From Gammaproteobacteria bacterium (GTDB lineage: Bacteria > Pseudomonadota > Gammaproteobacteria > Steroidobacterales > PWYM01): 64,000 nt of DNA. This document shows positions 1 to 64,000 of this stretch, piece by piece. The DNA lies in the NCBI GenBank assembly GCA_007693855.1, contig RECU01000045.1:14536-78535 (forward strand), given 5' to 3'. The position numbers and the translations under genes were made by a program. Within the stretch, counting starts at the first letter, position 1. Every line of letters begins with the position of its first letter. Below the pieces are notes generated by a model. That model was not told the origin of the DNA and ran no database searches. It was given only the letters and a program-made list of their open reading frames with translations.

Positions 1-489
1 CTCTATAACGTGCCGGGGCGCACGGCCGTGGACATGCAGCCGGAGACGGTCGCCCGGCTTGCCGAGCATCCCTGCATCACCTCGCTGAAGGAGGCCTCAG
101 GCGAGGTCGCCCGGGTGGCGCGGCTGCGGGAACTCTGCGGCGAGGACTTCGGTCTGTACAGCGGTGACGATGCCACCACTCGTGAATTTATCCTGGCCGG
201 GGGTAATGGCGTCGTCTCGGTCACTGCAAACGTCGCCCCGGCCCTGATGCAGCGTATGTGCGCCGCGGCCCTGGCAGGCGAGGCCGAGAACGCTGCCGCG
301 CTGGACAAGCCCCTTGCCGGACTGCACGAGAAGCTGTTCGTCGAGGCCAACCCGATCCCCGTCAAGTGGGCGCTCGAGCGGATGGGGCTCATTGATGAAG
401 GGATCCGTCTGCCGCTGACGCGGCTCTCGCAGGCGGCCCAGCCCATCGTGGAACAGGCGCTCAGAGACGCCGGAGTGACATTGCCATGA
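1..489 (+). CDS. dapA: 4-hydroxy-tetrahydrodipicolinate synthase, C-terminal part (5' end outside window)
   Basis: The frame is open from base 1. It translates to [12 protein letters not shown]...SGDDATT...VSVTANVAP...NPIPVKWAL, a typical DapA C-terminal half. The stop overlaps the next start (ATGA at 486-489). Confidence 0.9.
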
Positions 490-767
490 TTCGTTTGAAA
501 AGCCTGATGGCGCGCGCTGGCGCGGTGGTCGTCGCCGCCAGCACCCTGGCGGCCTGCGCCGGCGTGCCCTGCGAGCGCCCCGAGCGCTATGCCGGTGCGC
601 CCAGCGGGGCGCCTCTGCAGATTCCCGAGGGCTTTACGCCGCCGGATCAGTCTCGCGCGCTGCGCATCCCGCCGCAGCCGGTGGAGGAGCCGCGTCGGGT
701 CAGCCGCCGCGGGCCGTGCCTGGAAAGCCCTCCGGATTTCTTCGATCAGCCGTTGATCGAGCGCTGA
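486..767 (+). CDS. Small lipoprotein, BamC(NlpB)-like N-terminal region only
   Basis: ATG overlaps the dapA stop. The signal peptide ends in the lipobox LAAC. The P-rich segment [16 protein letters not shown] resembles the unstructured N-terminus of BamC, and the gene sits in the dapA-bamC synteny position. It is only 93 aa. Confidence 0.55.
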
Positions 768-847
768 GCCCCGCGCAGTGTCTGCGCCACGCCTGTTGGC
801 GTGGAATTGCCACCTCAGCACCGGCGGGGTAAGCTTCGCGGCTTCCA

Positions 848-938
848 GGAGAGGTGGCCGAGTGGTCGAAGGCGCTTGATTGGAATTCAAGTATACGGTA
901 ACCCCGTATCGTGGGTTCGAATCCCACCCTCTCCGCCA
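848..938 (+). tRNA. tRNA-Ser (anticodon GGA), encoded CCA end
   Basis: Acceptor stem GGAGAGG/CCTCTCC. Anticodon stem CTTGA/TCAAG with loop TTGGAAT. Long variable arm. T-arm GGTTCGAATCC. Ends in GCCA. Confidence 0.93.
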
Positions 939-946
939 GTTCGTGC

Positions 947-966
947 AAGGGCCCTTCGGGGCCCTT
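947..966 (+). terminator. Stem-loop after tRNA-Ser (AAGGGCCC-TTCG-GGGCCCTT)
   Basis: Perfect 8-bp GC stem with a UUCG tetraloop directly after the tRNA. The downstream T tract is only short (TTAT). Confidence 0.35.
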
Positions 967-977
967 ATGCTTGCAGC

Positions 978-1967
978 ATGTCCTCAGCACCGACACTCGC
1001 CCAGATCGAGGCCGCCGCGCGGCTGGTGCATGCGCACATGCCGCCCACACCCCAGTACTGCTGGCCCCTGCTCAGTGAGGCCCTGGGGACCGAAGTCTGG
1101 GTCAAACACGAGAACCAGACGCCTGTCGGGGCGTTCAAGATTCGCGGGGGGCTGGTGCATTTTTCGCAGCTGGCGGCACGCGGTGCCCTGCCGACGGGCG
1201 TGATCAGTGCAACCCGCGGCAACCACGGTCAGTCCGTGGGCTTCGCCGCCCGCCTGCACGGCGTGCCGGCCACCATCGTCGTGCCCCACGGCAACAGCCG
1301 CGAGAAGAATGCGGCCATGCGTGCGCTGGGTGTCGAGCTGATCGAGCACGGCGAGGATTTCCAGGCTTCCCGCGAGCACGCCGCCGCCCTGGCCGAGGCG
1401 CGCGGGTTGACGATGGTGGCCTCGTTTCACGATGACCTGGTGACCGGTGTGGCCACTTACGCGCTGGAACTGCTGCGCGCCGTGGCGGACGTCGACGTGG
1501 TGTACGTGCCCATCGGCCTGGGCTCCGGCATCTGCGGCATGCTGGCGGTGCGCGATGCGCTGGGCCTGGCCACCGAGGTGGTTGGTGTGGTCTCGGCGCA
1601 TGCCCCGGCCTATGCGCGGTCGTTCGCGACGGGTGTGCCGGTCGACGCGCCGGCGCTGACCGCGATTGCCGACGGCATGGCCTGCCGCTCGGCAGAGCCT
1701 GCCGCGCTGGAGCGCATCTGCCGCGGTGTCGCCCGGGTCGTGGAAGTGACGGATGCCGAGGTGCGCGAGGCCATGCGCCTGGTGTTCGAGACCACGCACA
1801 ACGTCGCCGAAGGCGCGGGCGCTGCCGCGGTGGCGGCGGCCCGGCAGGAGCGCGCCCGCAATCGCGGCAGGCGCGTCGCGGTGGTGCTCTCCGGGGGCAA
1901 TGTCGATCGCGAGGTGTTCGCCCGGGTACTGGGCGAGGAGTCTGAGTCTCAAATGCCGGATTCATGA
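978..1967 (+). CDS. PLP-dependent threonine/serine dehydratase family enzyme
   Basis: Contains the GAFKIRGG PLP-lysine motif, SATRGNHGQS and a glycine-rich loop. The track ORF 801-1967 runs through the tRNA, so the start is trimmed to the ATG at 978. Confidence 0.8.
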   Translation: MSSAPTLAQIEAAARLVHAHMPPTPQYCWPLLSEALGTEVWVKHENQTPVGAFKIRGGLVHFSQLAARGALPTGVISATRGNHGQSVGFAARLHGVPATIVVPHGNSREKNAAMRALGVELIEHGEDFQASREHAAALAEARGLTMVASFHDDLVTGVATYALELLRAVADVDVVYVPIGLGSGICGMLAVRDALGLATEVVGVVSAHAPAYARSFATGVPVDAPALTAIADGMACRSAEPAALERICRGVARVVEVTDAEVREAMRLVFETTHNVAEGAGAAAVAAARQERARNRGRRVAVVLSGGNVDREVFARVLGEESESQMPDS

Positions 1968-3361
1968 CGGTCGAACAGGCGTTCATCGCCCTCGCGCTGG
2001 CCGGCCTGCTGCTGATCTGCGGTGTCTTCATCCGGCGGCACGTGACGCTGCTGCAGCGGCTGTACCTGCCGAGCTCGATCGTCGCTGGCACGCTGGCGCT
2101 GCTCGCCGGCCCCGAAGTGCTGGGGCGCTTCATGTCGCAGGCCGCCCCGGAGAGCGGACTCGTCGACGGCCTGTTCCCCGACTACGTCACCGAGGTCTGG
2201 CGGGCGCTGCCCTCTCTATTGATCACCATCGTGTTCGCCTGCCTGTTCGTCGGCAAGCGTATTCCGCCGCTTGCCGTCATCTGGCAGCGTGCCGGTCCGA
2301 TGATCGCTCACGGTCAGGCGCTCGCCTGGGGGCAGTATGTGGTCGGCATCACCCTGGTGATGGTGCTGCTGCGGCCGGTGTTCGGGATGCCGGCGATGAC
2401 CGGTGCGCTCATCGAGATCGGTTTCGAGGGTGGTCATGGCACGGCGGCCGGCCTTGCGGAAACCTTCCGGGAACTCGGCTTCGCCAACGGCGCGGATCTC
2501 GCCATAGGGCTGGCCACCGTCGGTGTGGTCTCCGGCGTCCTGCTGGGCACCTTGCTGGTGAATTGGGGGGTGCGCAGCGGGCGCATCGATCCGGAGGCGG
2601 CAGGCTGTGATCCCGAAGCCGCCGGCGAAGCGGATCCGGATGCCTCCCAGGGCGATGGCGTGCGCCCTGGCGCCGCGGAGCCCCTGGCCATCCACTTCGG
2701 CTACCTCGCGCTGGCGATCGCGGCGGGCTGGCTGATCCTGCAGGGGCTGGTGTGGGTGGAGTCGGTGACCTGGGGTCGTGGCGAAGAGGGGCTAGAGCTG
2801 CTGGTTCACGTGCCGCTGTTTCCGCTGGCGATGATTGGCGGGGTGCTGTTTCAGCTGGCCATGATGCGCGCGGGACGGGCGGAGGCCATCGACCGTGATC
2901 TCATCAACCGCATCTCGGCCGCATCGCTGGATGTTCTGATCGTCGCCGCGCTCGCCACCCTGTCGCTGGAGGCGCTCGGGACGTATTTCTGGCCGCTGGT
3001 GATTCTTGCCATGGCCGGCATCGCCTGGAACCTGGTGGGGTTCCTGGTGCTTGCGCCGCGGATGATTCCCGATCACTGGTTCGAGAAGGGGCTCGCAAAC
3101 TTCGGCCAGGGCATCGGCATGACCGTCATCGGCCTGTTGCTCGTGCGCATGAGCGATCCACAGAACCGCTCCGGGGCCATGGAAGGTTTCGGCTACAAGC
3201 AACTGCTGTTCGAACCCGTGGTGGGCGGCGGGCTGTTCACGGCAGCGTCGCTGCCGCTGCTGTACGCGTTCGGTGCGCTGCCGGTGCTCGCCGGCACGGC
3301 CAGCCTGATGCTGGGATGGCTGCTGTTCGGCTGGTGGGCGTTCGGCCGGCAGCGGGCTTGA
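1964..3361 (+). CDS. Sodium/glutamate symporter (GltS/ESS family)-like membrane transporter
   Basis: 465 aa and polytopic. The N-terminus LLLICGVFIRR..LQRLYLPSSIVAG is typical of GltS. ATGA overlap with the upstream dehydratase gene. Confidence 0.65.
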   Translation: MTVEQAFIALALAGLLLICGVFIRRHVTLLQRLYLPSSIVAGTLALLAGPEVLGRFMSQAAPESGLVDGLFPDYVTEVWRALPSLLITIVFACLFVGKRIPPLAVIWQRAGPMIAHGQALAWGQYVVGITLVMVLLRPVFGMPAMTGALIEIGFEGGHGTAAGLAETFRELGFANGADLAIGLATVGVVSGVLLGTLLVNWGVRSGRIDPEAAGCDPEAAGEADPDASQGDGVRPGAAEPLAIHFGYLALAIAAGWLILQGLVWVESVTWGRGEEGLELLVHVPLFPLAMIGGVLFQLAMMRAGRAEAIDRDLINRISAASLDVLIVAALATLSLEALGTYFWPLVILAMAGIAWNLVGFLVLAPRMIPDHWFEKGLANFGQGIGMTVIGLLLVRMSDPQNRSGAMEGFGYKQLLFEPVVGGGLFTAASLPLLYAFGALPVLAGTASLMLGWLLFGWWAFGRQRA

Positions 3362-3492
3362 GGTCGCGGCTCAGGCACGGCCGGCCCAGCTTCGCTGCAT
3401 CACAACACCACGGCCCGGTGTATCTCCGCCCAGTCGAGGACTATGCTGGGTTACATGCACACTTCCGTTGCTGACAACCATGAGGTCGCGCC

Positions 3493-3636
3493 ATGAACAT
3501 CACGCTGAGCCTGACGCCAATCGTGTCCCTGATCGCAGGCATCCTGATCCTGGTGATGCCGAGGCTGCTCAACTACATTGTCGCGGCCTACCTGATCTTC
3601 ATCGGGGTGGTCGGGTTGTTCAACCTGTCAGTCTGA
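3493..3636 (+). CDS. DUF3096-like small membrane protein (47 aa, below the ORF-track cutoff)
   Basis: ATG at 3493 with a GAGG Shine-Dalgarno at 3482-3485. Translates to MNITLSLTPIVSLIAGILILVMPRLLNYIVAAYLIFIGVVGLFNLSV, which resembles the DUF3096 pattern from memory. Confidence 0.6.
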   Translation: MNITLSLTPIVSLIAGILILVMPRLLNYIVAAYLIFIGVVGLFNLSV

Positions 3637-3662
3637 AGCCGCGCTGGTCTGGAAGGGTTGAC

Positions 3663-4523
3663 TCAGGAGTCAGACCCGGACGCCGGTCGCTCTGCGCTGC
3701 GCGCGCCCAGCGGGTAGCTGTCCGTCGGGCCGCGGAACGGCTGCAGCAGCAGCCGATCGAGGCGCAGTTCGCCGGGGTCGCGAAACAGATTGATGCCGAC
3801 GGTCATGCCGGTGTGGCCGTCGCGGGGCTGTGCGCGATAGGTGCCGAACAGGCGATCCCACCACGGCAGGTTGAAGCCGAAGTTGCTGTTGGTTTCCTCC
3901 GGATGCCAGGAGTGGTGCACCCGGTGCATGTCCGGGGTGACCACCAGCCAGCGCAGCACCCGGTCGAGCCGGCCTGGCAGGCGCACATTGCCATGGTTGA
4001 ACATCGAGGTGGCGTTCAGCAGCACCTCGAAGATCAGCACGGCCACCGCAGGCGCGCCCAGCGCCACGATCACCGCCGCCTTGATGACCATCGACAGCAG
4101 GATCTCCACGGGGTGGAAACGCAGGCCCGTGGTCACGTCGAAGTCGGTGTCGGTGTGATGCATCCGGTGCAGTCGCCACAGGGCGGGCACCGCATGGAAC
4201 ATCACGTGCTGGGCCCAGATGGCGAGATCGAGCACCAGCACGGCGATCAGCACCGCCAGCCAGCCGGGCAGTTCGAGCATCGACATCAGGCCCCAGCCGC
4301 GCGTCTCCCCAAGCAGCGCGATGCCCACCGCCGCGGCCGGGAACACCAGGCGCAGCAGCAGGGTGTTGAACACCACGATCCCGAGATTGTTACTCCAGCG
4401 AAACAGCCGGGGGTTGGCGGCGGCCCGGCGGGGCGCCAGCGCTTCCCACGCGAACATCAGGGCGAGCACCCCGATGAATGCTGCCAGCCGGACGGCCGGC
4501 TCGTGCTGCATCAGCCAGTCCAT
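3663..4523 (-). CDS. Fatty acid hydroxylase / sterol desaturase superfamily membrane protein
   Basis: Histidine boxes WAQHVMFH, HRMHH and HRVHH. Several TM segments. Start placed at MDWLMQHEP (ATG at 4523). Confidence 0.8.
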   Translation of the reverse strand: MDWLMQHEPAVRLAAFIGVLALMFAWEALAPRRAAANPRLFRWSNNLGIVVFNTLLLRLVFPAAAVGIALLGETRGWGLMSMLELPGWLAVLIAVLVLDLAIWAQHVMFHAVPALWRLHRMHHTDTDFDVTTGLRFHPVEILLSMVIKAAVIVALGAPAVAVLIFEVLLNATSMFNHGNVRLPGRLDRVLRWLVVTPDMHRVHHSWHPEETNSNFGFNLPWWDRLFGTYRAQPRDGHTGMTVGINLFRDPGELRLDRLLLQPFRGPTDSYPLGARSAERPASGSDS

Positions 4524-4533
4524 GGCCGGGGAC

Positions 4534-4686
4534 TCAGCGCCACTTGATCGAACAGCCCATGCTCGGCGTTTTTTCACGCGGCCCGTGGCAGTCAGCGAGC
4601 GTGTACCGGCGTTCATCGACACCGCGCAGCGTGAACTCGACCGCCGGGGTAGCGAATTCGCAGGCCGGGGTGTCTTTCAGGGCCAT
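4534..4686 (-). pseudogene. N-terminal remnant of a thioredoxin-fold (AhpC/TSA-like) protein, 50 codons
   Basis: GAGGT Shine-Dalgarno precedes the ATG at 4686. MALKDTPACEFATPAVEFTLRGVDERRYTLADCHGPR matches the N-terminus of roughly 190-aa thioredoxin-family proteins. It ends before the expected CxxC region, and the stop lies 10 nt before the next gene's start. Confidence 0.4.
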
Positions 4687-4701
4687 GGGATTACCTCGTG
4701 G

Positions 4702-5388
4702 TCAGTCGCGGGCCATCTGTCGCCGCGCGGCTTCTATCAGGCCGCGGAACAGGCGGCGCTGCCGCGACATGAAAATCAAAAATTCCGGATGCCATTGTAC
4801 GCCGACCAGGAAGGCATGCTCCGGGTCCTCGATCGCCTGGATGATGCCATCGAGATCGCGCCCGACGATGCGCAGACCGATGCCGGTGCGGTCGATCGCC
4901 TGGTTGTGCAGGCTGTTGATGCGACAGCGCTGGCAGCCCATCAGTTCCTCCAGACGCGAGTCCGCGACCAGCTGCAGGGTCTTCAAGGGCAGTACGGTCC
5001 AGCGGTTGGAGGTGTGCTGGCGACGGGAGCGCAGTTCCTGGAACAGGTTCCCGCCGCGGCGCACGTTCAAGAGCTGGGCGCCGCGGCAGATGCCGAGCAG
5101 GGGCAGGCCACGGGTCAGGGCGTCGTCGATGACGCGGGATTCGAAGGCATCGCGTTCCGGGTCGTGGCGCGGTTCGACTTCGGGCTCGGAGGCGTAAAGC
5201 ACCGGATCGATGTCATGGCCGCCGGTCACGACCACGCCGTCATAGTGCTCGGGGGCCAGCGGATCTCCGGGGCGCAACTGCAGCGGCCGGCCCCCGTAGG
5301 CGCGCACTGCCAGCGCCACCAGCAGGCGCGGCCCGCGCGCGCGTCGCTGTGGTCCGGTGATGGCGATCACGGGGGTGGAGCGCGCCAT
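4702..5388 (-). CDS. Class I glutamine amidotransferase-like / peptidase C26 (gamma-glutamyl hydrolase, PuuD-like) family protein
   Basis: GICRGAQLLN nucleophile elbow and the VQWHPE histidine motif. Start MARSTPVIAITG lies 5 nt after the upstream stop. Confidence 0.8.
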   Translation of the reverse strand: MARSTPVIAITGPQRRARGPRLLVALAVRAYGGRPLQLRPGDPLAPEHYDGVVVTGGHDIDPVLYASEPEVEPRHDPERDAFESRVIDDALTRGLPLLGICRGAQLLNVRRGGNLFQELRSRRQHTSNRWTVLPLKTLQLVADSRLEELMGCQRCRINSLHNQAIDRTGIGLRIVGRDLDGIIQAIEDPEHAFLVGVQWHPEFLIFMSRQRRLFRGLIEAARRQMARD

Positions 5389-5393
5389 CGGGG

Positions 5394-6434
5394 CTAGACC
5401 TTGCTGCCGGACAGCCAGTGGGCCTCGACCTGATTCTCCCAATGGCCGAGCCAGCGCTTGAGCGGCTGGCTCAGAAACGCGAGGTAGGCCTCGCAGCAGC
5501 CGGCCAGGCGCTCGGGATCGTCGGCCAGCGCCTCGACTTCCAGCCAGTCGTTCCACGCCAGGTGAAACCCCCACTCCGGCAGATGGATCTCGCAGTCCGG
5601 CAACCGGTAGTGCAGGGCCGGGCGGGGCTTGATCAGCGGGTCATGGGTGACCGCGCGGACCCGCGCCTCGTCGAGGTGCAGAAACAGCGGCAGGAGATCC
5701 AGCGCACGGTTGCGGGTCGGGTTGTCCTCAAGATAGTCGTCGATCAGTTCGGCGAGCCCGGGCCGATAGTCCGTGGCGATCACCTTGCGCACATAGGCGA
5801 TCGGGAACGGATCGATGTAGGTGGTCAGGCGACGGGTGAGGTTGATGTCGGCGCGCACGTAGAGCCAAGGGTACAGACACAGGAAGGCCTGGAGATAGGC
5901 ACGCAGGGTGTCGGCCTCGACGTCCGGTACCTCCGGGTTGAACTGCATGCTGAAGGCATAACTCAGCCCATCGGACGTGCCGCGCGCGCCGGCCTGCCGA
6001 AGCTTGTCGATCAGCCCCTCGACCTCGTGCAGCCGGCTCATCGGCAGCGGCGGGCTGACCACCTCCAGCGGCACCACCGGGTCGGCGAGTCGCTTCAGAA
6101 TATCCTCTGCCGAATTGCGCAACTCATCGAGCAGGACCTCGGCATCGCGCTTCTCCCGGCCCAGCCGCTGCAGCAGGCTGAAGTCGAGTTCGACGGCCCA
6201 GTCACCGGCATCGTCGCCGGCCAGCAGCCGCTCATAACGCCCGTCCTCACTGATCTCGAGTCCGAGGTGTTCGGCGACGATCGCGCTGATCTCCTCCAGC
6301 GACAGGCCGATCATTTCCAGCTCGACACCGACGCGTCGTTCGGCGCCCTCGGCGGTCTGCAGACGTCTCGGCAGTCCCGGCGTGCTGGCGGCGCGCGCCT
6401 CATCGACGGCCGCCCGGGGTGTCTTGTCGTTCAT
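5394..6434 (-). CDS. Amidoligase_2 family (GS/GCS-like fold) putative amidoligase
   Basis: 346 aa. N-terminal RRVGVELEMIG motif and overall layout typical of the putative-amidoligase family. The start overlaps the ggt stop (ATGA at 6431-6434). Confidence 0.65.
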   Translation of the reverse strand: MNDKTPRAAVDEARAASTPGLPRRLQTAEGAERRVGVELEMIGLSLEEISAIVAEHLGLEISEDGRYERLLAGDDAGDWAVELDFSLLQRLGREKRDAEVLLDELRNSAEDILKRLADPVVPLEVVSPPLPMSRLHEVEGLIDKLRQAGARGTSDGLSYAFSMQFNPEVPDVEADTLRAYLQAFLCLYPWLYVRADINLTRRLTTYIDPFPIAYVRKVIATDYRPGLAELIDDYLEDNPTRNRALDLLPLFLHLDEARVRAVTHDPLIKPRPALHYRLPDCEIHLPEWGFHLAWNDWLEVEALADDPERLAGCCEAYLAFLSQPLKRWLGHWENQVEAHWLSGSKV

Positions 6435-8170
6435 GGGGTCATCATAATGCCATCGCCCAGCGCTCGCGCCGCACCGTCATGGCGCGGATCGGCCGCGCCG
6501 CGCCAGCCGTCGGGCGCCCGCTCGATACCGTGCAGCCCGGAGGGCATGCGGGCTCGGCGCAGCGTGTGTCCATAGCCGCGCAGCCGGTCGGCTTCGGTGT
6601 CGGCCGGGCTGCCGCGCTCGAGCTCGAGATGCTCGCCGCGGTGCAGGAAGTTGCCTTCCGCGAAGGCCTCTTCGAGCGACAGCTCCCAGTCGAGCACGGC
6701 GATCAGTACCCGCACGAGGTGGCCGATGATACGGCTGCCGCCGCGCGCGCCGAAGGCCAGCACCGGTGTGTCGTCGGCGGCGAATACGATGATCGGCGAC
6801 ATGGAGCTCCGCGGCCGCTTGCCGGGGGCTGGCAGATTGACCGGCGCGTGGTCCGCAAGCGCCGGGTCCTCGGGTGCGATGAAATCGAAGTCGGTGAGCT
6901 GGTTGTTCAGCAGAAAGCCCGCCGCGCGCCGCCGGCTGCCGAACGGCGCTTCGATCGAGCTGGTGACGGCGGCGATATTGCCCGCCGCGTCGATGATGGT
7001 GAAGTGCGAAGTCCCGCCTGAGTCAATGTCGTGGCCGTGCGCCACGGCCGGACGGGCCCGCGTCCGCTCGATCAGGGCCGCCCGCTGGGCGAGGTAGTCG
7101 GGCGCGAGCAGGTGTGCCACCGGTACTTCGACAAACTCAGGGTCACCGACCCAGGCGGCGCGGTCGGCAAAGGCCAGGCGGCTGGCCTCGGCGATCAGGT
7201 GGATGGCCTCGGCGCGCTGGTCGGCCAGCTCAGCCATCGGGAAGTGCTCCAGCATGCCGAGCACCTGGAGCACGGCCAACCCGCCAGAGGAGGGCGGCGG
7301 GGCGCCACAGACCCGCCATTCGCGGTACTGTCCACAGAGTGCCTCGCGGGTCTCGACCCGGTAGCCGGCGAGGTCCTCGGGGGTCAGCCTCCCGGTGCGC
7401 CAGGCGCCCGCCGTGGCGCGGGCGGCGATCGTCCCGGCGATCTCACCCTGATAGAAGGCCGCCGGTCCGTGTTCGGCCAGGGTTCTGAGCGTGGCCGTGG
7501 CCTGCGGGTCCTGCAGCGTGTTCGCCGGCCGCCACGGCCATCGGAAGAAGTGCGCCCGGAGGTCCGGGAAAAACCACAGGCTTGGGTCGGCGCGCAGTTG
7601 CCGGCGCAGCCGGGGTGCGGGGGGATACCCCTGTTCGGCCAGGGTGATCGCTGGGGCCAGCAGTTCCGGCCAGGGCAGTCTGCCGTGTGCGCCATGAGCC
7701 TCACCCAGCATCGCCACCAGGCCCGGCACCCCCACGGCGCGCCCGCTGATCACGGCCAGTGCGTGGGGCAGGGGGCGGCCGCCGAACCAGGTGAACGCCT
7801 CGACGCTCGCGCCTGCCGGGGCGGTCTCGCGGCCGTCGAAGACCTCGAGCTGGCCGCTGGCGGCGTGATAGTGCAGCAGGAAACCGCCACCGCCCGGCCC
7901 GGTCTCCGGAGCCTCGACCAGTCCGAGCACGAACTGCACGGCCACCGCGGCATCGACCGCGGAGCCGCCGGCGGCCAGCACGTCGAGGCCGGCGCGGACC
8001 GCGTCGGGATGCGCGGCGGCAACCACGCCCTCGCGGCCTGACACTGGCCAGGGAGCTTCCTCAGGGGCCTCCACGGGCCCACTGCAGGCGGCGAGACCCA
8101 GCGTGACCAGCAGCGTGACCCACCGGCAGGTGGCCGCGCGTGCGCGCGGCCTGTGATGCACCCCCCTCAT
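6431..8170 (-). CDS. ggt: Gamma-glutamyltransferase with lipoprotein-type signal peptide
   Basis: GGTSHFTIID autoprocessing/catalytic Thr motif and the PGKRPRSSMSP motif. N-terminus MRGVHH...LVTLGLAACSG gives a lipobox. Start taken at the ATG at 8170. Confidence 0.9.
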   Translation of the reverse strand: MRGVHHRPRARAATCRWVTLLVTLGLAACSGPVEAPEEAPWPVSGREGVVAAAHPDAVRAGLDVLAAGGSAVDAAVAVQFVLGLVEAPETGPGGGGFLLHYHAASGQLEVFDGRETAPAGASVEAFTWFGGRPLPHALAVISGRAVGVPGLVAMLGEAHGAHGRLPWPELLAPAITLAEQGYPPAPRLRRQLRADPSLWFFPDLRAHFFRWPWRPANTLQDPQATATLRTLAEHGPAAFYQGEIAGTIAARATAGAWRTGRLTPEDLAGYRVETREALCGQYREWRVCGAPPPSSGGLAVLQVLGMLEHFPMAELADQRAEAIHLIAEASRLAFADRAAWVGDPEFVEVPVAHLLAPDYLAQRAALIERTRARPAVAHGHDIDSGGTSHFTIIDAAGNIAAVTSSIEAPFGSRRRAAGFLLNNQLTDFDFIAPEDPALADHAPVNLPAPGKRPRSSMSPIIVFAADDTPVLAFGARGGSRIIGHLVRVLIAVLDWELSLEEAFAEGNFLHRGEHLELERGSPADTEADRLRGYGHTLRRARMPSGLHGIERAPDGWRGAADPRHDGAARALGDGIMMTP

Positions 8171-8262
8171 CGCCCGGACTCTAGCGTGCCTTCCGGGTCG
8201 CTGCCAGCGCAGCCCTGCGATATGCGACACTTGCGACTCGGCCGTTCGAAGGGGGAGCACAC

Positions 8263-9018
8263 ATGAGCGCCGCTGCCTTGCGCCAGCGTATTTCCGAGCA
8301 GGAGTGGGCGCAACGCGTCAACCTTGCCGCCTGTTACCGCCTGGTCGCCCTGTATGGGTGGGACGATCTGGTGTTCACCCATATCTCCGCGCGCGTGCCC
8401 GGACGTCACGACGCCTTCCTGGTCAATCGCTATGGTGACCTGTTCGAGGAAGTGACCGCCTCCAGCCTGGTCAAGGTGGACCTCGAGGGGCGCATCCTCG
8501 AAGGCGAGGGCCCGGTGAACCCGGCCGGCTTCATCATCCACAGCGCGATCCACGAGGCGCGCCAGGATGCCGAGTGTTTGATCCACCTGCATTCGCGCGC
8601 CGGGGTAGCGGTGGCGGCGCAGGCGGAGGGGCTGCTGCCGATCTCGCAGATCTCGCTGTTTCCGCTGGCGTCGCTGGCCTATCACGACTACGAGGGCGTG
8701 GCACTGAATCCGGAGGAGAAGGCGCGGCTGGTGGCGGATCTTGGCCAGTGCGGTGCCATGCTGCTGCGCAATCACGGCACGCTCGCGCTCGGGCCCTCGA
8801 TTGCCGATGCCTTTCTGCTGATGTACACGCTGGAGCGTGCCTGCGAGACCCAGGTGCTTGCCCAGGCCGGCGGTGGCGCGTTGCGGCACGTGCCGGAGCC
8901 GATTCTCGCCGGCATCCAGGCGCAGGCGGCCGCGGCGACGGGCGGGCTTGGCGGCGAACTGGCCTGGCCTGCGCTGCTGCGGCGACTGAACCGGCTCGAC
9001 CCCTCCTACCAGCACTGA
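8263..9018 (+). CDS. Class II aldolase/adducin family protein
   Basis: GGGGAG Shine-Dalgarno. RVNLAACYRL..GWDDLVFTHISARVPG..IHSAIH..HLHS is a typical aldolase_II N-domain. Divergent from ggt. Confidence 0.8.
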   Translation: MSAAALRQRISEQEWAQRVNLAACYRLVALYGWDDLVFTHISARVPGRHDAFLVNRYGDLFEEVTASSLVKVDLEGRILEGEGPVNPAGFIIHSAIHEARQDAECLIHLHSRAGVAVAAQAEGLLPISQISLFPLASLAYHDYEGVALNPEEKARLVADLGQCGAMLLRNHGTLALGPSIADAFLLMYTLERACETQVLAQAGGGALRHVPEPILAGIQAQAAAATGGLGGELAWPALLRRLNRLDPSYQH

Positions 9019-9021
9019 GTC

Positions 9022-10401
9022 ATGGGCAATCTCGGCCTGCTGCTGGCCTTGGGGCTGTTGATCGGGCTGGTGCTGCGGGGCACCAACGTCATCCTGGCCT
9101 CACTGATCGCCGCCGTGGTGGTGGCGCTCAGCAATGGCCTGCCCATCGCCGAAAGCCTGCTCACACACTACGCCACCGGCCCGGCCGGCGCCTTCACCTT
9201 CGCCGGGCAGTTCTTTCTGATCTTCATCGCCGGGGCGGTGTTCGGCAAGGTGATGGCCGAGGCCCGGGCGACCACGCGCATTGCCGTGCTGTTTCGGGAT
9301 CTGCTGGGGCGGGAGCGGGTGCTGTGGGTGGTGATGCTGGCCTGCGCGCTGCTGACGTATGGCGGCGTGGTGGTGTTCGTGGTGATCTTCACCATCTACC
9401 CGCTGGCGCTGGATCTGGCGCGTGACGCGAATCTGCCCAAGCGGCTGATCGCCGGGGCGATCGCCCTGGGCGCGGGAACCTTCACGATGACCGCACTGCC
9501 CGGGGCGCCGTCCATCCATAACGTCATCGCCGCTCGGGGGCTTGGCACCGACCTGTTCGCCGCGCCTGGGCTGGGCCTGCTGGCAGCGGGCCTGATGATC
9601 GCGCTGGGTATGGCCTGGCTCGAGCGCGGTCGCCGGCGGGCGCTGGCCGCGGGCGAGGGCTTCGATCCGGCGCCGCACGAGCGCGTCCCTGAGGGCGAGG
9701 ACCTTGAGCAGGATCTGCCGCACTGGCTGACCGCGATCCTGCCGCTGGTCCTGGTGCTGGCGATCATCATCGTGCCGAGGCTGCTGGCGGCGCTGCTGCC
9801 CGACGAGGCGGAGGGGTCGGTGGCCCGGCTGGTGGCCTTCGCGGTGGCCGAGCCGGTGTTCTGGCCGAGCCTGGCGCTGGCCATCGGCACGCTGCTGGCC
9901 CTGGCGAGCTTCCCGCGCCTGGCCGGTCAGCGGCTGGCGAGCCTCGGCCGCGGCACCAATGATGCGATCCTGCCGATCATGAGCACCGCGGCGATCATCG
10001 GTTTCGGCGGCGTGGTGGTGCAGACGGGCGGATTCGCGCAGTTCAGCACCCTGGTGGTGGATGCCGGGCTGCCGCCGCTGCTCTCGGCCTTTCTGTCGAT
10101 CAGCACGGTGGCAGCCATCACCGGCTCAGCCTCCGGCGGCCTGCAGATCTTCATGGCCTCGCTGGCGCCGCGCTATCTCGAGATGGGCGTCGATCCGGAG
10201 GTGCTGCACCGGATCGCCACGCTGGCCTCCGGGGGCTTCGATTCACTGCCGCATTGCGGCGCGGTGGTCGTGATGATGGCCATCATGAGCCTGTCCTACC
10301 GCAACGCCTACCGCGATATCGCCGTGCTCACCATCGGCGTGCCGGTGATCGCGACGCTGGTGGTGCTGGGCGTGGCCGCGCTCAGCGGCGCAGCAGCATG
10401 A
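9022..10401 (+). CDS. GntP-family (gluconate/organic anion:H+) permease
   Basis: 459 aa and polytopic with a GntP-like N-terminus and central loop. Starts 3 nt after the aldolase stop. Confidence 0.65.
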   Translation: MGNLGLLLALGLLIGLVLRGTNVILASLIAAVVVALSNGLPIAESLLTHYATGPAGAFTFAGQFFLIFIAGAVFGKVMAEARATTRIAVLFRDLLGRERVLWVVMLACALLTYGGVVVFVVIFTIYPLALDLARDANLPKRLIAGAIALGAGTFTMTALPGAPSIHNVIAARGLGTDLFAAPGLGLLAAGLMIALGMAWLERGRRRALAAGEGFDPAPHERVPEGEDLEQDLPHWLTAILPLVLVLAIIIVPRLLAALLPDEAEGSVARLVAFAVAEPVFWPSLALAIGTLLALASFPRLAGQRLASLGRGTNDAILPIMSTAAIIGFGGVVVQTGGFAQFSTLVVDAGLPPLLSAFLSISTVAAITGSASGGLQIFMASLAPRYLEMGVDPEVLHRIATLASGGFDSLPHCGAVVVMMAIMSLSYRNAYRDIAVLTIGVPVIATLVVLGVAALSGAAA

Positions 10402-10723
10402 GCGGCGGCAGCAGGATAAGCGCGGCGGCGACGCCCGCGGCCAGCGAGGCCCCGAGCAGCGCGCCCCAGTCGAGCAGCCCGTAGAGATCGCTGAAGCCGG
10501 CCTGGGTCATCCCGGGCAGCACGAACACCGCCCCGAGCAGCACCACCAGCCCGGCGATGAGCGCCGGGCCGCGCGCCGCGGTAAACCGCGCGGCGGTGTT
10601 GCCGCCCCGCAGGGCCAGGACCAGCAGGACCAGGTCCACCAGCACGACCAGGGCGATCAGCCACAGGAAAGGCCGGAAGAACTCCAGGACGACGGCGAGA
10701 ATGCCTGCGAATGAAAATGCCAT
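10382..10723 (-). CDS. Small integral membrane protein, unknown function
   Basis: GGAGA Shine-Dalgarno, 18 nt downstream of the flavoprotein gene. Three predicted TM helices. The 3' end overlaps the gntP-like 3' end by 20 nt. Confidence 0.6.
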   Translation of the reverse strand: MAFSFAGILAVVLEFFRPFLWLIALVVLVDLVLLVLALRGGNTAARFTAARGPALIAGLVVLLGAVFVLPGMTQAGFSDLYGLLDWGALLGASLAAGVAAALILLPPLMLLRR

Positions 10724-10741
10724 GGTGCTTGTCTCCTTCCG

Positions 10742-12094
10742 TCAGACCCGGCCGCGAAGCATGGCGTTGTAGGCCGCCTGCAGGAACCGATCCTTCATCA
10801 CCCACGGCACCCAATGCTCGGTGTAGGGGTCGATGAAGGGGAAGGAGGGCACCATCTTCGCCTCGTAGTCGAACTCGACCAGGATGGCGCGTCCCACCTC
10901 GGTGATCAGCGGGCAGGAAGTGTAGCCGTCGTAGGCCATGGTCATCTCCCGGTCCGCGATCATCGCGGTGAGGTTGGCCACCGCCACCGGCACCTGGGCC
11001 TTGACGCTCGCGGCGGTCTTGCCCATAGGGACGCCGTTGATGTCACCGGTGCCGAAGATGTTCGGGTAGCGCCGGTGCTGCAGCGTGTACATGTCCACCT
11101 CGAGCCAGTGGCCGATGGCGTGCTCGCCCTCCTGCCAGGGCAGGGGACTGGCCGCCAGCGAGGCCGGTGCCGACATGGTCGGGACCACGTGGATGACGTC
11201 GTAGGCGAGGGTGCGTTCACCGTCGGGTGTGGCGAACGTCGCCTCCCGACGCGGGGCGTCGATGCGCAGCAGCCGGTGGTGCTGTTCGACCTCGATGCCG
11301 CGCCGCGGGAATTCAGTTTTCAGGAACCGGTCGATGTCCGGTTGCGAAAACATCCCCGTGGCCGGGATGGTGTAGTGCAGGCGGGCGCGGTCGCGGCCAC
11401 CGCGCTGGCGCAGCCGGTGTTCGGTCAGCAGTGCCGTCTTCACCGGTGCGCCGGCGCACTTGATCGCGCCCGGTGGGCGGGTGAACACGCCGGTGCCGCC
11501 ACGCTCGGCGAACTCGCGGAAGACCTGCCAGCTGAGCGAAGTGGCCTGCGGGCTGGCGTACACGCTGGCGATGCCATGCTGGCCGATCAGCGCTGTCGAC
11601 ATGCCCTCGATCTGGTCATAGTCCAGCGCCAGACCGGTGGCGATCACGAGGTAGTCGTAGTCGACGATCTGGCCATCGTCGGTGACCACGCGGTTGGCGT
11701 CGGGGTCGTACTCGGCGACCATCGACTGGATCCAGTTGACCCCGGCCGGAATGTAGCGGGCGTTGTCGTCGACCAGCTTGTGCTGCGGCCAGACGCCGGT
11801 CGCGACCAGCGTGAAGCCGGGCTGGTACCAGTGCTCCCGCCGGGCGTCGATGAGGGTGATACTGGCACCGTCGAGCAGACGGGTCAGTCGATTGGCCGCG
11901 GCGATGCCTGCGGCACCCGCGCCGACGATCACCACTCTGGCGCGGGTGCGGACCGCCGAGGCCTCAGCGGTGCGGACGTGCCCGGCCGCGGCGGCGACAG
12001 CCCCCAGGCCGGCGATCCCGCCCAGCAACTGGCGTCGATTGAGAACATGGGATGGGCCGCCCTGCGTGCGGCCGCTGAAACGCGTCGTATCCAT
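10742..12094 (-). CDS. Tat-exported FAD-dependent pyridine nucleotide-disulfide oxidoreductase (sulfide:quinone reductase / flavocytochrome-c sulfide dehydrogenase FccB-like)
   Basis: GGAGGGGG Shine-Dalgarno before the ATG at 12094. Twin-arginine signal NRRQLLGG. VVIVGAGAAG FAD motif. C-terminal TGDINGVP.GKTAA. The track ORF extends falsely upstream into ffs. Confidence 0.75.
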   Translation of the reverse strand: MDTTRFSGRTQGGPSHVLNRRQLLGGIAGLGAVAAAAGHVRTAEASAVRTRARVVIVGAGAAGIAAANRLTRLLDGASITLIDARREHWYQPGFTLVATGVWPQHKLVDDNARYIPAGVNWIQSMVAEYDPDANRVVTDDGQIVDYDYLVIATGLALDYDQIEGMSTALIGQHGIASVYASPQATSLSWQVFREFAERGGTGVFTRPPGAIKCAGAPVKTALLTEHRLRQRGGRDRARLHYTIPATGMFSQPDIDRFLKTEFPRRGIEVEQHHRLLRIDAPRREATFATPDGERTLAYDVIHVVPTMSAPASLAASPLPWQEGEHAIGHWLEVDMYTLQHRRYPNIFGTGDINGVPMGKTAASVKAQVPVAVANLTAMIADREMTMAYDGYTSCPLITEVGRAILVEFDYEAKMVPSFPFIDPYTEHWVPWVMKDRFLQAAYNAMLRGRV

Positions 12095-12236
12095 ACAGAC
12101 CCCCTCCGTGTACCTCTCGCAGTATCGCCAACAGCGCGCTGCGGGAAACCGGGGGAAGTCACTACTGCACTTCGGGATCGCGAAGGCGGTGCGCCGGCTC
12201 CCTGTCGCCTCGGGAGCCGTCCTGTTAAAGTTGCAG

Positions 12237-12352
<116 letters not shown>

Positions 12353-12429
12353 TTGAATTTCGTGGCCGGCCGCGAGCGCATCGGGCGTTCGCGGCCGCGC
12401 CGGTCGTCCTCCACGCAACGGGTGTTCCC

Positions 12430-14154
12430 TTGAGCTACACCGTTCTCGCCCGCAAGTGGCGGCCCAGGCAGTTCGACGAGATGATCGGCCAGGAGCATGT
12501 GCTGCGGGCGCTGATCAATTCGCTCGAGCACGACCGGCTGCATCATGCCTATCTGTTCACCGGAACCCGCGGCGTGGGCAAGACCACCGTGGCGCGCGTG
12601 CTGGCCAAGGCCCTGAACTGCGAGACCGGCATCACGGCACGGCCCTGTGGCGAGTGTCGGGCCTGTACCGGGATCGATCAGGGGCGTTTTGTCGACCTCA
12701 TCGAAGTCGACGCCGCCTCACGCACCAAGGTTGACGATACGCGCGAGCTGTTGGACAACGTTCAGTACGCGCCCACCAACGGGCGCTTCAAGGTGTATCT
12801 CATCGACGAGGTGCACATGCTCTCGACGCATTCCTTCAACGCGCTGCTGAAGACGCTCGAGGAGCCGCCGCCGCACGTCAAGTTTCTGCTGGCGACCACC
12901 GATCCTCAGAAATTGCCGGTGACCGTGCTGTCGCGGTGTCTCCAGTTCAATCTCAAGCGCCTCGCCCCTGAGGCCTTGGCGGGCCATCTCGAGCGTCTCT
13001 GCCAGGCGGAGGACGTTGCGGCCGAGCCGCGGGCATTGACGCTGCTGGCCGCGGCGGCCAAGGGCAGCGTCCGCGACAGCCTGAGCCTGCTCGATCAGGC
13101 CATCGCCTACGGGGGCGGGCGGGTGACCAGCGATGAGGTCGCCGAGATGCTGGGGACCATCGACCGTGACCAGGTGCTGCGGGTGCTCGAGGCGCTGGCG
13201 CGCGGGGATGGGCGCAGCCTGCTGGCGTGCGTGGCGGCCATGGACGAACGCGCGCCCGACTATGATGCCGGGTTGCAGGCGCTGGCCGAGCTGTTGCAGC
13301 GCATTGCGGTGATGCAGCTGGTCGACCCTGGCCTGGAAGAGGGCCCCGAACGGGAGGCCTTGCTGGCGCTCGCCGAGGCACTCAGCCCGGAAGCCGTGCA
13401 GCTGTACTACCAGATCGCGCTGCTGGGGCGGCGTGAACTCGAACTTGCGGACGCCCAGCGTGGGGCTTTCGAGATGACCCTGCTGCGGATGCTGGCGATG
13501 CAGCCGGCCGGCGGTTCGGCAGGCGCCGCCGACACCGGCGGGGCGGGGCAGGTTGCCGGCAGTCCTGCAACACGCCCCAAGGTGACAGCAGCCGTGACAG
13601 CGCCTGTGACGACGGCTGCGGTCGCCGACGCGGCGGCACCGCCCGAGGCGGTGCGCCATTCGCGGCCGGCCGCCGCACGCACCGCGGCGACACCGAGCCG
13701 TGTGGCGCCTGCGTCCGCAACACCGGCCGCGGCGTCTGCCCCGCCGCACGCAGGTGCGCCCGAGACGTCCGACTGGGCTTCGCTGATCGCTGCGGCAGGC
13801 CTCCGGGGCGCGGCCCTGCAGCTCGCCAGTCACTGCGTGCTGGTCTCGCGTGAAGGCCGCCGCTGGCGCCTGGCGCTGGATGCAGCCGGTGCCCACATGA
13901 ACACGGTGAATATCCGTGGCAAGCTTGAGCAGGAATTGTCGGCCCACCTCGGCGAGCCTGTGGAACTTGCGATCGGCCAGGCCGGGCAACCAGCGCCGAC
14001 GCCGGCGCGACGACAGGCCGAAGCGCGCGACGCGCGCCTGCAGGCCGCGCGCGACGCCCTGGCGGCCGATCCGAATGTCCGGGCGCTGGAAGAGACCTTC
14101 GATGCGACCCTGCACCTCGAGTCGGTGCAGCCGTTGCCGTCTCGGGATAGCTAG
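12430..14154 (+). CDS. dnaX: DNA polymerase III subunit gamma/tau
   Basis: The TTG start gives MSYTVLARKWRPRQF. Walker A GTRGVGKTT. LIDEVHMLS. Ala/Pro-rich linker and tau C-terminal domain. Confidence 0.93.
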   Translation: MSYTVLARKWRPRQFDEMIGQEHVLRALINSLEHDRLHHAYLFTGTRGVGKTTVARVLAKALNCETGITARPCGECRACTGIDQGRFVDLIEVDAASRTKVDDTRELLDNVQYAPTNGRFKVYLIDEVHMLSTHSFNALLKTLEEPPPHVKFLLATTDPQKLPVTVLSRCLQFNLKRLAPEALAGHLERLCQAEDVAAEPRALTLLAAAAKGSVRDSLSLLDQAIAYGGGRVTSDEVAEMLGTIDRDQVLRVLEALARGDGRSLLACVAAMDERAPDYDAGLQALAELLQRIAVMQLVDPGLEEGPEREALLALAEALSPEAVQLYYQIALLGRRELELADAQRGAFEMTLLRMLAMQPAGGSAGAADTGGAGQVAGSPATRPKVTAAVTAPVTTAAVADAAAPPEAVRHSRPAAARTAATPSRVAPASATPAAASAPPHAGAPETSDWASLIAAAGLRGAALQLASHCVLVSREGRRWRLALDAAGAHMNTVNIRGKLEQELSAHLGEPVELAIGQAGQPAPTPARRQAEARDARLQAARDALAADPNVRALEETFDATLHLESVQPLPSRDS

Positions 14155-14190
14155 AATTAATTTAAATCAAAGCCTTATGGAGCATAGCTT

Positions 14191-14514
14191 ATGAAGGGTG
14201 GACTCGGTGCGCTGATGAAGCAGGCGCAGGAAATGCAGGCCAACATGGAACGGGCCCAGCAGGAGCTGGCGGACCTGGTGGTCGTCGGGGAGGCCGGTGG
14301 CGGGATGGTCAAGGTGCACATGACGTGCAAGCATGAAGTGCGCAATGTCGAGATCGATGACAGCCTGATGGGCGATGATCGCGACATGTTGGAGGACCTC
14401 ATCGCCGCCGCCTGCAACGATGCGACGGCCCGTGTGGCCCGTACCACCCAGGAGAAATTCGCCGGGATGACCGCCGGTTTGAACCTGCCCCCGGGGATGA
14501 AGCTGCCGTTCTGA
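14191..14514 (+). CDS. ybaB: Nucleoid-associated protein YbaB/EbfC
   Basis: 107 aa. [18 protein letters not shown]... is typical of the family. dnaX-ybaB-recR synteny. Confidence 0.93.
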
Positions 14515-14581
14515 GGGCCTGGGCCGGTCCGGCCTCAGATCGTTTCGAGGTTGAATTGTATATTAATATCAGGCAGTTATT

Positions 14582-15208
14582 TTGAGTTTCTCGCCTATTG
14601 TCAAGGAGCTGGTAGAGGCGCTCAAGGCCCTGCCGGGCGTCGGCCGGAAGTCCGCGCAGCGCATGGCCTTTCATCTGCTGGAGCGTGATCGTGAGGGGGC
14701 CCGGCGGCTGGCGGCGGGGCTGCAGAGCGCAGTCGAGAAAGTCGGCCATTGCCAGCGCTGCCGCATGCTCACCGAAGAGACGATCTGCGGGATCTGCCGC
14801 TCGCCGGCCCGCGACCCGCGCCTGGTCTGCGTCGTCGAGACTCCGGCCGATGTGCTGGCCATCGAGGACTCCGGCGCTTATGGCGGACAGTATTTCGTCC
14901 TCATGGGGCATCTCTCGCCGCTGGATGGCATCGGGCCCGATGAGCTTGGCCTGGATGTCCTGGACACCCGGCTGGCGGCCGGCGAGATCGATGAACTCAT
15001 TCTGGCCACCGGCACGACGGTCGAAGGCGATGCCACCGCCGAGCTGATCGGCGAACTGGCGGCGGCCCACGGGGTCGCCGCATCGCGTATCGCCCATGGG
15101 GTCCCGATCGGCGGGGATCTCGAGTATGTGGATGCTGGCACGCTGTCGCGGGCCCTCACCGGGCGCCTGCGCCTGGCGGGGCGGCCTGCGGGCGTGGAAG
15201 ACGCCTGA
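14582..15208 (+). CDS. recR: Recombination protein RecR
   Basis: TTG start. [17 protein letters not shown] helix-hairpin-helix. C4 zinc finger [16 protein letters not shown]. Toprim domain. Confidence 0.93.
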
Positions 15209-15233
15209 TCACCCAACGCCCGGAGTGGAAAGC

Positions 15234-15596
15234 ATGTCAGAGAGTGTCAGTGACCCGGAATGTCTGTTCTGCCGAATCGTCGCAGGCGAGATTCCGGCGG
15301 ATCGGCTGTATGAGGATGACGAGATCCTCGCCTTCCGCGATGTGAATCCGCAGGCGCCCTTCCATGCGCTGATCATCCCGAAAACCCACATCGCCACGCT
15401 GAACGACGCGACGCCCGCGCAGGCGACGCTGCTCGGTCGCCTCATGGCCGTGGCTACGGGTATCGCCGTCGAACAGGGTTTTGCCGAGGCCGGTTACCGC
15501 ACGGTGATGAACTGCAACAGCGACGGTGGGCAATCGGTTTACCACATCCACCTGCACCTGCTGGCCGGTCGGCGCCTCGCCTGGCCGCCCGGCTGA
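15234..15596 (+). CDS. Histidine triad (HIT) family nucleotide hydrolase
   Basis: CLFCRIV..., and the HIHLHLL HxHxHxx motif. GGAG Shine-Dalgarno. The track ORF start is trimmed. Confidence 0.9.
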   Translation: MSESVSDPECLFCRIVAGEIPADRLYEDDEILAFRDVNPQAPFHALIIPKTHIATLNDATPAQATLLGRLMAVATGIAVEQGFAEAGYRTVMNCNSDGGQSVYHIHLHLLAGRRLAWPPG

Positions 15597-15617
15597 GCGC
15601 CCGGCTGAGCGTCTGAC

Positions 15618-16628
15618 TCAGCCGCGTCTGCGGGCGTCCGGGCGGTCGAATTTCGCCGCCAGCCGCACAAGATCCAGATAGCTTGCATAGCGGCGTGCGC
15701 TGATCGCGCCTTCGGCCACCGCGCGTTTTACGGCGCAGTCGGGCTCATCCTGGTGCAGGCAGTTGGCGAAGCGGCAGTCGGGTGCCGCGCGTTCGATTTC
15801 GCAGAACCCCTGCTGCACGCGCGCCGGCGGCGGCAGGGGCGGGCTGTAGCCGCGCACGCCGGGGAAGTCGATGACCATGCCTCCACCCGCGAGACGGTGG
15901 GCGAGGGCGGTGGTGGTGGTGTGCCGGCCCTCGCCAGACCTCGCCGAGACCTCGCCGACGGCCTGCGCGGCCGCCGGCACCAGCCGGTTGACCAGGGACG
16001 ATTTGCCGACCCCGGACTGTCCGACCAGGCTGCTGACCTCGCCGGCCAGTCGCCGCGCGAGCGCCTCGAGACCGGCGCCGTCGAGTGCCGAGCATTCGAT
16101 CACCTCGTAGCCGAGCGCGCGGTATTCTGCGAGCAGTTCGCCGGCGCCCGGACCTGTGCCCGCCGCCACCTCGATGCGGTTCACCGGTTCCTCCGGGATG
16201 ATGGGCGGGCGGCCGCGCCCGGTCAGGTCCGCTTTGTTGCTGACCACGCAGGCCGACAGATCGAGCAGCCTGGCGGCACACAGGTAACGGTCCACCAGCA
16301 ACGGATCCGGAGGCGGCTGCGTTGCGATCACGACCACGAGCTGGGTGAGGTTCGCGGCCAGCGGCTCGGCGCGGCCCCGGCTGTCGATCCGCTCGAGACA
16401 GTTCTCACGCGGCTCCAGGTGCTCGATGCGGCCCGTATCGCCCGCGTGTCCGGGCAGGCTGAAGCGAATCCGGTCGCCGACCAGCGGGCGCAGGTCGCGC
16501 CGTCCCGCCAGGCAGCGGTGGCGCTGGCCGTGGGCATCCTCGACCAGGAATTCGCGGCGATAACGCGCTACCACGAGTCCGGCGACGGTGGCGTCAGGTC
16601 GGCTGGCGGGCGCGTCTACAGGCGGCAT
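15618..16628 (-). CDS. rsgA: Ribosome small-subunit-dependent GTPase A
   Basis: [13 protein letters not shown]-loop. Zinc knuckle [16 protein letters not shown]. The ATG at 16628 is preferred over the TTG at 16637. Confidence 0.92.
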
Positions 16629-16711
16629 GGGGGGCAAGTATATGCGCGGTTTCCCGTGAGGCGGCAGCGGCTATACTGAGGGATGTCGGTAACTTCGGAG
16701 TCCTGACCACC

Positions 16712-17290
16712 ATGCAATGCCGAGAGGACAACCTCGTGTGGCTCGATCTCGAGATGACCGGGCTCGACCCGGAGCGCGACCGTATCATCGAGATCGCCAC
16801 CGTCGTCACCGATCGCTATCTCAACGTGCTGGCCGAGGGGCCGGTCATGGCCATCCACCAGGATGACGCGGCGCTGGCGGGCATGGATGAGTGGAACACC
16901 GAGCAGCATGGCCGCTCCGGGCTGACCCAGCGGGTCCGCGCCAGCGCCATGACGGAGCGCGAGGCGGAGCTGATCACGCTCACGTTTCTGCGCAACTGGG
17001 TACCGGCTGGCTGTTCGCCGATGTGCGGCAACAGCATCTGCCAGGACCGGCGTTTCCTGGTGCGCTACATGCCGGAGCTGGCGGCCTGGTTTCATTACCG
17101 CAACCTCGACGTCTCCACGCTGAAGATTCTGGCGCGGCTCTGGGCGCCGGATGTCGCCGATGCCTTCGGTAAGGAATCCAGTCACCTGGCCCTGGCGGAC
17201 ATTCACGACTCGATCGCCGAGCTGCAGCACTATCGGGAATACCTCTTGCGACCTGAGCTTGGGGCCGCTGCGAGCATGCGAAAGTCATGA
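16712..17290 (+). CDS. orn: Oligoribonuclease
   Basis: [20 protein letters not shown] DEDDh exonuclease motif and the C-terminal [14 protein letters not shown]. Divergent from rsgA, as in many gammaproteobacteria. Confidence 0.93.
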
Positions 17291-17922
17291 GTCGCCTGGC
17301 GTATTCACCCGCCTGCGAGCGCAACCGCGAGCCGATCCTGGCGGTGCTGGGTGAGGTGTTCTCAGATCGGCGCAGCGTGCTCGAGGTGGGCTCGGGGACG
17401 GGCCAGCACGCGGTGTTTTTCGCCGCCGCACTAAGCCCCCTGGTGTGGCGTACCAGTGATCTGCCAGAACACCATGCGGGCATCCTCGGCTGGATCCGCG
17501 AGTCCGGCCTGGAGAATGTGCGCGCGCCGCTGCCACTGGACGTCTCCGACACCCCGTGGCCGGCGCTCCCGCCGGTCGACGCCGCCTTCAGTGCCAACAC
17601 CGCGCACATCATGGGCTGGGATGCCGTCTGCGACATGTTCGCGGGGCTGGGCGAGCGTCTGCCGCCAGAGGCACCGTTTTGCCTCTACGGGCCCTTCAAC
17701 CGGGCCGGGCGATTCACCAGCGAGAGCAACCGCGAGTTCGACGCCTCCCTGCGCCTGCGTGATCCCCGGATGGGCATCCGCGACCTCGGCCTGCTCGAGA
17801 AGCTCGCGGCGGACACCGGCTTCGTGCTGGCGGCAGACCATGCCATGCCTGCCAACAACGCCCTGCTGGTCTGGCGCCGGACAAAAAAAACCCCGCCCGA
17901 GGGCGGGGTCGAGACGCGTTGA
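17287..17922 (+). CDS. DUF938 family SAM-dependent methyltransferase-like protein
   Basis: ATGA overlap with orn. [12 protein letters not shown] and [11 protein letters not shown] motifs. Confidence 0.75.
17883..17909 (-). terminator. Rho-independent terminator for the DUF4168 gene
   Basis: The minus strand reads GACCCCGCCC-TCG-GGCGGGG followed by T8. It overlaps the last codons of the convergent DUF938 gene. Confidence 0.7.
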
Positions 17923-17964
17923 CCGGCGCTCACGACTGCCGGCGGTCGGTCATCATGGCAGGCC

Positions 17965-18387
17965 TTATCCGCCCATCCGATCCTCGAGTCGGGCCATGAC
18001 GTCCTCGCGGAGGTCGATATCCGTGTTCATCTGCTGCGCGATGCGATTGTAGGTCTCGACGGTCAGCCCGGTGTCGATCACCGCCTGCACCATTTCCTCC
18101 TGGGCGCGCTGCTGGATGTCCTGCGCCTCGGCAGGGTCGCCCGCCTGCTCCATCTCCTGGGAGGCCGAGGTCTGGATGCTCTGGACCTCGACGAACGCAT
18201 CGGCGAAGTTCTCCAGCGTCGCGTCATCGTAGGACTCGGCGTGCTGCTCACCCCCGAAGCCCTGTGCGGCACCACCCTGTTGTGGCTCATCGTACTGCGC
18301 GGCCAGGGCCACGGGCGCCACAGCGAGTGGGCTGGCGGCCAGGGCGGTGATGACGCTACGACGGATGAGATGCTTGAGAGGCTGCAT
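17965..18387 (-). CDS. Periplasmic DUF4168-like helical protein
   Basis: Signal peptide ...ALAAQ. Repeated acidic helical segments (FADAFVEVQSIQ..., VETYNRIAQQMNTD) typical of DUF4168. AGGAG Shine-Dalgarno. Confidence 0.7.
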   Translation of the reverse strand: MQPLKHLIRRSVITALAASPLAVAPVALAAQYDEPQQGGAAQGFGGEQHAESYDDATLENFADAFVEVQSIQTSASQEMEQAGDPAEAQDIQQRAQEEMVQAVIDTGLTVETYNRIAQQMNTDIDLREDVMARLEDRMGG

Positions 18388-18422
18388 AAGATGCTCCTGA
18401 TCATGGATTCACAGGAGATAGC

Positions 18423-18438
18423 AGCAAGTCCCATGCCA
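18423..18438 (-). promoter_or_regulatory. Sigma-54 (-24/-12) promoter upstream of the DUF4168 gene
   Basis: The minus strand reads TGGCAT-GGGAC-TTGCT. This has the exact GG-N10-GC spacing and a near-consensus TGGCAC-N5-TTGCW, about 35 nt upstream of the ATG. Confidence 0.75.
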
Positions 18439-18515
18439 TCTTTTTAAGTCATTGAAAATAGTATGATTAAAGAACTGGTGGCGTCTCTGGCAGGCCTCGA
18501 CACTGCGCGCTGAAG

Positions 18516-18532
18516 TGTGTCGTTGCGACACA
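18516..18532. promoter_or_regulatory. Candidate enhancer (UAS) palindrome TGTGTCG-TTG-CGACACA
   Basis: Perfect 7-3-7 inverted repeat about 80-95 bp upstream of the -24/-12 element and just downstream of the sigma-54 activator gene stop. Confidence 0.5.
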
Positions 18533-18545
18533 TGACGCGATCTGC

Positions 18546-19954
<1,409 letters not shown>

Positions 19955-19958
<4 letters not shown>

Positions 19959-21436
19959 GCAGCGTCTGCCGGCGGAGCGAGCACGAGGGTGAAGCGTGCG
20001 CCGCCCAGTGGGGAGGGGTCGACCCGCACCTCCCCCTCGTGGGCCTCGGCAACGGAGTGGACCACCGCGAGGCCAAGCCCCGTCCCCTCGCCAACCTGCT
20101 TGGTGGTGTAGAAGGGTTCGAACACATGGCGCGCAGCGTCGCTCGGGATGCCTGGTCCATCGTCCTCGACCACGAAGCCGCGTCCGTCACCGGCCTCATA
20201 CCAGCTCAGGCGCACGCGGTGCCTGGCGGCCTGGCGTGCGTTGTCGAGCAGGTTGACCAGGGCCTGTTCGCTGCGCACCGACTCGACTGGCAGCTGAGGA
20301 GTGGGCGTGGGCAGGGCGATTTCGATGTCTGGCACTGCGCTGGCGCCGGCACCGGCGCGGGCATCGGGCAGCTGGGTCAGGGCTCGGCGCACCAGCGTCG
20401 CCGCGGCGACATCGCGCCGGTCCAGCGGATTGCGCCTGCCGACGTCCATCAGCTGGCGGACAATATTGACCATCCTCGCCACTTCCGCGCGGATGCTGTC
20501 GAACCCCTCGCGGGCCTGCGCTGGCAATGTATCCTGTTCACGCAAGGCACGCTGGGCGTGACCGTCCACGGTTGCCAGCGGCGTGCCAAGCTCATGGGCC
20601 ACCCCGGCGGCGAGCTGTCCGATCGCCGCCATCTTCTCCGAGCGGGCGAGACGGGCCCGCAGGGCGAGTTCGGATTCGCGGCGCCGGTCGAGTTCAGCAT
20701 GCGAACGTTGCACCGCATCCAGCATGCCGTTGATGCCTTGTGCCAGCGCGCGGAGTTCTGCCGGTCCCTGACCTGGCACCCGCTGATGGTATGCCCCCGC
20801 AGCGACCCGGCGCATGGCCTCGCGCATGCCACGCACATGGCGCCCCACGGCGCGGTGATGGCCGAGCAGCAGGATCCCCGTCATCAGCATGCCGGTGAGC
20901 AGCAGCAGCCCGAGTGCGCCGAGGCGCAGGCGGGTGAGGTAGGCGTCGAAGTCCTCGCCCCGGCGGGTCACCTGCAACAGGCCGATGATCTGCCCGCCAG
21001 CGTCGGTCAGGGGCTGGAAGTAGGAGAACATCTCCTCACCGCCGAGTTCCTCGAAGTCCGCGGTCCGCTCGCCGTCATCGGCCAGGGCGCGGACATCTTC
21101 GGTGCTGATCTCGCCCCGGCGCGTGCCCACCGAGGCCACGCGCTCCCCGTCCCTGTCATAGACATAGATGCCATATACCGGGCCAAGACGGCGGGCCGAG
21201 AGCAGGGCGCTCTCGACCGTGCCAAGCCTGCCGAGCTCCAGCGAGTAGGCCAGGGGGCGGCGCAGTGTCTCGGCGACCAGACGGACGTCTTCCTGCATCC
21301 GCGCCATGGTCTGGCGTTCCAGGCTGGCGAGCGCCAGCCAGCCGCCGACGGCCAGCAGCAGCAGAACGGGCAGCAGCACGAAGGCGGAGAGGGTCAGCCG
21401 CAGGCTGGGGTAAAGCCTGGCGCGGGCACCGATCAC
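19955..21436 (-). CDS. Sensor histidine kinase (2 TM, periplasmic domain, HAMP, HisKA, HATPase_c)
   Basis: GTG start. H-box AHELGTPLA. N and G boxes (NLLDNA, DDGPGI, GTGLGLAVV). 4-nt overlap with the regulator gene. Confidence 0.9.
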
Positions 21437-21526
21437 AACAGCGGAGAGACATTGAGCATATGTGCCATATTAGCACATGGGGACATTCCGCTACAGTGTC
21501 ACGAGTTCCGGCGGCCGCGCTGGGCA

Positions 21527-21826
21527 TCAGGTCAATGTCGCCAGGCGTGTCAGCAGCACCTCGGTGCCCGGTGCCTCGTCGATGATGGCCAGCTTCTGCG
21601 CACGCGGCAGACGACGCAGGCGATGCTCCGCACGCAACGCCGCACTGCGGCTGCCAACCTCAACGCAGTAGCGCAGCGTGACGCTGCGCGCCGCCCGCGT
21701 GAACCGTGCCGCGCGGCCCCCCCCGGATGCATGCTCGGCGAGACGGCGCTGCGGATCGACCGTGATTCCCGTGTACAGGCGGCCATCACAGTCGAGCAGG
21801 TAGAGCCACCAGGCTTGCTCGGTCAT
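21527..21826 (-). CDS. GIY-YIG nuclease family protein (YhbQ/UPF0213-like)
   Basis: WWLYLLDCDGRLYTGIT...RRLAEH is the GIY-YIG signature. 99 aa. Confidence 0.8.
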   Translation of the reverse strand: MTEQAWWLYLLDCDGRLYTGITVDPQRRLAEHASGGGRAARFTRAARSVTLRYCVEVGSRSAALRAEHRLRRLPRAQKLAIIDEAPGTEVLLTRLATLT

Positions 21827-21854
21827 CTTCTGACGCGGCGATCCCTGGCGGGGG

Positions 21855-22247
21855 TCAGGCGGAGAGGACGAACAGCAGTACGGTGCTCACCAACCCGACC
21901 AGCCAGACCACGGAGCGCAGCGTGGCAAGATCGGCCATGTAGAGCAGGCCGTAGGCGATGCGCGCGACGATGAAGATGACCGCCAGCAGGTCGATGGTCG
22001 ACTGCGCCAGGTTGCCGATCTGGTGCGCGATGATGACACCGGCGGCGAACGGCGCGAAGGCTTCCAGTGCGTTCTGCTGGGCCCAGTTGGCCCGGGCGGG
22101 CCAGCCTTGCAGACGCCCGAGATAATCCCGTGGCGCGGCGTTGTCGAACCGCCCGGCACCGGCGCGCACGCCCCCGGCCTTGGCGCAGCCGGCCCAGACG
22201 ATCGGCATGAAAATGGCAATCAGTACGCACCAGTAGGCGATGGTCAT
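21855..22247 (-). CDS. MAPEG family membrane protein
   Basis: GAGGAG Shine-Dalgarno. 130 aa. N-terminus MTIAYWCVLIAIFMP and NALEAFAPFAA typical of the bacterial MAPEG family. Confidence 0.75.
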   Translation of the reverse strand: MTIAYWCVLIAIFMPIVWAGCAKAGGVRAGAGRFDNAAPRDYLGRLQGWPARANWAQQNALEAFAPFAAGVIIAHQIGNLAQSTIDLLAVIFIVARIAYGLLYMADLATLRSVVWLVGLVSTVLLFVLSA

Positions 22248-22389
22248 GATGAACTCCTCGTCGCGCAGGGGGAGCAGGCCAGCGTTCCGGGCCGCCGCAG
22301 AGGCGTGGCGGCCGACAGTGCGCCGGAGGATACGTGTCCGCGGAGAATGTTGCTACACTCGCCGGCGTTCACGATTTCCGGAGTTGATC

Positions 22390-23007
22390 ATGCTGCGATC
22401 CCTGTCGCTCGTCGCCGTACTGGCCCTGTTTCCGCTGCTGAACGCCAGTGCAGGCGAAATCGAGGTGCCGACGGCCTGCGATCTGCTGGCCGCCCATCCC
22501 TCGGATCCTGATCGCATTGTCGCCGGCGTCTCGGCCTCGGTGGTGCGTGAGGATCTGGACACCGCGATCGAAGCCTGCCGTCGTGCCGTGGCTGACGACC
22601 CGGAGGCGTCGCGCCTGGTGTATTACCTGGGTCGGGTACTGTTCTACTCCGGCAACTTTCTCGAAGGGATGGAATACGTCGATCAGGCTGCGGCCATGGG
22701 GCATCGCCAGTCGCAGTTCGTCTCGGCCCTGATTCACTTCGACGGGGTGCCCGACGCGCTGCCGGCCGACGCCTGTCGTGCCATGGGGCTGTGGGCCGAT
22801 GCCGCCGGCCGCGGCCACTATGCCGCCAGCCTGGCCGTGGCCCGGCATTCCCTCGCGGGCGCTTTCGGCGACTGCGAGGGCGCCCCGAGCGCAGCGCAGA
22901 TGCACGGCTGGATCGAGCAGCAGCGCGGGCGTGATGAGGCCCAGGATTATTACCACGGACTGGTGATCGGCCTGCTGCTGGATCTGCTGGCACGCGAGTC
23001 GGCATGA
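22390..23007 (+). CDS. Secreted Sel1/TPR-like repeat protein
   Basis: GGAG Shine-Dalgarno. Signal peptide MLRSLSLVAVLALFPLLNASA. Helical repeats resemble Sel1 (DQAAAMGHRQSQFVSALIHFDG). Confidence 0.5.
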   Translation: MLRSLSLVAVLALFPLLNASAGEIEVPTACDLLAAHPSDPDRIVAGVSASVVREDLDTAIEACRRAVADDPEASRLVYYLGRVLFYSGNFLEGMEYVDQAAAMGHRQSQFVSALIHFDGVPDALPADACRAMGLWADAAGRGHYAASLAVARHSLAGAFGDCEGAPSAAQMHGWIEQQRGRDEAQDYYHGLVIGLLLDLLARESA

Positions 23008-23723
23008 GTCGGCGAGCACCGCAGCACAGGCGAGTGTCGACCCGTCTCGCGGCGGCGGTTGTCGCGCTCGGCGTCATCACGGCTTTTGGCGCGCCCGGCG
23101 TTGCCGCTGCCGATGAGGTGGCCTGGGTCACTGATCGCCTGGAGGTGACTCTGCGACGGGGCACGGGCACGCAGTTCGCCATCGTCCGGATGCTGCCGGC
23201 CGGCGCTCGGCTGGATGTGCTCGAGGTCGACCAGGAGAGCGGCTACACGCGCGTGCGTACCACCCAGGGCGTCGAGGGCTGGGTGCTGACCCGTTACCTC
23301 GCCGATCAGCCCGCGGCGCGCGAGCAGCTGACCGACATGCGCCAGCGCCTGGATCAGGCCCTGGCGCAACGCGGTTCGGCCGGTGAGATGCTGGATACCA
23401 TGACCGCCGAGCGCGACTCGCTGCTGCGCGAGCGTGATGCCCTGGACACGGCGAACCGTGAGCTCACCACCGAACTGGCCGAGCTGAGGACCGCGGCGGC
23501 TGAGCCGCTGAGGCTGCGTGACCGCGTGCTGGCGCTGGAAGAGGAGAACACTGCGTTGGAGCGGCGCGTCGCCGAGCTCTCGCTGGAAACGCGCGATCTG
23601 CGTCGCAGCACCCAGCGCGACTGGTTCATCGCCGGTGCTGCAGTGCTGGTCACGGGTCTGGTGCTCGGCCTGGTACTGCCCCGGATCCGCTGGCGGCGTC
23701 GCTCCAGTTGGAGCGATCTATGA
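23004..23723 (+). CDS. Bacterial SH3-domain protein with coiled coil and C-terminal TM anchor (YgiM/TIGR04211-like)
   Basis: ATGA overlap with the upstream gene. The SH3b segment WVTDRLEVTLRRGTGTQFAIVRMLPAGARLDVLE..GWVLTRYL is followed by a long coiled coil and a TM helix. Confidence 0.75.
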   Translation: MSRRAPQHRRVSTRLAAAVVALGVITAFGAPGVAAADEVAWVTDRLEVTLRRGTGTQFAIVRMLPAGARLDVLEVDQESGYTRVRTTQGVEGWVLTRYLADQPAAREQLTDMRQRLDQALAQRGSAGEMLDTMTAERDSLLRERDALDTANRELTTELAELRTAAAEPLRLRDRVLALEEENTALERRVAELSLETRDLRRSTQRDWFIAGAAVLVTGLVLGLVLPRIRWRRRSSWSDL

Positions 23724-23725
23724 TC

Positions 23726-26113
<2,388 letters not shown>

Positions 26114-26202
26114 GTCAACTCCCTTGCTTTTTTGCTTGTGTTGCCTGCCCGATGAGGCACAATCCCCCGGGCAAGCCCACCCTCAGGCGCGCCTGGACCC
26201 AA

Positions 26203-27024
26203 ATGCAGCAAAGAACTGTCTTCTTCGTTTCAGACCAGACGGGGGTTACCGCGGAAACCCTCGGCCACAGCCTGCTGACGCAGTTCGACGGCCAGGAATT
26301 TCGGCAGGTGACTGTGCCATTTATCGATTCCGTTGACAAGGCGGAAGCGGCCGTGGAGCGGATCGACGCGGTGGGTCAACGCGAGGGCCTGCGTCCAATC
26401 GTGTTCAGCACGCTGGTGCGCGATGACCTGCGTCACGTTCTGCGCAGGGCGAATGCGCTGTTTCTTGACTTTTTCGATGCGTTCGTCGGGCCCATGGAGC
26501 TTGAACTGGGTATGGAGTCCTCGCATAAAGAGGGCAAGGCCCATGGCGTGGTCGATGTGGCGAGCTATATGCGGCGTATCGAGGCGACGAATTTCGCCAT
26601 GGCTCACGATGACGGCGGTGCGGCGCGAAACTACGAACGCGCCGATGTCATTCTGCTCGGCGTCTCGCGCTCCGGGAAAACGCCCACCTGTCTGTATATG
26701 GCGCTGCAATATGGCGTGTTTGCGGCCAATTATCCCCTGACCGAGGAAGACCTGGAGAGCGGCGATCTGCCGAAGCTGCTGCGGCCCCATCGGCAGAAGC
26801 TCTACGGGCTGACCATCGCCCCCGATCGGCTGCAGCACATCCGCCGTGAGCGACGCGCGCACGGCCGCTACGCCTCGGCCCAGCAGGTCGGCTTCGAACT
26901 GCGGGCAGCGCTCTCGCTCTACCGTCGTCATGCCATTCCTTACATCAACACCACCGATAAATCGATCGAGGAGATTTCGGCAGCGATTCTCAACGAAACC
27001 GGTGTCGAGCGCAGGGTTCGCTGA
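26203..27024 (+). CDS. ppsR: PEP synthetase regulatory kinase/phosphorylase
   Basis: Divergent from ppsA. MQQRTVFFVSDQTGVTAE N-terminus. P-loop GVSRSGKTPT. Confidence 0.92.
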   Translation: MQQRTVFFVSDQTGVTAETLGHSLLTQFDGQEFRQVTVPFIDSVDKAEAAVERIDAVGQREGLRPIVFSTLVRDDLRHVLRRANALFLDFFDAFVGPMELELGMESSHKEGKAHGVVDVASYMRRIEATNFAMAHDDGGAARNYERADVILLGVSRSGKTPTCLYMALQYGVFAANYPLTEEDLESGDLPKLLRPHRQKLYGLTIAPDRLQHIRRERRAHGRYASAQQVGFELRAALSLYRRHAIPYINTTDKSIEEISAAILNETGVERRVR

Positions 27025-27048
27025 GTTGCCGCGTGCTATATTCCGGCC

Positions 27049-27555
27049 ATGAACACAGTCATGCTCATCCGCCGCCACCGCGCCTGCTGTCCCGGGTCGT
27101 TCTCGGGACTGATGGCGCTGTACGAGGAGAACTGGCGCCTGCTGCAGGCGCTGGCGCCGACCCTGCCTGGCCTGCAGGGGAAGCTCAGTTCGCATGCCGG
27201 GGAAGACTGCGAGCTGCACCTCGATGTGCTCGAATCCACCCGCTATACGAGAAGCCTTCGGCTGACCTACCTGTTTGCGGTGGATAATGGGGTAGAGGCC
27301 GATCCTGACTTCCTGCTGCGCGTCTACAGTGATGCCCGCCAGGTCGAAGCGGTCAGCTGCATCAACGAGCCCCGTCACGCGGTTCTGCAGCAGATGATCA
27401 TGGAGAACAACGAACTCGATCGGCGCTGGCGGCGTAATATCATCCTCAACAAGTGGCTTGGCTATCTGCTGGACACAGGCCATCTGTTCACAGGCTTGCC
27501 GCACGGCAGCGAGGCGTCCGAAGCTTGCGACCGGTCACGCTTTGATCGGTGCTGA
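27049..27555 (+). CDS. DUF1249 (YqiB-like) protein
   Basis: SFSGLMALYEENWRLL and the RVYSDARQVE pattern are typical of DUF1249. Confidence 0.7.
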   Translation: MNTVMLIRRHRACCPGSFSGLMALYEENWRLLQALAPTLPGLQGKLSSHAGEDCELHLDVLESTRYTRSLRLTYLFAVDNGVEADPDFLLRVYSDARQVEAVSCINEPRHAVLQQMIMENNELDRRWRRNIILNKWLGYLLDTGHLFTGLPHGSEASEACDRSRFDRC

Positions 27556-27650
27556 TCACGTAGCCTGTCGTGAAATCCCTGCCCTGAGCTGCCTGATGTC
27601 CCGTCCGGATATCCGGTGCCGGCAGCAGGGCGGTCATCGGTTGTTCAGCA

Positions 27651-28676
27651 ATGTTCACTGCACTTATGCCCTCACGCGCACAGGATACCGACGGCGCCGG
27701 CGACGAGCGTCTGTTGCAGCTTTACTGGAACCGTGCCGCGGTCAAGCAGGAGTTGGCGGCACTGCGGCGTGAGCGCGACGGGCTGGTCGCGCGCCTGCGT
27801 GAGCAGGAGTCCGGGCAGGCCCGCCATGAACAACGTCTGCACACTCTCGAATCGCTGCTGGCCGACGAGGAACGGGCTGCCTGCATCATTCTGCACTGCC
27901 AACTCCGCGAGCTCTGGCGAGAGGCTGCGGCGCGCCTGAGCCGGTTTGCCGCGGAGCTGGCCGAGCGCCAGACGCAACGCACCCGCGAGCGACAGCGCCG
28001 CAGTTTCGAGGACGACCGGGCGCGGCAACTGGGCGCGCTTGCGGGTCCGTTGGCCGAACTGCATGCGGAGGTCAGTGATCTAGGCGAGCGTGAACTCGCC
28101 CTCGAACGTCTGGTCTCGGACATGCCCTTCTGGCGCTGGCGCCGGCGACGTCGGTTGCGCGTCGAACGGCTCGCACTGTCGGCAGAGCGTGAAGCGCGTG
28201 CCTCCGAGCTCAGCGCTCATGCCGAGCGCGCGCGCGCGCTGCGCGAGATGCCCATGCCAGCCTGCCCCGGGCTTTCTGTCGAAGGTCGCCGCCTGGTGAA
28301 CCTGGCGGTCATCGGCCTGGCACAGGAGTTGGCGGTGGTTTGCGAGGGGCAGGGCATAGCCGGGCTGGCACGCGCGGCCATGATGCAGGCCATGGAGGAT
28401 GCCGACTATGGTTCACGCAGCGAGGTGCAGGCGCTGGCGCAAGCCGCTGCGCGCTGCCGGTCGCGGGTGGTGGCGCTCGACCCCCCCACGATGAAACTCA
28501 AACCCCGAATGGAGTGGTTGCGCTCGCAGGTCGAGTATCGGCGGGAGGATGAGTCGGTGCCGCTGGCGCAGAGCATCGAGCACTTTCCGCGGGATGCCGG
28601 CCAGGCGGGTAGCAGCCTCCTGAAGATCAATGTCCTGGCCGAGGACTACTGGGAGCTTCACGCCGCGTTGCGCTGA
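27651..28676 (+). CDS. Hypothetical coiled-coil protein with Arg-rich segment
   Basis: 341-aa ORF with coding-like composition and no family I recognise. No clear Shine-Dalgarno. The 3' end overlaps the convergent RND gene by 19 nt. Confidence 0.55.
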   Translation: MFTALMPSRAQDTDGAGDERLLQLYWNRAAVKQELAALRRERDGLVARLREQESGQARHEQRLHTLESLLADEERAACIILHCQLRELWREAAARLSRFAAELAERQTQRTRERQRRSFEDDRARQLGALAGPLAELHAEVSDLGERELALERLVSDMPFWRWRRRRRLRVERLALSAEREARASELSAHAERARALREMPMPACPGLSVEGRRLVNLAVIGLAQELAVVCEGQGIAGLARAAMMQAMEDADYGSRSEVQALAQAAARCRSRVVALDPPTMKLKPRMEWLRSQVEYRREDESVPLAQSIEHFPRDAGQAGSSLLKINVLAEDYWELHAALR

Positions 28677-31600
28677 GTCGTCGCCGACAACGCGATCAGC
28701 CGTCGCGACCAGCGCACGCAATCGTCCAGCAGACTGTAAACAAAGGGCACCACCAGCAGCGAAACCACGGTGGAGAACGTCAGTCCGCCAATGATCGCCC
28801 TGGCCATCGGATAGTAGGGTGGGCCGTCGCCGCCGACCTGGGTGGTGCCGATGGCCAGCGGTGTCAGCCCAAGCACCGTGGTGGCGACGGTCATCAGGAT
28901 AGGCCGAAGTCGATCACGGCCTCCCTCGATGATCGCATCGAAACGATTGTGGCCCCGCCAGCGCAACTGGTTGATGTGATCTACCAGTACGATCCCGTTG
29001 TTGACGACCACGCCGATGAGGATCAGCAAGCCGATCCACGCCATGAACGAGAACGTGGTCCCCGTGAGTGCAAAGAACCACAACGCGCCGATCACCGAAA
29101 AGGCAATCGACACCAGGATCGAGAGCGGATACAGCGTCGATTCGAACAGTGCGGCCATGACCAGGAAAATCAGGGCGATCGCCAGCAGCATGCTCTGCAG
29201 GACCAGGCGCTGTGATTCATCGGCGCTCTGGAAGCTGCGCCCGAAACTCCAGCCATAGCCCGCGGGCAGTTCCAGCTCGTTCATGATGCGCCGCACCTCG
29301 GGGCGCACCTCGTCAAGGCTTTTCCCCTGCCTGAGCGGACCACTGATGGTGATCGCGGTGCTGCGGTTTTCCCGCCGGATGCTGCGGGCCCCCCGTACGA
29401 GTTCGAACTCGGCGACGCTGTCGAGCACGACCCGCTGCCCAGCCGGGGTGAACAGCGGCAGGCGGGCAAGATCGTCGATGAACTGACGGTCACTCTCGCG
29501 ATAGGCCAGACGTATGGCCAATTCCCCCTCGGCACCGCGGAATTCGCGGAGCTGGTCACCGCGCATGGCCACGCGGATGGCATCGCCGACATCACGCGCC
29601 GTCAGCCCCAGCCGGGCGGCCCGGTCGGCGTCCACGCTGACCCGCACCTCACGTTCGCCGCCGGAGGCGTCAGTGGCCAATCTGTCGAAGGCGTCGAGCG
29701 TGAGCAGCCGTCGCCTGGCCTCTTCGGCCAGTCCGACCAGGACCTCGGTGGACTCGCCGGTGACCCGCACGCTGAACCCCTCGCCGCCGCTTTGCTGTTC
29801 GAACCGGAACGCCGGTTCGCCGATGGCAATATCCGGCAGATTGTCGCGGATGAAGGTGATGACGTCGTCGAGGGGCTTGCGCGCGCGACGCTCATCGACC
29901 AGCAGGATGGTGGTTTCGGCGCGTTCGGGGTTGTAGAAGCTGTAGACCGACTCGATTTCGAGTGATTCACGGTTCTCGAGCAGGAAGGCCTCGATGGTTT
30001 CGACCGACGCGCGTACCTGCTCAAGGGGATAGCTGCCGTCGACGTTGTAGGGCAGGAACAGTCGGCGTGAGGGTTCCTCCGGAAAGAAATCGAAATTGAT
30101 CAGCTTCGGCGGGATGGTGAAGCCGGTCACCAGGATCAGCAGCACGGCGAGGAAGGTCCACCAGCGGTGGCGCAGGGTGAGGGCGAGCAGCCTCGTGTAG
30201 GCTCGAGTCAGGGCGGGCATGACCCGCTGTCGCGAGACCGGTGGTGGGGGCGGCACCCGGCTGGCCAGCATGGGAATCAGGGTCTGGGCAATCACCAGAG
30301 AGGCGACGACGGCCACGGAAATGGTGATCGCGACGTGCGTCAGAAAGACGAAGATGTCGGTACGCTCGCCGAAAACGATCGGCAGAAACACCGCCACCGT
30401 GGTCGCGGTGCCCGCCGTCACGGCGATACCCACCTCGCGCACACCCCTCAGGGTGGCGCCGTGAGGGTCTCCAGGGTCGCGTTGGCGTTGCCGGAAGATA
30501 CTCTCCGTGACCACCACCGAGTTATCCACCAGCATGCCGATGGCGAGCATCAGACCCATCATGCTCAGGATGTTCAGACTGATCCCGGCGAAATACATCA
30601 CTGCCAGGGTGATCAGTAGCGAGAAGGGCACGGCCAGTGCGACGATCAATGTCGTGGTGACCTGTCGCAGGAACAGGTAGAGCACCATGAAGGCAAGCAT
30701 GGCACCGATGGCGCCGGCCTGCAGCAGGTCTCCGAGCGACTGGCGCACGCTGGCCGCCTGATTGTCGAGTTCATACACCCGAATCCCGCGCATTTGCGGA
30801 TCGTTTTCGATGTCCGCGAGCTCGGCCTTGACGCGATCGGCCACTTCCACGATGTTCGAACCCGGTGTCCTGAAAACATTCAGGCCAATGGAGTAGCTGC
30901 CGTCCAGCCGACGCCCGTAACTGCGTTCCGGCGCGCGCAGCTCAATGCTGGCGACGTCGCGCAGCCGCAGGTCGCGATCGTCGATGATCAGCGCGCCGAT
31001 ATCATCGAGCGACTGGAACTCACCGCGCGGCCGCACGGCGAAGCGCAGCCCCTCGGCGCTGAGCCGACCCGCGCTCACCGAGAAATTACTGCGCTCAAGC
31101 AGCAGGCGCAGCCGGTTGAGATCGACGCCATGGGCGGTCACCCTGTCGGCATCGAGCAGGATCCGGATTTCCTGCGCCTCCACGCCCTGAAGTTCCACGC
31201 GGGAGACCCCCTCGAGGCGCTCGATCCGGCGCTTCAATGCCCGGTCGAGCAGTTCGAAGGCATCCGAGAGATCGCGGGCGCTGGAGATCCGCAGATTCAG
31301 CAGCGGCTGATCCGCGGTGGAGCCGGTGAAGATCTGGATGCGCCGGAGATCGGTGGGCAGACGGTCACGGATACTTTCGACCTTGACCCGCGCGTCGATG
31401 CCGGTGGCGCTCATGTCCTGGTCCCAGCCCATGAAGATCCCGATCGTGGCGGAGTTCTCGGTGCTGGTCGAGACCATATTCTTCAGGTTTGGAAGCGTCG
31501 CCAGCACCTCTTCGACAGGTCGGGTGATCAAGCGCTCGACCTCCTCGGGCGTCGACCCCTCGTAAGGGATCACGATGAACATGCCGGGAAAATCGATATC

Positions 31601-31714
31601 CGGAAAGCGTTCGAGCGGCAGCATGCGGGCACCCATCAGCCCGACCAGCGCGAGTGCGAGGAACACCATTGCGCAGGTGACGGGCCGGCGCAGCGCGAGC
31701 TCCGTATGTTTCAT
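28658..31714 (-). CDS. RND efflux transporter permease (AcrB/MdtC-like)
   Basis: 1018 aa with 12-TM/large-loop architecture. Motifs such as GLMLAIGMLVDNSVVV. 4-nt overlap with the upstream RND gene. Confidence 0.92.
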   Translation of the reverse strand: MKHTELALRRPVTCAMVFLALALVGLMGARMLPLERFPDIDFPGMFIVIPYEGSTPEEVERLITRPVEEVLATLPNLKNMVSTSTENSATIGIFMGWDQDMSATGIDARVKVESIRDRLPTDLRRIQIFTGSTADQPLLNLRISSARDLSDAFELLDRALKRRIERLEGVSRVELQGVEAQEIRILLDADRVTAHGVDLNRLRLLLERSNFSVSAGRLSAEGLRFAVRPRGEFQSLDDIGALIIDDRDLRLRDVASIELRAPERSYGRRLDGSYSIGLNVFRTPGSNIVEVADRVKAELADIENDPQMRGIRVYELDNQAASVRQSLGDLLQAGAIGAMLAFMVLYLFLRQVTTTLIVALAVPFSLLITLAVMYFAGISLNILSMMGLMLAIGMLVDNSVVVTESIFRQRQRDPGDPHGATLRGVREVGIAVTAGTATTVAVFLPIVFGERTDIFVFLTHVAITISVAVVASLVIAQTLIPMLASRVPPPPPVSRQRVMPALTRAYTRLLALTLRHRWWTFLAVLLILVTGFTIPPKLINFDFFPEEPSRRLFLPYNVDGSYPLEQVRASVETIEAFLLENRESLEIESVYSFYNPERAETTILLVDERRARKPLDDVITFIRDNLPDIAIGEPAFRFEQQSGGEGFSVRVTGESTEVLVGLAEEARRRLLTLDAFDRLATDASGGEREVRVSVDADRAARLGLTARDVGDAIRVAMRGDQLREFRGAEGELAIRLAYRESDRQFIDDLARLPLFTPAGQRVVLDSVAEFELVRGARSIRRENRSTAITISGPLRQGKSLDEVRPEVRRIMNELELPAGYGWSFGRSFQSADESQRLVLQSMLLAIALIFLVMAALFESTLYPLSILVSIAFSVIGALWFFALTGTTFSFMAWIGLLILIGVVVNNGIVLVDHINQLRWRGHNRFDAIIEGGRDRLRPILMTVATTVLGLTPLAIGTTQVGGDGPPYYPMARAIIGGLTFSTVVSLLVVPFVYSLLDDCVRWSRRLIALSATTQRNAA

Positions 31715-34700
31715 GTGCCCGGCTCCGCGATCGGGGCCGGGCCCGCGGCGCGGCGTGGGCGAACATCGAGGAGCGAGTAGACCACCGGGATGACCACCAG
31801 CGTAAGCAGCGTTGAGACCAGCAGCCCGCCGATGACCGCGATGGCCATCGGCGCCCGGATTTCAGCGCCCTCGCCGAGGCCCACGGCCATGGGCATCAGC
31901 CCCAGCACGGTGGTCAGCGTGGTCATCAGGATCGGCCGCAGGCGCACGCTGCCAGCCTGACGGATGGCCTCGATTTTCTCGAGGCCCTGCTCGCGGAGTT
32001 GGTTGATGAAATCGACGAGCACGATCGCGTTGTTGACCACGATCCCGGCCAGCATGATGATGCCGATGAAGGCCACGACGTTGAGCGTGGTGCCGGTCAG
32101 GTAGAGTGCCAGGACCGCGCCGACGAGCGCCAGCGGAATGGTAAACAGGATCACGAAAGGGTGTACCAGCGATTCGAACTGTGAGGCCATGACCAGGTAG
32201 ACGAGGAACACGGCCATCAGCAGGGTGAACTGCATCGAGCGCAGGGCCTCGGTCATCTCCTCGCTCTGACCAGCGACCTGCAGGCCTACCCCGGCCGGCA
32301 GCACCAGGCCGGCAAGCTCGCCGCGCAGGGCCTCGACCGCGCTGCCGAGGTCGCCCTCCGTCAGGCTCGCCGAGACGAGGGCGACACGTGACTGGTCGAC
32401 CCGCCGGATCTCCGCGGGTCCGGTGGCTACGCGGATGTCGGCAACCGCCTCCAGCGGCACCGGCCGCGCGGAGCCGGGGTTGACGATCAGGCCGCGCAAC
32501 TCCGCGAGTGATGCCTGGCGGCTGTCGATGCTGCGCACCAGCACATCGATCTCCCTGTCGCGCCAGGTGTAACGTGTCGCAACGTCGCCGCGAACGCTGC
32601 TGACCACGCGATCGGCGATGTCCCGGACCATCAGGCCCAGACGCGCCGCACGCTCGTGATCGAAAATGATCTGGATCTCGGGATTGCCCCCTTCGACGGT
32701 GGTGCGGACGTCACTGAATCGGTCCTGGCGGGCAAGCAGGCTGCGCACCTGTTCCGCGACGCCGTTGATCTGCTCAAGATCGAAACCGCTGATCTCCACC
32801 TCGAGCGGTGTGGCGAAGCTCAGGAGCTCCGGCTGCCGAAACTCGTACTGGATGCCCGGGATGGCGTCGAGTTCGCTACGCATCCGGTTGATCACCGCCC
32901 GTTCGCGGGCGGCGGCGGTGCCGGTGAGGCGCACGTTAAGGGTGCCCGTGTGCTCGCCGGCGTCCACGGGGCTGGCATCCAGGCGATTACCCGTGCCCGC
33001 CACCGAGTAGGTGAGGGCGATCTCCGGTTGGCGGGCGGCGATCTGCTGCAAGGCCGCCAGCGCCTCGTCGGTCCGCGCCAATGGCGAGCCCGGTTGCAGG
33101 CGGATCTCCACGGCGAACTCGCCCTGGGAGAACTGCGGGATCAGTTCGGTACCCAGACGCGGTACCAGCAGCATGGTGGCCGCAAAACAGCCACCCGCCA
33201 GCAGCAGCACGGCCGCGCGGTGGCGCAGTGACCAGTCGAGCAGGGGGGCATACACGCGCGCTACCCCGGCCAGCAGCCCCTGGCAGGGCCAGACGAGCAG
33301 CACGTGTGCCACACGCCCGGTCAGCCAGGCTACGCCGGCACCGGCCCGGCGACACTGGCGCAACAGCCCGGCCAGTGCCCGGGTCACCCGATTGGGTGTG
33401 CCGGCGGTATCCGGTTCTTCGCTGTGGCGCGAGTTGGCGCGCAGCGAGGCCAGCATCGGAATCAGCGTCAGCGCGACCAGCAGCGAAAACAGCAGTGCGA
33501 AGGTCACCGTCAGGGCCTGGTCGCGGAACAGCTGACCAGCGACCCCGGTGATGAAGACCATGGGAAAGAACACCGCGATGGACGTCAGGGTCGCGGCCGT
33601 TACCGCGCTGGCGACCTCGCGGGTGCCCCGCCGCGCCGCCTCCAGCACGTCGCGGCCCTGCTCACGATGGCGTACGACGTTTTCCAGCACGACGATGGCA
33701 TTGTCCACCAGCAGCCCGACGGCCAGCGCGATCCCACCGAGCGACATGATGTTGAGCGTGATGTCGGTGGCGAACATCAGCAGGAAGGTGCCGATGACCG
33801 AGACGGGAATCGCCAGGCCCACGATGACTGTCGCTCTGAAGTTACGCAGGAATCCGTAGAGCACCAGGATCGCCAGCAGCCCGCCGAGCAGCGCCGCCGA
33901 GCGTACTTGCTGAATGGCGGCAGAGATGAACACCGACTGGTCGTTGATCACCACGAGTTCGAGGTTTGACGGCAGCGAACGCTGCAGGAGGGTCAGGCGA
34001 TCGGCGATGTTGCCGGCGACGCGAACGGTGTTCGCATCGCCTTCACGATACAGGCCGATCTCGATGCTCTCTGCGCCATCGAGGCGCGTGATGGCTTCGC
34101 GCTCCCGAAACCCGCGCTTCACCTCGGCGATATCGCGCAGAAACACCGACTGGCCGTTCTGGCTGGCGACGATGCTGTCGGCCATCTGCTGCACGCTGCG
34201 GAACTCGTTGACCGTGCGCACCAGGAAGCGCTCGCTGCCCTGCTCGAGGCGGCCACCGGAGAGATTGACATTCTCCGCACGGATGCGGGCCGCCACCTGT
34301 TCTATGCCCAGACCGAGCTGTGCCAGGCGCTGCTGATCCACGAGGACCTGGATTTCCTCCTCGAGCCCGCCGCTCACCTTGACCGCCGCGACGCCCTCGA
34401 TGGCCTCAAGTCCCGTGCGCAGCTGCTCATCGGCGAGTCGGCGCAGCTGTCGCAGCCGATCGGTGTCGTCGGCGAATCGCAGGGGCGCAGGCCTCGGGCG
34501 CGCCGTGGCCCCGCGACTCTCCGCGCCTGCTGCCGGTGACGTCGCGTCGCGTGACTCGCGCTCGACCAGGGCGATACGGACGACCGGCTCGCTGCCAGGG
34601 TCGAAACGCAGCAACAGGGGACGGGTGGCGGTGAGCGGCAGCTGCAGGAGGTCGAGTTTCTCGCGCACCTCGACCGCCGCGAGGTCCATCTGGGTGCCCC

Positions 34701-34989
34701 AACTGAATTCCAGGATGACGTCAGACTGGCCGGCCCGCGACACCGAACGGACTTTCCGCACCCCACGCACGACGCCGACGCCTTCCTCGATGGCTCGTGT
34801 GAGCAGGGTCTCGATTTCCTGGGGTGCGGCGCCGGTCAGCTCGGTGCGTACCGTCAGTGTAGGGTAGGAGAGGTCAGGCAGCAGGGTGACATTGAGCCTG
34901 CTGAGCGCGACCAGGCCGAACAGGACAACCGCCACGGTCGCCATGGCAATGGTGACCCGGCGATCGGTGGCGACGTCGATCAGCTTCAT
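31711..34989 (-). CDS. RND efflux transporter permease (AcrB/MdtB-like) with low-complexity insertions
   Basis: 1092 aa. [16 protein letters not shown]. An Arg/Ala/Pro-rich insertion lies near residues 130-175. 4-nt overlap with the adaptor gene. Confidence 0.92.
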
Positions 34990-36068
34990 GGCTGGCGACC
35001 GGACGCCCGACCCGCGCTGCGTACGGGGGTACCGTCACGCAGGGCATTCTGACCCACGACCACCACCTCGTCGCCGTCGCGCAAGCCGGAAGTGATCTCG
35101 ATGAACTCGCCGCTGGTGAATCCGGTGGTCACGTCCTGGCGTCGGGCCGTCCCCTCATTGACCACGAAAACCGCATCGCCCCCGTCGGTGTCCAGCAGCG
35201 CCGCCCGTGGCACCAGCAGGACATCTTCGCGGCGCTCGTAGACGACGGCGAACCGGCCGAACATGCCGGGGCTGAGCCGGTCATCGGGATCGGGGATCTC
35301 CAGGGTGACCCGGAAGGTTCCGGTGGCAGGGTCGATGACCGGACTGATGCGCTTCACGCGCCCGGTAAACCGCGCGCCGCCCAGGGCATCCACCTGGACC
35401 TCTGTCGGTTGACCGGGGGAGAGCCTGGCGAATTCCCGCTCCGGGACGAACAGGTAGGCCAGCAGCGGTGCGCGACTGGTGATACGGAAGGTTGGATCAC
35501 CAGCGTTGATGGTATTGCCCACGCGCACATGGCGCTCGGCGATGATTCCGGCGATGGGTGCCCGGATCCGGGTGTACTCGTATTCCAGCGCGCGTCGCTC
35601 ATAGACCGCCTGCATGGCATCGAGCTCGAAGCGCAGCATCTCGTGGGCCTCGGAACTGATCAGGCCCCGGCGAAACATCTCGAGGTTTCGCTCATAGTCC
35701 CGCTGCAGGCGCCCGAGGTTCGCCTCGGCTTCACGCTTTTCCAGCCTCAGGCGGTCCCCATCCAGCCGGGCGAGGACCTGACCGACTGCGACATGGTCGC
35801 CTTCTTCCGCCAGCAGGGCCACGAGTTCCCCGGCGACCCGGGCGACCACGGTCGCTTCCTCGTCGACTTCGAGTGACGCTGTGCCGGTCCAGTTGGCCGC
35901 CACGGCGCCCCGTGTCGTGGTTGCCAGTTCGACGGGCACACTTGCGGGCGCTGCCGGTTCCGCATCACTGTCGTTGGCAGTGCCCGGGCTGCAACCCGCC
36001 AGTGTCAGCAGTGCGGTCAGCAGAAGAAACGGCTGGACCGGGGAGGTGGGAATAACATGACGTGTCAT
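34986..36068 (-). CDS. RND efflux periplasmic adaptor (membrane fusion protein) lipoprotein
   Basis: Lipobox LTLAGCS. Barrel-sandwich/coiled-coil hairpin pattern (IRAPIAGII...). First gene of the 3-gene pump operon. Confidence 0.9.
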   Translation of the reverse strand: MTRHVIPTSPVQPFLLLTALLTLAGCSPGTANDSDAEPAAPASVPVELATTTRGAVAANWTGTASLEVDEEATVVARVAGELVALLAEEGDHVAVGQVLARLDGDRLRLEKREAEANLGRLQRDYERNLEMFRRGLISSEAHEMLRFELDAMQAVYERRALEYEYTRIRAPIAGIIAERHVRVGNTINAGDPTFRITSRAPLLAYLFVPEREFARLSPGQPTEVQVDALGGARFTGRVKRISPVIDPATGTFRVTLEIPDPDDRLSPGMFGRFAVVYERREDVLLVPRAALLDTDGGDAVFVVNEGTARRQDVTTGFTSGEFIEITSGLRDGDEVVVVGQNALRDGTPVRSAGRASGRQP

Positions 36069-36090
36069 GGGGACGGCCTAGGTGAGTCGC

Positions 36091-36120
36091 TGTTATAGTC
36101 TAGTATAACACCAGATCAAG
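36091..36120 (-). promoter_or_regulatory. Putative sigma-70 promoter with overlapping operator palindrome for the RND operon
   Basis: The minus strand reads TTGATC-N16-TATAAC. The inverted repeat TGTTATA-N6-TATAACA (36091-36110) spans the -10 region, within an AT-rich island. Confidence 0.45.
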
Positions 36121-36130
36121 TGCCCGCAAG

Positions 36131-36165
36131 CCCTAAACGAACGAGCCGGCCCCTGAAGGGCCGGC
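36131..36165 (-). terminator. Rho-independent terminator downstream of prc
   Basis: The stem GCCGGCCC/GGGCCGGC with loop CTGAA is followed on the minus strand by TCGTTCGTTT. Confidence 0.55.
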
Positions 36166-36207
36166 CCGGTGTACTCCAATGGCTGCCCGGCAGCCACCGG
36201 TCCTGGA

Positions 36208-38328
36208 TCAACGTAGCGCTGCTGCCAGCCGCTCCAGCTCATCTGGCGCCAACATGCCAATATGTACCATGTCGGCGACGATGTCGGCGGCCTGGTCCAG
36301 AATCACGTCAGGCGCCTCGGTCTGACCGAGGGCTTCGAGATCCGGCAGCAGTGGCAGTCCGCGTGCCTCACGGCGGGCGTTTTCCCGTGCGAGCCGGGCC
36401 TGCTCGCTCATTTCACGCTCCGCGCGACGGACCTCGAGGTTGAGTGACACCTCTTCGCGCTCGCGCATGTCCCGGAAGGCGGCGATGTCGCCTAGCAGGA
36501 AATCCATGTCCGGATCGCTTTGTGTCCGCTCGTCCTGGAGATGCGTCAGCAGCGAGATCGCGGGTTGGGACAGCAGGGGGCGGCTGCGAAAGCGGGTGGG
36601 CGAAATCTGATCCCAGGGCAGGGCGGTGTCGCGCGCGCTCTCGCCGACGAGGCTGCTGTCGATCGGTGAGGGCAGGGCGATATCCGGCTCGACGCCCCGA
36701 TGCTGGGTGCCGCCACCCGTCACGCGGTAATACTTGCCGATGGTCAGGGTCAATTGGCCGAAACCCTCGCCCTGCATGAAGCGGTCGAGGCTGTAGAGGT
36801 TCTGCACCGTGCCCTTGCCGAAGGTCCGCTGACCGATGACGAGTCCACGGCCGTAATCCTGAATCGCGGCCGCAAAGATTTCCGACGCCGAGGCCGAGTA
36901 GCGATTGACCAGCACCGCCAGCGGGCCGTCGTACACCGGTGCACCGTTGGTGTCGTCGAGGATTTCGACCTGGCCGCGGCTGTTGCGCAGCTGGACCACC
37001 GGACCGCGATCGAGGAACAGGCCAGCGAGGGCGGTCGCTTCGGTGAGATGGCCCCCGCCGTTGCCACGCAGGTCCATGACCACGCCATCGACCCCAGCCT
37101 CGTCGAGCTCCCTGAGCAGGCGTTCGACGTCCCGGGTGGTGCTGGTGTACTCCTGGTCACCCCGCGCCCTGGCGGCATAGTCCTGGTAGAAACTGGGCAC
37201 CCTGATGACGCCGACGCGCAGGGTGTCGCCGTTGCGCTCGATCTCGCGGATGTCCTTGCTGGCTGCCTGCGCCTCCAGACGAACCTTGTCCCGCACCAGC
37301 TCGATTACGGTCTCCTGGCTCCCAGGCGGTGTGCCCGCCGGCAGCACCCGCAGGCGCACGGTGCTGCCGCCCGGGCCGCGGATCAACTGCACGACATCGT
37401 CCAGGCGCCACCCGACCACGTCTTCGAAATCGCCGTCGTCGCCCTGACCCACGCCGGTAATGCGATCGCGGGGCTTCAGCGTGCCGTCGGCGGCCGCAGG
37501 CCCACCGGGGATGATGTCCGCCACCATGACGAGGTCATCCTCGATCTGCAGCGAGGCGCCAATGCCGTCGTACGACAGGCTCATCTGGATCCGGTATTCC
37601 TCTGAGTTGCGTGGTGACAGATAGCTGGTGTGCGGATCCATCGTCTGCGCGAAGGCATTCATGAAGGACTCGAAGACATCGTCGCTGTTGATCTGGTCGA
37701 GGCGCGTGAGCATGCGCCGGTACCGAGTGCCCAGCGTCTCCGCAGCTTCTTCCCATTCACGACCCGCCAGCACCAGGGACAGCGCGTCGTTCTTCACGCG
37801 CTTGCGCCAGAGCTCATCGAGTTCCGCTCGCGTTGCGGGCCATGCGAGATCGCTACGGTCGAAGCGGAAGGTCTCGTCGGTATCGAAATCGATGGGCTCT
37901 TCGAGCAGCGCAATGGCGAATTCGAGGCGCTCGCGGGAGCGCTCACGGTAGATGCGGAACATTTCGAATACCGGCTCGAGCTCCCCGGTGCGCACGCGGT
38001 TATCCAGTTCGAAGCGGTAGCGGTTGAAGTTGGACACGTCCGACGCCAGAAGGTAGAGGCGTTGGCCGTCGAGATTGTCCAGATAACGGTCGAGGATTGC
38101 CGAGGACAGGGCGTTGTCCACGCGTGCCCGTCGGTAGTGGAACCGTTCCATGAACTCGGTGACCTTGCGGCTGACCTGGCGGTGACGGTCGCTCAATGCG
38201 AGTTCGCCGGCCTCCATACTGGTGCCGTTGACCTCGATCGTGCGGCCGTTGGCATGTTGTGGCCAGATTTGCAGGCTGAGCGCACCGAGCAGTGCGAAGA
38301 CCAGGGTGATCCGGACTATAATCTTCAT
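36208..38328 (-). CDS. prc: Tail-specific (C-terminal processing) protease, S41 family
   Basis: 706 aa. Signal peptide, PDZ domain, catalytic region SASASEIFAAAIQDYGRGLVIGQRTFGKGTVQ. Confidence 0.92.
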   Translation of the reverse strand: MKIIVRITLVFALLGALSLQIWPQHANGRTIEVNGTSMEAGELALSDRHRQVSRKVTEFMERFHYRRARVDNALSSAILDRYLDNLDGQRLYLLASDVSNFNRYRFELDNRVRTGELEPVFEMFRIYRERSRERLEFAIALLEEPIDFDTDETFRFDRSDLAWPATRAELDELWRKRVKNDALSLVLAGREWEEAAETLGTRYRRMLTRLDQINSDDVFESFMNAFAQTMDPHTSYLSPRNSEEYRIQMSLSYDGIGASLQIEDDLVMVADIIPGGPAAADGTLKPRDRITGVGQGDDGDFEDVVGWRLDDVVQLIRGPGGSTVRLRVLPAGTPPGSQETVIELVRDKVRLEAQAASKDIREIERNGDTLRVGVIRVPSFYQDYAARARGDQEYTSTTRDVERLLRELDEAGVDGVVMDLRGNGGGHLTEATALAGLFLDRGPVVQLRNSRGQVEILDDTNGAPVYDGPLAVLVNRYSASASEIFAAAIQDYGRGLVIGQRTFGKGTVQNLYSLDRFMQGEGFGQLTLTIGKYYRVTGGGTQHRGVEPDIALPSPIDSSLVGESARDTALPWDQISPTRFRSRPLLSQPAISLLTHLQDERTQSDPDMDFLLGDIAAFRDMREREEVSLNLEVRRAEREMSEQARLARENARREARGLPLLPDLEALGQTEAPDVILDQAADIVADMVHIGMLAPDELERLAAALR

Positions 38329-38483
38329 AAGTGAGATTCGCCTTGCTTCGGGTCTGCTGAACGAGTGAGCCGGGAATCGCCTGCTGCGACCGGTGGCCCA
38401 AGCTTAAACCTAAACCGCGCCCGGCAGCCGATCAAGCTCGCCACCGCTGAAATGCGACGGGCGCCCAGTGCCTGGGAGGGGCC

Positions 38484-38771
38484 ATGCAACCATTGACGAT
38501 GCTGACCGGGGTGATCCTGGGGTCGGTGTTTGCCATCGGGCTGAGCCTCTCCGTGGTCCTGCTGCTGTTGACGATTGTCGGCACTGACTATCCTCAGGTG
38601 GCTGCCGAGCGCGATGGATTGGCCACCGCCATCGCCATCTTCTGGGCTTTGACCGCAGTGGCGGGCGCCAGTTTCGTCGGCCTGATTCGCCGCGGCTGGT
38701 GGCGCTGGCCGGCGCAGGTGCTGCTATGGGGTGCGCTGGTGGTCACCGGGCTGTATTACTGGCCGGACTGA
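38484..38771 (+). CDS. Small integral membrane protein, unknown function
   Basis: GGGAGGGG Shine-Dalgarno. 95 aa with three hydrophobic helices. Confidence 0.55.
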   Translation: MQPLTMLTGVILGSVFAIGLSLSVVLLLLTIVGTDYPQVAAERDGLATAIAIFWALTAVAGASFVGLIRRGWWRWPAQVLLWGALVVTGLYYWPD

Positions 38772-39058
38772 ACCGACCGGCCAGCGTCCTGGCAGAGGTC
38801 GGCGAGCATGCCGGTCAGTGCCAGGCAGATGTCGTGGAAGTCCGTGGCATCGGGCGGTGCCGCGCCTGGCCCTGACGAGGCGATAGCGGTATGCGCCAAC
38901 CGGCGCACACGCGCCGGGTAACTGCGCATCAGTGCCCAACTGCGGTAGTCGCGCGCGCGCCGAAACCACTGCTCGCCCGCCCCCTGGCCGCGATTGAGTT
39001 CCTCGTCGAGCGCGGCAGAGGCCTGTGTGCGCAATATTTCAAGCAGTTCAGGGCGCAA
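38756..39058 (-). CDS. Hypothetical protein; ORF lies in frame with dps behind its TGA stop
   Basis: 100 codons counted from the TTG (track start). No Shine-Dalgarno. Same reading frame as dps, separated by a TGA plus 10 sense codons. GC3 is mostly high. Confidence 0.35.
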   Translation of the reverse strand: MRPELLEILRTQASAALDEELNRGQGAGEQWFRRARDYRSWALMRSYPARVRRLAHTAIASSGPGAAPPDATDFHDICLALTGMLADLCQDAGRSVQSGQ

Positions 39059-39088
39059 GGGACGATGCCGGCGGCACGATGCCCGTGC

Positions 39089-39556
39089 TCAGGCGAGCAG
39101 GCTTCGCAGCATCCAGGCGTTTTTCTCGTGAATCTGCATGCGTTGGGTGAGCAGGTCGGCGGTGGGTTCATCGCCAGCTGCATCAGCTGCGGGGAAGACG
39201 CTACGGGCCGTGCGGGCGACCGCTTCCTGGCCCTGGACCAGCTGCCGGATCATGTCTTCGGCGGCAGGGACTCCGGTCTCCTCGCTGATCGAAGAGAGCG
39301 CCGCAAACTGCTGATAGGATCCTGGCGCCGGTTCACCGAGCGCCCGGATGCGCTCGGCGATTTCGTCGACCGCGGTCGCAAGTTCCGTGTACTGGGTCTC
39401 GAAGAGGGTGTGCAGGGTCTGGAACATCGGTCCGGTGACATTCCAGTGAAAGTTGTGGGTCTTGAGGTACAGCGTGTAGCTGTCAGCCAGCAGCCGGGAA
39501 AGCCCGCCGGAGATTTCACGGCGTTGTTCTGCAGAAAGGCCGATATTGATGTCCAT
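39089..39556 (-). CDS. dps: DNA starvation/stationary-phase protection protein Dps
   Basis: [24 protein letters not shown], the ferroxidase residues, and the family-typical C-terminus WMLRSLLA. Confidence 0.93.
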
Positions 39557-39702
39557 GCCCGCCTCCGGGAACGTCGAAGCCAGTTTCTCAGGACCGTAAG
39601 GCTAAGGTGTTCATGGCCGTTTGGCCAATGGATTCTGATGCGGGATGCTGATAGGCCGCGTCTATGATTGGCCCTGAGGACGCTGTCCCTGCTGCCGCTG
39701 CG

Positions 39703-40020
39703 TCAGTCCACGCCGTCGCGGTGGCGCTTGTCCCACAATTCAGCGGCGGAAAAACGGCCCGTGTCATACGGGTTGAAGCCGGCGTCGGCGGGTTTCTCCA
39801 TGGAGAGTTCGTCGGCCCCGAAGTCCAGCTCGGGAGTGCTCGGCCGCTCAGTCGTCGCGGTCGGCAATTTGGCGCGGCCGGGCAGTGGTTTGGCAGCGCG
39901 CAGCACCGGGGGTGTGCTGGCGCGGGGCCGCGAGAGCACCTGGTTCACGTCCATGGCATTGGCGACTTGTGGGCCGTCATTCGCAGGCTTGCCGAACAGG
40001 GACTTGAGCAACCTTTTCAT
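39703..40020 (-). CDS. Hypothetical protein (start uncertain; the track ORF extends to a GTG at 40167)
   Basis: MKRLLKSLFGKP... is low complexity with the C-terminal segment GFNPYDTGRFSAAELW. The upstream 40021-40167 part is AT-richer and looks intergenic. Confidence 0.45.
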   Translation of the reverse strand: MKRLLKSLFGKPANDGPQVANAMDVNQVLSRPRASTPPVLRAAKPLPGRAKLPTATTERPSTPELDFGADELSMEKPADAGFNPYDTGRFSAAELWDKRHRDGVD

Positions 40021-40163
40021 GAACTGGTCGGGCTCCGAGTGCTGGGTAGGTGCCGCCGGGTAGCCTGCGTCAGGCAGACTGCCGCGAATTTCCAAAACGA
40101 TACCAGCAAAAGCAGCGATTTTGCGCCGAAAGGCTAGAGTAGCAGAAGAATCTGTGACGAGGT

Positions 40164-40532
40164 TCACGTTTCGGTAGGGGTTTGCTCTGCGGCCGTGTTG
40201 TGGTCTCCGTCGCGCGGGCCCTGGCCGTATCGGCGACGGGCCCGGAGTGCGCCCCTGGCCAGTCGCAGCAGCGTGATGACCAGCAATGGCGAGAGCACCA
40301 GCAGCCAGGCACCCCGATCACCGGCCGCCAGCGCGGCGAACAGGGCGCCGAGAAAGCTGCCGGCCCCTCCCGTGCCGCCTTCATAGGGGCCAAAAAATGC
40401 GCTGCCTACGTAATACACCGCCAGCGGCAAGGCCACGAATCCCAGCGCCAGCAGCACCAGCACACCCAACGATTCGCCAAGCAGCCGGTTGTGCAGGCGG
40501 CCGTGCTGATGCAGTCTTGATGGCGTCTTCAT
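40164..40532 (-). CDS. Small membrane protein, unknown function
   Basis: 122 aa with two or three TM helices. No obvious Shine-Dalgarno. Confidence 0.45.
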   Translation of the reverse strand: MKTPSRLHQHGRLHNRLLGESLGVLVLLALGFVALPLAVYYVGSAFFGPYEGGTGGAGSFLGALFAALAAGDRGAWLLVLSPLLVITLLRLARGALRARRRYGQGPRDGDHNTAAEQTPTET

Positions 40533-40709
40533 GGGCGTCGCTTCAGGGGTAGAGTCTCTGGGAGTGGTCTTCGCGGGTTACGGGCGCGAGTATGCCACGG
40601 GTCGACAGGGGCGAATAAATTCTCGGGACTGGTCACCCTGCCAGCGCGCACCGGAGGTATGATCTGGGCGCGCCGCAAACTGGCGCGACTGATGGATTGA
40701 TGCCGCGAT

Positions 40710-41804
40710 ATGGACACGATCAGGAACTGGCTGCGGCGCTATCTTGGCGACCCGCAGGTCGTCGGGATGCTGCTGGTGCTCATCGCACTCACGCTCATCA
40801 TTATCCTGCTGGGCCGCCAGCTGGCGCCGGCGTTCGCAGCGCTCATCATCGCCTATCTGCTGTCGGGCCTGGTGCGGCGTCTGCGCTCGATCGGCCTGCC
40901 CCACCTCGCGGCCGTCATTATCGTGTTCCTGGTCTTCATGACCGCGCTGGTCTTGACCATGTTCTGGCTCGTACCGCTGTTTTTCCGGCAGCTCGCCCAG
41001 CTGGTGCAGCAGATGCCGGCGATTCTCTCTGATGCCCAGGCGCTGCTTCTGAGGCTGCCGGAGCAGTTCCCGGGCGTGATCATGGAGCAACAGGTCACAC
41101 AACTGGTGAGCTCGATCGGCACCGAAATCATGAGTTCCGGTCAGCGCGTCCTGGCCTATTCGGTGAGCTCGGTGTTCGTGGCCATCACGATCATCGTCTA
41201 CCTGATTCTGGTCCCGCTGATGGTGTTCTTCATGATTCGCGATCAGGAGCGTATTCTGGCGTGGCTGGCCGGATTCCTGCCGCGGGACCGCCAGCTCACC
41301 GACACCGTGCTTGCCGAAATCAACGACCAGATCGGCAATTACGTGCGGGGCAAGGTGTGGGAGATCCTGATTGTCGGCAGCGTGACTTACGCCACCTTCA
41401 CCTTCCTCGGGGTGCAGTACACCCTGCTGCTGGCGGTGGCCACCGGGCTGTCGGTGCTGATCCCCTTCGTCGGGGTAGCGGTGGTGACGCTGCCGGTGGC
41501 GGCTGTGGCCTACTTCCAGTTCGGCATTTCGGCCGAGTTCTACTATGTATTGATCGCCTATGGGGTGATTCAGCTGCTCGATGGCAACCTGCTCGCCCCG
41601 CTGCTGTTCAGCGAGGTGGTCAACCTGCATCCCATCGCGATCGTCGTCGCAATCCTCGTGTTCGGCGGGCTGTGGGGTTTCTGGGGCGTATTTTTCGCCA
41701 TTCCGTTGGCCACCGTGGTCAACGCCATTCTGCGGGCGTGGCCGCGCCCGGAAGTCTTTGCCAACGCGGCAGGCCAGGATGATTCCGCGCAGAAGGCCAC
41801 ATGA
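40710..41804 (+). CDS. AI-2E family transporter (PerM/YhhT-like)
   Basis: 364 aa, polytopic, with the typical C-terminal FGGLWGFWGVFFAIPLA. Confidence 0.88.
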   Translation: MDTIRNWLRRYLGDPQVVGMLLVLIALTLIIILLGRQLAPAFAALIIAYLLSGLVRRLRSIGLPHLAAVIIVFLVFMTALVLTMFWLVPLFFRQLAQLVQQMPAILSDAQALLLRLPEQFPGVIMEQQVTQLVSSIGTEIMSSGQRVLAYSVSSVFVAITIIVYLILVPLMVFFMIRDQERILAWLAGFLPRDRQLTDTVLAEINDQIGNYVRGKVWEILIVGSVTYATFTFLGVQYTLLLAVATGLSVLIPFVGVAVVTLPVAAVAYFQFGISAEFYYVLIAYGVIQLLDGNLLAPLLFSEVVNLHPIAIVVAILVFGGLWGFWGVFFAIPLATVVNAILRAWPRPEVFANAAGQDDSAQKAT

Positions 41805-42859
41805 GCGTGGATGACCGTCACGTCAGCATCACGCGGCGGGGATTGCTGGCTGCGACCACGGCCGGTGTCGCCGCGTGGCCGCTGACCAGGTCTGCACCGG
41901 CCGCCCCGGATGAACGCGCGCTGGGCGCACCCGAACCCACGGTATCGCAGCCGCTGCTGCGCGATACGGTCAGGCTGGGCGTGATGCAATTGCCCTGCGC
42001 CCACACCGGTGAGCGGCGCGGGACGGCACTCGCACGCATTGCTGCCACGCTCGAGCGCGCCTACTCGGCGGGGCAGCGGTATGACCTGCTCTGGTGTCAT
42101 GCCGACGCGCTGTTGCCGCCGCCGGGGCGGCGGTCCGCGCGGGCGTTGTTGACAGAGGCGATCGCGCTGGAGGGGCCCGAACTCGCGCATCTCGCAGACT
42201 GTGCTCGCACACATGGATGCTATCTCGGTTTCGGCGCTCGGCTGAGAGATCCGGACTGGCCCGGACACGTGCCTGCCGCCAATCTTCTGCTGGATCCGCG
42301 CGGCCAGCTGGTAGCAGTGCACTGGCAGGCGAGGCATGCCCGCACTCGCCAGGGCCATGTCAGTGACCCCGGCGTGACAGTCGTGGAGGATGTCCTCGAG
42401 GCGTATCTGGCGCGCTACGGTCCCGAGGCCGTTCTGCCGGTGACCGCGACTCCGCTGGGCAATCTGGCCATGCATTCGGTGGCGGGTGATCCGGAACTGC
42501 TCAGGGTGCTTGCACGTCGAGGCTGCGAGCTGCTGCTTCGCAGTGCGGCGTCTGGCGACCATCGGCTGGATGCTGCCGCAGGATCCCTGCATAACGGCAT
42601 GTTCACTGCGGTTGCCGGTCGTGCGGGCGATGCATCCGTGTCTTCGGGTGTGCCCGGTGATCTGCAGAGCACTGTATTCGGGCCTCGCGGTGAGGTGCTC
42701 GCGGCGGCGCAGACCACCGGTCCGCAATGCGTTACGGCCCGGCTGCCAATGGCCGCGTTGCGGGCAAACCGCACGCTGCCGCCAGTCGCTGCGCTGGTCG
42801 CCGCCGCGGCTCAGCCCAGGGTTCTGCCGAACCGCTCGTCGTCGTCGCGCTCTTCATAG
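41801..42859 (+). CDS. Tat-signal protein with weak carbon-nitrogen hydrolase (nitrilase superfamily)-like layout
   Basis: ATGA overlap with the AI-2E gene. Twin-arginine signal ITRRGLLAATTAG. The segment order resembles the CN-hydrolase fold, but the Glu/Lys/Cys triad positions appear substituted. Confidence 0.5.
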   Translation: MSVDDRHVSITRRGLLAATTAGVAAWPLTRSAPAAPDERALGAPEPTVSQPLLRDTVRLGVMQLPCAHTGERRGTALARIAATLERAYSAGQRYDLLWCHADALLPPPGRRSARALLTEAIALEGPELAHLADCARTHGCYLGFGARLRDPDWPGHVPAANLLLDPRGQLVAVHWQARHARTRQGHVSDPGVTVVEDVLEAYLARYGPEAVLPVTATPLGNLAMHSVAGDPELLRVLARRGCELLLRSAASGDHRLDAAAGSLHNGMFTAVAGRAGDASVSSGVPGDLQSTVFGPRGEVLAAAQTTGPQCVTARLPMAALRANRTLPPVAALVAAAAQPRVLPNRSSSSRSS

Positions 42860-43965
42860 CGGAAACGACTTTCGCCGAACACCAGTTCATCGCCGTCGCG
42901 TAACTGGTGACGACGGACCATCTGGCCGTTGACCAGGACGCCATTGCGGCTGCCCAGATCCTCGAGCTTGCAGCCGTCAGGGTCTGTGCGCAGTACGGCA
43001 TGCTGCCGGCTGACGAACTGAGTGCGCAGCTGGATATCGTTTGCCGAGCTTCTGCCGATGGTGATTTCACCGGTGGAGGGCAGCGGATAGCGCAGACGGC
43101 TGTCCGGCAGGATGGCCACCAGCGCATGCTGGGTGGGGGGTTCCGGGGGCGCAGACGCCGGTGGCGACGCCGCCGGCGCCGGGTTTCGCAGTGCGGCCAT
43201 TGCCTGCTCGGCGGTCTTGAGGCGCCGCCGGGTGGCAATCTGCTGGCGCTCCCGCTGGGCCAGCTCCGCCTCGAGCTCGGTCAGCCTCTCCGCGCGCGCG
43301 GCCAGTTCGTGGTTCAGCGCCGTCCAGGCCTCGCGCCGCCGGTCGACATAGGCGCGGAGATCCTGCAATGCCTCCGCGAGCCCGGGCTGCGCTGCGGCGC
43401 CGCCGGACCGGCCGGGTCCCTCCTCGGCCTCGCGGGCCGACAGTCGGTCCTGCAAGGCCTGCCTGGCGGTGGCGAGTTCATCGATTCTCGCGGCCTGCGT
43501 GCTGAGCCGCGGCCTGAGCTCGGCCAGCGCGTCTTCCGCCTGCTGCCTGGCCGACCGTATCTCGGCGAGCTCGATGCCGCGCGCGGTGAGTTCTGCCTGC
43601 GCGGTTGCTGTGGCCTGGCGCGCATCGCGCAGCTCCACCTCGAGACGCGCGGCGGCCATTTCGCGATCGGCCAGCTTTTCCAGCGCTTCCTCGAGCGCCT
43701 GGCGGGTTTCCGCCAAGGCCTTCTGCAGACGCTGAGCCTCGCTCGCCTCGCCCCTGAGTTCCGCCAGCTGATCGGGATGGAAGACCGTGGTCTGCTCGAG
43801 GGGGTCGGGTTGCAGCGTCTGCGGGTCGAGCGATGCCGGTGGCCGGAAGATATGCGTGCCGGTGTGCTCGAGATCATCGGCCGCCATGGCGGACTCCGGC
43901 AGCACCGGCAGCTGGTCGGTGTCCTCATCGTGATTGCGGTTGGCGGGGCGGCTGGGGGGTGACAT
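42811..43965 (-). CDS. FHA-domain protein with long N-terminal coiled coil
   Basis: C-terminal FHA domain: ITIGRSSANDIQL..VSRQHAVL...DLGSRNGVLVNGQMV. About 200 aa of heptad-like Ala/Glu/Arg/Leu repeats. Confidence 0.85.
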   Translation of the reverse strand: MSPPSRPANRNHDEDTDQLPVLPESAMAADDLEHTGTHIFRPPASLDPQTLQPDPLEQTTVFHPDQLAELRGEASEAQRLQKALAETRQALEEALEKLADREMAAARLEVELRDARQATATAQAELTARGIELAEIRSARQQAEDALAELRPRLSTQAARIDELATARQALQDRLSAREAEEGPGRSGGAAAQPGLAEALQDLRAYVDRRREAWTALNHELAARAERLTELEAELAQRERQQIATRRRLKTAEQAMAALRNPAPAASPPASAPPEPPTQHALVAILPDSRLRYPLPSTGEITIGRSSANDIQLRTQFVSRQHAVLRTDPDGCKLEDLGSRNGVLVNGQMVRRHQLRDGDELVFGESRFRYEERDDDERFGRTLG

Positions 43966-44041
43966 CGCGGCACGGGCTCCACTGGAGCGAAAACATCATG
44001 ATAATCGCTGGCGCCCGGGCGTGCAGCGACTGCGTTCACGC

Positions 44042-45532
44042 TCAGTCGGCGGGTACGGTGCGCTCGTTTGCCCAGGCCCTGAGCGCCTCTACGCGTTCGC
44101 GCATCACGACGGACAGCGGCCGGGTGCGCCTGAGCTCGGCGAGGACATGGCCCGGTCCCGGCGATTGTTCGAGGGCATTGGCGGCATACAGCGCGGACAC
44201 CACCGCCTGCTCAAGCTCCGCACCCGAGAAACCCTCGCAGGCCAGCGCGAGCCTGGCGGTATCGAAGCGTTCCGGTGGCAGGCCTCGACGTGCCAGGTGG
44301 ATGTCGAGGATTTCCTGTCTGACCTCCCGCCGCGGCAGATCGACGAAGAACAGCTCGTCGAAGCGACCTTTGCGCACCAGCTCCGGGGGCAGGGCGGAGA
44401 TGTCATTCGCCGTGGCCACGACCATCACCGGGGCGCGGCGCTCGGCCATCCAGGTGAGAAAGGTGCCCAGTACCCGCTGCGAGGTGCCGCTGGCATCGCC
44501 ACTGCTGCTGGCGAGTCCTTTTTCGATCTCGTCGATCCACAGTACGCACGGTGCCATGAGTTCGGCCATGCGCAGCGATTCCCTGAGCCTGCGTTCCGAC
44601 TCTCCGTGGTAGCGGTCATAGACGGCGCCGAAGTCGAGCGCGAGCAGGGGCACGCCATAGACGCCAGCGGTGGCTTTTGCCGCCAGGCTTTTGCCGCAAC
44701 CCTGGACACCGACCAGCAGGACGCCCTTCGGGGGTTCGAGCGCCGCATCCGGGCGCTCGCCCAGAAACGCGGCACGCCGCTGGCCGAGCCACTCCTTGAA
44801 GCGCGAGAGGCCGCCAAGGTCTGCGAAGCGGGCGGTGTCATATTCATAGCTCAGTACCCCGTCGCGATTGAGCAGCTGGTACTTCGCCTGCATCACGCCG
44901 GGGAGGTCGGAGGCGGTAATTGCGCCATCGAGCACAATCGCATTGCGCGCCAACCGCTCGGTATCCGCCGTGCTGAGGCCGGCCAGGTTGCGGACCAGCA
45001 GGCTCAGCGCGTGCGGATCGATGTCGACTGGGCGTCCGGATTCCTCGGCCCACTCGTCGGCGATACGCTGGACGATCCGCGCCCGCTCCTGCTCGCCGGG
45101 CAGACTCATCTCGAAGCGCGCAGCCAGCCGCTCCAGCTCTGGCGGTACTTTCAGCTGATGACTCACCAGCAGCAGGGTCTGGCGACGTCGGCGCGCCGCC
45201 AGGGCAATGTCCTTGAGGAGGCGGACGTGGACCGGGTCACCCAGGTACGGATGGAAATCGAGCAAGGCATAGATGCCCGGCTTGTCGACCGCCCGGATGT
45301 GGCGCAGGGCGTCGCGCGGGTCGGCCGTGGTCGGCTGGGCCTCCAGGGCCAGGTCAAGGCGCTGGAGCCCGTCGGTCACGGCCCAGCGGAACAGTGGCCG
45401 GTAGTTGTCGCGGCGGGCCTGAGTGGCGATTTGCACCAGCATGTCCAGAAAGCCTGGTTCGTCCCAGGTCTCCACGACGACCACCGGCGTGCCTCCGGAG
45501 AGCACCAGTTCGAGATCACTGCGGTCGGGCAT
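44042..45532 (-). CDS. AAA+ ATPase, Ycf46-like family
   Basis: GGAGA Shine-Dalgarno. Walker A GVQGCGKSLAAKA. Walker B VLWIDEIEK. Second region of homology RKGRFDELFFVDLP. N-terminal domain resembles Ycf46. Confidence 0.85.
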   Translation of the reverse strand: MPDRSDLELVLSGGTPVVVVETWDEPGFLDMLVQIATQARRDNYRPLFRWAVTDGLQRLDLALEAQPTTADPRDALRHIRAVDKPGIYALLDFHPYLGDPVHVRLLKDIALAARRRRQTLLLVSHQLKVPPELERLAARFEMSLPGEQERARIVQRIADEWAEESGRPVDIDPHALSLLVRNLAGLSTADTERLARNAIVLDGAITASDLPGVMQAKYQLLNRDGVLSYEYDTARFADLGGLSRFKEWLGQRRAAFLGERPDAALEPPKGVLLVGVQGCGKSLAAKATAGVYGVPLLALDFGAVYDRYHGESERRLRESLRMAELMAPCVLWIDEIEKGLASSSGDASGTSQRVLGTFLTWMAERRAPVMVVATANDISALPPELVRKGRFDELFFVDLPRREVRQEILDIHLARRGLPPERFDTARLALACEGFSGAELEQAVVSALYAANALEQSPGPGHVLAELRRTRPLSVVMRERVEALRAWANERTVPAD

Positions 45533-45644
45533 CGTCCATCTCCAGCACGGGCTTGGCTATGCTAGTGGCTCGCGCCATACTGCGCCGTGCCACAATTCTC
45601 GCTTTGCCGTTGCCGGTCAGGCCGGCGCAGCCGGAACAGGACGC

Positions 45645-46487
45645 ATGGACGCATTCGTTTTTGATCGTGACACTGCTGTCCGGCGGGTTGCCAACGGGGT
45701 CTGGGCGGGCGAACTCAGTAGCCGCTGGAATGCCGGTACGGTGCCCAATGGCGGCTATCTCATGGCCATCGCCGGGCGCATGCTGTGTGCCAGTGTGGCG
45801 TGCCCGGACCCCCTGTCGCTGACCGGTCATTATCTTCAGCCGGCGCAGCCTGGCCCGGTGACCGGACAGGTCGAACTGCTCCGGCGCGGGCGTCGGGTGA
45901 GTTTCGCGGCGGTGACACTCAGTCAGCGCGGTCGCGGCGCCATCGCGCGCTTCACTGGCGTTTTTGGTGACCTCGCGCAGCAGACCGGAGAAACACGGCT
46001 CGAGGGTGTCCCACCCCGGTTGCCGCCGCCGGTCGCCTGTGAGCCGGTAGAGCCGGTGGCCATCGAGGTGGCCAAGCGCTTCGAACGACGTGTCGCGCCG
46101 GGTGTGGGTGCCTGGTTAGGCCAGGGTGCCGATGCGCGCGCGGAGCTGTGCGCCTGGGTGCGTTTCGCCGATGGACGCGCGCAGGATGCGCACTCACTGG
46201 CCTTGAGCGCCGACGCGCTGCCGCCGCCGCTGCTGGCGGTATATGGTGCCCGCGGTTGGACTCCCACCCTCGAACTTACGGTACAGATCAGGGCCCGGCC
46301 GGCGCCTGGCTGGCTGCTGTGCCGCACGCGGACACGCTATCTTACCCGTGGACTGCTGGAAAACGACGGCGAGTTCTGGGACGAGCAGGGAGAACTGGTG
46401 GCGCTCGCCCGGCAGCTTGCGCGCTTCGCCGAGCCCGAGCGCCCGCCGCTGGGGCTCGGCGACGTGCCCCCCTCGGTCAGCGGCTGA
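45645..46487 (+). CDS. Acyl-CoA thioesterase (TesB-like double hotdog) family protein
   Basis: VPNGGYLMAIAGR motif, about 280 aa. The track ORF is trimmed to MDAFVFDRD. Confidence 0.7.
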   Translation: MDAFVFDRDTAVRRVANGVWAGELSSRWNAGTVPNGGYLMAIAGRMLCASVACPDPLSLTGHYLQPAQPGPVTGQVELLRRGRRVSFAAVTLSQRGRGAIARFTGVFGDLAQQTGETRLEGVPPRLPPPVACEPVEPVAIEVAKRFERRVAPGVGAWLGQGADARAELCAWVRFADGRAQDAHSLALSADALPPPLLAVYGARGWTPTLELTVQIRARPAPGWLLCRTRTRYLTRGLLENDGEFWDEQGELVALARQLARFAEPERPPLGLGDVPPSVSG

Positions 46488-47259
46488 GCTGGTCTTCGAC
46501 GACCAGGAACTCCTGGAGCTGCTGGGCCAGCCCCCTGCAGGCGTTGGCCTGCGGCCGCGCAATGAATGGCAGTGGGAGGATGACCGCCGGGACGACCGAG
46601 CGGCCGGTCACGTCGGCGCTGATCATGCCGGCCTGGTCGACCTGCTTCAGGTCCCAGATGGCGGCCTCATAGCGCGCGTCCGTCTCCCACCAGGCGAGGC
46701 CGAAACAGCCGCCACCGCCCGGGCCGACCGCGCAGGACAGGCTGCCGCCGCCGTCGACGCGCTCGGTCATGCCATCCAGCCAGACGACATAGCGCACGCC
46801 GGTTTCGGCCAGCCGCTCCGCCACCCCAGGCCGCGCCAGCAGCGAGGGCAGCTCGTTCGGCGTCAGCGGCGCGGTGGCAGGCTCAAACCAGGGATACAGG
46901 CCATTGACGAAATCCGTATGCGAGGCGATTTCGAGCCCGTTGGCGCCCCGGCTGAGAGAATTGCCGACGCAGTCGACGAAGTCGAGTTCGGTTTCGTGGG
47001 TGTTGTGATGTTGCCGGGCGAGGATCACCACCCGTTCGCCGCTGGCAATTCCTGTCCGCGAGTGTTTGAGCTGCTCGATCTGCGCGGTGGAGCAGCCGGC
47101 GGCCACCATTGCCGCAGCGAGCAGTGCAAGCAGTGCGATCACCCGGATGGCGCCGTGGGTGGCGATGCTGGCCGGTGCGCCCTCGGTCAACGGGTGGCCC
47201 GAGGGGTGGAGGCGATGGCTGCGTCGCCTAGCCATCGCCGTTCTGAACGGAGTGGACAT
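46477..47259 (-). CDS. Lipoprotein, unknown function
   Basis: AGGAG Shine-Dalgarno 7 nt before the ATG at 47259. Lipobox MVAAGCS. Gly-rich CAVGPGGGGC segment. The start overlaps the upstream lipoprotein gene by 32 nt. Confidence 0.6.
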   Translation of the reverse strand: MSTPFRTAMARRRSHRLHPSGHPLTEGAPASIATHGAIRVIALLALLAAAMVAAGCSTAQIEQLKHSRTGIASGERVVILARQHHNTHETELDFVDCVGNSLSRGANGLEIASHTDFVNGLYPWFEPATAPLTPNELPSLLARPGVAERLAETGVRYVVWLDGMTERVDGGGSLSCAVGPGGGGCFGLAWWETDARYEAAIWDLKQVDQAGMISADVTGRSVVPAVILPLPFIARPQANACRGLAQQLQEFLVVEDQLSR

Positions 47260-47920
47260 GGCTGTTCTCCTGAAGCCAGCTGCGGACGTCGGGTTGTGAG
47301 GCGAATTTGACGGAAATGGTGGCCCCCGCTTCGCGCATGGCGCGCACGGCGGCGTCGTGCAAGGCGGCTCTGGGGAGCGTTCCCGAGGCGGCACTCTTGC
47401 CGTAGCCGGTCACCGGCCATTCAGCGATCGGTGTGCCGTCAGGCGCGTAGATGTACAGTCGATACTGCATCCACACCTCGGCAAACTTGCTGTCACGATG
47501 GCGCGGGATGTCGAATTCGAAGCGTTCGAGCCGCGGCGCGACGATCAGGTCGATCTGGCCGACTTCCCCCGGCTCGGGCAGACGCTCCAGCGTCTGCACC
47601 TGCTGGAACAGCGCACCGAAGAGGGGTTGGAAGAAGCCGATGCTGGCCTGCCCGAGCTCGAACTCCCATTGGGAGTGCTGCGGAATCGTCTCACTGTGGG
47701 CGAACTCGCGCAGCGCCGCTTCGTAATACACGGCCGCGCGCAGTGGCAGGGGCTCTACCAGAGGAGTAGGGAACTGGGCCTCCACGGCAACCCTGGCCGG
47801 CGATGCGCAGCCTGAAAGCACCAACAACAGCGCCAGCAGCAGAGCAGGCGCCAGGGCGCCCCATGGCAGGCGGCCGGGTGCGCGCGTAAAGGGTGCTTCA
47901 GGGTGCGACGACGGCGTCAT
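47228..47920 (-). CDS. Lipoprotein, unknown function
   Basis: GGAGG Shine-Dalgarno 4 nt before the ATG at 47920. Lipobox LVLSGCAS. Confidence 0.65.
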   Translation of the reverse strand: MTPSSHPEAPFTRAPGRLPWGALAPALLLALLLVLSGCASPARVAVEAQFPTPLVEPLPLRAAVYYEAALREFAHSETIPQHSQWEFELGQASIGFFQPLFGALFQQVQTLERLPEPGEVGQIDLIVAPRLERFEFDIPRHRDSKFAEVWMQYRLYIYAPDGTPIAEWPVTGYGKSAASGTLPRAALHDAAVRAMREAGATISVKFASQPDVRSWLQENSHVHSVQNGDG

Positions 47921-48089
47921 GACACCTCCAGGATTCGCAGCGTATTGCCGGAAGACCCATCTGCCAGCGCATGCACTCCCGTTACCCTGAACATAATCAG
48001 GGCCGTCGACAATTGCAACTCCGCGCAGGCCGAGGTCCAGACTGACCGCCTGCCTGGCCCAGAGGGCGCGGATACCCAGCGACGAGTGT

Positions 48090-48117
48090 CTTGAAATATG
48101 CGCAAGCTCCCCCATCT
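48090..48117 (+). promoter_or_regulatory. Sigma-32 (RpoH) heat-shock promoter for hsp20
   Basis: CTTGAAA (48090-48096) and CCCCATCT (48109-48116) with 12-13 nt spacing, versus the consensus CTTGAA-N13-14-CCCCATNT. About 65 nt upstream of the hsp20 ATG. Confidence 0.75.
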
Positions 48118-48182
48118 ACCGGGTATGGCGGAGCGGTTCCGCCGCATTGACCACAGACCAGGAAAAACGGAGGTGAGAGGTC

Positions 48183-48626
48183 ATGACCACAGTGCGCTAT
48201 GAGCCTTTCGAGATGATGAACGATCTGCATGGGCGGCTGCAGCGGCTTTTCGAGGGCCAGCTCCGCCAGGAGCATGATGACAGCAGTGCGGCCACCGCAG
48301 ACTGGGTGCCGGCGGTGGATATTCAGGAGTTTTCCGATCGCTTCGTGTTGCAGGTGGACCTTCCCGGCGTGAATCCCGAGTCGGTCGAACTCACGCTCGA
48401 TCGGGGTGTGTTGACCTTGAGCGGTCAACGCGAGAAGCCGGCACGCGAAGACCTGCCGGCGCGGGAGCGCCGCGAGCGTGGCCTGGGGCGTTTCCACCGT
48501 CGCTTCATTCTGCCGGAAACAGTCGATGCCGAGGGTGTATGCGCCAGCGGAAGACTCGGTGTGTTGGAGATCGAGATTCCCAAACAGGCCAAGGCACAGC
48601 CGCGCCGGATCCAGGTCGCCGCCTGA
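48183..48626 (+). CDS. Hsp20/alpha-crystallin small heat-shock protein
   Basis: WVPAVDIQEFSDRFVLQVDLPGV...GVLEIEIPK alpha-crystallin domain. Confidence 0.92.
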   Translation: MTTVRYEPFEMMNDLHGRLQRLFEGQLRQEHDDSSAATADWVPAVDIQEFSDRFVLQVDLPGVNPESVELTLDRGVLTLSGQREKPAREDLPARERRERGLGRFHRRFILPETVDAEGVCASGRLGVLEIEIPKQAKAQPRRIQVAA

Positions 48627-48653
48627 GCCGGCGGCAAAGCCCTGTCGGGGCGC

Positions 48654-48688
48654 GATGACGGGGTCCAATGGACCCCGTCATCGTTTTC
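48654..48688 (+). terminator. Rho-independent terminator after hsp20
   Basis: GATGACGGGGTCCA-A-TGGACCCCGTCATC has 14-nt arms that are perfectly complementary, followed by GTTTTC. Confidence 0.75.
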
Positions 48689-48844
48689 GCGGGTCCGGGA
48701 CGTCCAGCCTGGGAGGCCGCGTTGTCGGGCCAATGCGCTATTATTCACCGGTCGCCCGCGGGGCACTGCGACCGGGGGGCAGGGCGGCGCAGGAAAGCCA
48801 CGCAGGCTTGGAAGCCACGCACCACGACTAAGGACGCAGATACC

Positions 48845-50626
48845 ATGAGCTATACCGCGCCGATCAAGGACATGCGATTCGTCATCAACGAGATCGCCGG
48901 CCTGGACCAGCTTAACGCCCTGCCAGCCTTCGACATGGCCAGTCCCGACCTGGTCGATACTGTGCTTGAGGAGGCGGGCCGCCTGGCCGCCGAGGTCCTG
49001 GCCCCGACCAACTGGCCTGGCGACCAGACAGGGACACGGGTCGAAAATGACGCGGTGGTGGTCCCGGAGGTGTTCCGCGAGGCCTACCGTCAGTTCATTG
49101 AAGGGGGGTGGCCGGCACTGCCCTGCAACCCTGAATTCGACGGTCAGGGCCTGCCCCACGTGGTCGCCACCGCCGCCATGGAAATGTGGAAAAGCGCGAA
49201 CCTCGCGTTTTCCCTGTGTCCAATGCTCACCCACGGCGCCGTCGAGGCACTCGAGGCACATGGCAGCGAGGAGCTCAGGCGGGCTTACCTGGCCAAGCTG
49301 ATCACCGGCGAGTGGACAGGCACCATGAACCTCACCGAGCCCCAGGCCGGTTCGGACCTTGCCGCCATCACCACCCGGGCGGTCCCGGAGGGCGATCACT
49401 ACCGCATCACAGGCCGTAAGATCTACATCACCTGGGGTGACCATGATCTCACCGATAACGTCATTCACCTGGTGCTCGCCCGGCTGCCGGATGCGCCGGA
49501 AGGCGTCAAGGGGATTTCGCTGTTCCTGGTGCCGAAGTTCCTGCTGGATGCCGACGGCCGTCCGGCGGAACGCAATGACGTGAAGGCGGTGTCTGTCGAG
49601 CACAAGCTGGGTATCCATGGCAGCCCGACCTGCGTCATGAGCTATGGCGACGAGGGCGGTGCCATCGGCTACCTGGTCGGCGAAGAGAATAACGGACTGG
49701 CCTGCATGTTCACCATGATGAACCATGCACGATTGGCCGTAGGCGTCGAAGGGCTGTCGATTTCCGAGCGGGCCTACCAGCTGGCGCTGGCCTATGCGCG
49801 CGACCGGGTACAGGGGTATGTCCCCGGCGAGGCCGAGCGCGTGCGGATCATCCGGCATCCGGATGTGCGACGCATGCTGCTGACCATGAAATCCTCCATC
49901 GAGGCGATGCGTGCGATGGCCTATGTGGCGTCGGCTTCGCTGGACTTCTCCCTCCAGGCGGAAGATCCGGAGCTCAGGGCGCGCCACCAGGCGCGCATCG
50001 ATCTGCTGACCCCGGTCGTCAAGGGCTGGTGCACGGAGCTCGGCCAGGAGATGGCTTCTCTGGGCGTGCAGATCCACGGCGGCATGGGGTATGTGGAGGA
50101 GACCGGCGCCGCCCAGCACCTGCGGGATGCGAGGATCACCACCATCTATGAGGGCACCACCGGGATCCAGGCGAACGATCTGGCCGGGCGAAAGGTCATT
50201 CGCGATGGCGGCCGTGCCATGGCGGCGCTGCTGGCCGAGATGCGCGAGACGCAAGCGGAACTCTCGGAGGCCGGTGAGCCGCACGCGGGGATCGCGACGC
50301 GGCTGGCTGGCGGTATCGAGGCGCTGGAGGCCTCGGTGGGCTGGCTGCTGGAGCACTCGGCAAACGACCCTCATGCCATGGGTTCGGCCGGCGTCAATCT
50401 CCTGATGCTGACCGGTACCGTGGCCGGCGGGTGGCTGATGGGACGCGGTGCGCTGGCGGCCTCCAGGCGTCTGGCCGACGGTGATACCGATCGGGAATAT
50501 CTTGAAGCGAAACTCGTGACCGCGCAGTTTTATGCGGAACACCTGCTGCCTCGCGCGGGCGCCTATCGCGACGCTATTCTGGCAGGCAGCGAGAGCATGA
50601 TGGCGTTGAACGAGGAGCAGTTCTGA
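48845..50626 (+). CDS. Long-form acyl-CoA dehydrogenase (about 593 aa, with C-terminal extension domain)
   Basis: AAGGA Shine-Dalgarno. MSYTAPIKDMRFVINEI N-terminus. GSDL..., YEGTTGIQANDL motifs. Confidence 0.9.
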   Translation: MSYTAPIKDMRFVINEIAGLDQLNALPAFDMASPDLVDTVLEEAGRLAAEVLAPTNWPGDQTGTRVENDAVVVPEVFREAYRQFIEGGWPALPCNPEFDGQGLPHVVATAAMEMWKSANLAFSLCPMLTHGAVEALEAHGSEELRRAYLAKLITGEWTGTMNLTEPQAGSDLAAITTRAVPEGDHYRITGRKIYITWGDHDLTDNVIHLVLARLPDAPEGVKGISLFLVPKFLLDADGRPAERNDVKAVSVEHKLGIHGSPTCVMSYGDEGGAIGYLVGEENNGLACMFTMMNHARLAVGVEGLSISERAYQLALAYARDRVQGYVPGEAERVRIIRHPDVRRMLLTMKSSIEAMRAMAYVASASLDFSLQAEDPELRARHQARIDLLTPVVKGWCTELGQEMASLGVQIHGGMGYVEETGAAQHLRDARITTIYEGTTGIQANDLAGRKVIRDGGRAMAALLAEMRETQAELSEAGEPHAGIATRLAGGIEALEASVGWLLEHSANDPHAMGSAGVNLLMLTGTVAGGWLMGRGALAASRRLADGDTDREYLEAKLVTAQFYAEHLLPRAGAYRDAILAGSESMMALNEEQF

Positions 50627-50641
50627 CTCGCCGCAGGCAGG

Positions 50642-51328
50642 TCAAGGACGTGGCGGCAGCCACAGCACCGGTTGCTGCGGCGCCAGCAGCGTCTCATGGG
50701 GCTGCCCTGAGGCATGCTGGACGCGTGTGTGCAACCGCTGCAGGGCCGGAAAGGCGCTGAAGATCTGTGCGCCCAACTGCGTGAGCATGTCCGGGCGCTG
50801 GCACTCGTAACGGTGGTGAACCACGATTTCGGCGTCAGGCAGAGGTAGGTGGCCAGGGTCACGACCGGGGTCGCGGCCGACTGCCCCTGCGTCTGGCCTA
50901 TCCCCTGAAGCCTCATCGGTTGCCGCTGGTCGCCCGCCCAGCGGCACATCGCGCCGCCGCAGTTCCCGCAGGCGTTCATCCGGGCGATGACTGGCCGCAA
51001 GGCCTGCCTCGTCCAGCAGCTTGCCGCCGACGGTGGTCTCGAGCAGGCGGCAGGCCGCTGCTGACGGCAGGTGAAACAGGCTGTTGGCGTCCCCTAGCAG
51101 GGCTGCGCCGCTGTCCATCACCTGCTGTCTTGCCTGGTCGTCCTCTTGTGCATCGAGTGCGAACAGGTGTGCTGCCGAACTGGTGAGCAGCACGTCCAGG
51201 CGCCGCCCGTCTATCGAGATTTCCAGGCGGGCCCCGGACTCATCCAATGCCGCTGAGCCCGCGCTGGGGGCCGCAGCGCTCGCAACGCCAAGCAGGCCTG
51301 CTGCGATGACACGGAGTGCGGGCAACAT
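50642..51328 (-). CDS. DUF2796 (ZrgA-like) periplasmic protein, histidine-poor variant
   Basis: Signal peptide. ARLEISIDGRRLDVLL..., NSLFHLPSAAACRL and HHRYECQRPDMLTQL..FSAFPALQRL follow the ZrgA layout as I remember it. The start abuts the folE stop with 0 nt gap. Confidence 0.55.
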   Translation of the reverse strand: MLPALRVIAAGLLGVASAAAPSAGSAALDESGARLEISIDGRRLDVLLTSSAAHLFALDAQEDDQARQQVMDSGAALLGDANSLFHLPSAAACRLLETTVGGKLLDEAGLAASHRPDERLRELRRRDVPLGGRPAATDEASGDRPDAGAVGRDPGRDPGHLPLPDAEIVVHHRYECQRPDMLTQLGAQIFSAFPALQRLHTRVQHASGQPHETLLAPQQPVLWLPPRP

Positions 51329-51943
51329 TCAGCCCAGTCGGGCTCGCCCGATGTTCGTCAGGAACTCGGCGCGCGTACGGGCATCGCTTCGGAAGGTGCC
51401 AAGCATCTGGCTGGTGACCATGGAGACACCGGTTTTATGTACCCCGCGGGTCGTCATGCACTGGTGCGACGCCTCGATGACCACGCCGACGCCTTTAGGC
51501 TTGAGGACGTCCTGGATGCAGTTGGCAATCTGCGCGGTCAGTTTCTCCTGCACCTGGAAACGCCGCGCGAAAGTCTCGACCACACGGGCGAGTTTGCTGA
51601 TCCCGACCACTTTGGTGGTCGGGAGATATCCCACATGGGCATGACCGATGATCGGGGCCATATGATGCTCGCAGTGCGACTCGAAACTGATGTCACGCAG
51701 GACGATCATTTCGTCGTAGCCCTCGACTTCCTCGAAGGTCCGCGCCAGAAACTCTATGGGATCCTGGTCGTAACCCCCAAACCAGTCCCGGTAGGCCTTG
51801 ACGACTCGCTTCGGCGTGTCGAGCAGGCCTTCGCGCGCCGGGTCATCGCCGGCCCAGCGCAGCAGTGTCCTTACGGCCTCGCGGGCTTCTTCTTCCGACG
51901 GTCGGCCGTCTGCCGCCTGGTGGTCCTGTGTCGAATTGCTCAC
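51329..51943 (-). CDS. folE: GTP cyclohydrolase I (type IA, zinc-dependent)
   Basis: [10 protein letters not shown] and [10 protein letters not shown] zinc-ligand motifs. The GTG start at 51943 with an AAGGGAG Shine-Dalgarno is preferred; the alternative is the ATG at 52009. Confidence 0.9.
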
Positions 51944-52139
51944 GCGCCTTGTGCTCCCTTGGCTCACTACTGGTCCGTTGCCATGTCCCTGGCAACGACC
52001 ACTGCACACTGCCAGCGCCCGCCGGCATCGTCAACGCAGCCTGATGGTATTGTTGCCGCGATTTCATCCGTACGGGCCGTTTCAGCGTATGGATTCACGG
52101 TGGGCATTAACGCCAGCAGATTGCCGGGGAGGCAGCACA

Positions 52140-53177
52140 TTGAGTATTCTGATTGACTGGGCCGAGCGCGGCAGGATTCCAGACCGGTTGCTACGCTTTG
52201 GCATGCGGCGCCTGATGGGCGCACGTCTCAGGGCCGAGCGTGGCGACGGCGGCGAGGGACAGTTCGCCCGCTACCAGCAGCGTCTTGCCGGCCTGCGCGA
52301 AGGCCCGCTGGCGCTGCATACCGACGCCGCCAACGTACAGCACTATGAGGTGCCATCTACGTTTTTCGAGCACGTGCTCGGGCGCTACCTCAAATACAGC
52401 TGCGCGCTCTGGCCCGCAGGCACCGAGTCTCTGGACCAGGCCGAGGCGGCCATGCTCCAGCTGACCTGCGAGCGGGCCGGACTTGCCGATGGGCAGCGGA
52501 TTCTTGAGCTTGGGTGTGGTTGGGGCTCGCTGTCACTGTGGATGGCCGAACACTACCCGGGAAGCCGGATCACCGCAGTCTCCAACTCAGCCAGCCAGCG
52601 GGAGTTCATCGAGGCGCGGGCCCGGGCCGCCGGTCTGGATAATCTGGAGATCGTCACCGCCGACATGAACGATTTCTCTACCGAGACGCAGTTCGATCGT
52701 GTGGTCTCGGTGGAAATGTTCGAGCACATGCGCAACTACCGAGAACTGCTGCATCGCGTCAGCAGCTGGCTGGCGCCCGAGGGGCGCTTGTTCGTGCACG
52801 TGTTCTGCCATCGCGAGCTGTTGTATCCGTTTGAGACCGAGGGCAGTTACGACTGGATGGCGGAGCATTTTTTCACCGGTGGGCTTATGCCTGCTGAACA
52901 GATGTTCGCCTGGTTTCAGGACGACCTGGTGCTTGAGATGCAGTGGCGGGTGGATGGCCGTCATTACGAGCGGACGTCAAATGCCTGGCTGGCGCGCCTG
53001 GATGCAGCCGATGAGGAAATCATGAAGATATTTTCGGCGGTCTACGGTGCCGCTGAGGCGCGTCGCTGGGTGCAGCGCTGGCGCATGTTCTTCATGGCGG
53101 TGGCCGAGCTGTTTGGTTATGACCGGGGTCGGCAATGGTTTGTCACGCACGCCCTGTTTTCAAGGCGCGACGACTGA
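52140..53177 (+). CDS. Cyclopropane-fatty-acyl-phospholipid synthase family SAM-dependent methyltransferase
   Basis: GGGGAGG Shine-Dalgarno plus TTG at 52140 (alternative ATG at 52089). HYEVPSTFFEHVLG, ILELGCGWGSL, VSVEMFEHM. Confidence 0.85.
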   Translation: MSILIDWAERGRIPDRLLRFGMRRLMGARLRAERGDGGEGQFARYQQRLAGLREGPLALHTDAANVQHYEVPSTFFEHVLGRYLKYSCALWPAGTESLDQAEAAMLQLTCERAGLADGQRILELGCGWGSLSLWMAEHYPGSRITAVSNSASQREFIEARARAAGLDNLEIVTADMNDFSTETQFDRVVSVEMFEHMRNYRELLHRVSSWLAPEGRLFVHVFCHRELLYPFETEGSYDWMAEHFFTGGLMPAEQMFAWFQDDLVLEMQWRVDGRHYERTSNAWLARLDAADEEIMKIFSAVYGAAEARRWVQRWRMFFMAVAELFGYDRGRQWFVTHALFSRRDD

Positions 53178-53180
53178 AAC

Positions 53181-53217
53181 AAAAAAAGGCCGGCAGAACC
53201 GCCGGCCTTTTCATTTT
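53181..53217. terminator. Bidirectional rho-independent terminator between the cfa-like and HiPIP genes
   Basis: A7-GGCCGGC-AGAACC-GCCGGCC-TTTTCATTTT. Confidence 0.8.
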
Positions 53218-53254
53218 CGCAGCCGCGACCCTGCGGTCGCGACGGGGCCCCGCC

Positions 53255-53593
53255 TCAGCCCTTGGCCACCCAAGCGCTGCACCAGCCTTCGTTCGCGACC
53301 AGCTTGCCCGGGAAAATCGAGCACGGACGCCAGTCATCTTCTTCGGGACCGGAGATCAGCCGGCAGTTGCTGCACAACTGGCCTTCTTCATAGCGGGGGA
53401 ACCGCGAAGTGTCGACATCGGCGACGTCATGCACGTATCCGAGTGCGACGGCAGCAGGGTCGTCCAGCTCCAGGCGTGGCATCCCATCCGGGACTGCCGC
53501 TGCGGCCGGGGCGCTGCGCAGTGCAGCACCGCCTGCCGGGAAGGCGGCTGCACCAATGGCTGCGACTTTGAGGAATTCACGACGTGTCTTCAT
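53255..53593 (-). CDS. High-potential iron-sulfur protein (HiPIP), Tat-exported
   Basis: GGAG Shine-Dalgarno. Twin-arginine signal TRREFLK. Cys pattern CSNC...C...GWCSAW, diagnostic for HiPIP. Confidence 0.9.
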   Translation of the reverse strand: MKTRREFLKVAAIGAAAFPAGGAALRSAPAAAAVPDGMPRLELDDPAAVALGYVHDVADVDTSRFPRYEEGQLCSNCRLISGPEEDDWRPCSIFPGKLVANEGWCSAWVAKG

Positions 53594-53743
53594 GTTGCAA
53601 GCTCCGTTTCGTTGTTCGCCTGTGACACAGGCAAATCTGGCCTCCACCAGTTCGGCTAGTATAGCCGCATGGATGTCTTCCCTAAAGCGCCTGGTTCACC
53701 CTGCGGACGAGACTCATTCCGCAGCTGAATGTTCAGCGGCGGT

Positions 53744-54352
53744 TCAGCCTGAGCGGGCTGGGCTCCAGTAGGCATGCAGTGCCACGGTGGACTGGCTGAT
53801 CAGTTCCAGACCCTCGTCACTCCAGAATACTTCAGTCGGTCCCGTGACTTCGGACTCGAATTCATTCCGTTCGACGGCATGCGCGAGTATTGGCAGCACC
53901 AGCAGTGCATCTTCACGCGAATCAAACAGCCCCTGCCAGGAATCGCGGTCGACCAGCGTCCCCCTGACGAAGCCCTCGCACCAGAACTCAGGCAGCACGA
54001 TCTCCTCGCCGTCCTCCTCGGCCGCCGCATGGATCGGACTGAATTCCGCCGGGCGTTCGGCCAGTTCGAGCGCGATCGAATTCATCAGGCGAAACAGCAG
54101 GTGCGTGATCCGGCCGGCTTCTTCTTCCGAGACGAACAGCGCCACCTCGGGCTCGAGGTCACCCCAGATCCGTCCCAGCCAGTGTTCCGGCGGTGTTTGC
54201 GAAGGCCCGACGACGATCGCGGTGAGAAAGCCATGCAGCGTGGCCAGTGACATGGTGTCCTCGGGCAGCGACTCGCGGTTGAGGTAGTCCTCCAGCTCAT
54301 CGAGCTCCTGCTCGTCCAGCGGCCGGGTGACATCGGGCGGGTGGCTGCTCAT
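53744..54352 (-). CDS. UPF0149 (YecA-like) family protein
   Basis: MSLATLHGFLTAIVVGP and FWCEGFVRG are typical UPF0149 motifs. The track ORF (445 aa) is trimmed to the ATG at 54352. Confidence 0.75.
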   Translation of the reverse strand: MSSHPPDVTRPLDEQELDELEDYLNRESLPEDTMSLATLHGFLTAIVVGPSQTPPEHWLGRIWGDLEPEVALFVSEEEAGRITHLLFRLMNSIALELAERPAEFSPIHAAAEEDGEEIVLPEFWCEGFVRGTLVDRDSWQGLFDSREDALLVLPILAHAVERNEFESEVTGPTEVFWSDEGLELISQSTVALHAYWSPARSG

Positions 54353-54535
54353 GACTGTGTTCCAGGGTTCAGGTTCTGGCGCGACGTTACCATGCGCGCA
54401 TGTGGCTGTCGCCCGCGGGAAACCGAAGGCCATGGATACGCTGTGCTCGCGATCCGACTGGCATACAATCGACGGCATGGCCTGGTGCTGGGGAGATGGG
54501 CGTTGACTTCGAGCGCTGCCGACGCGCAGCCTGAC

Positions 54536-55333
54536 ATGACCGATGGCGGTTCCGGACCGTGGTGGCTGCCGCGGACAGTGCCCGTGGGGCAGACGCTGGT
54601 GTGCCGGCTCGGCACGCTGCTGCTCGATCTCCATCATCGCGCGGGCGAGTGGCAGCTCGTCACCGAACAGCTCGAGGAACGCGCGGCCGACGCCCGGCCG
54701 CAGTTTGCCCTGCAGACCTGTGTGCCGGAAGCGGGCGCTGGCGAACGCTTCATCGTCGACGTTGGCGAGCGAGTGGAGCTTGTGCCGTTGCTGGCCGACC
54801 GCCCGGTCGTGATTCGTCCACGAACACCGTTGTTTCTGCTGCCTGGCGCAGAGACGACGATGTATCTCTCGACGCCGCTCTACCTGCGTATACAGGTTGG
54901 TGAAAAAGCGCCCGTGGTGCTGCGTGAGCTCCCGATGCTGCGCCTGTCCGATACCTGGTTCGGGCCGTCCACGCGGGAAGGCGAGCTCTGTTATGCCGGC
55001 AAGACGCACGCACGCCACACGCTCGACGAACTGCCGCGCCGGGTTCACCGGGCGATCACCGCCGTGCGCATAGCCAACCATGCGCCAAGCACCCTGCCAC
55101 TGGAGCGCCTCAGTCTGCCCGTGCCGCTCTTGTCCGTCTTCGGTGGCGTCGATGGCCGACTTTGGACGCAGGGCGTGTCCCTGCAGCGCGGGAGCGATTC
55201 CGACCTCGCGGCACTCAAGATCGACGAGAAACCGCCTGGCGATGCTGGGTCAGTGACCCGTCTCGCAGGGCCCCGTCAGCTGCCCGCGCGTGGTGGTGTC
55301 GTGCGGGCGTTCAGCCTGCTGTTCCGGGAGTAG
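54536..55333 (+). CDS. Hypothetical protein upstream of the MscS-family channel (start uncertain: TTG at 54503 with GGGAG Shine-Dalgarno, or ATG at 54536)
   Basis: Coding-like ORF ending 3 nt before the mscS-like ATG. No family I recognise. Confidence 0.55.
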   Translation: MTDGGSGPWWLPRTVPVGQTLVCRLGTLLLDLHHRAGEWQLVTEQLEERAADARPQFALQTCVPEAGAGERFIVDVGERVELVPLLADRPVVIRPRTPLFLLPGAETTMYLSTPLYLRIQVGEKAPVVLRELPMLRLSDTWFGPSTREGELCYAGKTHARHTLDELPRRVHRAITAVRIANHAPSTLPLERLSLPVPLLSVFGGVDGRLWTQGVSLQRGSDSDLAALKIDEKPPGDAGSVTRLAGPRQLPARGGVVRAFSLLFRE

Positions 55334-55336
55334 TCG

Positions 55337-56254
55337 ATGGAAGCGTGGTTGACGGAACTGCTGACCAGTGATCGCCTGGCGGCCTGGCTGCGAGCGGGCG
55401 TGTTGCTGTTGCTGGGGCTGCTGCTCGCCGGTATCGCCTCGCGGCTGACCCGCAGAGCTGCCGGGAAACATCTGTCTGCGACCCGGCTGCTGTTGCTGAG
55501 GCGTCTGGCGTTCTACCTGGTCCTCGCGCTGTTCGTGGCCTCGGCGCTGCGGGAACTCGGGTTCAGCCTTGCGGTGCTGATGGGGGCTGCCGGGGTGGTG
55601 ACCGTCGCCTTGAGTTTTGCCTCGCAGACGGCAGTCTCCAACCTGATCAGTGGCCTGTTTCTGATTGGCGAGCGGGCCTTCTCGGTCGGTGACGTGATCA
55701 AGGTCGGCGGTACGACCGGCGAGGTGCTGTCAGTCGATCTGCTGTCGGTGAAGTTGCGCACCTTCGACAACCTCTATGTCCGTATTCCAAATGAGGCCCT
55801 GATCAAGGGCGAGGTGACTACCCTGACGCGGTTCCCGATCAGGCGTCTGGACATGCTGTTGGGGGTGGCCTACAAGGAGGATATCAACCGGGTGCGCGAC
55901 GTGCTGATGGAGGTCGCAGATCGCAATCTTCTGTGTCTCGATGAACCCGCGCCGCTGTTCATTTTCACCGGGTTCGGCGACTCTGCACTGCAGATACAAT
56001 TCTCGGTGTGGGCGCGTCGGGAGAACTTTCTGGCCCTGCGCAACAGCATGGCGGCCGACATCAAGCTGGCGTTCGATGCGGCGCATATCGAGATTCCCTT
56101 CCCGCATCGTTCGCTGTACACCGGTGAGGCCACGCGGCCGTTTCCGGTGATGCTGGTCGATGGCGCATCGCCGGTCGTCGATCCGTCCGGAACGCCCCCG
56201 GCCGCGTCCACCGCGCCGCAAAGTGCTCAGTCGTCCGACGAAGGCATGCGATAG
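55337..56254 (+). CDS. Mechanosensitive ion channel (MscS) family protein
   Basis: 3 TM helices followed by VGDVIKVGGTTGEVLSVDLLSVKLRTFDN (MscS beta domain). Confidence 0.9.
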   Translation: MEAWLTELLTSDRLAAWLRAGVLLLLGLLLAGIASRLTRRAAGKHLSATRLLLLRRLAFYLVLALFVASALRELGFSLAVLMGAAGVVTVALSFASQTAVSNLISGLFLIGERAFSVGDVIKVGGTTGEVLSVDLLSVKLRTFDNLYVRIPNEALIKGEVTTLTRFPIRRLDMLLGVAYKEDINRVRDVLMEVADRNLLCLDEPAPLFIFTGFGDSALQIQFSVWARRENFLALRNSMAADIKLAFDAAHIEIPFPHRSLYTGEATRPFPVMLVDGASPVVDPSGTPPAASTAPQSAQSSDEGMR

Positions 56255-56832
56255 GCGATCTCCTCCGGGAGACGATAGCTCCAGGGCAAGCCGCTGTTGC
56301 GCCAGCCGTCGACTGCGCGTACGCCGGCTGAGTCGCCCTCGCGCAGGCGCTCGCCCTCGAAGCCGTCGACCACGGAATAGACCCGCGTATAGCCAAGTTC
56401 GGCCAGGCGGTCAGCAGCGGGTGCGCTGCGGGTGGCGCCACTGCGGCAGATCACGATGATCGGGGCGTCGGCCGCAACCTCCAGTGCCTCGAGCCGGGTC
56501 GTGATCTCGTCGTCAAAACGCGGGTTCCGGACCAGTTCGTAATGACCCCGTTCCGACGAAAATCGTTGCGGGTCAGCGAACACCCATGGGACATGCACGC
56601 GGGTGGGCTCAGCGAAGCCTGTGAACATGGCCTCGACCGGGTCGCGGACATCGACCAGCACGGCGTCGGCCTCGTTCTGCAGCAGTGCCCAGGCCTGGCG
56701 GGCGGTCACATACAGACCCAGCTCGGTGCGGGCAGATGCGGACTCGGGTGCCTGAGTCTGTGCCGCCGCGCTGCCGGTGGCGACCAGCGCGAGCAGCAAC
56801 CCCAGCAGTACGGGGAGTGGTTTCATGGGCAT
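56227..56832 (-). CDS. Periplasmic rhodanese-domain sulfurtransferase
   Basis: AAGGAGG Shine-Dalgarno. Signal peptide ...GSAAAQ. Active-site loop ICRSGATRS. Overlaps the mscS 3' end by 28 nt. Confidence 0.85.
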   Translation of the reverse strand: MPMKPLPVLLGLLLALVATGSAAAQTQAPESASARTELGLYVTARQAWALLQNEADAVLVDVRDPVEAMFTGFAEPTRVHVPWVFADPQRFSSERGHYELVRNPRFDDEITTRLEALEVAADAPIIVICRSGATRSAPAADRLAELGYTRVYSVVDGFEGERLREGDSAGVRAVDGWRNSGLPWSYRLPEEIAYRMPSSDD

Positions 56833-56868
56833 GGGAGCCTCCTTGCAAGCGGCTTGCGGGAACGTCAT

Positions 56869-57654
56869 TCAGCCGCGGTCCCCGCTGATTTGGTCCACGA
56901 TGGCGCGTAATCGTTCAATGCCTTCCAGTAGCCGGGGGCCCGGCCGGCCCAACCACGCTTCGCTGACCGCGTGGATCCGGTTGTGCCGGATGGCTGGCAC
57001 CTCCGCCCAGCCACGGCGCCGGCGCACGACATGCGCGCGGTATTTGTCTTCGCTGACACCGCACCAGCTCATCACCACCGCCTCCGGCGCGGCCCGGCGC
57101 ACGGCGTCTAGCTCCACCGGCAGGCTCTCGGCCTCTTCTGTTTCCCAAGGATTGTAGCCGCCGGCAAGCCGCAACATCTCGTTCACCCATGAGCGCTGAC
57201 CAGGAACGATCACCGGTTTCGGCCACCATTCGACCAGCACCGGCACCCCGTCGCGTACGTCGGTAGCGCCTGCCAGTGCGGCGTCGAACTGGCAGGCCAG
57301 TGCCTCGGCCTTGCGCGTGGCGTGCAGCGCGGCGCCGATTCGCCGGATATCTTCGGCAACGTCCGCGAGCGACGTGGGTTGAGTGACCAGATAGGGGAGG
57401 CCTGCAGCCGCGATCCTTTCCACGCATCGCTCATGCCCGGGCACGGTCAGTGAGGTGATCACCAGGTCCGGTTCAAGCGCGCGGATACGCTCGATGTCAA
57501 CATCCAGATCCGCGCCGACGCGCGGCAACCGCGACACCACTGACTCCGGGAAATCGGAATGATCATCGACGCCGACAAGCCAGTCACTGCGGCCAAGCGC
57601 GCAGACGATCTCGGTGTTGGAGCAGGTGTGAGCCACGATGCGCATGATTTGCAT
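56869..57654 (-). CDS. BtuF/cobalamin-binding-like periplasmic-binding-protein fold (type 8), no signal peptide
   Basis: RIVAHTCSNTEIVCALG...VGVDDHSDFP...LEPDLVIT pattern of the ABC substrate-binding protein family 8. GGAGG Shine-Dalgarno 11 nt upstream. No N-terminal signal sequence. Confidence 0.6.
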   Translation of the reverse strand: MQIMRIVAHTCSNTEIVCALGRSDWLVGVDDHSDFPESVVSRLPRVGADLDVDIERIRALEPDLVITSLTVPGHERCVERIAAAGLPYLVTQPTSLADVAEDIRRIGAALHATRKAEALACQFDAALAGATDVRDGVPVLVEWWPKPVIVPGQRSWVNEMLRLAGGYNPWETEEAESLPVELDAVRRAAPEAVVMSWCGVSEDKYRAHVVRRRRGWAEVPAIRHNRIHAVSEAWLGRPGPRLLEGIERLRAIVDQISGDRG

Positions 57655-57783
57655 GATGCCACAGGCCTCCCGGCGTGCGCAGGCGAGCGATACCTTGAGG
57701 GTTCCTCGGCGGGGGTTTGAAATGGATGTCCACCTCTGGTTCCCTTGTGCAGACGGACACCGCAACAGGCTGAGGGATGGTCA

Positions 57784-60729
57784 ATGGAGTCGCAGGCCAT
57801 ACACGGTTTCGAGGCAGCCCTGTTCGACATGGACGGAGTGATCACGCGAACCTCCGCGCTGCACGCTCAGGCCTGGCAGAGCGCGTTCGATCGCATGCTG
57901 GCCGACTGTCGCCGCATCGACGGCTCGCCGGTGCCAGGCTTTGATCCCGTAGACGACTATCTCAAGTGGGTCGACGGGCGGCCTCGTGAAGAGGGCGTGC
58001 GCAGTTATCTGCAGGCTGTTGGCATCTGTCTTCCGGATGGACGCCGAGCTGCAGACGAGCCCGATTTCGTGGCACGGATCGCCGAGCACAAAAAAACCGT
58101 GTTCGCCCGACTCGTGGCTAAGCGTGGCGTCGAGCTGTACAGCTCGACGATTGTGTTGTTGCGCGGCCTGCGGCAACTCGGCGTGCGTACCGGTGTGGTC
58201 ACCGCGAGTCGACACGGCCGAGAGCTGCTGCGCACTGCCGGTATCTCGGCGCTGTTCGATGCGCGCGTGGATGGTCTCGACGCCTCACGCGGACGTCTTG
58301 CCGGCAAGCCGTCGCCTGAGACCTTCCTGCGCTGCGCCGAGCTGCTGGAGGTCCGTCCATCACGTAGCGTCGTCTTTGAAGATGCCGCCGCCGGCGTACG
58401 CGCCGCCCGTGATGGTGGCTTCGGTCTGGTGGTCGGCGTTGACCGTGGCGGCAATGCCCAGGCGTTGGCTCGTGCGGGTGCCGACCTGGTGGTGGCCGAT
58501 CTCGACGAGGTCGATATCGAGCGGCTCTCGGCCGCGCTGGCGCAGCGCCGGGCGGGTGTAATGGCCTGGCGCATCGAGCAGGAAGGCTTTGATCCGGCTC
58601 GTGAACATGCGATGGAAAGTCTGTTTACAATGGCCAACGGCTATCTTGGTCTGCGTGGCGCACTGGATACGCCCATGCCGGGATCTGGTGACGACCTGTT
58701 CGTGGCCGGCATCTACGACCGCAAACATCCGGACCGCCCATATTCCGAGCTCGAATTCATGGACGTCGGTCGGGAAGATCCGTACGCTGAACTGGTGTCG
58801 CTGCCCAGTCCGCTTGTCATGGCGCTCGCTGCCGATGGGGTGCCGCTGAGCGTCTTCGGTGATCACTGCCAGGTGCACCGGCGCCTGCTCGGCCTCCAGG
58901 AGGGAGTGCTCGAGGCCACTCTGGTTTTCGCGTTTCCGGAGGAGGGGCATTTGCGTCTGACGACCCGGCGCGCCGCCTCGCTCGATGAGTGTCACCTGCT
59001 GGTGCAGGAGCTCTGTGTGGAGGTGCAGAAGTCGGCGACCACACTGGAACTGGATGCCCGTGGGATCGACCCTGAACTCGCCTCGAGGCACCCGCATCTG
59101 GTGCCGCTGGAGCTCAGTCAGCCTGCACCCACGATCGGGCTGCAGCGTTTCCAGACCCGGGTCTCCGGGTTCGAAATCGTTCTGGTGTCGCAACTGTTTG
59201 ATGAACACGGCCCCCAATCGCTGCGTGTGCGCCGGCCGTGTCGCTCAGGAGACACGCTTCGCCTGTGGCGTTGTGTCAGCGTGTTCACGAGTCGCGACGG
59301 ACCTGCCCCCCGCGAGCAGGCGCTGGCCCACGCTGAGGCCCTGTCTCACGCCGATCCCTCGGCGCTGCTGCGGGCGCATTCGGCGCGCTGGCACGCCTGG
59401 TGGAAGCACACTGATGTGGGCATCCAGGGGAGCCCGGCGACGGAGCAGGCGCTGCGGTTCAACGCCTATCACCTGCGGGCGACCGCTGACCATGATCCGC
59501 GCGTGTCGATCGGCGCGCGAGCACTCAGCGGACGGGCCTACGAGGGACATGTCTTCTGGGACGTGGAAGTTTTCATGCTGCCCTTCTATCTGCATACGGC
59601 GCCGGAAATCGCCCGCGCCCTGTTGGGCTACCGATACCACACCCTGGCCGGCGCGCGGCGCAATGCTCGCGAACTGGGTGCGGCGGGTGCCTGCTATGCC
59701 TGGGAGTCGACAGTGACCGGCGATGACGTGACGCCGCGAAAGCTGTTATTGAAGACCACCGGTCGGGAGATTCCGATTTTTACGGGGACCCAGCAATTGC
59801 ACGTCACGGCCGGCGTGGCCTTGGGCGTCTGGCGGTACTGGGAGGCGACCCATGATACGGCCTTCATGCGCACGCAGGGCTGCGAGATCCTGTTCGAAAC
59901 GGCGCGCTTCTGGCTGAGTCGCTGTGTCCTCGATGGCGCGCGCCGCCATCTCCGTGGCGTCGTCGGCCCGGATGAGTACCACCACGACGTCGACGACAAC
60001 GCTTATACGAACTGGCTGGCGCGGTTCAACCTCGAACGGGCAGCATGGGCTGCGGACTGGCTCGCGGATGAAAGCCCGGACGCTTTGGCAGCCCTGTCCG
60101 AGCGGCTCGATCTGGACAGTCATGCGTCGGCTGCCTGGGCGCAGGCAGCCGCAGAGCTGTTCTGCCCCCAGCCTGGCCGGGACGGGGTGATCGAGCAGTT
60201 CGCGGGGTTCCGGGCGCTGCCCCGCCACGAGATGCAGCAGGGCGAACGCTACCGAGCGCCAATCGACCGTCTGTTCGACTGGCAGCGAATCAATCGCCTT
60301 CAGCTGCTCAAGCAGGCCGACGTGCTGATGCTGCTGCACTTGTTCCCGGATCGGTTCTCCGACGAAGTCGTGGCCGCGAACTATCATTTCTACGAACCGC
60401 GGACCGACCACGGGAGCAGCCTGTCGCCGCCGATACATGCCGCGATCGCCGCACGGATAGGCGAACACGAGGCGGCTTGGCGATACTGGCAGCAGGCCTT
60501 GTGGTTTGATCTGGACAACCTGATGGGTAACGGTGCGCTCGGTGTCCACCCTGCCTGTATGGGGGCGGTCTGGCAGGCGCTGGTATTCGGCTTCCTGGGT
60601 GTACGTTTCGAGTCTGAGGGGCCACGGATGCATGAGGATGCACGTCATCGTCTGCCCCCCCATTGGCGGGGCGTGCGCCTGCCGCTGCTCTGGCGCGGCC
60701 AACGACACCTGCTGGAGTTATCGCGATGA
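57784..60729 (+). CDS. Fusion protein: beta-phosphoglucomutase-type HAD hydrolase + glycoside hydrolase family 65 disaccharide phosphorylase
   Basis: GAGGGA Shine-Dalgarno. HAD motif I FDMDGVITRT and motif IV FEDAAAGV. These are followed by GH65 segments FTMANGYLGLRG, GHVFWDVEVFMLPFY, YHHDVDDNAYTN. 981 aa. Confidence 0.88.
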   Translation: MESQAIHGFEAALFDMDGVITRTSALHAQAWQSAFDRMLADCRRIDGSPVPGFDPVDDYLKWVDGRPREEGVRSYLQAVGICLPDGRRAADEPDFVARIAEHKKTVFARLVAKRGVELYSSTIVLLRGLRQLGVRTGVVTASRHGRELLRTAGISALFDARVDGLDASRGRLAGKPSPETFLRCAELLEVRPSRSVVFEDAAAGVRAARDGGFGLVVGVDRGGNAQALARAGADLVVADLDEVDIERLSAALAQRRAGVMAWRIEQEGFDPAREHAMESLFTMANGYLGLRGALDTPMPGSGDDLFVAGIYDRKHPDRPYSELEFMDVGREDPYAELVSLPSPLVMALAADGVPLSVFGDHCQVHRRLLGLQEGVLEATLVFAFPEEGHLRLTTRRAASLDECHLLVQELCVEVQKSATTLELDARGIDPELASRHPHLVPLELSQPAPTIGLQRFQTRVSGFEIVLVSQLFDEHGPQSLRVRRPCRSGDTLRLWRCVSVFTSRDGPAPREQALAHAEALSHADPSALLRAHSARWHAWWKHTDVGIQGSPATEQALRFNAYHLRATADHDPRVSIGARALSGRAYEGHVFWDVEVFMLPFYLHTAPEIARALLGYRYHTLAGARRNARELGAAGACYAWESTVTGDDVTPRKLLLKTTGREIPIFTGTQQLHVTAGVALGVWRYWEATHDTAFMRTQGCEILFETARFWLSRCVLDGARRHLRGVVGPDEYHHDVDDNAYTNWLARFNLERAAWAADWLADESPDALAALSERLDLDSHASAAWAQAAAELFCPQPGRDGVIEQFAGFRALPRHEMQQGERYRAPIDRLFDWQRINRLQLLKQADVLMLLHLFPDRFSDEVVAANYHFYEPRTDHGSSLSPPIHAAIAARIGEHEAAWRYWQQALWFDLDNLMGNGALGVHPACMGAVWQALVFGFLGVRFESEGPRMHEDARHRLPPHWRGVRLPLLWRGQRHLLELSR

Positions 60730-61598
60730 ACAGCGTGGCATCACTGCTCGTACCGCTTGATGGCTCTGCGCTTGCCGCCCGCAGTCTTGGCTGTGCTGCA
60801 TGGCTTGCCCGGCGCATGAACGCGCAGCTTCGAGTGCTGCAGGTCGGCCTATCGTCGCCGTTCCCGGACCTCCAGATTCCCGCGGGTATTCGCGAGCACT
60901 GTGCCATACAGCAACGCTCGGGTGATCCTGCGAAAACAATTCTCGACGAAATCGCCCACCATGGTGCGCGCCTGCTGGTGTTGAGCGCACGCGGCGACGG
61001 TCTGGAAACAGATAGCGGCGAGCCCAGGCTCTTGGGGCACGTGAGCCAGAGCGTCGTCGAGCAGAGTCCGGTGCCGGTGCTGGTGCTACCGGAACACTAT
61101 CGTGAGCGCCTGCCCTGGCAGCATCTGCTGGTGCCGGTCAGCGGCGAACCCAGTGCCGAACACGCCCTTGCCGTGGCCGTCGAACTGGCCAACGATCTGG
61201 ATTTGTCCGTCACGGTCGCGCACGTCGTCGATCCGGAACACGGCGAAACGGGCGACGGCAGTCTGGTCGCTGCGGCGCGCTACGCGGACGCGCCGCACCA
61301 TGAGTTGCCGGAGGCCTTCGATGAGATGATCAGCCGAGCCCTGCCACAATTCTCTCAGGAGGACACGCGTTGTATCCGTGGCGTGTCTCTGTGTCATGGC
61401 GACATCGCTGGCGAATTGCTAAAACTCGCGGCAGCACCGGAGACCAGTGCCGTGGCGGTCGGCTGGCATGGCCGTTTTGCGCAAGGACATGCTGAGGTGC
61501 TCAAGCAACTTCTCGACGAACTTGCTTGTCCGCTGCTGCTTGTCAGGCCACGACCACGTATGCCTTTCCGCCTCAAGGTTGGCGCAGAACTGGACTGA
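60726..61598 (+). CDS. Tandem universal stress protein (2 x UspA domain)
   Basis: ATGA overlap with the GH65 fusion gene. Two repeats of the LVPLDGS/LVPVSGE ... VLVL/LLLV pattern. Confidence 0.8.
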   Translation: MNSVASLLVPLDGSALAARSLGCAAWLARRMNAQLRVLQVGLSSPFPDLQIPAGIREHCAIQQRSGDPAKTILDEIAHHGARLLVLSARGDGLETDSGEPRLLGHVSQSVVEQSPVPVLVLPEHYRERLPWQHLLVPVSGEPSAEHALAVAVELANDLDLSVTVAHVVDPEHGETGDGSLVAAARYADAPHHELPEAFDEMISRALPQFSQEDTRCIRGVSLCHGDIAGELLKLAAAPETSAVAVGWHGRFAQGHAEVLKQLLDELACPLLLVRPRPRMPFRLKVGAELD

Positions 61599-61624
61599 GG
61601 AAAATCTCTCGCAAAGGATATGAC

Positions 61625-61804
61625 GTGGACCGCATACCGTCGTCAGATCAGCAACCACCGGTTGTTGAACCTGTCTCGCCTGACGAATTCAGTGCGTTGT
61701 TTCGCCGTGTTCCTGCGATCATTACCGGCCTGCTCATCCGTGACAACTCAGGGCGCCGGCTGGTCTGGTCAGTCATTGATGACCGTACAGGCTCACCGCC
61801 CTGA
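61625..61804 (+). CDS. Possible small protein (59 aa), unknown function
   Basis: GTG start with an AAGGA Shine-Dalgarno 7 nt upstream, in a lower-GC gap. The sequence is protein-like (PDEFSALFRRVPAIITGLLIRDNSGRRLVWSV) but no family is recognised. Confidence 0.25.
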   Translation: MDRIPSSDQQPPVVEPVSPDEFSALFRRVPAIITGLLIRDNSGRRLVWSVIDDRTGSPP

Positions 61805-61832
61805 AAATAGTCTACTGGCGCCCGCCGAGGGT

Positions 61833-62882
61833 CTACGCCTCGGGCAGGAGCACCAGCTTGCCGAGGTGTTCGGCACGACCAAGCTCCTCGAGGGCGTCAG
61901 GCGCATCACTCAATGACCGGGTGCCGGCGATAATCGGGCGGATCGCGTCGGCGTATTCCAGGCCCCAGCCCAGGATACGCTCCAACAGCACCGGTTGCCG
62001 CAGTGGACGATAGATCGTGTAGCCCCGCAGGGCCAGATCCTTGATCATCACCTTGGCGATGGGCAGGGGCGTGTCCTGCCCGGTAATGAGTTCATAACTC
62101 ACAATGCTTGCGCCGACAGCTGCAGAAGCGACCATCGCCGGGTAGAACGCGGCCCCGACCGGATCGAGGGCGGCATCGAAACCCTCACCGTCGGTCGCTG
62201 CGGCGATCCCGGCCGCGAGGCTGTCGCTGTCGCTGGCCACAAAGGCATGATCGGCGAGCCCTGTCAGCGTTGCCATCTTCGTCTCGCTGCGGCTTGTGGC
62301 CAGCGTGGTTGCCCCCCAGGCGCGGGCCAGTTTAAGGGCCACCACGCCCATGCTCGAACTCGCCGCGGTGACAAGCAGCCGTTTGCCCGCCGCCGTGTCG
62401 GGGGTGATGCCGGCAAGTTCCAGCGCGCCGCCCATGGTCAGTACGCCCATCCACAGGGCCGCGCCTTCGACATCGTTGTAGGTGTCGGGAACAGGGAGCA
62501 GTGCGGCCTGGGGGTAACAGCCGATGTCCCGATAAGCGCCGGTGCTGCACAAGTCTATCCGTCCGGGCAGCAGGGCAACCCGTGCACCGACTTCCAGCGG
62601 TGTCTGCGACCATGCTGCGGCATCGTCCTGGCCAGCTGGGCCGAGCGCGACGATCTCACCGACGGCCTCCTGGCCCAGACAGCTGGGAAACTCGCGCGCA
62701 GGCTGGTAGCGGCCCTGCACATAGTTGAATTCGGAGCGGTTCATGCCGATCGCGTGCAGACGCACCAGCGCCTGGCCGGGTCCGGGTGCGGGCAGCGAGT
62801 GCTGGCGCCAGGACAAAACTTCTCGTGGCCGGCCGTAGCCGTCGAACTGCCAGGCGTGGGCTGTGGTCGTCTGCTGGCTCAT
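61833..62882 (-). CDS. Zinc-type alcohol dehydrogenase / quinone oxidoreductase (MDR superfamily)
   Basis: 349 aa. GroES-like N-terminus (HAIGMNRSEF) and a Rossmann region (LVTAASSSMGVVALKLA). Confidence 0.85.
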   Translation of the reverse strand: MSQQTTTAHAWQFDGYGRPREVLSWRQHSLPAPGPGQALVRLHAIGMNRSEFNYVQGRYQPAREFPSCLGQEAVGEIVALGPAGQDDAAAWSQTPLEVGARVALLPGRIDLCSTGAYRDIGCYPQAALLPVPDTYNDVEGAALWMGVLTMGGALELAGITPDTAAGKRLLVTAASSSMGVVALKLARAWGATTLATSRSETKMATLTGLADHAFVASDSDSLAAGIAAATDGEGFDAALDPVGAAFYPAMVASAAVGASIVSYELITGQDTPLPIAKVMIKDLALRGYTIYRPLRQPVLLERILGWGLEYADAIRPIIAGTRSLSDAPDALEELGRAEHLGKLVLLPEA

Positions 62883-63007
62883 CTCGCGGTTCTCCCCGTG
62901 TTGTCGGTCGATCGGCCCCTGCCGATCAGCAGTCAGGGGCGCAGCCTACACCAGCGGGCGTGTCCGGGGTGCTCACTGGGCGGACAGCCGACCATAAGCC
63001 CGGGCAA

Positions 63008-64000
63008 TCAGTAGCTTCGTCCCTGCTGACTGTCCTGGTAGAGCCGGATCAGGAAGTTGCGCAGTGAATCCTCGGCTTCGGTCTGCGTCATGAGCCGCTG
63101 CTGTTCCAGGATGCCTGCCATGTCCTTGAGGCTGCGCCGGCCATCGATCAACTCCAGCATGAACACATGGATCCGGGAGGCCACCGCCTGCTGTCGAAAC
63201 GCCGGCAGCGCCGGCACCGCACCACGACCGGTGACCAGCCAGTCTGGCAGGGCCTTGTGACGGGGGGGCGCAGCGACCTCGTCGCGTTTGCGGGCGCCGA
63301 AGGCGACCACCTGCTCGCGGCGTCCATGCCGGCTCGCGGGCGAGCACATGTAGGGCAACTCCGCCTCGGTGAGCGTCGGTGGGGCGAAGCCCTGCTGTTC
63401 CACCAGTTCAAGCGTCTCTTCCAGCGAGAACGCAAGCCTGGGGTCGGCGAAGTTGAAATTCAGCGAGCCGAAATTCAGCCACTGACCGCCAGGTGCGAGC
63501 AGGCTGTTGATCCGCGCCATCTGCAGCCGTGGATCTTCCGGCAGGATATCGATCACCCACGGCGTGATCACCGTATCGAACGCGCCCGCCGCACAGGGGG
63601 GACGCAGGGCGTCGCCCATGATCGCGTGAAACCCTGGGCGGGTCGGGTGCGGTGCCGCCAGGCTCCGAAGCAGGGCCTGGTCATCATGACACCGAGGTGC
63701 CAGCGGAAACTCGTAGAGGTCTAGCGTCTCACCGCGGACCAGCCGGGCCAGCAGCAGCATGAGCATCGGGTTGAAGTCGAGCGCCAGGGTGATCTCTGGC
63801 GCCAGACCCTGATGCACATCCCAGGCCAGTCGCCCTGCACCTGCACCGATCACAAGGGTTCTGCCCAGGGGCTCGCCGGTGGCGACCCGCTTCAACAGAT
63901 CCAGGCTGGCCGCGTTCTCGGCTTCACCCCATACCCAGTCGCGGTGGATGTTGGCGTAATAGCCCACCAACGAGGCGTCCGGAGGCAGGCGAGTGCGCAG
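63008..64000 (-). CDS. N2227-like SAM-dependent methyltransferase with PqqD/RRE-like C-terminal domain (5' end probably outside window)
   Basis: VIGAGAGRLAWD SAM motif. DTVITPWVIDILPED...LLAPGGQWLNFGSLNF resembles N2227/carnosine-N-methyltransferase-like proteins. The C-terminus VFMLELIDGRRSLKDMAGILEQQ...AEDSLRNFLIRLY looks PqqD-like. The frame stays open to base 64000. Confidence 0.6.
   Translation of the reverse strand: MRTRLPPDASLVGYYANIHRDWVWGEAENAASLDLLKRVATGEPLGRTLVIGAGAGRLAWDVHQGLAPEITLALDFNPMLMLLLARLVRGETLDLYEFPLAPRCHDDQALLRSLAAPHPTRPGFHAIMGDALRPPCAAGAFDTVITPWVIDILPEDPRLQMARINSLLAPGGQWLNFGSLNFNFADPRLAFSLEETLELVEQQGFAPPTLTEAELPYMCSPASRHGRREQVVAFGARKRDEVAAPPRHKALPDWLVTGRGAVPALPAFRQQAVASRIHVFMLELIDGRRSLKDMAGILEQQRLMTQTEAEDSLRNFLIRLYQDSQQGRSY

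Follow-up and report, generated by a model that had tools for sequence, protein, structure and literature searches.

A predicted amidoligase/C26 hydrolase operon with a dedicated exported gamma-glutamyltransferase in a soda-lake bacterium

Introduction

Comparative genomics led in 2008 to the prediction of a 'second family' of carboxylate-amine ligases, now PF12224 (Amidoligase_2), for which a role in making glutathione-like peptides or secondary metabolites was proposed (Iyer, Burroughs and Aravind; PMC2588565). The pairing of such an amidoligase with a peptidase C26 enzyme was already described in that work. A comparable ligase-plus-hydrolase arrangement is found in the Puu pathway of E. coli and the Pau-Spu pathway of P. 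aeruginosa, where an ATP-dependent ligase with glutamine synthetase (GS) fold (PuuA/PauA, GS family PF00120) acts together with a deglutamylating C26 hydrolase (PuuD/SpuA) and, in the Puu pathway, with oxidoreductases of the PuuB/PuuC type. The Meister gamma-glutamyl cycle consists of glutamate-cysteine ligase (GCL), gamma-glutamyltransferase (GGT) and gamma-glutamyl cyclotransferase. Moreover, phage modules of the phiEco32/LUZ24 type combine an amidoligase with a class-I glutamine amidotransferase (GATase)/C26 protein and sometimes with AIG2 enzymes.

Here, a three-gene operon in a window of 64,000 nucleotides (the whole stretch of DNA that was analysed) from a soda-lake bacterium is compared with these systems. 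It shares with the family of 2008 both the ligase and the proteobacterial neighbour, a GATase-like thiol peptidase, which bears out the pairing that, according to the first-pass annotation, had been noted in comparative genomics. In the 2008 paper, to which this comparison is confined and which is distinct from its follow-up of 2009 (Mol Biosyst 5:1636), no gamma-glutamyltransferase is described ('transpeptidase' occurs 0 times), and Aig2 neighbours are those of firmicutes, whereas here they occur at 21 proteobacterial and Desulfobacterota loci. In contrast to the Puu and Pau-Spu pathways, the ligase belongs to PF12224, and GGT or the AIG2-type gamma-glutamyl cyclotransferase GGACT is linked instead of PuuB/PuuC-type oxidoreductases. 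As in the Meister cycle, a ligase of GS/GCL fold is combined with a GGT outside the cytoplasm and with an enzyme inside it that releases the gamma-glutamyl partner, but here the genes form a single operon, GshA is encoded separately and is not the ligase of the operon, release would be hydrolytic (C26) and not by cyclisation, GGT and GGACT alternate and do not co-occur, and no 5-oxoprolinase is linked. Unlike the phage modules, the locus is chromosomal and has no ATP-grasp or Ntn-GATase partners, and its amidoligase matches no PHROG at E<=1e-3. The pair itself having been described, the third gene, a dedicated GGT beside it, appears to be the new part. The locus narrows the chemistry of a ligase family that has been predicted since 2008 and flags a distinct GGT clade.

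Materials and methods

Gene neighbourhoods were surveyed at the 80 closest amidoligase loci with 6-kb flanks and, additionally, at 21 loci forming an even phylum sample. For the fold comparison of the amidoligase an AlphaFold model (pLDDT 86.5) was used. A first GGT tree with very long paralogue branches was unresolved, and resolution was obtained once closer unlinked GGTs had been added. For the glutathione-amide synthetase test, the amidoligase was expected in every lineage for which production of glutathione amide has been inferred (Chromatiaceae and Ectothiorhodospiraceae; PMC8877833).

Organization of the operon

The operon comprises three tightly packed genes, all on the minus strand (positions 4702-8170). 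The first codes for a predicted exported lipoprotein GGT of the operon-type subfamily (6431-8170, 579 aa), the second for a predicted cytoplasmic PF12224 carboxylate-amine ligase (5394-6434, 346 aa) and the third for a predicted cytoplasmic PuuD/SpuA-like hydrolase with peptidase C26/class-I GATase fold (4702-5388, 228 aa). The GGT stop codon TGA (6433-6431) and the amidoligase start codon ATG (6434-6432) overlap in an ATGA on the minus strand (6431-6434), and a minus-strand spacer of 5 nt (5389-5393) separates the amidoligase stop codon TAG (5396-5394) from the C26 start codon ATG at 5388; the coupled arrangement that had been noted in the first-pass annotation was thus confirmed by reading the sequence. 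According to ORF coordinates, the 4-nt overlap of GGT and amidoligase is also present at loci L012, L058 and L080, and it recurs in four lineages. An identical gene order was found in all four amidoligase-bearing congeners and in several other lineages, so the three-gene arrangement is more than chance. Among the cultured carriers are Halopseudomonas (for example H. salina), Natronospirillum operosum, Salinivibrio and Allochromatium. In a metatranscriptome, short contigs match all three genes, which weighs little in favour of the function proposed below; with respect to co-transcription, the contigs of the RNA library cover parts of each gene and none bridges a junction.

The amidoligase

Profile searches placed all three proteins above cut-off in the families first proposed for them (PF01019/TIGR00066, PF12224 and PF07722). 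The 346-aa protein, for which an HMM check against Amidoligase_2 had been suggested, passed it with 209.7 bits (cut-off 22) and covers profile positions 2-244 of 245. Alignment identified G-V-E-L-E (residues 36-40; 6315-6329, minus strand) as the GhExE Mg/ATP-site signature of the GS/GCS2/PafA superfamily, which was defined in PMC2588565 on core strand 1; the signature falls within a strand predicted for residues 34-42, and G36, E38 and E40 are invariant in 16 homologues. The top 18 structural matches of the model are all GS, GCL, YbdK, PafA or Dop proteins (Z 7.2-11.7, 209-246 residues aligned), including the gamma-glutamyl-amine synthetases NpaA1 (8wwu, Z 10.4), GmaS (9qur, Z 10.0) and 4hpp (Z 10.7), and the best Foldseek match is the plant GCL 2gwc (probability 0.98). 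The model thus indicates a fold of the GS/GCL type. Since GS-fold relatives such as Dop work as hydrolases, the label 'ligase' stays a predicted one. A sequence search for a solved structure of the PF12224 family gave none, and no fused long amidoligase form above 606 aa was found, an observation of little weight.

Two specific functions were considered and rejected. The enzyme is not the sole gamma-glutamylcysteine ligase of the cell, as gshA and gshB are present in the genome. A glutathione-amide synthetase was rejected because the amidoligase is too patchy across both families, being present in 13/61 Chromatiaceae-type and 7/18 Ectothiorhodospiraceae-type genomes.

The C26 hydrolase and the conserved pair

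The C26 protein reached 161 bits against PF07722 (cut-off 20.5) and 85.7 bits against the NCBIfam PuuD equivalog NF008471, for which the cut-off of 266 was not reached; by these scores it is PuuD-like, yet no PuuD orthologue. The nucleophile motif G-I-C-R-G with Cys101 (5080-5094, minus strand) aligns to AICRG, and the W-H-P-E motif with the catalytic His-x-Glu (4783-4794, minus strand) to WHPE, of PuuD (6vtv) and Lin1909 (3fij), so that a Cys-His-Glu triad is predicted from alignment. The nearest solved structures are Lin1909, PuuD and a probable GATase of P. aeruginosa (7d4r), and the nearest solved relatives (PuuD, SpuA-like, Lin1909) are free hydrolases and not synthase-bound GATase subunits.

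In the survey, C26 lies directly downstream of the amidoligase on the same strand at 64 of the 80 closest loci, where the genes overlap or are at most 33 nt apart, and it has this position at 17/21 loci of the even phylum sample as well. The amidoligase-C26 pair is therefore the conserved core of the locus. Apart from C26, just two neighbours recur: GGT, at 23/80 loci (~29%), and GGACT, at 21/80 loci (15 of 15 scanned proteins match PF06094); the two were never found together at one locus (0/80). At three Geobacterales-type loci (L070, L081 and L085) that have no C26, GGACT overlaps the amidoligase stop codon in the usual C26 position, and a non-homologous enzyme with an analogous job has displaced C26 there. 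Loci lacking C26 had antiporter, porin, ion channel, alpha/beta hydrolase, HTH-cupin and AMP-binding enzyme neighbours with no consistent pattern.

A close pair of a GS-fold enzyme and a class-I GATase-fold protein might also be read as a glutamine-dependent amidotransferase, with C26 as glutaminase subunit feeding ammonia to the amidoligase (X-COOH + Gln + ATP -> X-CONH2 + Glu), as GatA does for GatB or a GATase for its synthetase, and with GGT and GGACT unrelated or loosely related to it. The fold and triad of C26 agree with this reading, as does the coupling or overlap of the genes at most loci, which would be expected of complex subunits; the GS-fold superfamily moreover includes ammonia users such as GS and GatB/GatE (PMC2588565). 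However, models of GATase subunits score far below the best matches of C26, which are free gamma-glutamyl hydrolases, and at least 6-7 amidoligase loci have GGACT and no C26, with GGACT in the C26 position at the three loci above. A cyclotransferase is unable to supply ammonia, and these loci therefore count against an amidotransferase, which also leaves the dedicated GGT clade (see below) without a role and whose concrete version, the glutathione-amide synthetase, failed the phyletic test. We regard it as distinctly unlikely.

As C26, GGT and GGACT, three unrelated families, all cleave gamma-glutamyl bonds, the set is rather taken to handle a gamma-glutamyl-type amide. A rival reading is a transient gamma-glutamyl 'handle' as in Puu-, Ipu-, aniline-, Egt- or Btr-like pathways, in which the amidoligase would gamma-glutamylate an amine and enzymes encoded elsewhere would oxidise or modify it before C26, GGACT or GGT deglutamylated the modified product, the substrates of ligase and hydrolase being different. 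Such a scheme would follow the logic of PuuA/PuuD, fits the PuuD/SpuA-like character of C26 and the structural neighbours NpaA1 and GmaS, which are synthetases of such pathways, and would do away with the futile cycle discussed below. Further in its favour, the gamma-glutamyl protecting group of butirosin synthesis is taken off by BtrG, an enzyme of AIG2/GGACT fold that is paired with a ligase. The genes of known handle pathways, though, are mostly clustered, and at the 80 + 21 loci no modifying enzyme, whether an oxidoreductase, an aminotransferase or another, is a repeated neighbour of the pair; within the 6-kb flanks of the 80 loci this includes Puu-type oxidases or dehydrogenases for a gamma-glutamylated intermediate. 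The handle pathway, which we consider unlikely, overlaps with direct synthesis and cleavage of a gamma-glutamyl amide, the explanation preferred here, and differs from it solely in the existence of the intermediate step.

The dedicated gamma-glutamyltransferase

The GGT scored 462 bits against PF01019 and, with 363.2 bits, above the equivalog cut-off of TIGR00066 (357.85). Its N-terminus has a charged n-region followed by a hydrophobic core and a lipobox L-A-A-C (residues 26-29; 8084-8095, minus strand), of which Cys29 (codon 8084-8086) is predicted to be lipidated; an equivalent lipobox is present in ~20/22 linked GGT N-termini. No signal peptide was found in the amidoligase or in C26, in agreement with the earlier view of an exported lipobox protein and two cytoplasmic enzymes. 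Alignment to E. coli GGT and to 4y23 identified the autoprocessing and nucleophile motif G-G-T-S-H-F (7001-7018, minus strand), with Thr387 corresponding to E. coli Thr391. The gamma-glutamyl-binding residues R114, Q430, D433, S462, S463, G483 and G484 (E. coli numbering) are retained, and T409S and N411E are substitutions relative to the E. coli enzyme. By score, nucleophile Thr and binding residues the protein is thus assigned to the GGTs (TIGR00066/PF01019, MEROPS T03). Its nearest solved structures are the Bacillus GGT 4y23 and the E. coli GGT 2e0w. The E. coli-type lid loop, with Tyr444 over the pocket, is missing in this protein and in 22/22 linked GGTs, which places it outside the lid-loop class.

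In the resolved tree, the 22 upstream-linked GGTs, including that of the window, form one clade (SH-aLRT 97), and all 12 unlinked GGTs tested fall outside. Genomes having the pair and no linked GGT contain GGTs of only 36-41% identity, or none. Within the genus, presence of the linked GGT tracks the amidoligase: amidoligase-positive genomes have it at 56-74% identity, and the two amidoligase-negative congeners have only paralogues (45% and 38%). Belonging to one clade and sharing the presence-absence pattern of the amidoligase, this exported subfamily, seen only beside the amidoligase, is a dedicated partner of the pair, though in just one clade of the amidoligase family. The survey of orthologous neighbourhoods for ggt, which had been recommended as a check, hence indicates an adjacency that is not fortuitous. 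GGT was found in 0 of the 20 other loci of the even phylum sample; it is therefore not essential to the core chemistry, and it is an accessory gene whose place GGACT can take.

That most amidoligase loci have no GGT, that its compartment differs from that of the pair and that its gamma-glutamyl pocket is canonical would also suit an ordinary GGT that scavenges glutathione or gamma-glutamyl peptides in the periplasm and is co-transcribed with the pair by accident, and glutathione would be available, as the genome has gshA and gshB. Against such independence stand the single clade found only beside the amidoligase in the tested genomes, the ATGA overlap in four lineages and the mutual exclusion of GGT and GGACT in the slot; in addition, the genome encodes three further paralogues as well as an E. 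coli-like GGT (contig C104) with a lid loop carrying Phe in place of Tyr444. An independent GGT is accordingly judged very improbable. The physiological substrate of the operon-type clade is probably other than glutathione.

Proposed function

The explanation that we somewhat favour is a single transcription unit around the two-gene core, in which the amidoligase would make a gamma-glutamyl amide and C26 and the recruited GGT would cleave it. Most likely, the gamma-carboxylate of glutamate, or that of a gamma-glutamyl donor, would be activated by the cytoplasmic amidoligase at the expense of ATP and coupled to a small amine or an amino acid, yielding the gamma-glutamyl amide. The coupled C26, as a stand-alone Cys-His-Glu hydrolase of the PuuD/SpuA type, may then free glutamate and the amine inside the cell. 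In the clade including this genome, the pair would have recruited its own GGT subtype, an exported lipoprotein whose gamma-glutamyl pocket is complete and which lacks the lid loop; on the outside of the inner membrane it could hydrolyse or transfer the same kind of bond, a role that a cytoplasmic cyclotransferase of the AIG2/GGACT type would take in other lineages. We infer that the bond formed is gamma-glutamyl-N and that all enzymes of the operon share one compound; the evidence points to some gamma-glutamyl compound as the product. In the literature no biochemical study was found for any PF12224 member, ATP-dependent amide-bond formation included, so that glutamate is guessed to be the acyl donor on the grounds of fold and gene neighbours.

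If ligase and hydrolase act on one compound and no enzyme modifies it in between, they would run a futile cycle unless regulated or compartmentalised, and in the surveyed neighbourhoods no conserved oxidase, transporter or regulator was found. With GGT outside the cytoplasm and the ligase inside, a substrate common to both would have to be transported, and the locus encodes no transporter. In the first-pass annotation the operon had been regarded as a make/break/transfer triad for a gamma-glutamyl-type amide. The theme holds, since all partners cleave such bonds, but 'triad' is overstated for a set whose GGT is accessory and replaceable by GGACT. The divergent class II aldolase and GntP permease, suggested there as possible suppliers or importers of the acceptor, were rejected as functional partners, the aldolase adjoining only within the genus and GntP at 0/80 loci.

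As a long shot, the operon may serve as a gamma-glutamyl shuttle that spans the inner membrane, is self-contained and works independently of glutathione: the amidoligase would make a hitherto undescribed gamma-glutamyl metabolite in the cytoplasm, which would be exported, the dedicated open-pocket lipoprotein GGT would transfer or remove the glutamyl group outside, and C26 would recover imported gamma-glutamyl products inside the cell. If so, it would be a counterpart of the Meister cycle in bacteria, or a turnover system for a secreted gamma-glutamyl compound, and would have spread through gene transfer between bacteria from saline and alkaline environments.

Genomic context

A fourth operon gene 3' of C26 was rejected, the 50-aa ORF at 4534-4686 being a deletion remnant. 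Searches for a riboswitch or leader RNA, a sigma-70 promoter and an intrinsic terminator at the operon gave nothing above chance. A phage or defence-system origin was likewise rejected (PADLOC 0; amidoligase without PHROG match): the operon has a GC content like that of the host, and its flanks are host-like and carry housekeeping genes. The C26 protein matches the phage GATase phrog_7218 with 72.5 bits.

Locus samples and phylogenetic analysis

The surroundings of the amidoligase gene were compared in 80 species-representative loci chosen for the highest similarity to it (52-84% identity, 10-kb flanks), which were scored by tblastn and by unbiased ORF clustering. A second, independent sample of 401 genomes was evenly drawn from the phylum; PF12224 (Amidoligase_2) was present in 22 of these genomes, and 21 other loci were scored. 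The loci covered were therefore the 80 closest and these 21, out of about 600 or more PF12224 loci in the species collection. The tree of gamma-glutamyltransferases (GGTs) was rooted with E. coli and included, besides the linked GGTs, 12 unlinked ones drawn from the same genomes.

Organization of the operon

Re-reading of the sequence returned three minus-strand open reading frames exactly where the first-pass annotation had placed them, encoding the GGT (window 6431-8170), the amidoligase (5394-6434) and the peptidase C26/class-I GATase-fold protein, here C26 (4702-5388). The translational coupling and close spacing that had been described were both borne out: the ATGA at 6434-6431 contains both the stop of GGT and the start of the amidoligase, and 5 nt (5389-5393) separate the amidoligase stop from the ATG of C26. 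The GC content of the operon is that of its flanks, its neighbours are housekeeping genes, and no promoter, terminator or Rfam element stood out at the operon. Short contigs of a pond metatranscriptome, which may include DNA carry-over, matched each of the three genes in part, two GGT pieces being 100% identical; none of the matching contigs bridged a gene junction.

Beginning 16 nt past the end of C26, a 50-aa ORF (window 4534-4686, minus strand) is what an in-frame deletion has left of a thioredoxin-fold gene. The window copy retains only ~36 N-terminal and ~14 C-terminal residues and has no Pfam match; the deleted form was supported by DNA contigs of two runs. In a congener (L007:3796-4347) the thioredoxin-fold gene is intact, encodes 183 aa with a CNHCP motif, and lies between C26 and the fatty-acid hydroxylase. 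On the plus strand, window 1-3361 holds a co-directional cluster of a DHDPS-family enzyme truncated by the window start, a PLP-dependent PALP enzyme (801-1967) and, overlapping the latter by 4 nt, a weak homologue of GltS-like sodium/glutamate symporters (1964-3361); beyond the genus, this cluster is not conserved beside the amidoligase.

Properties of the encoded proteins

The family assignments of all three proteins were upheld by profile searches. The 579-aa GGT matched PF01019 (462 bits) and TIGR00066 (363 bits against a cut-off of 358). At its N-terminus, a charged n-region is followed by a hydrophobic stretch and by the lipobox LAAC with Cys29. Both the nucleophile Thr and the residues of the gamma-glutamyl pocket (R114, Q430, D433, S462, S463, G483 and G484, E. 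coli numbering) are retained. Position 411 is Glu and the lid loop bearing Tyr444 is missing, as in the open pocket of the Bacillus type. Five GGT-family genes were found in the 3.3-Mb genome, namely that of the operon (window 6431-8170) and one each on contigs C104, C74, C87 and C78. The C104 protein is E. coli-like and lid-bearing, and the C87 protein belongs to the type that is sister to the operon GGT. The pocket residues of the C74 and C78 proteins are diverged.

No export signal was found in the amidoligase or in C26. The amidoligase (346 aa; PF12224, 210 bits) has no solved structure that could be related to it by sequence, and the top 18 structural matches of its AlphaFold model (pLDDT 86.5) were glutamine synthetases, glutamate-cysteine ligases, YbdK, PafA and Dop (Z 7.2-11.7), including the gamma-glutamyl-amine synthetases NpaA1 and GmaS. 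Its residues G36-V-E-L-E40, invariant among homologues, correspond to GhExE, the signature by which the superfamily's metal/ATP site is defined (PMC2588565). C26 (228 aa; PF07722, 161 bits) contains the Cys and His-Pro-Glu motifs, and its nearest structures are the free hydrolases Lin1909, PuuD and a P. aeruginosa SpuA-type protein. Since it scores far short of the cut-off of the PuuD equivalog model, it is classified from sequence as PuuD-like and not as a PuuD orthologue.

Conservation of the neighbourhood

Among the 80 closest loci, C26 lies immediately downstream of the amidoligase on the same strand in 64, with an overlap or a gap of at most 33 nt. The survey of orthologues for ggt linkage proposed in the first-pass annotation showed that GGT recurs in 23 of the 80 loci (22 upstream on the same strand, 21 of them within ~110 nt, and one downstream of C26); in the even phylum sample neither GGT nor the AIG2-type gamma-glutamyl cyclotransferase (GGACT, PF06094) occurred within 1.5 kb of the amidoligase in any of the 21 other loci, of which 17 had C26 next to it. 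C26 is therefore the core partner of the amidoligase, and GGT is an elaboration limited to the clade around the window genome. GGACT adjoins the amidoligase in 21 of the 80 loci (PF06094 matched in 15 of 15 scanned) and never occurs together with GGT; in three Geobacterales-type loci it overlaps the amidoligase stop, in the usual place of C26. Only about three intact loci lack all three partners. The possibility that amidoligase and C26 form a glutamine-dependent amidotransferase complex is weakened by this replacement of C26 by GGACT in some loci, and by the closest relationship of C26 being to free hydrolases.

The divergent class II aldolase and GntP permease, suggested as further partners in the first-pass annotation, did not hold up across the 80 loci, where the aldolase recurs within the genus only and GntP is adjacent in none. 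Beyond lineage-specific synteny, of which a BCCT transporter in Halopseudomonas, Porticoccus and Thiomicrospira is an example, no further recurrent neighbour was found in these loci. In Thioalkalivibrio-related loci (L015-L017, L019, L020) the module is directly preceded, with or without GGT in between, by the gene of an AAA+ ATPase whose C-terminus bears an FHA domain. Among the other families of the order, a single amidoligase was found (L011, G035:C13:1-10000; 38% identity). It has no C26, GGT or GGACT alongside; upstream of it lies a divergent VTT/DedA-type membrane protein, and downstream a GGDEF protein.

The closest relatives are genomes from soda lakes and other saline habitats. Since the orthologue group in the 80 loci reaches Desulfobacterota and one cyanobacterium, horizontal spread is suggested.

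Evolution of the linked GGT

All 22 upstream-linked GGTs fall into a single clade (SH-aLRT 97), whose sister is the C87-type paralogue of the genome, and about 20 of the 22 carry a lipobox. The sole outlier, Azoarcus taiwanensis, has its GGT downstream of C26 and is placed in the C87-type sister clade. Genomes with the amidoligase-C26 pair and no linked GGT have GGTs of only 36-41% identity, or none. The amidoligase occurs in four of the six other species of the genus, all four with the order GGT-amidoligase-C26 and with 56-74% identity of the linked GGT. The two congeners that lack the amidoligase (genome completeness 98% and 93%) offer nothing closer than paralogues of 45% and 38%. A GGT functionally independent of the pair is contradicted by the linked-GGT clade and by this co-occurrence.

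On the amidoligase tree the GGT state changes at least nine times, four of these changes being forced by well-supported branches. One syntenic slot is found in two states, AAA-FHA/GGT/amidoligase/C26 and AAA-FHA/amidoligase/C26, and in Halopseudomonas, where the synteny is otherwise identical, the position upstream of the amidoligase is occupied by GGT or by the divergent gene of a TetR-family regulator (L068, L072, L077, L083, L087, L091 versus L026, L033, L049, L054). These patterns are most simply explained by a single recruitment of an exported GGT, followed by spread of the three-gene unit and repeated loss or replacement of GGT.

Functional interpretation and comparison with previous work

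The amidoligase most likely forms a gamma-glutamyl amide bond, because every recurrent partner cleaves gamma-glutamyl bonds and non-homologous partners interchange; this we infer, since no biochemical assay of any PF12224 member was found in the literature. C26 would hydrolyse the amide in the cytoplasm, GGACT would cyclise the gamma-glutamyl group off it, and the lipoprotein GGT would act outside the membrane on the amide or on an exported or imported form. The main weaknesses of the gamma-glutamyl-amide model are an apparent futile cycle and the lack of both a transporter and a modifying enzyme in the linkage. A rival is a "transient glutamyl handle" pathway resembling Puu, Egt or Btr, with its middle steps encoded elsewhere.

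Ordinary gshA and gshB are present in the window genome. The pair was also considered as a candidate for the so far missing enzyme that makes glutathione amide in purple sulfur bacteria, a glutathione-amide synthetase. Glutathione amide has been inferred for all Chromatiaceae and Ectothiorhodospiraceae (PMC8877833), whereas the amidoligase is patchy (13 of 61 and 7 of 18 genomes, respectively), and this candidate was therefore rejected.

The amidoligase-C26 core is already known. In 2008 Iyer, Burroughs and Aravind reported both the pairing of the amidoligase with a GATase and the alternative with Aig2, and predicted synthesis of glutathione-like peptides; GGT is not mentioned in their paper (PMC2588565). 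No description was found of an exported GGT clade dedicated to the pair, of its inheritance together with the pair or of its mutual exclusivity with GGACT in proteobacteria, the 2009 follow-up lying outside this comparison. The locus is a variant of an uncharacterised module, of moderate interest and with a clear experimental path; the first-pass observation is confirmed, and its interpretation stands in part, without the aldolase and GntP partners and with GGT limited to one clade.

A BCCT (betaine/choline/carnitine-type) transporter, absent from the window, lies near the amidoligase in differing arrangements in three lineages, Halopseudomonas/Pseudomonadaceae (L023-L091), Porticoccus (L045, L050, L061) and Thiomicrospira sp. 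ALE5 (L069), the last with a co-directional run BCCT-porin-GGACT-amidoligase-ion channel. This adjacency possibly hints at osmolyte or amine traffic.
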